The position numbers and the translations under genes are program-made. The notes under the pieces were generated by a model, which saw nothing but the letters and a program-made list of their open reading frames with translations, was not told the origin of the DNA and made no database searches. Of a DNA stretch of 20,000 bases, positions 1 through 20,000 are shown piece after piece; the stretch's first letter is position 1; each line of letters begins with the position of its first letter. This stretch comes from an uncultured virus (IMG/VR IMGVR_UViG_3300010049_000003) (lineage: Duplodnaviria > Heunggongvirae > Uroviricota > Caudoviricetes), in the IMG/VR virus record IMGVR_UViG_3300010049_000003. One strand, written 5' to 3'.

Positions 1-45
1 CATTAATAATTCATCTAATTGCCCCTGTGAAATCTGTTGTGTCAT
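1..45 (-). CDS. Hypothetical protein, 5' end only (runs off window)
   Basis: ATG at 45-43 overlaps the TGA of the upstream gene (ATGA) and has a G-rich SD. Reads MTQQISQGQLDELLM... to the window edge. Confidence 0.5.
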   Translation of the reverse strand, partial: MTQQISQGQLDELLM

Positions 46-155
46 TTGTCCCCCAGCAGTTGATTCACAAACCAAATGCCGACAGCGAGGCCAAAGATGC
101 CTCCTGCGGTCCCTAGTGCGATTTCGATTACCAGGTGCCAGTCAATAGTCGTCAT
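42..155 (-). CDS. Small single-TM membrane protein (37 aa), not in ORF track
   Basis: Manual translation gives MTTIDWHLVIEIALGTAGGIFGLAVGIWFVNQLLGDK with one hydrophobic span. GGAG lies upstream, and the stop overlaps the next ATG. Confidence 0.6.
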   Translation of the reverse strand: MTTIDWHLVIEIALGTAGGIFGLAVGIWFVNQLLGDK

Positions 156-363
156 CAATTTGCTCCCCCATCTCCTCCAGTTCTGTCCGTCCCTTGCCAG
201 GTCGCGTCATTGACCAGCCACAGAAGCAACGCACGAGCTTGTGGTGCTTGCCACACCGTTCACACACGTACGCACCACAGTAACGCCTGCCATATGCCCA
301 TCCTGTGCAACCTTCAGCGTCGCACGGCTTTCTTTTCATCTCAAACGGTACATTTTCAGTCAT
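142..363 (-). CDS. Small Cys-rich Zn-finger protein
   Basis: CDAEGC...CGAYVCERC...CFCG. The start is moved to ATG 363, which forms an ATGA overlap with the upstream stop at 360-362. Confidence 0.7.
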   Translation of the reverse strand: MTENVPFEMKRKPCDAEGCTGWAYGRRYCGAYVCERCGKHHKLVRCFCGWSMTRPGKGRTELEEMGEQIDDDY

Positions 364-635
364 ACGCCCGCCCATTTGTCAAATGAACCCTCGGGGCACC
401 CGGACTCGCACCATCGCAGGTAAAGGTCGGCTCTGCGCTGCTCCCAGCGCTGTGCATCTTCTTCCGTCACCTTCCCGGTGCCGTGGCAGCGCTCGCACGG
501 CTTGTCGTAGCCACCGTGTAAATATTCGTCGCGGTCCTCGGGTGTGTCAAAGCATTCATAAAACTCCTCCATCGTAAAGGAGCCCAGGTGGGCGCTGGTG
601 TATCCCTTGCCATTACATCTGCTACACTGGGTCAT
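360..635 (-). CDS. DnaJ-type zinc-finger protein (two CxxCxGxG motifs)
   Basis: CSRCNGKG and CERCHGTG motifs. ATG 635 has an ATGA overlap and a GGAGG SD. Confidence 0.75.
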   Translation of the reverse strand: MTQCSRCNGKGYTSAHLGSFTMEEFYECFDTPEDRDEYLHGGYDKPCERCHGTGKVTEEDAQRWEQRRADLYLRWCESGCPEGSFDKWAGV

Positions 636-886
636 TGTAACTCCTCCACTTCGTGTACAAAGAATTGGTCGCATTCGGATTCGTCGTCCAGGTCCTCGGT
701 GGCCGTGGTCAGGGTCATGGAACCGTCAGGGTCGCGGACCCAAAAGAGGTCTTCCGAGTCGCCCACGATGTCTTGCGCAATCCTCTGGGCGTGCGCGATC
801 AGTTTGCGACGATCAGTAGAAACTGCGATGGGCACGGTGTCCCCCTCGCTTGCGGTGTATCGGCTTAATACGAACACGGTCACCAT
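632..886 (-). CDS. Hypothetical phage protein (84 aa, acidic)
   Basis: Tightly packed in a leftward operon with a GAGGGGG SD. Confidence 0.7.
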   Translation of the reverse strand: MVTVFVLSRYTASEGDTVPIAVSTDRRKLIAHAQRIAQDIVGDSEDLFWVRDPDGSMTLTTATEDLDDESECDQFFVHEVEELQ

Positions 887-1096
887 TTATACCCCCTCGT
901 CTGTGATAATACGTTCGATGGTCAGCACCACGTCCCCGATTGTGTAAAGGTTGCGGCCACGCTCGGTCCATTTAAGCTTCATGAACCGCTTTTGTAACGC
1001 TACCGCATCCTTTTCGTTTACCTCCGATCGGGCCACAGCAACGCGTCCGTGGGGATCCTGCAAGTTCTTGAGTACTACCATAAATCGGACTTTCAT
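887..1096 (-). CDS. Hypothetical phage protein (69 aa)
   Basis: AAGGAG SD upstream; the stop abuts the next ATG. Confidence 0.7.
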   Translation of the reverse strand: MKVRFMVVLKNLQDPHGRVAVARSEVNEKDAVALQKRFMKLKWTERGRNLYTIGDVVLTIERIITDEGV

Positions 1097-1141
1097 ATCG
1101 CTTCTCTCCTTTAACGGTCAATCTGCCGCCACCCGGGCGGT

Positions 1142-1180
1142 CCCAGGGCGAGTGTAGCACAGCCGCCCTGGGTCTGTCCA
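1142..1180 (-). promoter_or_regulatory. Putative sigma70 promoter with extended -10, embedded in an inverted repeat
   Basis: Minus strand reads TGGACA (1180-1175), 18-bp spacer, TG-C-TACACT (1156-1151). A 9-bp inverted repeat CCCAGGGCG/CGCCCTGGG (1142-1150, 1164-1172) flanks the -10. Confidence 0.5.
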
Positions 1181-1192
1181 GCGCTCCGTCTG

Positions 1193-1252
1193 TCAGGGGG
1201 CAGGGGCGGACGCCGTTTCGTATTCCTCACGCGTTCTTGCTTCCACGGTCAT
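1193..1252 (-). CDS. Putative 19-aa peptide MTVEARTREEYETASAPAP
   Basis: Strong AAGGAG SD 7 nt before ATG 1252; very short ORF. Confidence 0.35.
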   Translation of the reverse strand: MTVEARTREEYETASAPAP

Positions 1253-1278
1253 TGAGTTTCTCCTTGAAAACGTGAGAG

Positions 1279-1298
1279 GCGGGGGCTTGCGCCCCCGC
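1279..1298 (-). terminator. GC-rich hairpin with GCAA tetraloop (terminator or stabiliser)
   Basis: Minus strand GCGGGGGC-GCAA-GCCCCCGC just after the stop of 1317-1571. Only a distal TTTT follows. Confidence 0.5.
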
Positions 1299-1316
1299 TC
1301 GTGGGTTGGGGTTGCC

Positions 1317-1571
1317 TCAGCCCTTGTAGCCGTCGGGCGGCGTGCGCCCCTCCTTGATCGCCTTGGCGGCAGCTTGCTTGACCCCGGTCTTGGTCGTGGC
1401 ATTGACCGCGAACGAGACGTCAGCGTGCTTGCCGTCGAGCTTGAGGAAGCCGCCGGTGCTGCCCACGTTGAGCGTCTTCCAGGACGCGGACAGGTCGCCA
1501 CGCTGTTTCAGGTCGACCGTGACCACAAGCAGGTCGTCCTTCGTCACCTCGTACTTGACATTGAAAGCCAT
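1317..1571 (-). CDS. Small hypothetical protein (84 aa) with an L-x-I/V-x-VDL...SASxKT...STGG-type motif
   Basis: AGGAG SD before ATG 1571 and strong GC3 codon bias. The motif resembles a small phage/bacterial family, recalled from memory. Confidence 0.75.
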   Translation of the reverse strand: MAFNVKYEVTKDDLLVVTVDLKQRGDLSASWKTLNVGSTGGFLKLDGKHADVSFAVNATTKTGVKQAAAKAIKEGRTPPDGYKG

Positions 1572-1616
1572 CTGTTTCTCTCCTGTGCGCCGGGCTCGGC
1601 GCGTGTGTTGACCCGG

Positions 1617-1642
1617 ACGCGCCCCCCTTGCGAGGGGCGCGT
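1617..1642 (-). other. Intergenic 11-bp hairpin with GCAA tetraloop
   Basis: Minus strand ACGCGCCCCTC-GCAA-GGGGGGCGCGT between the 1678-2202 and 1317-1571 genes. Confidence 0.55.
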
Positions 1643-1677
1643 TTCGCCGCTTCACGGCTCGTCAGCGGGCCTGTGCC

Positions 1678-2202
1678 TCACTCGGCAGCAGGGGCCGGGG
1701 CGGCCTTGGCGGCTGCACGGGAGGCCTTGCGGGCGGCCTTGGCGTCAGCGCGGGCCTGGGCCACCCCCGCGCGCTGCGCGCCACGGATGAGGTTGCCCAG
1801 GTTCATGCGCTGCATGCCCGGGTTGAGGTGCCCGTAGCGGCTCTTGAGGCTCGTGACCGTGAAGCCCAGGGCGCGGGCGGCTTCCGAGTAGGTCTGGTCG
1901 AGCGTGTTGCCCGCGAGCGCCTTGGCGACCTTGTCGCCATTGTGCAGGCTGACGTTGCCGTTGGCCGTCTTGTGGCGGGTGTACTCAGAAACGTCCGCCA
2001 CGGTGCCCGCGATTGAGCGGTGCGTGATGTTGGCGGTAGGCAGCGGGCGCGTGTTGACGACGCGACCCTTGTCGGCCTTCGCCGCCTTGGCGGGCTTGCG
2101 GGCACGGGGAGCGCGAGGGGCAGGGGCGGCAGGCAGCACGGCAGCCTCGACGGCGGCAGGGGCGGCGACCACGGGGGCGGAGACGGTGTTGGTGTCGTTC
2201 AC
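1678..2202 (-). CDS. Phage early protein with Ala/Pro/Lys-rich tails and a YGHLNPGMQRMNLGN core
   Basis: GTG start with AAGGA SD, strong GC3 bias, and histone-like low-complexity termini around a globular core. Confidence 0.8.
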   Translation of the reverse strand: MNDTNTVSAPVVAAPAAVEAAVLPAAPAPRAPRARKPAKAAKADKGRVVNTRPLPTANITHRSIAGTVADVSEYTRHKTANGNVSLHNGDKVAKALAGNTLDQTYSEAARALGFTVTSLKSRYGHLNPGMQRMNLGNLIRGAQRAGVAQARADAKAARKASRAAAKAAPAPAAE

Positions 2203-2275
2203 GTGTCAGTATCCTTTATTTCGGCGGGGTGGCGGACCCCGGGACCGGTGGCCAGAATTCCCGACCACAGAAGAT

Positions 2276-2304
2276 ATTGTAACACAGCCGGGGGCTGCAC
2301 ACAA
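2276..2304 (-). promoter_or_regulatory. Sigma70-type early promoter for the leftward operon
   Basis: Minus strand -35 TTGTGT (2304-2299), 17-bp spacer, extended -10 TG-T-TACAAT (2281-2276), about 70 nt upstream of the 2202 start. Confidence 0.7.
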
Positions 2305-2376
2305 GTATTCTGTGCGGCTCCGGCTGCAGACGGGCAAGGCGGCTGCCGCGCACCGGAGAGAGGACCGCGCACGCGC

Positions 2377-2471
2377 GCGTTAGCACAGCCGGAGGCTCGG
2401 CACAAGTCCCCCCAAGCACACCTCGAGCTTCGGCACAAGTCCCCCCAAGCACAGCCGGGGCACGGCGTCAA
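2377..2471. repeat. Three tandem 33-bp-period units, including a perfect 24-bp direct repeat
   Basis: TCGGCACAAGTCCCCCCAAGCACA occurs at 2397-2420 and 2430-2453. Minus-strand TTGnnn-N12-TGTGC units have their hexamers at 2400-2405, 2433-2438 and 2466-2471. Confidence 0.85.
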
Positions 2472-2473
2472 GA

Positions 2474-2489
2474 CTGTACGGGCATACAG
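2474..2489. promoter_or_regulatory. LexA (SOS) box, Beta/Gammaproteobacteria type
   Basis: ACTGTACGGGCATACAGTA matches CTGT-N8-ACAG with consensus-like flanks. A near copy, ATGTACGGGCGTACAGT, lies at 2784-2800. Confidence 0.6.
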
Positions 2490-2521
2490 TACCTGGGGCG
2501 CACGAGACGTGCAGCACGCCG

Positions 2522-2536
2522 GCAAGAAACGTGCCA
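2522..2536 (-). promoter_or_regulatory. Sigma54 -24/-12 element 1
   Basis: Minus strand TGGCACGTTTCTTGC matches TGGCAC-N5-TTGC. Confidence 0.75.
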
Positions 2537-2694
2537 CGTCACGGGAGACAGCGGGAAGCCCAGGAAGAGGCGCAGGAGGGGATAGCTACTAAGGTAGCGG
2601 GCAGGGCACGCGAGAGGCAGGGAAGACACGGGAGAAGACCGATTCCTGCCTAGGCAAAGATCGACACGCACAGGCAAACCAGGCTGTCAAGTAC

Positions 2695-2709
2695 GCAAGA
2701 GACGTGCCA
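2695..2709 (-). promoter_or_regulatory. Sigma54 -24/-12 element 2
   Basis: Minus strand (C)TGGCACGTCTCTTGC. Confidence 0.75.
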
Positions 2710-2763
2710 GGGTTGCAGGAGGAAACGCCGGGAAACCCCGGGGAACGCGCACGCACGAGCACA

Positions 2764-2779
2764 TGCAAGAAGCGTGCCA
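2764..2779 (-). promoter_or_regulatory. Sigma54 -24/-12 element 3
   Basis: Minus strand (C)TGGCACGCTTCTTGCA, full consensus. Confidence 0.8.
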
Positions 2780-3147
2780 GGGCATGTACGGGCGTACAGT
2801 GTGCACGCGGGTTGCGAGAGGGGACAGAAGACCAAGGGGACCAGCTACACAGCGAAAACGCGAACCCGACCGTGGGAACGGTGACGCCACAGGGGGGAGA
2901 GCTGCGAGACCCCACAAAAAACACACGGAAAAGCGAGCGCCGTTCCCGGTTCGGCCACCAATTACCTGCCCCCGGTGTGAGGGGAGCAGTGGACCGTGGA
3001 CGGTCCTCCTGGTCTTCTGATTCTCTGTCCCCTCCGAGGTGCACACCGACCCCCCCCCCGTCAACGGGCGAACACCCCCCTGCTGCACGCCGGCGACCCT
3101 TGACACGGGCAAAGCGCGCATGATGGAATTCGCGCCGACGGTGGGAG

Positions 3148-3163
3148 CGTTCCACGTGAAACC
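3148..3163. promoter_or_regulatory. parS-like site (14/16 match)
   Basis: CGTTCCACGTGAAACC compared with the chromosomal parS consensus TGTTNCACGTGAAACA. Confidence 0.65.
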
Positions 3164-3251
3164 TCGAGGCGACGGGAAGAGGGACGTGCGAAGGGGCCAA
3201 TTGGAAATGCGCAGTGCAGGAAGGCTAGCGGGCAAGGATCAGAGCGCAAGT

Positions 3252-3267
3252 TGGCACGAAGCTTGCA
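3252..3267 (+). promoter_or_regulatory. Sigma54 -24/-12 element 4 (rightward)
   Basis: (T)TGGCACGAAGCTTGCA, full consensus, oriented toward the rightward operon. Confidence 0.8.
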
Positions 3268-3380
3268 CGGGGCAGGGGCAAGGCAGCGACTGTCCCGGCC
3301 GGGCGATTTGCCTGTTGCTCTCTTGTCTCTGCAGCTTGGTTGCGGCGGCGCAGGGGCGGCGTGGGTCGTAGGGCTTTTTT

Positions 3381-3396
3381 TGTTCCACGTGAAACA
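3381..3396. promoter_or_regulatory. Perfect chromosomal-type parS site
   Basis: TGTTCCACGTGAAACA, a 16/16 match to TGTTNCACGTGAAACA. Confidence 0.85.
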
Positions 3397-3508
3397 ACCA
3401 AAAGGGAGAAATACTAGATGCCAACCCCAAAGGACCCCGAGACGAAAAAAGAAACGCCGGGTCCTCGCCTACTGTTTTTGGCTCCGGAGTCCGTTGGAGC
3501 ATCTACAT

Positions 3509-3925
3509 ATGCATACATGTGAGATATTGGAACTGGATGGACCGCCTGTTGCCGCGTTTATATTGCCCGGTATTGATGGGTATGTTGCCATACGGTACAA
3601 GATCGTCAAGTTTCTGGGCAGTTTCGAAGAGTGTCAGCGGGCACAGGAAAGGTTCCAGCATGCCATCCGGGCAGATTTGAGGGATGCCACTCTCAGGTTT
3701 GAGACATCGGACGATTTCATAGTAGCCGATGGGAAGAAATTCTTTCCGCACGTGCAGCCTATCATATGGTGGCGGCATCGTCCGGAAGTTGAAGTATATG
3801 ATGATTATTGCTGTTTGTACGCGCGGTTTGATACTACTCCACCGTTGCTGAGTAAGTTCTGGGAGAAGTGGCATTGCGAGGAAGGATTGCCGCCGCGAGG
3901 AGTGAAAGAAGTTTTAACAACCTGA
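3509..3925 (+). CDS. Hypothetical protein (138 aa)
   Basis: GGAG SD before ATG 3509 and globular composition. The upstream part of the track ORF (3251-3508) overlaps regulatory sites. Confidence 0.7.
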   Translation: MHTCEILELDGPPVAAFILPGIDGYVAIRYKIVKFLGSFEECQRAQERFQHAIRADLRDATLRFETSDDFIVADGKKFFPHVQPIIWWRHRPEVEVYDDYCCLYARFDTTPPLLSKFWEKWHCEEGLPPRGVKEVLTT

Positions 3926-3936
3926 ATGGAGGTTTT

Positions 3937-4227
3937 ATGCCTGTCGCCCCTCATGAGCCTGCAGATGCATTCATACCCAGTGTCATCGCATCGGATATAG
4001 TAACGGTGCTGGTGCGCAAGCGTCAGCAGTTGATGGCTTTTCTGGAGGACCCACCGGATATAGTACAGGAGGCGCAGACACAGTTGGATGCGGTGAATGC
4101 GCAGTTAAAGGCGTATGGGTGGAATGAAGAGGTGACGCCGCCTATCGATCCGGCGAAGAGTTCGGTAAATAGAGATGATCCGGCAAAGGAGCGAAAGGTA
4201 CATCCTGGGGCAACTAGCTATAGCTAA
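3937..4227 (+). CDS. Hypothetical protein (96 aa) with a helical hairpin or coiled coil
   Basis: GGAGG SD before ATG 3937. Confidence 0.75.
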   Translation: MPVAPHEPADAFIPSVIASDIVTVLVRKRQQLMAFLEDPPDIVQEAQTQLDAVNAQLKAYGWNEEVTPPIDPAKSSVNRDDPAKERKVHPGATSYS

Positions 4228-4267
4228 GGAGGCACTGTGGCACTGTTGAGACGATGAGTTGTGCGAC

Positions 4268-4304
4268 GGGCACGCGTCTCTCCGTCCGGGGCGCGTGCCT
4301 TTTA
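4268..4304 (+). terminator. Rho-independent terminator-like hairpin
   Basis: GGGCACGCGTCTC-TCCGTCC-GGGGCGCGTGCCT forms a 13-bp stem with G-U pairs, followed by TTTA (short U tract). Confidence 0.6.
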
Positions 4305-4317
4305 CATGGGGAGTGTC

Positions 4318-4527
4318 ATGAGCAATCTTGGTTGGGTAGGACATCTAGATAAGTTCCTGGCGGCTCTTACAGCTTTAGCCGCCGGTGGGCACTTGTTGCA
4401 CTGGTTCTCGCAGGAATGGATTGTGTTGCTGTTGGCTGTGCTAACCGCTATCGCGACGTTCATCGAAAGTCGTTCCAATCCGACGCCCCCGGTAACACCG
4501 GATATGAATAAGAGGGCGTCACAATGA
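4318..4527 (+). CDS. Small two-TM membrane protein (holin-like, 69 aa)
   Basis: GGGGAG SD; hydrophobic spans FLAALTALAAGG and WIVLLLAVLTAIATFI; polar C-terminal tail. Confidence 0.6.
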   Translation: MSNLGWVGHLDKFLAALTALAAGGHLLHWFSQEWIVLLLAVLTAIATFIESRSNPTPPVTPDMNKRASQ

Positions 4528-4748
4528 GAGCAGCTATTATCGCTGTAGCATTCATGTTTGTGGCCCTGTCGGCCTGCGAGACCCTGGATCGGCTGCACAG
4601 TGCGCCAAAGGAGCTGGTCCTGGCTTGCGTGCTGGAGATGCGGGTAAGTGGTGAGCGCCCATGGCCAAATCTCGGGCCGCGCTGTGCACAGTTAAGCGAT
4701 TATATTCACAACCACGGATGGCCCGGGGATGACTCCGGCCACTACTAG
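4524..4748 (+). CDS. Lipoprotein (74 aa), possibly spanin-like or exclusion protein
   Basis: Signal peptide MRAAIIAVAFMFVA with lipobox LSA-C, two further Cys, and an ATGA overlap. Confidence 0.75.
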   Translation: MRAAIIAVAFMFVALSACETLDRLHSAPKELVLACVLEMRVSGERPWPNLGPRCAQLSDYIHNHGWPGDDSGHY

Positions 4749-4755
4749 GAGTTAT

Positions 4756-4950
4756 ATGAAAACTTTCCTGATTTTATCGGTGCTGCTGGTGGGTCCTGCC
4801 GTTGCAGACCCCCTGGTAGTGTTATCCCATGACAAGGAGCCACGAAGGCAGCAACAGGCGGTTTCCGTCCCTGAGCCACATGGCCTAGCGTCGGCGGCAT
4901 TGCTAGCATTGGGTGTCGTCGGCATCTGGTATTCAAGGAGGCGGTCATGA
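4756..4950 (+). CDS. Minimal PEP-CTERM sorting-signal protein (64 aa)
   Basis: AGGAG SD; signal peptide MKTFLILSVLLVGPAVA; about 20 residues; then VPEP, a TM helix and RRRS. Confidence 0.8.
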   Translation: MKTFLILSVLLVGPAVADPLVVLSHDKEPRRQQQAVSVPEPHGLASAALLALGVVGIWYSRRRS

Positions 4951-5540
4951 GATACCTGCTACTTGCCTTGTTGCCGCTGGTGGCGCAGGCAGCCCCCTGT
5001 CCGACTCAGACAGATGTTGCCATGGTGGTGACCCCCGGCTTTTCCTGTAACGAGGGGGATAAAACCTTCTCGGATTTTATGGTGTCCGATGCGCCGATGG
5101 GGGCGGCCATACTGTTCGAGCCCACTGGGGCGAAGACGTTCCTGCTGTCGCTGTCGCGGGACGGGAATCTGTTCGAGCCCGGGAAAGTACAGTTTGATTA
5201 TACGGTTACGGCTACTAGTGCCAGCATAACCCTGGGAACCGTCGGGGTGGACGTGCCGACCATCGATCCGGATGTTATAACCGTAAGCTCGATGAATGGT
5301 ATGGTCCTGGAGCCGAAGACCTTAATCAATGGTGGCACGGCTAGCATCGAGTTTCATCCGCCGGTGCAGAGTGTTGAGGTGACAAACTCGTCGGTCGTTC
5401 TGAATGGTGACGTCCTCACCAGCATCAGCAATACTTTCACACAGGTTCCAGTGTCAGTACCTGAGCCTGCATCCCTCGGCCTGATGGCGCTCGGGCTCGG
5501 GGGGCTATTGGCCATGCGCCGTAAAGGAGTCGCACGATGA
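4947..5540 (+). CDS. PEP-CTERM surface protein (197 aa)
   Basis: Signal peptide ending AQA, Ser/Thr-rich beta-type body with C...CxxGDKTFSDF, and C-terminal VPEPASLGLMALGLGGLLAMRRK. Confidence 0.9.
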   Translation: MRYLLLALLPLVAQAAPCPTQTDVAMVVTPGFSCNEGDKTFSDFMVSDAPMGAAILFEPTGAKTFLLSLSRDGNLFEPGKVQFDYTVTATSASITLGTVGVDVPTIDPDVITVSSMNGMVLEPKTLINGGTASIEFHPPVQSVEVTNSSVVLNGDVLTSISNTFTQVPVSVPEPASLGLMALGLGGLLAMRRKGVAR

Positions 5541-5695
5541 GCACGGAAAAGCACCACGAGCACGAAGAGAAGCAGAAATCGCCCCATCCGGAGCCCGGTC
5601 AGCAGCCCGGTCAACCGGGCCAGCAGCCGAAGCCCGGTCAGCAGCCGGAATCTGACGAGGGTGCTGTGGCTGGACAGATTGGCCGCAAAGGCTGA
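5537..5695 (+). CDS. Low-complexity PGQQ-repeat peptide (52 aa), not in ORF track
   Basis: AAGGAG SD and ATGA overlap. Sequence MSTEKHHEHEEKQKSPHPEPGQQPGQPGQQPKPGQQPESDEGAVAGQIGRKG. Confidence 0.7.
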   Translation: MSTEKHHEHEEKQKSPHPEPGQQPGQPGQQPKPGQQPESDEGAVAGQIGRKG

Positions 5696-5703
5696 GTAGA
5701 AAC

Positions 5704-5761
5704 GAGGGGCATCCGGTAACCTTGTGTGTGTCATGTCGTGTCTCCCGCCGGATGTCCCCTC
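5704..5761 (+). other. Long stem-loop upstream of the tRNA pair
   Basis: GAGGGGCATCCGG (5704-5716) pairs with CCGGATGTCCCCTC (5748-5761). Confidence 0.55.
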
Positions 5762-5778
5762 TCTTATCCTTACCAGAC

Positions 5779-5849
5779 GGGACGGGTTGGTACAGGCCAG
5801 TTACTCTCGCCCAGTAGCCTGCCTGAGGGTTCGACTCCCTCCTGTCCCA
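5779..5849 (+). tRNA. Non-canonical tRNA-like gene (nominal anticodon CGC)
   Basis: Acceptor GGGACGG/CTGTCCC plus A; perfect T-arm GAGGG-TTCGACT-CCCTC; 3-bp D-stem; anticodon arm TTACT-CTCGCCC-AGTAG; no CCA. Confidence 0.6.
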
Positions 5850-5863
5850 TTGGCCCTTCTTCT

Positions 5864-5936
5864 GGCCAGGTAGCTCAGATGGTAGAGCGGGAGGGTGAAG
5901 TACTTCGCGACGGTGGTTCGATTCCGCCCCTGGCCA
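5864..5936 (+). tRNA. tRNA-Phe(GAA)-like gene with a deviant anticodon arm
   Basis: GGCCAGG-TA-GCTC-AGATGGTA-GAGC-G-GGAGG-GTGAAGT-ACTTC-GCGAC-GGTGG-TTCGATT-CCGCC-CCTGGCC-A; no encoded CCA. Confidence 0.85.
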
Positions 5937-6100
5937 TTACGAAAAAGCCTCGGGGGTTATGCAAGAATTGCCGGTGGTCAGAGCCCATCATACACAAAAC
6001 GGATATCTTATCCTGCCACCGCTATCCGCCTGCGCGCAGGGGGCAGCCGTGGCCGGTTGTAAAGTTAAGCGATTTCTGTGGTGAGTACCAAAGTAGCTGA
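5879..6100 (+). CDS. Small 4-Cys phage protein (CxxC...CHRYPP...WPxV...CGE); start uncertain
   Basis: The four-Cys motif pattern resembles a recurrent small phage family. The nearest in-frame ATG is 5879, inside the tRNA. Confidence 0.6.
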   Translation: MVEREGEVLRDGGSIPPLAITKKPRGLCKNCRWSEPIIHKTDILSCHRYPPARRGQPWPVVKLSDFCGEYQSS

Positions 6101-6110
6101 CGGAGGATCG

Positions 6111-6365
6111 ATGGCGAAACCTAAAGAAAAATTTAGAATTCCGGGACCCCCGGGGCCGATGGGCCCTGCGGGAAGCAGTGAGAATACCGACAAGCTGATT
6201 GACCAGATGCTGCGCGCCCTCGAGGTACAGGCAGTGGTCATTAATGCCCTGAGTCACGCTATAGAGGCGCTGGACGCGCACTCACAGCATGATAAGGATG
6301 AAGAAGATGATGACGAGGAGGATGGGGAAGAAGGAGAGGATAAAGAAGAGCATGAGGAAGACTGA
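6111..6365 (+). CDS. Hypothetical protein (84 aa) with a short collagen-like segment, a helix and a highly acidic tail
   Basis: GGAGG SD; GPPGPMGPAG; DKDEEDDDEEDGEEGEDKEEHEED; stop overlaps the TerS ATG. Confidence 0.75.
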   Translation: MAKPKEKFRIPGPPGPMGPAGSSENTDKLIDQMLRALEVQAVVINALSHAIEALDAHSQHDKDEEDDDEEDGEEGEDKEEHEED

Positions 6366-6778
6366 TGCCACGTGCTATTGAAGTCATCGTACCGCGCCGG
6401 GACTTTCACCCTACGGACGAGATCCGTGAGGCAGTAGCAAAGATGGTTGCCTGCGGGTTGGATGAACTTGATATAGCGTTCTTCTTGAAGATCGAGCCGC
6501 TCGATGTGCGCCGGGTGTTCCGGGACGAGTTGCGGCATGGCACCGCCTACTTCATTGGTAAGGTAGGTGGTGCCATGATCGATTCCGCCCTGCGTGGGGA
6601 TGTAAATGCCCAACGGGCTTTCCTGCAGATGCGGGGCCGCTGGGCAGCTCCCACGCGCGCGGAGGCAGATGACAATACTGCACAACAGGACGTGGATAGT
6701 AAGCGTAGGCTGATGAATAGCATTATAGATATGGTGGAAGCCAAGGTTGAACCCCCGAAGGAGAAGGTGCGCAGATGA
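6365..6778 (+). CDS. terS: Terminase small subunit (putative)
   Basis: HTH-like N-terminus, an F-x-x-EL-x-x-G...A-x-x-GDVNA-x-x-x-FL-x-x-R-x-x-W pattern, and position upstream of TerL. Confidence 0.75.
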   Translation: MPRAIEVIVPRRDFHPTDEIREAVAKMVACGLDELDIAFFLKIEPLDVRRVFRDELRHGTAYFIGKVGGAMIDSALRGDVNAQRAFLQMRGRWAAPTRAEADDNTAQQDVDSKRRLMNSIIDMVEAKVEPPKEKVRR

Positions 6779-7056
6779 AACACAAGCATAAAGAGGAACA
6801 GGAGCCACAGACTGAGGTCGAGCTTTCCACAAAGGAACCCAGGAATCAGGAGGAGGGCAAGGAGGATGCGAACGAGGTGAAGCGAGTGCCCGAGAATACC
6901 GTCTCGATCAGGGATCATGGCGGCACCGAGTTCATGCGCTTCGACCCCAGTGGTGAGAAGGATGTAGTACAGGTAACCGTCTGCGGTACCACGCAGCGGG
7001 TAAAGCTCGAGACCCTGCAGTCCTTGAAGGATGCCCTGGAACAAATGCTGAAGTAG
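6775..7056 (+). CDS. Hypothetical protein (93 aa)
   Basis: ATGA overlap with TerS; ends 1 nt before TerL. Confidence 0.7.
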   Translation: MKHKHKEEQEPQTEVELSTKEPRNQEEGKEDANEVKRVPENTVSIRDHGGTEFMRFDPSGEKDVVQVTVCGTTQRVKLETLQSLKDALEQMLK

Positions 7057-7057
7057 C

Positions 7058-8638
7058 ATGAGTCTACGGTTTTCCAGTCCGTTCGACGATCCCGGTGCGA
7101 GCCTCCACGACCGTCTAGCGGCGTTGTCAACGCAGGAACTGGCCCTGCTGGAATGGCGCATGCGATGGAAAAAGCAGGGCCGTCCCAAGCAGCATCCCCC
7201 TGCCTGGGCCTGGGATACCTGGGGCATAATGTCGGGGCGCGGTTTCGGCAAAACGCTTACAGGGTCCCATTGGGGAAGTATCCTGGCGTGCCTCAATCCC
7301 GGGACGTTTGGGGCTGTGATTGCCCCGACGTTGGACGATGCCCGCTACACGAACTTTGAGGGCCCGACCGGGATCGTCACCATTACTCCTCCAGGGCTGA
7401 TAACCGACTACAATAAGTCCGACCTGATCTTGTATTATTGGAACGGCTCGATGATTCGTGGTTTCGGGTCAGAAAAGCCAGACAGGCTGCGCGGGCCACA
7501 GCATCACTGGGTATGGGGAGATGAGGTTGCCGCCTGGGAGTATGCAGAAGACACCTGGGATATGATGGAGTTTGGGCTGCGCCTCGGTGACGAGCCCCAG
7601 ATAATGTGGACGACTACTCCCAAGCCCTTGCCGATCGTAAAGATGCTGGTTGCACAGTGTGCGCGGGACCCGCAGCGGCATGTGCTGGTTACAGGTAGCA
7701 CCGACGAGAACCGCGAAAATCTCACGAAGCGTTTCTACGAGCGTGTTGCCCGCTACCGGGGCACCAAGATAGGCCGACAGGAGCTTGAGGGCGAGCTGAT
7801 TGACCTCGAGGAATCGGGAATAGTACAGAGGAGTCAGTTCCGGCTGTGGCCGTATGACGACCCGCTGCCCCATTTCGTGCACATAGTGCTGTCATTAGAT
7901 TCTGCCTATACTGAGAAGACCTTTGATCCCCGCAGAAAGGAGCCTGACCCATCAGCGTGTGTGATTTTTGGGCTGTTTGACATCAAAGAAGTATATCATG
8001 TAATGATCCTTGACGTGTGGCGGCGCTGGCTGGGCCTGCCTGACCTGATTAAGAGGGTCAAGCATGAATTCAACAAGACCTGGGGACAGATTGATGTGCC
8101 CCTACTGCAGAAAACCGTTATTCCCAGTCGATGGACTGGCAACGCCGTGGCCTCCGGAAAAGGAATCGACGTCCTGCTTATCGAAGATAAGGGTTCCGGC
8201 ATATCTCTACGACAATCCTTGTCAATGGAAAATATATTCATGGAGCCATACAACCCTGGACGTGCTGACAAACTGGCCCGAATGCATGCCATTACGCCTA
8301 TGGTTGCTCATGGGCGGGTGTGGGTACCGGAAAGTGGCAAACGTCCGGGACATATCGTAGACTGGCTCGAGACCGAATATGAAGATGAGAACCCGGAGTT
8401 TGATCCGGATCGGGCACAGCCGGGATTTATTCCCGAGGTGTGCACCTTCCATGGGCCCGGGACGACGACCCACGACGATTATGTAGATGCTTTTTCCCAG
8501 GGGCTGAGATATTTCATGCATAAATTTGTGCTGACATTTGTGACCGGATACTCGGAGGAAGAGCGGTTGCAGATGTTGCAGGAAGATGAGAAGATCCGGG
8601 CAGAGCATGGGCGACATTATAATCCATATGCGGCTTAG
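7058..8638 (+). CDS. terL: Terminase large subunit
   Basis: Walker A GRGFGKT, LRGPQ, Walker B WGDE, coupling motif TTTP, and RNase H-like nuclease residues (SLDSA, IEDK, HDDYVDA). Confidence 0.96.
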   Translation: MSLRFSSPFDDPGASLHDRLAALSTQELALLEWRMRWKKQGRPKQHPPAWAWDTWGIMSGRGFGKTLTGSHWGSILACLNPGTFGAVIAPTLDDARYTNFEGPTGIVTITPPGLITDYNKSDLILYYWNGSMIRGFGSEKPDRLRGPQHHWVWGDEVAAWEYAEDTWDMMEFGLRLGDEPQIMWTTTPKPLPIVKMLVAQCARDPQRHVLVTGSTDENRENLTKRFYERVARYRGTKIGRQELEGELIDLEESGIVQRSQFRLWPYDDPLPHFVHIVLSLDSAYTEKTFDPRRKEPDPSACVIFGLFDIKEVYHVMILDVWRRWLGLPDLIKRVKHEFNKTWGQIDVPLLQKTVIPSRWTGNAVASGKGIDVLLIEDKGSGISLRQSLSMENIFMEPYNPGRADKLARMHAITPMVAHGRVWVPESGKRPGHIVDWLETEYEDENPEFDPDRAQPGFIPEVCTFHGPGTTTHDDYVDAFSQGLRYFMHKFVLTFVTGYSEEERLQMLQEDEKIRAEHGRHYNPYAA

Positions 8639-8843
8639 TCAACAGACACATGCGAAGTATATGAGGAAATGGCGAAGAAATCCCGGGCGCCGTGAAGAGG
8701 CTGCGGATTATCTGCGATCCTATCGGGCAGGGATGCATCTGTATACGCACGACACTGAGCAGTGGGATGGGCTATTGGCGTTTGCTAGGCGACCTCCGGT
8801 ACGCGTCCTGCCGCCGGTCGAGCACGCAGGCTTGGAGATCTAA
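8628..8843 (+). CDS. Small basic hypothetical protein (71 aa)
   Basis: Fills the TerL-portal gap, with its stop abutting the portal ATG; basic helix YMRKWRRNP. Confidence 0.5.
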   Translation: MRLSQQTHAKYMRKWRRNPGRREEAADYLRSYRAGMHLYTHDTEQWDGLLAFARRPPVRVLPPVEHAGLEI

Positions 8844-11522
8844 ATGGCCGTACCTCCAAACATGATGCCGCCTCCGGGTGCCCCCAACCCGATGATGCAG
8901 ATGATGAACCCGCCTCCAGGGCCGAGGCTCGCGGAAGAGGGCGAATGGGTAAATCTGCCGAAGGAGACCGATGCAGATGTCGTTGATACCCCTGACGGCG
9001 GTGCCGACATTACAATGTCGCCCGGGAATCATTTCCCTACTGCCGACGCGACTCGGTTCTATGACAATCTCGTAGAGTCCTTGCCGCAGGATTATCTGGA
9101 CAACATTGCCCTGGAGTTGTTGCAAAAGATCGAACGCGACAAGGAAGCTCGAGAGAAGCGCGATGAGCAATATGCTGAAGGTCTTCGTCGTACCGGTATC
9201 GGCAAGGATGCTCCGGGAGGTGCGGATTTTCAAGGCGCTTCCAAAGTTGTACATCCTATGCTTACCAAAGCATCGGTCGAGTTCGAAGCACGGGCAATGA
9301 AAGAGGTGTTTCCTGCCCGTGGGCCGGTAAAGACTTTCATTCCCGGGACTCTCACCAAGAGGCGGCTCGAGAAAGCGGAGCGGCAGGCCAAGTATTATAA
9401 CTGGTTAATGACTACTCAGATGCCGGAGTTCCGGCCCTATCTCGAGCAGACATTGACACAGGCGGCGCTCGGCGGGGTGCAATATATGCGGCATCGCTGG
9501 GATGCCCGCTTACGGCGCACTACCTCTATGACCATTCACCAGGATAAGTTATTCTTGCCCTACGATGCGGCTTCCTTGTGGGCAGCGGAGCGTGTGGTAT
9601 TCGAGGATGATATCAGTGAGCTGGAATATCGCAACCGCGTCCGGGACAAGATATATGTAGATATTGATCTCATGCCCGTGTCCCTGCGGCCTGATGAGGG
9701 AAAATCGGCGGAGGCTCGAGCGAAATCTGAGGGTAAGGAGGTATGGGAGCCATACAATCAGGACGGCATCAGGCGCACGTATGAGGTGAATACTTATTTT
9801 GACGATCTCGAGGAGAAGCTGACGAGCGGGTCGCAGGGGCCAACGGATATGTCCCTGCCATATCTGGTGTTTCTGGATGAGGCTACTCACCGGGTCCTGG
9901 GAATCCAGCGTAACTGGGAGCATACTGATAAGACTATGCAACGGTTGCATTGGATCGTTGAGTGGCCGTTTGTGCCCTGGGTCGGGGCCTATCCGATTGG
10001 CATGGTGCATATGATAGGTTCGCTGTCTGGTGCCGCAACCGGGGCGCTTCGTGCCCTGCTCGATGCTGGGCATATTGCGAATCAGAACACGAGTTATGTG
10101 CTCAAGGGGCCCAATATCTCTGGCCAGTCGCGTAATGTGATGATTGCACAACAGAACTATGTTCAAGGAGGGGTAGGTGGCGATGACATCCGAAAACTCC
10201 TCTATCCGATTACACCCCAACAACCCTCTATTACACTGTTCCAGTTGCTCGGATTCCTTGTGGATTCGGGAGAGCAGATGGTGCGGACGACCTTTGAAAA
10301 TCTGTCCGAGAATAACCCGAACGCACCGGTGGGAACTACATACGCCCTTATTGAGCAGGGTCTTGCGGTGGTCTCGACCATTATTGGTCGGATGCACTTC
10401 GCAATGTTCAACACCTTGCAGGTATTGCACCGCATTTCTCGCCTGTATGTCACCGACGCCGAGATCCATGATGAAGCGGGTGAGTTATTGGCTTATCGTG
10501 AAGATTTTCAGGGTCCCTGCGACGTCATCCCTGTATCTGATCCGGGCATACCCTCCGATGCCCACCGATTCGCCCAAATGCAGGTCGTCGCGCAGCGCGC
10601 AGATATGAAGCCGATGGTGTATAACCAACGGCGTGTAGAAAAGATGGTGTTGGAGAGGTTACGGGTCCCTGACCCGGATTCGTTCCTGATGCCGATAGCC
10701 GAACCGGTCGAGATGAATGCAGCCAATGAGAACACTGCGCTGTGTTTCGCTAGACCGATCGTAGCCTTCCCACATCAGGATCACATTGCTCATCTGCAGA
10801 CCCATATCGATTTCATAATGTCCCCGGTCCTGGGGATGCTGCCGATGATCGGGTCGAAGGTCCTGCAACCATTGCTCAATCACCTTGGGGAGCATGTGGC
10901 GTTGTGGTATCTTGGGAGGGTTTATCATACTATCGATCAGAATCTCGTTGGTGATCTAGATAATTACATGACTATTACGGATGAGAATGTTAAGCGTGAA
11001 CTGGATATGACGATCGCCGCGGCATCCAAGCGGGTAATGCAGGATGCACTGGCCATACAGCAGGGCCTACAATTGCCGGTCGTCATTCGGAAAGCACAGC
11101 AGATGATCCAACAGCTTACACCCCCTCCGCAGGACCCACGGATGGCAGCAGAATTGCAGAAAGAGCAGATCCGGCAGCAGGGCCACGACAAGGACCGGAT
11201 GTCGCGCGAGAAGGTGGTACAGATACAGCAGCAGGGGCGGCAGCAGGAAAAGCAGGCCGATACCCAACAGGAGATGGGCAGGCAACAGTCAGAAGGACAA
11301 CGGGCCCAGGCCAAGAATATTTCGGACCTGCAGCAGACATGGTTGGAGCAGCAGTTCCAGAACGCGCGACAGGAACAGGCTGACCAGACCAAAGAGAAGA
11401 TTAATCTCGAGGACAATCAGACGGCCCTGTCGATTTCGGCTGCTGAGATTGCGGCAGGGAAACATGCTAGCCTGTCGACGGGCCGTGGAACGTCGCGCGA
11501 AGGCAGAGGAGCATCACGCTAA
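8844..11522 (+). CDS. Portal protein (P22-like, 892 aa)
   Basis: Position after TerL, size, ASKVVHPML and GALRALLDAG segments, and a long Gln-rich C-terminal coiled coil. Confidence 0.88.
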   Translation: MAVPPNMMPPPGAPNPMMQMMNPPPGPRLAEEGEWVNLPKETDADVVDTPDGGADITMSPGNHFPTADATRFYDNLVESLPQDYLDNIALELLQKIERDKEAREKRDEQYAEGLRRTGIGKDAPGGADFQGASKVVHPMLTKASVEFEARAMKEVFPARGPVKTFIPGTLTKRRLEKAERQAKYYNWLMTTQMPEFRPYLEQTLTQAALGGVQYMRHRWDARLRRTTSMTIHQDKLFLPYDAASLWAAERVVFEDDISELEYRNRVRDKIYVDIDLMPVSLRPDEGKSAEARAKSEGKEVWEPYNQDGIRRTYEVNTYFDDLEEKLTSGSQGPTDMSLPYLVFLDEATHRVLGIQRNWEHTDKTMQRLHWIVEWPFVPWVGAYPIGMVHMIGSLSGAATGALRALLDAGHIANQNTSYVLKGPNISGQSRNVMIAQQNYVQGGVGGDDIRKLLYPITPQQPSITLFQLLGFLVDSGEQMVRTTFENLSENNPNAPVGTTYALIEQGLAVVSTIIGRMHFAMFNTLQVLHRISRLYVTDAEIHDEAGELLAYREDFQGPCDVIPVSDPGIPSDAHRFAQMQVVAQRADMKPMVYNQRRVEKMVLERLRVPDPDSFLMPIAEPVEMNAANENTALCFARPIVAFPHQDHIAHLQTHIDFIMSPVLGMLPMIGSKVLQPLLNHLGEHVALWYLGRVYHTIDQNLVGDLDNYMTITDENVKRELDMTIAAASKRVMQDALAIQQGLQLPVVIRKAQQMIQQLTPPPQDPRMAAELQKEQIRQQGHDKDRMSREKVVQIQQQGRQQEKQADTQQEMGRQQSEGQRAQAKNISDLQQTWLEQQFQNARQEQADQTKEKINLEDNQTALSISAAEIAAGKHASLSTGRGTSREGRGASR

Positions 11523-11668
11523 TGGCAAGACCACCGTTGAGGCAGCGTTATCAGATGGCCACTGGCGATCTGAACGCACCGCTCCGGCCAGTGGATAGGG
11601 GTTCTTCGAGGAATCCTGGTTACAAGCGGGGCGGTCATGTTAAACATCACAAAGGAAGGAGAAAATAA
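11522..11668 (+). CDS. Small basic protein (48 aa) with a PGYKRGGHV motif, not in ORF track
   Basis: TAATG overlaps at both ends. Sequence MARPPLRQRYQMATGDLNAPLRPVDRGSSRNPGYKRGGHVKHHKGRRK. Confidence 0.75.
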   Translation: MARPPLRQRYQMATGDLNAPLRPVDRGSSRNPGYKRGGHVKHHKGRRK

Positions 11669-11985
11669 TGCGGATTCATCACCGAACACCGGGAAAAGAA
11701 CAGCATAGGCTGCATGGCCATCACATTCATGGCCATCATTCAGGATCGCGTAAGCGTGGCTTACCTGGTCACCATCATGATGTTCATGCTCATGAGGGGA
11801 CCTTGCAGGGCGGCTTGCGGGGCCACCACCATGACACGCACGAGTCACATGGATTTCATGTGTCCGCTGGCGTGTATCATCACAAAACTGGTCAAGGGCC
11901 GTTCCGTGGCCAGCGGGGCCCAAGTGATACACCTTTTGGCCATTTTCCCCATAGTGGTGGGACGCTGGCAAATCGTAGGTGGTAA
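11668..11985 (+). CDS. His/Gly-rich protein (105 aa, 24 His)
   Basis: AAGGAG SD, TAATG overlap and repeated GHHH/HGHH motifs. Confidence 0.75.
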   Translation: MRIHHRTPGKEQHRLHGHHIHGHHSGSRKRGLPGHHHDVHAHEGTLQGGLRGHHHDTHESHGFHVSAGVYHHKTGQGPFRGQRGPSDTPFGHFPHSGGTLANRRW

Positions 11986-12011
11986 CTTGACGAAGTGACG
12001 AGGGGTGTGCG

Positions 12012-12218
12012 ATGATCGCACCGGAGACGATTCTGAGGTTGCTGGACCGGCTGAAGACCGAGTGGGCATTAGATGTAGCAGAGAACCCTGATAAGGGAAA
12101 TGCGACGTTCTGCCTGGGGCTGCTTTATGGCCGGACACAGGCAATCGAGTTAATTCGGGGTGGAATCCTGGACATGATCAAAGAAGAGGAGGATGAAGAT
12201 GGCGCTGGCAGCAGTTAG
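12012..12218 (+). CDS. Small hypothetical head-module protein (68 aa)
   Basis: GAGGGG SD; helical, with GLLYG...AIELI; overlaps the GroES-like gene. Confidence 0.7.
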   Translation: MIAPETILRLLDRLKTEWALDVAENPDKGNATFCLGLLYGRTQAIELIRGGILDMIKEEEDEDGAGSS

Positions 12219-12654
12219 CCTTAATGTAGCTCCAATCAAGTTTGATCAGACGCTGGCGGACGCTTTTCCGGACGTGGACCCGGGTGTGCGACCATTTGGT
12301 AGCCGCGTGTTGGTCCAGGTGAGATCGGTGAAGCAGCGTTCTGCCGGTGGCATCGAACTGGTAAAGGAGACGCAGGAAACGGTAGCCTACAATACGCAGG
12401 TAGGTAAGGTAATTGCCATGGGGCCCTATGCATTCTGCAACAGGGATACCATGATGGAATGGCCTGAGGGCGCGTGGTGTAAAGTAGGTGATTTTGTGCG
12501 GATTCCCAAGTATGGGAACGATGACAGGTGGGAGCGAGCGGTGCTTGGAGGCGATGACATAGTGATGGGTACAGCCATGTTTGCCATGTTTAATGATCTC
12601 CAATTGCTGGGGCTCGTTACCTGCGATCCGCGTGATATCGTAGCATTCATATAG
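12199..12654 (+). CDS. groES: GroES-like co-chaperonin
   Basis: VRPFGSRVLV, mobile loop SAGGIEL, GKVIAMGP and KVGDFVRIPKYG. GAGGAGG SD spacing favours ATG 12199. Confidence 0.88.
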   Translation: MALAAVSLNVAPIKFDQTLADAFPDVDPGVRPFGSRVLVQVRSVKQRSAGGIELVKETQETVAYNTQVGKVIAMGPYAFCNRDTMMEWPEGAWCKVGDFVRIPKYGNDDRWERAVLGGDDIVMGTAMFAMFNDLQLLGLVTCDPRDIVAFI

Positions 12655-12663
12655 GTGAAGTCC

Positions 12664-13680
12664 ATGGCAAAAGAAACAACCTCCGGTAAAGACGATACTC
12701 GGGAACCCGAGATCGAAGTCATTGAGGAGGATCTCCCAGAAGGTACTAAGACTGAAGAGGAAGCCCCAAAGCCAGTTGCTGGTGATGATTATGATAGGGA
12801 CGAGGATGAAGGTAGAGATGAACGGCCAGCCGTAACGCCCGGACAGGGCGAAGGCGGGCAGGTCTCACCGGAATTGACGGCCCGTCAGCGCCGCCGGCAA
12901 CGAGAGCGGGATGCGCGGAATGCGGAGCGAGTAGAGCTTGCCCGGTTACGATCCGAGAATGAGCAGCTACGGAGCCATGCAGCGCAGACCGATAGGCGAA
13001 TCTCCAATGTAGAGACATCTGCGATCGACAACCAGATAGCCTCGGTCGAACAGGAGATACATAAGGCCAACACCGTTATGTCGCGTGCCATGGCAGCGCA
13101 GAACGGTGAGGATTTTGTTGAGGCCCAGAATATCCGCGATGTCCTGCGGGACCGGCTAAATGAGCTACGGCGGATTAAAGGGGCGCAGGAAGAGCGTGAC
13201 AAGCGTCCGGCGCAGGGGCAACAACAGGGGCAACAGCCTGGGCAGTGGCGACCGACTAAAGAGCAGGTCCATAATGCTAGGATGTTCCTGCAGCGGCATC
13301 CCTGGTACCGGATTAATGGCACTGACGAAGATTCACAAACAGTTACCAGTATCGATAATGAAATGATGGCCCAAGGCGGGAATCCCAGTACCGCTGAATA
13401 TTGGATGGAGCTGGAGCGGAGAATAAATGAAGAAATGCCGCACCGTGCTCCCAAGCAGGAGGCAACCCGGGCGGCTACGAATGGCAATGGACAGGCTGGT
13501 GGCCCGCGACTCCCCGGAGGTGGAGGGGGCGGGGGTTCGGACACAGTGCAGAAATTCCATCTATCTGCTGCTCGTAAGCAAGCGCTAATCGATCTGGGTG
13601 TCTACGATGACCCCGAAAAGCGCATGAAGCACATCAAGCGCTTTATCGAGTGGGATAAAGCAAATGCAGGCAAGAAATAG
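12664..13680 (+). CDS. Putative capsid scaffolding protein
   Basis: Acidic N-terminus, long coiled coil, Gly-rich linker and C-terminal helix pair; lies upstream of the capsid genes. Confidence 0.7.
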   Translation: MAKETTSGKDDTREPEIEVIEEDLPEGTKTEEEAPKPVAGDDYDRDEDEGRDERPAVTPGQGEGGQVSPELTARQRRRQRERDARNAERVELARLRSENEQLRSHAAQTDRRISNVETSAIDNQIASVEQEIHKANTVMSRAMAAQNGEDFVEAQNIRDVLRDRLNELRRIKGAQEERDKRPAQGQQQGQQPGQWRPTKEQVHNARMFLQRHPWYRINGTDEDSQTVTSIDNEMMAQGGNPSTAEYWMELERRINEEMPHRAPKQEATRAATNGNGQAGGPRLPGGGGGGGSDTVQKFHLSAARKQALIDLGVYDDPEKRMKHIKRFIEWDKANAGKK

Positions 13681-13689
13681 GAGTTGACG

Positions 13690-14241
13690 ATGACCTCTGA
13701 ACGGGATGTAAGACTGACCAACCGCAATACCAAGTCGGAAGAACGAGCTGACCGGGCAGACGGGGATCGTTCCGTCACCGAAGACCGGCAGACTATCGAT
13801 AAGGAGCGTTTGGAGCAGTTTCGGCGTTTATTTGTAGCTGAAAAGCTTCCAAACCTTCCCAAGATTCCTGGGTTCCATACCATCTGGCTCACGACTACTA
13901 ACAATGCAGATCCGATGCATCGTAGAATGCAGATGGGGTACATACTAATCAAATCGACCGAGATTCCGGGCTATGACGACGCGGCTATAAAAGAGGGTCC
14001 GTATGCCGGAGTTATTGGTTGTTCTGAGATGGTGGCGGCGAAGTTGCCGATGGAGCTTTACGAGTTGTATATGACAGAGGCGCATCACACTCAACCGTTG
14101 AGAGAAGAAGAGCGGTTGCGTGCGATCATCGATGTCATAGAACAGGAGGCGGCCCGTAAAAAGGCACGCATTGAAGTGGAAGAAGGAAGCCGACAGCTTG
14201 GGCGACGCACACCGAAACCCAAGTTTGCGGACGTTTCCTGA
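13690..14241 (+). CDS. Hypothetical head-module protein
   Basis: AGGAG SD; LPKIPGFHTIWL...RMQMGY motif; operon position. Confidence 0.75.
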   Translation: MTSERDVRLTNRNTKSEERADRADGDRSVTEDRQTIDKERLEQFRRLFVAEKLPNLPKIPGFHTIWLTTTNNADPMHRRMQMGYILIKSTEIPGYDDAAIKEGPYAGVIGCSEMVAAKLPMELYELYMTEAHHTQPLREEERLRAIIDVIEQEAARKKARIEVEEGSRQLGRRTPKPKFADVS

Positions 14242-14301
14242 TAGGAGCGGCAATATGGGAATCGGAGGTGCGCCATGACATATTAACTTCAGGAGCGAAC
14301 A

Positions 14302-14874
14302 ATGTCTGCATTTCCTGCACCGTTTGGCCTGAAGCCACTCTACCATCCCAGCGGAGTGATTCGTCCAAAAGCTTCGGATGTGGCTTCTGGTTATGCGACT
14401 AATCTGTTTATGTATACGCCGGTTAACCTGGCCCCTGGGACAGGCACTGGTCTAGTGATTGCGGCGGGGTCACCGATTGCGGGGCCTGCCGTCGGTTCTT
14501 TCCTTGGCGTCGAGTTTACTCCTTCTACAGGGCGCCGTCAATATCAGCCCTGGTGGCCTGGTAATCAGGTGGCTCAGCAGATCGTGGCTTATTACACCGA
14601 CGATCAGTTGATTACCTATGAAGTCCAGGCGAATGGCTCGGTGAACGAGTCTCATCAGGGAAATCAGGCTAACATGACGGCGGAGGCTGGGAATTTGATA
14701 ACCGGCTTTTCTACGTCAGCCCTGGATGTTGCGACATTGACCAATAGCGGTAATGCGCTTGTCAAGATAATTGGTCTGTCGTATGGGCCGTTGAACGCAT
14801 GGGGTGATGCCTACACAATTGTGCAGGTACAGATCGCCAATCATACGTTTACAGCTACTCGCGTCGCGCAGTAA
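14302..14874 (+). CDS. Putative capsid decoration/cement protein (190 aa)
   Basis: APFGLKP N-terminus, beta-rich Gly/Ala/Thr composition, immediately upstream of the MCP. Confidence 0.7.
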   Translation: MSAFPAPFGLKPLYHPSGVIRPKASDVASGYATNLFMYTPVNLAPGTGTGLVIAAGSPIAGPAVGSFLGVEFTPSTGRRQYQPWWPGNQVAQQIVAYYTDDQLITYEVQANGSVNESHQGNQANMTAEAGNLITGFSTSALDVATLTNSGNALVKIIGLSYGPLNAWGDAYTIVQVQIANHTFTATRVAQ

Positions 14875-14883
14875 GGAGGAGTT

Positions 14884-15804
14884 ATGGCAGTTCCGATGCG
14901 ATCGACTGACTTCCGGTCAGTTGTTGAGCCTATTCTTAATGAAGTGTTTGATGGTGTTTATGACCAGAGAGCTGATGAATGGAAGATGGTGTTTAAAGAG
15001 TTCACAGGTACTCCTCGAGCCTATCATGAGGAGCCGGTACTCTTTGGTTTTGGAGCGGCCCCTGAGCTGCCTGATGGCACCCCGGTTAATTACCAGGCCG
15101 GTGGTGTATTGTTTATTCAGCGATTGGTCTACAAAGTCTATGGATTGGCATTCGCTCTCACCAAGGTTCTGGTGGAGGACGGAGATCATATTTCTATCGG
15201 CAGGACCTATGCCGAGCATCTTGCGCAGTCTCTGATTGAGACCAAGGAGACGCTGTGCGCCAACATCCTAAACTTTGCGTTTAATGCAGCGTTCATTGGT
15301 GGTGATGGCGTGCCGTTGGTAGCGCCCAATCACCCGCTGGCGCCTCCTGCGGGGTCATTCAGTAACCAGATGACTACGGCTGCGGCCCTGTCGCAGACTT
15401 CGGTCGAGCAGTTGCTGATCCAGATCCGACAGGCGGTGGATAATAACGGTAAGCGCATCCGTCTTAACCCCGAGCAGATTATATGTGCTCCGGGAAATGT
15501 GTTTCAGGCAGAAGTAATCTTGAAGTCGGTATTGCGGGCCGGGACCGCCAATAATGACATTAATCCGATCAAGAGCATCGGGTTGTTGCATCGGGGGCAG
15601 GCGAATCTTACCCGTCTAACCAGTGCCACTGCTTGGTGGATTCAGACAAACGCGCCAAAGGGTATGGTTCTGGCAATGCGCCGTAGGCTGGAGAAGTCGA
15701 TGGAAGGCGACTTTGACACGGACAGCATGAGGTACAAGGCCACAGAGCGTTATAACCCGAATTGGATTGACCCACGCGCGGTCTACGGGACTCCGGGCCT
15801 GTAA
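14884..15804 (+). CDS. Major capsid protein (306 aa)
   Basis: TAAGGAG SD; GFGAAPELPDG, GGDGVPL...HPL, EGDFDTDSMRYKATERY and DPRAVYGTPG motifs typical of this HK97-fold MCP group. Confidence 0.9.
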   Translation: MAVPMRSTDFRSVVEPILNEVFDGVYDQRADEWKMVFKEFTGTPRAYHEEPVLFGFGAAPELPDGTPVNYQAGGVLFIQRLVYKVYGLAFALTKVLVEDGDHISIGRTYAEHLAQSLIETKETLCANILNFAFNAAFIGGDGVPLVAPNHPLAPPAGSFSNQMTTAAALSQTSVEQLLIQIRQAVDNNGKRIRLNPEQIICAPGNVFQAEVILKSVLRAGTANNDINPIKSIGLLHRGQANLTRLTSATAWWIQTNAPKGMVLAMRRRLEKSMEGDFDTDSMRYKATERYNPNWIDPRAVYGTPGL

Positions 15805-15814
15805 GGAGAGCAGT

Positions 15815-16540
15815 ATGTTTGATATCAGCGTAACCCGCTGGCAAAATGGCATGACGAATGCCAGGGACACGGAAACGCTCTCCGACCTGCCTTTGCCGAA
15901 CCGCATGAGGTTAAGTGAGCTTTCCGATGATTTTCATCAGTTTAATGAGTTAGTGTGGAGTGGTCTGGGGTTTCTGCCGCAGCCAGCTGATAAGGGCATT
16001 ATCCAGGGGACAGGGTTCCTGAAGAACCTGCAGCCTACATTTCGGATGAATAAAGGTTTCCGGATGTGGGCGGATTTCTTATTCGGTATCAATGCACTTA
16101 CTGGCCATCTGCGGGTAGGACTGGTTGATGGGCCTGCGACAATTTCGAACACCGTAACCGATGGTATTTATATGCGTACCGCCGGGACGGCCAATATCGA
16201 TGTCGTATTGTCGGTTAATAGCCAGTTATTGGTGCAGACTGGGGCTGCACGCCTGGTGGATCCGGCGGGGTATGAGCATCCTATCACCTTCCAACTTTAT
16301 TGGGATGGTGGTTTGTATGCCTCGGCTCCGAATGGTCGGATTGTTTGGGAAATCTCAGGCCCAGGGATAGTGACCCCGGCACGGGGATCGTTTGGTGGTT
16401 CGTCGGCGTATCCATTCCCTGATGGATTCCCCCGTTCTACCATGTTGACTCCGGGCATTGGGTCCACTGCTGCCATGCAGATCGACATGTTGGCAGTCTA
16501 TAAGGATCGGTTTAACATCCTGATGAACCCGACGTTCTAA
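15815..16540 (+). CDS. Putative virion structural protein (beta-sandwich, 241 aa)
   Basis: TAAGGAG SD before ATG 15815; beta-rich; follows the MCP. Confidence 0.7.
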   Translation: MFDISVTRWQNGMTNARDTETLSDLPLPNRMRLSELSDDFHQFNELVWSGLGFLPQPADKGIIQGTGFLKNLQPTFRMNKGFRMWADFLFGINALTGHLRVGLVDGPATISNTVTDGIYMRTAGTANIDVVLSVNSQLLVQTGAARLVDPAGYEHPITFQLYWDGGLYASAPNGRIVWEISGPGIVTPARGSFGGSSAYPFPDGFPRSTMLTPGIGSTAAMQIDMLAVYKDRFNILMNPTF

Positions 16541-16549
16541 GGAGGTTCC

Positions 16550-16825
16550 ATGCGACCGATTCGGATAACAGGGGTTACCGGGACAACTGTCCCGGTTCCT
16601 CTCGATGTCTATACTATCGGCCCTCAGACTGCAGTACGGGTGACTGGTGGCACTTTACAGACGACTGTGGATAATGTTTTTGACCTAGATATCACTCCTG
16701 TGTGGGAGGCTGCTCCCCCCGCTATTGCGGGTATCCATTATATCCCAGCCGGGATAAGGGCTGTACGGGCTACTGGTATGACGCCTTCAAGTGTTCTTGT
16801 TGTATCACAGCAGGGGATACGATAA
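16550..16825 (+). CDS. Small virion protein (91 aa)
   Basis: TAAGGAGG SD; MRPI...PLD...T-x-DNV...IRAVR...QQG. Confidence 0.75.
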   Translation: MRPIRITGVTGTTVPVPLDVYTIGPQTAVRVTGGTLQTTVDNVFDLDITPVWEAAPPAIAGIHYIPAGIRAVRATGMTPSSVLVVSQQGIR

Positions 16826-17553
16826 TGCAAGGCTTCAGAAATACGACTAAGATGAAGATGTGTCACGATGTTGACACTAGGCCCCGTGCTCCCGGGACGT
16901 GGCATGGGCAATTGAAGCGAACTCTGGCTGATAAGTTTCAATCCGGGGGCCTGGTCATTCCTAGGCCGAGTGGGGCTGGAGGCATTGGGCGAAGTATGAG
17001 GCCGATGATGCCAGCTACTCGGCCTATTATGCCCAGGCCTCGGGTGATGCCTAATATTAAGGCTGCATCAATGCGGCCTCATCGAATGTTTGCTCATGGC
17101 GGTGCTATTAAAATGACGGCTGAGCCTCGGGAGACGGGGTCAGCGGTGGAACGACGAGGAGGGAGACATGCCTACTCCAACTTGCAACGCGAATATCCGG
17201 ATTCTCCGAAACTTCGTCCGGGCTACCGTAAGGGCGGCATACATATTAAGCCTCAGAACCGTGGCAAATTCACGAAAGAAATGACTGGGAGCAAGTCTGG
17301 GAAGCTTACTGATAAGGATGTATCGCGGGGCCTACACTCTGGGTCGGCAGCGACACGTAGGCGTGCCAATTTTGCGCGGATGGCTCGAAGGCATTTTAAA
17401 CCCTTGACGAAAGGTGGGGTAGTTTGTAAGGCAGAGGGTGGGAGCCTAACATTCAAGAAATGGGCGCAGCAGGAAGCAGCGGAGCCTGCGCATCGGGGTG
17501 GGAGGAAAAACCTTGCGTTTATGAGTAAGCCCCTGTTTGGGAGCAATGACTGA
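16825..17553 (+). CDS. Very basic protein (242 aa) with repeated [FY]xxGG motifs; putative internal virion protein
   Basis: The TAATG overlap gives start 16825 (MQGFRNTTKM...). Arg/Lys-rich, with FQSGG, FAHGG, YRKGG, LTKGG and KAEGG. Confidence 0.75.
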   Translation: MQGFRNTTKMKMCHDVDTRPRAPGTWHGQLKRTLADKFQSGGLVIPRPSGAGGIGRSMRPMMPATRPIMPRPRVMPNIKAASMRPHRMFAHGGAIKMTAEPRETGSAVERRGGRHAYSNLQREYPDSPKLRPGYRKGGIHIKPQNRGKFTKEMTGSKSGKLTDKDVSRGLHSGSAATRRRANFARMARRHFKPLTKGGVVCKAEGGSLTFKKWAQQEAAEPAHRGGRKNLAFMSKPLFGSND

Positions 17554-18635
17554 TGTTATCTACCTCTGGCACAATCGGGCATACGCAGTTCAGTACCCAG
17601 TTAGTGATTGACCATGCCTTTCGTGGCGTGCGGATGGTGCCGGGGCAGATTGCGGGGGAAGATATACAGACAGCTCATGAGCAGTTAAGCCTTATGTTAT
17701 CGTCGTGGGCGAATGACGGTACACCATTATGGTGCCAGACGAAGTACACTCTGCCTCTGGTGCAGGGGAAAAAAGAATTGGCTCTTGCTGAGTATTTTCC
17801 GGGTATTGTGGATATCCTCCAGGCGAATCTGCAGACGACAAATCGTTTCTGGGGCCATGTGATGGCCGACCCAAATGCCACAGGGATGGCCAGGAATGTA
17901 CAGGATACCGATTCTTGGACGTCTTGTCAGACAGGCCCCGGTGGTTGGGTCATGATGCGATTATTTCCTGCCCAGTCAGTGACGATCGTGGGCCTTATGC
18001 CGTTAAATAAAAGCATATGGAATTTCCAATTGCAATGGTCGCATGATAGCAAGAATTGGGTAACATTTTTTACAGGGACAGATGTCCATATCGATGCCCG
18101 TACATTCAAGTGGTATGATACGTCAACGTTTGGGCCACAGCCCCTGGCCTCATTTTGGCGCATTGTAGCAACAGCAGATTCGTCACTCAATATCGCAGAG
18201 TTGTATTGGGGCAATAATCAGCAGGAGATTCCGATAACTAGAATTAACAAGGATGATTACTGGCAGCTTCCGAATAAGGATTTTCAGGGCCGTCCTGTGC
18301 AGTATTGGTGTGATCGGCAGATGTTTGGACCTAAGATGTGGCTGTGGCCTGCTCCCGGGTTTCAATTTGTATATAGTCAGGTGCCGGTGCTGGCGCATAG
18401 GCATATAATGGATATCGGCCAGATGACGGATGTGGTCGAAGTACCACAACGTGTTTACGATGCGGTATGGACATCGCTGGCCGAACGTCTTCGTATTGTG
18501 ATTCCGACGGTAGACAAGGATGCGACGCAGGATATCCCGATGGTTGCGGGACAGGCACGCAAGTTGTTCTGGGGTGAGGAGAGGGATGATAGCCCAATCC
18601 AACTAAGGCTCAACATTTCGCCATACACAGCATGA
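17553..18635 (+). CDS. Putative head-tail connector/adaptor with an inserted discoidin-like domain
   Basis: N-terminal TSGT...LSLMLSSWANDG and C-terminal LPNKDFQGRPVQYW...LWPAP...VPQR adaptor-like segments flank a Trp-rich beta domain. Confidence 0.65.
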   Translation: MLSTSGTIGHTQFSTQLVIDHAFRGVRMVPGQIAGEDIQTAHEQLSLMLSSWANDGTPLWCQTKYTLPLVQGKKELALAEYFPGIVDILQANLQTTNRFWGHVMADPNATGMARNVQDTDSWTSCQTGPGGWVMMRLFPAQSVTIVGLMPLNKSIWNFQLQWSHDSKNWVTFFTGTDVHIDARTFKWYDTSTFGPQPLASFWRIVATADSSLNIAELYWGNNQQEIPITRINKDDYWQLPNKDFQGRPVQYWCDRQMFGPKMWLWPAPGFQFVYSQVPVLAHRHIMDIGQMTDVVEVPQRVYDAVWTSLAERLRIVIPTVDKDATQDIPMVAGQARKLFWGEERDDSPIQLRLNISPYTA

Positions 18636-19108
18636 GTAAGTATCTAATTCCGGCAGTCGGGCAGACGACATATGGTATAGCCATATGCGATCGCTGTCGT
18701 ATGAAGCGTTTTCTAGATGACCTTGAGCAGGATCCTACGTATCCTGGTCTGCGAGTATGCAGTAGAGAAAAGATCAGGGATGGTTGTAAGGATGACTTTG
18801 ATCCGTGGCGGTTGCCGATGCGACCAACGGAGAAGATTACATTACCTTTTAATCGTCCCGATGTATTGTTGGGCCTGACTCCACCACGGACGCTGGATGA
18901 AAGGCCAGCGCCATTTGATTACACTGTTGATCAATTTGGGGCCCTTCAGCCGCCGACTTCTGGGGATCGGGCCACACTCAATAATCGATCAATTCAGGCG
19001 ATAGTCCCGGGCCCTCCGGCAGGGGGTGTGAGTCCGGTGAGACTGTTCCTCGTGGATTCATTCGGTACGGTAATTATTTATACGCCGGCTCCAGGGACGG
19101 CGCAATAG
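18632..19108 (+). CDS. Phage protein with a CDRC...C...C Zn-binding motif
   Basis: AICDRC...LRVC...CKDDFDP; ATGA overlap. Confidence 0.7.
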   Translation: MSKYLIPAVGQTTYGIAICDRCRMKRFLDDLEQDPTYPGLRVCSREKIRDGCKDDFDPWRLPMRPTEKITLPFNRPDVLLGLTPPRTLDERPAPFDYTVDQFGALQPPTSGDRATLNNRSIQAIVPGPPAGGVSPVRLFLVDSFGTVIIYTPAPGTAQ

Positions 19109-19115
19109 GTGAACC

Positions 19116-20000
19116 ATGGGTATTACAATCTCGCAACTTCCAGTAGGTGTTATACCCCCTGAGGGGACCGAAGCAGTTCCTGCAGTTCAGGGTGGGGTAA
19201 CAGTTCAGTTACCTATAGGGCTATCGATAAACACGTTGGATGAGGTCGGAGATGTAAGTCTTTCTGGTGCTCTTCAGGACGGGCAGGTACTCACGGTTCA
19301 GGATGGGGTTTGGACAAATCTATTTCCTGATATCCCTGATCCGCCATCTTTTGATAGTCTCCCCGGGTTGAATATTACCAACCCGCAGCCGGGAGACGTT
19401 ATTACCTGGGACGGTAGCGATTGGGTAAACTCTCAAGTAGAGGGCTGGCCTCCTACTCCCCCTGTTACCGCCCCCCTCCCCTGGTCTTTCGTCGGTTTGA
19501 ACGGCGCGGGGGTGACGATAGATGAGAACGGTAATGTCACCATAGTCAGTGCGCCGGCTACCGCGCCGGGGCAATGGATGTGGCAGATCGGTAACGGTCT
19601 TGGTCCTTCCGGTGCGCCAGTAGGCATGTCCTATGGGTTTCGGATAAATGCCGGTACTAATGATACTGATATTTGCTTTCAGCTTCGTAGTGATGACGGC
19701 AGCTCGGAGTTCTTTACCGTCTGGGGAGATGGCACGATTACCGGTTTGAATCTTCCGCAGGGGCCGGCGGGTGCTACGGGTCCGCAGGGGCCAGTAGGAG
19801 CAACCGGGCCGGTCGGTCCGGTCGGGCCTGCGGGTGCGGACGGTGCCGATGGGGCGGACGGTGCCGACGGTACGAGTATTAATATCAAGGGAACTTTGGA
19901 TGATCCCGCGCAGCTTCCGGAGGAGGGGCAGCCGGGAGATGTCTGGATGATCAATGGCGTAATGTGGGTTTGGAACTCTACTAGTAATGTCTGGCAGAAT
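19116..20000 (+). CDS. Tail fibre/appendage protein with collagen-like repeats (3' truncated), not in ORF track
   Basis: Open from ATG 19116 to the window end. MGITISQLP..., two GQVL/GDVI...W-x-N fibre repeats, and 13 Gly-X-Y triplets at 19761-19877. Confidence 0.85.
   Translation, partial: MGITISQLPVGVIPPEGTEAVPAVQGGVTVQLPIGLSINTLDEVGDVSLSGALQDGQVLTVQDGVWTNLFPDIPDPPSFDSLPGLNITNPQPGDVITWDGSDWVNSQVEGWPPTPPVTAPLPWSFVGLNGAGVTIDENGNVTIVSAPATAPGQWMWQIGNGLGPSGAPVGMSYGFRINAGTNDTDICFQLRSDDGSSEFFTVWGDGTITGLNLPQGPAGATGPQGPVGATGPVGPVGPAGADGADGADGADGTSINIKGTLDDPAQLPEEGQPGDVWMINGVMWVWNSTSNVWQN

Follow-up and report, generated by a model that had tools for sequence, protein, structure and literature searches.

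A cluster of predicted sigma54 sites in a gene-free gap, the likely genome end, of an uncultured phage, and its recurrence in unrelated tailed phages

What does a phage do with a gene-free gap between its diverging early and late arms in which consensus sites for several host proteins are gathered? The window analyzed here (20,000 nt) is the final 20 kb of a 64,015-nt contig, IMGVR_UViG_3300010049_000003, and was detected in termite-gut metagenome runs. Because the first 100 bases of the contig recur at its end, it represents a complete circle of ~63.9 kb (63,892 nt). The minus-strand arm carries small early genes, a primase, SNF2 and UvrD helicases, a family A polymerase, a PurZ-like synthetase and an HD dATPase, and the opposite (plus, late) arm carries TerL, a GroES-like gene, and capsid and tail genes. 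The arms diverge at a gap of 1,215 nt (Table 1), for which a first-pass annotation had proposed an integrated switch that reads host state, with the remark that it may also be the genome end.

Table 1. Features in and around the gap, in window coordinates
Feature	Position	Strand	Basis
First early gene, phrog_8941 (function unknown in PHROGs; 3 paralogs in genome)	1678..2202	-	Profile match
Gene-free gap between diverging arms; presumed to hold genome end or terminal-repeat boundary	2203..3417		Codon model, composition, RW homology
Predicted sigma70 early promoter, TTGTGT-17-TACAAT, extended -10	2276..2304	-	Sequence, by eye
Three decayed 33-nt promoter copies (-35 kept, -10 lost)	2377..2471	-	Repeat family D1
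LexA-type box CTGT-N8-ACAG, single in genome	2474..2489		Pattern; Beta/Gamma-type palindrome
T-poor, purine-rich top strand (T 7%)	2500..2940	+	Base composition
Predicted sigma54 site 1, -24/-12 consensus, toward early genes	2522..2536	-	Sequence
Predicted sigma54 site 2, toward early genes	2695..2709	-	Sequence
Predicted sigma54 site 3, toward early genes	2765..2779	-	Sequence
LexA-type box copy, one mismatch, 4 nt upstream of sigma54 site 3	2784..2799		Repeat D9
Long imperfect inverted repeat, arms ~2818-2842 and 3002-3034	2818..3034		Repeats I4, I20
parS-like palindrome 1, 14-bp core of the chromosomal-type 16-bp palindrome	3148..3163		Repeat D12, pattern
Predicted sigma54 site 4, toward late genes	3252..3266	+	Sequence
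parS palindrome 2, full chromosomal type, 16/16 to the consensus pattern	3381..3396		Pattern
34-codon ORF, strong Shine-Dalgarno; likely first late-arm gene	3418..3522	+	Too short for homology search
Candidate small terminase	6365..6778	+	Position; phrog_12540 (unknown function); putative identity
Large terminase (TerL)	7058..8638	+	PHROGs/Pfam matches

The first-pass annotation held that the gap contains no credible ORF, is GC-rich and has a T-poor top strand over about 2500-2940, and all three statements agree with our results. ORFs lying mostly within the gap score negatively on the phage's own codon model, six gap ORFs and an ORF at 3251-3925 have no Pfam match, and for the longest gap ORF (2589-3200, minus strand) the sole match among 430 candidates was its own gene-caller product. 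Base 3273 is missing from the IMG/VR copy L004 and from all five of the runs covering that position, so long ORFs that cross it are broken. Codon scores, the Pfam and homolog searches and the missing base together rule out a coding region, and the right-hand limit of the gap was moved to 3417 because the 34-codon ORF begins at the next base. GC content is 63.8% in the gap vs 54.8% in the genome, and the T content of 7.0% over 2500-2940 is the lowest of 12,780 441-nt windows on both strands. A pyrimidine-rich stretch and a C10 run near 3050-3060 lie downstream of the T-poor stretch; a T/A strand skew as a general trait of the arrays described below was ruled out (mean 0.015 over 122 loci). No Rfam family matched the gap at E up to 1. 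A terminator before 3418 was also ruled out, as terminator-like counts equal those of shuffles and 3278-3420 folds no better than shuffles. In a DNA search of the gap against cultured phages, the phrog_8941 gene was the only one among the 20 of 46 matches listed.

Four classes of host-protein sites had been said to co-occur in the gap. The sigma54, parS and LexA-type sites stand, and the sigma70 class is the weakest, a tool scan of the gap having found no sigma70 promoter. We searched with consensus patterns for sigma54, parS and LexA and used 3000 dinucleotide shuffles of the gap as control. Four strict sigma54 sites were observed (shuffle mean 0.007; 0 of 3000 shuffles), together with two parS sites (0 of 3000) and one LexA-type box, which occurs in 44 of 3000 shuffles when counted as 8 fixed bases and in none as 12 fixed bases. 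Across the 63,892 nt of the genome, all four strict sigma54 sites, both parS sites and the sole CTGT-N8-ACAG fall within these 1,215 nt; a relaxed sigma54 pattern adds one further site, in a structural gene. These counts support the gap motifs as non-random host-factor consensus sites. The sigma54 consensus is YTGGCAYR-N4-TTGCW, and all four sites match TGGCACG-N4-TTGC, with the -24 GG and -12 GC at fixed spacing. They are 70-490 nt apart and are all directed outward to the genes.

The remaining elements are less regular. The LexA-type box at 2474-2489 adjoins the -35 of a promoter copy that has lost its -10; the intact promoter lies 170 nt downstream, and the box neither overlaps nor abuts a working promoter. 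The extended -10 pattern of that promoter, written after the site had been seen, occurs in 1 of 3000 shuffles, and the two TTGACA hexamers in the gap both have poor -10 boxes. The inverted repeat lies between the left- and right-pointing sigma54 sites and is a candidate end or processing signal (fold z -2.93, in a window chosen after seeing the repeat). Patterns for IHF and PrsR were not found in the gap, and parS itself is the only match of NifA type; a host activator recognizing some other sequence may still act here. On the minus strand outside the gap, a three-hairpin intergenic stretch lies past the first early gene (1575-1680; fold z -2.65), and a second promoter in TGTG-YTA style lies upstream of a 69-aa early gene (1150-1180).

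Among 64 phage proteins compared with PHROGs and Pfam, a set that leaves several small ORFs aside, there was no match to a repressor, Cro or integrase, so that the divergent promoters have none of these genes beside them as a temperate lysis-lysogeny region would. No match to ParA was found in the phage proteins, and there is no plasmid-type ParA/ParB pair. In the last late-arm protein (794 aa, G000:C1:24831-27215+), residues 593-657 weakly resemble ParB; with no ParA and this stretch alone, host ParB is implied for the parS sites. The sigma54 activator domain PF00158 and the sigma54 DNA-binding domain PF04552 gave no match in any of the 50 records searched, this genome included, and a phage-encoded sigma54 or activator was rejected on that basis. 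Two tRNA genes (Ala-CGC, Phe-GAA) precede the terminase genes at 5775-5937, a region over which Rfam gave weak, sub-threshold Y-RNA-like overlaps.

Judging from gene content, the genome is probably of the Z (2-aminoadenine) type and combined with an RW-like virion module. The PurZ-like synthetase gene lies between those for the HD dATP triphosphohydrolase, assigned to phrog_7076, and the family A polymerase (PolA), both adjoining it as in Z-genome gene clusters (G000:C1:27139-31099; L002:13139-13789-, L003:128-3099-). The top PDB match of the synthetase is PurZ 7odx (E 2e-50), and a Ser stands at the position of the 7odx GSTGKG motif. The phrog_8941 family, of which the first early gene is one of three paralogs (the others at G000:C1:39297-39803- and 41227-41814-), marks PurA/PurZ-family phages, being present in 28 of 32 records and in all 16 near-complete ones, as well as in phiVC8 and ZP6. 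Its NPGMQRMN motif is invariant, the structure model (pLDDT 82) consists of a hairpin and four helices, and a sequence search of the PDB gave no match; we regard it as a candidate Z-genome accessory protein. By capsid and terminase, the closest cultured phages are the Caulobacter RW phages of the Riverwalk cluster (MCP 74%, TerL 46% identical). The RW record shares the divergent layout and lacks the sigma54 motif, as does that of phiVC8, which shares the PurZ-like gene and phrog_8941. The exact parS pattern is likewise absent from the RW and phiVC8 records.

Three genes have PEP-CTERM-type tails (window 4729-4950+, 4947-5540+ and G000:C1:34563-34982-), two of them matching PF07589 and one called by eye, and one sits inside the replication arm; no exosortase was matched in the phage. 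The first-pass suggestion of a Beta/Gammaproteobacterial host with exosortase is plausible on the two Pfam PEP-CTERM matches and the LexA box type. The available text of PMC1569441 describes PEP-CTERM genes as a sigma54-regulated class in hosts, and TTTACA, the end of the activator motif given there, is absent from the gap.

To assess how widely such sites occur, we queried IMG/VR for two strict sigma54 sites 8-38 nt apart, a query that conditions the pair spacing to 23-53 nt. This tandem pattern was found at 122 loci in 22 of the 64 parts of the collection (~350 estimated overall), vs none for the reversed pattern in the whole collection. Triple arrays account for 16 of the 122 loci, compared with two matches in 596 Gb of prokaryote genomes. 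One of these GTDB arrays (L351:2991-3080) is a tandem repeat of 25 bp in Virgisporangium, and the other (L352:3019-3086) lies at a contig end in a Gemmatimonadota MAG. Among 292 sites from 88 lineage clusters, the unqueried -1 position is a pyrimidine in 250 (background 47%) and the unqueried position after TTGC is A/T in 252 (background 49%), and 100 of 155 one-mismatch neighbours are altered at the Y or R position alone. This recovery of the sigma54 consensus at positions outside the query is the main evidence for host sigma54 as the binder. Up to 25 sites occur in one record, some genomes have sites scattered over several kb, and the array-bearing lineages span 21 TerL clusters and a GC range of 35-67%. 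The sigma54 cluster is the general feature, recurring in many unrelated phages; a tie to Z genomes was ruled out, as PF00709 is present in 3 of 46 array-selected records.

The arrays are strongly biased in position. In a survey of 80 long-flank loci, for which 100 of the 106 ORFs of at least 330 aa were sent to PHROGs (the six left out belong to the near-duplicates L112, L129 and L131), TerL lies within 4 kb in 37. The array is upstream of TerL in 35 of these, inside it in one and downstream in one, and upstream in 19 of the 21 TerL clusters at 50% identity; arrays with 8-10 sites adjoin terminase genes. The sites themselves point toward TerL in 47 cases and away from it in 76. Arrays within 300 nt of a contig end number 23 of 122, vs 5.0 expected, an excess that assembly breaks at repeats may partly explain. 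Packing is dense: 50 of 196 same-strand neighbours are spaced 26-28 nt apart (the query required 23-53 nt), and 36 of 38 close convergent pairs overlap, with offsets of 18-22. Given footprint sizes, sigma54 sites that are packed at 26-28 nt or overlap cannot all serve as promoters simultaneously, so many of the sites in other phages are too crowded, or overlap head to head, for independent promoters.

Does the gap of this phage hold a genome end? The RW record has an exact terminal redundancy of 2,940 bp that ends in the corresponding divergent gap, between gp009c and gp010, so the position here is homologous to the recorded end of a relative; the available text of PMC11053796 gives no account of how the RW end was chosen. 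The assembled contigs of the runs show no joints or end piles. Those of runs X3 and X4 stop at 2909 and that of X4 resumes at 3039; since contigs of X1 and X2 cross the gap, at flat depth, the hole at 2909-3039 proves nothing, and the crossing itself counts against an end in the gap. From the RW boundary and the position of arrays upstream of terminase genes, the genome end probably lies in the gap, and the first-pass remark to this effect is its best-supported part.

Cultured phages give further indications. An array query against cultured phage records returned Vibrio (301), Pseudomonas (44), Bacillus (6) and Listeria (1), with weak E-values; TerL searches for cultured array phages gave distant matches only, and one other array query a single chance match. 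Pakpunaviruses carry two sigma54 clusters. In Ab02, six of nine sites lie in the two copies of a 1,165-bp repeat, a terminal repeat defined from read peaks (PMC4482731, available part), and three lie ~12 kb inside. In phiPsa347, one site lies in each copy of the annotated 522-bp DTR and two lie elsewhere. In Pakpunaviruses the sites remain with the packaging end although it lies at a distance from the terminase gene, evidence against simple terminase promoters. Vibrio phage D419 has five sites within 4 kb, beside genes annotated as DNA binding and DNA transfer protein, a region we read as T5-like pre-early DNA; T5 has no strict sites and pVp-1 has three. PAK_P3 has two sites, at 50798 and 50946, ~8 kb from the Ab03 end and by homology outside its 771-bp repeat. 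In the accessible start-site table of PMC10914365, no start is listed between 48439 and 51049, those expected from the sites being near 50786 and 50972, a silence that concerns two sites in one phage under one condition and a high calling threshold. The sigma70 promoter ~90 nt downstream of these sites does have a listed start.

Persistence of the motifs in relatives, proposed earlier as a check, is partial. A search with the first early gene gave 77 loci, and one with TerL in IMG/VR recovered this phage alone. The sigma54 motif is present in 12 of the 32 uncultured relative records searched whole, with clusters of 2-7 in six (the reversed control gave 2 matches), and is absent from the other 20; the 12 annotated phage records chosen as relatives, RW and phiVC8 among them, all lack it as well. 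In L005, the cluster is flanked on one side by a TerL 51% identical to that of this phage and on the other by the same first early gene, and L065, L075 and L217 resemble this layout by ORF size and position only. With many relatives, T5 and YuA (no match to the strict pattern) lacking it, the motif is dispensable. Six of 52 records contain the exact parS core, and L033, L050 and L053 have parS-like sites inside TerL. LexA-type boxes were found in 16 of the 52 records vs 7 in the control; one clade has the box over an extended -10 element, with no sigma54 cluster nearby, and boxes over -10-like elements were seen in several PurZ-family lineages (L018:1121, L045:1051, L010:7742, L047:4923). Near the sigma54 arrays of the 122 other loci, LexA boxes are not enriched (1 vs 2 in the control), and the box looks like a lineage-specific add-on. 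By a count over one of the 64 IMG/VR parts, ~9,500 viral stretches are estimated to have the full 16-bp chromosomal-type parS, some in 3-5 copies.

The reading we prefer, which we place a little short of an even chance, is that the gap is the likely genome end and that its predicted sigma54 sites dock a silent, closed host RNA polymerase that serves as a landmark of the DNA end and not as a promoter. Host sigma54 very probably binds the sites, to judge by the consensus. It seems reasonably likely that, without an activator, the complexes would stay closed and the early genes be read from the sigma70 promoter. Sigma54 holoenzyme is described as binding inactively without its activator (PMC4591121, available text). 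In the weakest step, drawn by analogy, the parked polymerase might mark the end, or open it in part, so that terminase can load or the terminal repeat can form, or alternatively hold the entering end, and the parS sites would bring host ParB to that DNA end. For phage T4, the part of PMC3012670 available to us reports that the late sigma gp55 aids terminase loading. The passage from docking to end handling is something we infer, and internal clusters and the many site-free relatives count against a required role; the three internal Ab02 sites and the PAK_P3 pair, which are away from ends, also speak against an end landmark. The broader proposition, that unrelated tailed phages have repeatedly evolved sigma54 clusters at the packaging end, borrowing stalled sigma54-RNA polymerase as a non-transcribing cofactor of end processing, packaging or entry, with ParB and LexA sites added here in a probable Z genome, we consider doubtful as a whole.

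The wide spacing and outward direction of the gap sites suit promoters and count against docking. Conditional promoters could form a switch in which a host enhancer-binding protein fires the three leftward sites and the one rightward site in some states, LexA holds down early transcription until DNA damage occurs, and the waiting genome, in a carrier state as in phi29, is segregated by ParB. Such a switch would agree with the LexA-type boxes over the -10 of promoter-like sites in PurZ-family relatives and with the co-occurrence of parS and sigma54 sites above control, with 13 parS sites vs 0 near sigma54 arrays (in 5 loci, perhaps two lineages) and 9 sigma54 sites vs 0 near 128 parS loci. It also has precedents in the parS and Spo0A sites of phi29 (PMC2731898), the phage use of LexA and CtrA (PMC9437464) and the sigma54-like YuA promoter, as far as the available texts go. 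We nevertheless hold it to be unlikely: no activator was matched, the gap has no IHF or PrsR motif, arrays elsewhere overlap convergently or are packed at 26 nt, and no starts are listed at the PAK_P3 pair. The integrated switch of the first-pass annotation is borne out in its host-factor sites and in the lack of any repressor, integrase or sigma54 activator match. As one switch joining four signals it is unsupported, because the LexA box is off the intact promoter and is not enriched near arrays elsewhere.

The motif might be bound by a phage protein, the small terminase or phrog_8941, with the likeness to sigma54 incidental; pac and cos signals usually lie upstream of terminase, as the arrays do. 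This is very improbable, as a motif with the degeneracy of sigma54 recurs over the 21 TerL clusters and their GC range, phages with phrog_8941 mostly lack it, and the 50 records contain no RpoN-like DNA-binding domain. Quite improbable, too, is an insulator or local polymerase store, with closed complexes blocking read-through over the end junction or feeding core polymerase to the first sigma70 early promoter. In this phage as in PAK_P3, the sites do lie just upstream of the first sigma70-type promoter of the early cassette, and Pakpunavirus clusters bracket that cassette, but the dense arrays of 8-10 sites beside terminase genes would be left unexplained. The sites might instead act as decoys, hundreds of which would after replication titrate away host sigma54 or the holoenzyme and switch off envelope stress, pili/flagella and PEP-CTERM/EPS programmes. 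The indifference to orientation, the dense packing, records with as many as 25 sites, the lack of an activator, the near absence of triple arrays from cellular genomes and the PEP-CTERM genes of the phage itself would all suit this role. A decoy fits site density and not position, since it does not need the packaging end to which the sites are so strongly biased, and the four sites here are few vs the >250 estimated in E. coli (PMC4591121, available text); we rate it rather unlikely.

Returning to the docking of closed polymerase at the genome end, several known systems offer partial likenesses. An RNA polymerase pause in packaging is found in T7. The coupling of gp55 to terminase in T4 (PMC3012670, available part), in which transcription machinery is a landmark for terminase, is the basis of our analogy; in T4 and T7 the factors are phage-encoded, whereas here a closed complex of host sigma54 is proposed. 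Bacterial sigma54 promoters and the inactive E. coli sites seen by ChIP-seq (PMC4591121, available text) have the same consensus, including its degenerate positions, and binding without transcription is known there; here, in contrast, the sites form clusters in phage DNA, at the packaging end or close to it, and no activator gene was matched. The lytic Bacillus phage phi29 (PMC2731898, available text) likewise has host-factor sites, parS (Spo0J) and Spo0A, near early and late promoters, but these are for other host factors, and its regulator boxes act on adjoining promoters. The LexA box here, in contrast, is 170 nt off the intact promoter, and no sporulation context is known for this phage. 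Phages under LexA control, such as GIL01, and CtrA-dependent lytic deferment (PMC9437464, accessible part) also use host sites without a phage repressor; the single perfect LexA box here differs in that relatives with sigma54 clusters do not keep it at this position. The P015 element of YuA (PMC10914365, available text) is a phage element assigned to sigma54, but a single active promoter.

Host-factor sites in lytic phages are known for a few regulators. Our literature search, which covered titles and the starts of abstracts, found no paper describing sigma54 arrays at phage ends, and phage-specific, end-tied arrays of this kind were not met with; the YuA promoter was the only phage sigma54 element encountered (bioRxiv 10.1101/2023.10.13.562163, available part). 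The cultured Pakpunaviruses, with sites in mapped terminal repeats, are a ready test system. If the sites act without transcription, phages would be exploiting a structural role of sigma54-RNA polymerase, and the rpoN status of the host would influence how much phage is produced. In uncultured phages, the motif may also serve to flag genome ends and hosts that have sigma54.

Follow-up and report, generated by a model that had tools for sequence, protein, structure and literature searches.

Why should a tailed phage carry, next to its own control elements, the site on which bacterial chromosomes load the partition protein ParB? The question is raised by a 20,000-nucleotide stretch of an uncultured virus (IMG/VR record IMGVR_UViG_3300010049_000003), called the window in what follows. 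An original prediction had noticed in its non-coding DNA two copies of the chromosomal parS word and had proposed that the phage borrows the partition machinery of its host, titrates ParB, or uses ParB spreading to regulate a promoter.

The phage and its gene organization

The window is a tailed-phage segment in which small leftward genes, extending to position 2202, are followed by a control region, small rightward genes, and the terminase, portal, GroES, scaffold and capsid genes. The nearest cultured relatives are the Caulobacter phages GB2A, RLK, KcrB and RW (46% identity for the terminase and 74% for the capsid). For phages of the GB2A/RW kind the name Riverwalkvirus has been proposed (PMC11053796, in part). 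The closest complete relative is record G002, with 55% identity for the terminase and 60% for the polymerase, the same first leftward gene, and PurZ. The longest records found for two proteins of the window measure 64,015 and 64,032 bases, and the genome size is therefore taken as about 64 kb.

The first leftward gene (1678–2202, minus strand) encodes an Ala/Lys-rich protein of phrog_8941 and has a syntenic counterpart in G002. On the plus strand, the first rightward gene is a 34-aa ORF (3418–3522) without family, with a GGGAGA ribosome-binding site at 3404–3409. It is followed by a 138-aa ORF with no assigned function (3509–3925), a short PEP-CTERM-like protein (4753–4950; weak match, E 0.004–0.007), a PEP-CTERM sorting-signal protein (4947–5540) that points to a diderm host, the probable small terminase (6365–6778; assigned by position, and a member of the unknown-function family phrog_12540) and the large terminase (7058–8638; 46% identical to that of GB2A). 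Many small ORFs of the phage belong to no family, and a His-rich 105-aa ORF located 3' of the portal gene (11668–11985) likewise has no family match.

A pair of chromosomal-type parS sites

Site 2 (3381–3396, no strand assigned) reads TGTTCCACGTGAAACA and matches the chromosomal consensus TGTTNCACGTGAAACA at 16 of 16 positions. It is perfect relative to this consensus; compared with its own reverse complement, the word shows one mismatch. Site 1 (3148–3163, no strand assigned) matches at 14 of 16 positions and has the same orientation. Its two mismatches are the two outermost positions, so that the 14-base cores of the sites are identical. The starts of the sites are 233 bp apart with a gap of 217 between them, their flanks differ so that the core alone is common to both, and only mechanical ORFs overlap them. 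The exact site and its 14/16 copy are thus present in non-coding DNA as had been described. Their designation as the widespread chromosomal parS is supported by Table 1 of PMC7022226 (in part), which gives this consensus for B. subtilis and for chromosome 1 of B. cenocepacia and close variants for C. crescentus and P. aeruginosa, and by a bacterial genome (G038) in which parB has two of these sites at a distance of about 0.9 kb.

These are chromosomal-type parS words, and as a pair they are well above chance on the window. With up to three mismatches allowed, the window contains four matches (two sites on two strands) versus a mean of 0.34 in shuffled sequences, and none of 200 shuffles reached four. 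From base composition, 1.3e-5 exact sites are expected per 20 kb, and the expectation for a second site with at most two mismatches within 500 bp is 6.7e-4.

The window sequence was found in termite-gut metagenome runs. A single contig of run X1 spans 1597–4708 at even depth, from the first leftward gene through both parS sites into the rightward genes. Contigs of runs X5 and X6 cover 3097–3509 and 3097–3471, respectively, and have both sites unchanged; those of run X3 leave the sites uncovered. X1 is perhaps the source of the record, and X5 and X6 are perhaps one data set, so these runs demonstrate correct assembly and not independent conservation. Record G001, 99.97% identical over 18,299 bases, also keeps both sites, and the region is syntenic with G002. 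The depth of the contigs gives no sign of a terminal repeat or of genome ends. Run X1 also contains a second strain, about 80% identical, over 5278–5936, which is part of the PEP-CTERM region.

In principle, the sites could have arisen by chance, or host origin DNA could have been wrongly joined to the contig during assembly. Among approximately 250,000 windows a few single exact words are indeed expected, but the joint probability of the pair is about 1e-8 per window. Misassembly is contradicted by the spanning contig of even depth, by the other contigs that keep both sites, by the near-identity of G001 over 18.3 kb and by the synteny with G002. We have rejected this explanation, which is already largely refuted and extremely improbable; the sites are on phage DNA.

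The divergent control region and its sigma54 boxes

Both sites are located in a GC-rich, non-coding control region (2203–3417, no strand assigned) with early, leftward genes on one side and late-strand, rightward genes on the other. An exact sigma54 –24/–12 box on the plus strand (3252–3266) lies 88 bp downstream of site 1 and 114 bp upstream of site 2; the pair does bracket a rightward sigma54 element, as the original prediction stated. That prediction made no mention of three further exact boxes on the minus strand, which face left: box 1 at 2522–2536, box 2 at 2695–2709 and box 3, towards the early genes, at 2765–2779. G002 has the same rightward box and likewise three leftward ones. With one mismatch allowed there are six boxes in the window versus a shuffle mean of 1.7, and 2 of 200 shuffles reached six. 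A TTGACA hexamer on the plus strand (3100–3105) has no good –10 box and was not called as a sigma70 promoter; a strict scan called none. No IHF-like site was listed, and no Rfam family matched within 2203–3417. A leftward intergenic hairpin at 1267–1332 gives a sub-threshold Rfam match to BjrC68 (23.8 bits versus a cut-off of 39). The control region also contains three direct repeats of 33 bases and a 37-base inverted pair (2382–2447 and 2465–2808).

No sigma54 activator (PF00158) was matched in G001, in G002 or in G189, a record that covers the early region of the phage (see below). The boxes may possibly be served by a host activator, or they may be no promoters at all.

This arrangement suggests that the sites could have a mainly transcriptional role. 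Host ParB at both sites would form an operator pair or a roadblock on the rightward sigma54 unit, tying the small accessory genes, the PEP-CTERM proteins and the terminase to the ParB/CTP state of the host, and any positioning of the genome would be incidental. Besides the two sites flanking the box, site 2, which is preceded by a T run, ends 7 nt 5' of the ribosome-binding site that serves the 34-aa ORF. Sites 20–35 bp before a start codon are also seen in the related record G008 and in the Arthrobacter phages Wayne and DrRobert, and there is a precedent for repression by intergenic parS, as parS3/4 of P. aeruginosa repress adjacent genes (PMC7022226, in part). However, G002 keeps the sigma54 layout without parS, and none of the three records encodes an activator. 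The positions of parS in more distant viruses, described below, also speak against a transcriptional role, which we regard as unlikely.

Partition and integration genes

Searching with sequence from the left end of the window identified record G189, which is 99.9% identical over window positions 1–1729 and continues for 19.3 kb through the whole early and replication block. Together, window and G189 represent 39,262 bases of the approximately 64-kb genome, with the remaining 24.6 kb or so located between tail genes; a scan for this part retrieved no sequence. No ParA or ParB was found in the window, either by family scans of 33, 33 and 27 ORFs or by six-frame searches of two records that jointly cover it, in agreement with the original prediction. 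That prediction also suggested looking for a phage parB or integrase elsewhere. Six-frame searches of G001 and G189 for ParB_N, AAA_31 (ParA), tyrosine integrase and resolvase found none within these approximately 39 of 64 kb, which thus contain no cognate parA/parB that would make up a complete ParABS system on the same replicon. The markers of a plasmid-prophage or temperate phage (integrase, resolvase, own partition ATPase) are absent from the 39 kb covered, and the replication block is of lytic type, with primase, helicase and polymerase. Nothing favours the plasmid-like state that had been proposed. Among relatives, no integrase or ParA was found in 12, and no ParB_N in four, including the complete G002, G033 and G035.

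The words could instead be operators of a phage-encoded ParB-family protein or other repressor. Such a gene would lie in the 24.6 kb or so outside the covered sequence, and the phage has many small ORFs of no family. Yet this remaining part is between tail genes, the word is the host consensus itself, the complete relatives G002, G033 and G035 have no ParB_N, and the 19-kb early region in G189 has no further copy of parS even at three mismatches. A phage-encoded binder is thus very unlikely.

Conservation among related phages

Conservation of the sites in relatives had been named beforehand as a refuting test, and it is largely absent. A terminase scan with a single protein found no relative, and an alignment of 43 terminases was used to find them. 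G002 contains no parS at up to two mismatches in its 59,561 bases (a degenerate half-site near its position 148 was left out of the counts), and GB2A has none. Among the 80 IMG/VR terminase loci, 31 whole records, those with a contig longer than the locus, were searched; one contained parS, and the reversed control word matched two of the same 31. In this one record, G008, the site has one mismatch and lies at a divergent junction of the same kind, just 5' of a ribosome-binding site. The 160 terminase-linked loci (1.53 Mb) contain one exact parS, inside a portal gene, one with one mismatch and one with two mismatches. The 4 kb preceding the terminase are included in 57 of these loci, two of which have a site there. 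One of the 16 genome-bin loci examined has a parS with one mismatch.

The copies that keep both sites all belong to near-identical strains, and such conservation is no demonstration of selection. The lack of conservation indicates that the sites are accessory to this lineage and not part of the core machinery, and they would be dispensable for the life cycle of the family.

These data raise the possibility that the sites are of no use to the phage, being a recent, near-neutral gain of captured or duplicated host DNA, or being unreadable in the modified DNA predicted below, where 7 and 9 A:T pairs of the two sites would be altered. Their absence from nearly all relatives and their retention in near-identical strains alone fit such a gain. 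Conversely, the two copies have in common the 14-base core and not the flanks, no host-like DNA flanks them, and the word recurs in unrelated phages, PurZ phages included. We judge this explanation quite unlikely.

A predicted 2-aminoadenine pathway

In addition to primase and helicases, G189 encodes a family A polymerase that is identified as DpoZ (NF038380, 612 bits; cut-off 500). It is followed by a PurZ-like protein that scores below the cut-off of its family (NF038379, 270 bits versus 300), has PurZ (7ODX, E 2e-50) as its best match among solved structures, and carries, as in PurZ, a Ser in the N-terminal motif. A small ORF beside the purZ-like gene has no family match and is putatively MazG-like, a label given by its position. 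An HD hydrolase matches a 5'-deoxynucleotidase model below the cut-off. The two are candidates for the MazZ and DatZ of phiVC8-like Z phages. The dpoZ, purZ-like, MazG-like and HD-hydrolase genes stand in a row outside the window (L582:3647–7607 in G189), and the MazG-like ORF and the HD-hydrolase gene are syntenic in G002. The Z genes are also present in G002, but PurZ was found in only 2 of the 23 GB2A/RW-like records searched.

In phages with such a set of genes, 2-aminoadenine (Z) takes the place of adenine (PMC8775771, PMC8599892 and PMC12944874, each in part). From these genes, the genome of our phage probably contains Z in place of A, parS sites included. If so, the 7 and 9 A:T pairs of the two sites would be Z:T in the molecule. 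The predicted Z pathway of the phage puts the binding of ParB to parS itself in question. The recognition helix of ParB sits in the major groove (PMC7383237, in part), and ParB would still read parS on Z-containing DNA because recognition takes place via this groove, which Z leaves unchanged.

parS sites in other viruses

The exact 16-mer occurs in at least 129 IMG/VR virus stretches versus 2 for the reversed word, an enrichment that is measured against this one control word and in which some matches may be host DNA. A 116-kb virus-labelled contig (L057–L059) contains 13 exact parS in about 7 kb, perhaps as a phage array or perhaps because it is DNA of a host origin. Of the 80 loci that have long flanks, nine belong to distant kin of our phage (portal about 30%), and one of them has three exact sites. 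In these kin, parS is often embedded in the reading frame of a long low-complexity gene, or it lies 3' of the portal gene. That sites of distant relatives are so often inside long coding regions argues against the transcriptional role considered above. Exact parS in frame within such genes between terminase and portal, or in the portal tail, were recorded at L041:4282, 5320 and 6001, L073:4088, L042:1805, L005:5973 and L232:7498.

When the control region was compared with 50,697 cultured phage records, 15 weak matches (E 1–5) were obtained, of which 13 fall on site 2 and nine are to phi29-family records. Ten cultured PurZ-type phages were chosen across hosts, and three of them contain exact 14-base cores: Ochrobactrum phage OH has a single core, located in an end repeat of 55 bases, Arthrobacter phage DrRobert has three, one of them identical to site 2, and Streptomyces phage Keanu has one. 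The reversed control gave no exact match among those listed for these ten phages. Wayne, chosen afterwards and outside this set of ten, has a core 18 bases 5' of purZ, and its virion DNA reportedly contains Z. This phage is also the namesake of a dZTP-selective polymerase clade (PMC8599892, in part). No ParB_N was found in OH, DrRobert, Keanu or Wayne. In Korravirus phages the core stands just upstream of purZ (L595, Wayne 36449–36464; L594, DrRobert 34608–34623); many of 105 records of Arthrobacter phages match this stretch, the site itself having been checked in two.

Association of parS with sigma54 boxes

A sigma54 box 95–125 bases 5' of a parS core was found in at least 188 stretches forming six sequence clusters, and in none when the box was reversed. 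One family of 11–12-kb phages accounts for 178 of the 188, with both motifs repeated in the inverted terminal repeats. In this family (L387–L466), for example at the termini of L411 (record G192), a family B-like polymerase is encoded and both inverted terminal repeats carry sigma54 boxes and two to four parS. In a distant relative, four or more parS alternate with five sigma54 boxes in an interleaved array, accompanied by short tandem repeats, directly upstream of the terminase genes (L456:3250–3600, L460:7976–8152), and another phage (L445) has both motifs at its early/late junction. In the unbiased set, a sigma54 box lies within 280 bp in 3 of 98 parS clusters with about 1.1 expected. A general link between parS and sigma54 boxes is thus borne out only partly, and this low co-occurrence is a further point against a transcriptional role. 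Sigma54 arrays were also considered as a possible trait of Z phages, which was rejected, as the exact box is present in 0 of the 10 cultured PurZ phages.

The association could reflect a landing pad, in which parS and the sigma54 boxes hold stable host clamps at the genome end or on the first-entering DNA. These would aid entry, protect the end or label the DNA as chromosome-like. In GB2A, an annotated terminal repeat of 2,940 bp ends at the junction equivalent to our control region, and two sigma54 boxes with one mismatch each lie in its last 120 bases. The combined pattern, found at both termini of the 11–12-kb phages and in the interleaved array, points in the same direction. Against it, nearly all of these matches come from one family, the unbiased co-occurrence is weak, the ten cultured PurZ phages are devoid of the exact box, and the contig depth of our phage gives no sign of a terminal repeat. 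For the phage studied here, such a role is decidedly unlikely. A wider version, which we find quite doubtful, is that lytic phages of diderms, adenine-free ones among them, pair parS with sigma54 boxes at one end of the genome, or in the region that enters first, to hold two activator-independent host clamps, ParB-CTP and the sigma54 holoenzyme. ParB would read 2-aminoadenine DNA, and the clamps would aid entry, protect the end or let the DNA pass for a host origin.

Candidate host

Three PEP-CTERM genes of the exosortase-sorted type (4753–4950 and 4947–5540 in the window; L581:10764–11183), together with the kinship to Caulobacter phages, indicate a diderm host, probably a non-sporulating one. 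The 197-residue PEP-CTERM protein resembles clusters that are mostly from Acidobacteriota, and an acidobacterium may possibly be the host, which is a guess. Only three homologs of this PEP-CTERM protein were found, a direct PEP-CTERM search of 151 Acidobacteriota genomes gave two weak C-terminal matches, and the terminase matches in genome bins carry labels from scattered phyla. Our literature search found no paper on PEP-CTERM proteins of acidobacterial phages. In the Acidobacteriota, the exact consensus is present in 40 of 61 genomes (38 of 59 without the unpublished G061 and G086) with one to four copies each, the reversed word in none. The clustered-pair spacing in our phage resembles that in bacterial genomes of this candidate phylum.

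Comparison with known systems and proposed role

Phages P1 and N15 and the cluster A mycobacteriophages are temperate and carry parABS cassettes with their own ParA, ParB and site sequence. Our phage has in common with them a centromere-like site on a phage genome but, in the 39 kb covered, no ParA or ParB of its own. The parS sites of the virulent Bacillus phages phi29 and Nf, read by the host protein Spo0J, were reportedly described by Meijer et al. in 2005. For phi29, with five parS sites, there is evidence that host Spo0J carries the genome into the prespore (PMC2731898, in part). As in phi29 and Nf, host-type parS is found here on a phage, one that shows no integration or own partition genes in the 39 kb covered. 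PZA, a phi29-family phage with six cores at up to two mismatches, has a site identical to the 16-mer at 3381. Unlike in phi29, where the five sites are dispersed, there are two sites clustered in a control region, they are not conserved in the family, the DNA is predicted to contain Z, and the case is known from sequence alone. The host also differs, being probably a non-sporulating diderm according to the PEP-CTERM genes and the Caulobacter-phage kinship, and entrapment in spores is therefore unlikely as the purpose.

The 16-bp word is the same as in the chromosomal ParABS systems of B. subtilis, C. crescentus and P. aeruginosa (PMC7022226 and PMC7383237, both in part), whereas it is found here not on a chromosome but on a phage without parA, parB (39 kb covered) or such an origin. 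SGI1, which hijacks the parABS system of IncC plasmids (PMC10954446, in part), likewise exploits the partition of another replicon; SGI1, however, is an integrative element using a plasmid system, and ours is a lytic-looking phage with the site of a chromosomal one. With the phiVC8-like DpoZ clade our phage shares the order of dpoZ followed by purZ-like, mazG-like and HD-hydrolase genes, but its virion genes are of the GB2A/RW kind and Z is predicted from genes alone. In the literature accessible to our search (main texts only, with subscription papers mostly outside it), phi29/Nf was the sole precedent found for phage parS read by host ParB, and no report was found for diderm hosts, for parS on Z genomes or for pairing of parS with sigma54 boxes.

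We consider, with a probability of roughly 0.55, that the pair is a lineage-specific loading site for host ParB, in the manner of phi29. Borrowing of the host ParABS system, as put forward in the original prediction, is in line with host-type parS on phage DNA and with the absence of own partition genes from the approximately 39 kb covered; on the other hand, the sites are not conserved, and the idea is not a new one given the phi29 precedent (PMC2731898, in part). In such a scenario, host ParB-CTP clamps would be loaded onto the entering genome at 3381 and 3148, spread by sliding along the adjacent DNA and link the genome to host ParA and SMC. The genome would be held near the origin domain of the host, and would be carried along and persist or be inherited if lysis is postponed in a slow-growing diderm, possibly an acidobacterium. 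As site 2 lies directly next to the first rightward ribosome-binding site, the rightward unit would probably be damped as a side effect. ParB could also become titrated as phage genomes multiply, the host having few sites of its own.

For this phage, the case is weakened by the lack of conservation. A site of this kind is also present in two cultured Arthrobacter phages, Wayne and DrRobert, in which the use of ParB would be testable. The finding also raises the question of which host DNA-binding proteins still read Z-containing DNA, for which we found no answer in the literature. If the proposed role is true, the borrowing of host ParB would extend from sporulating Bacillus to non-sporulating diderms, and to genomes with 2-aminoadenine in place of every A.
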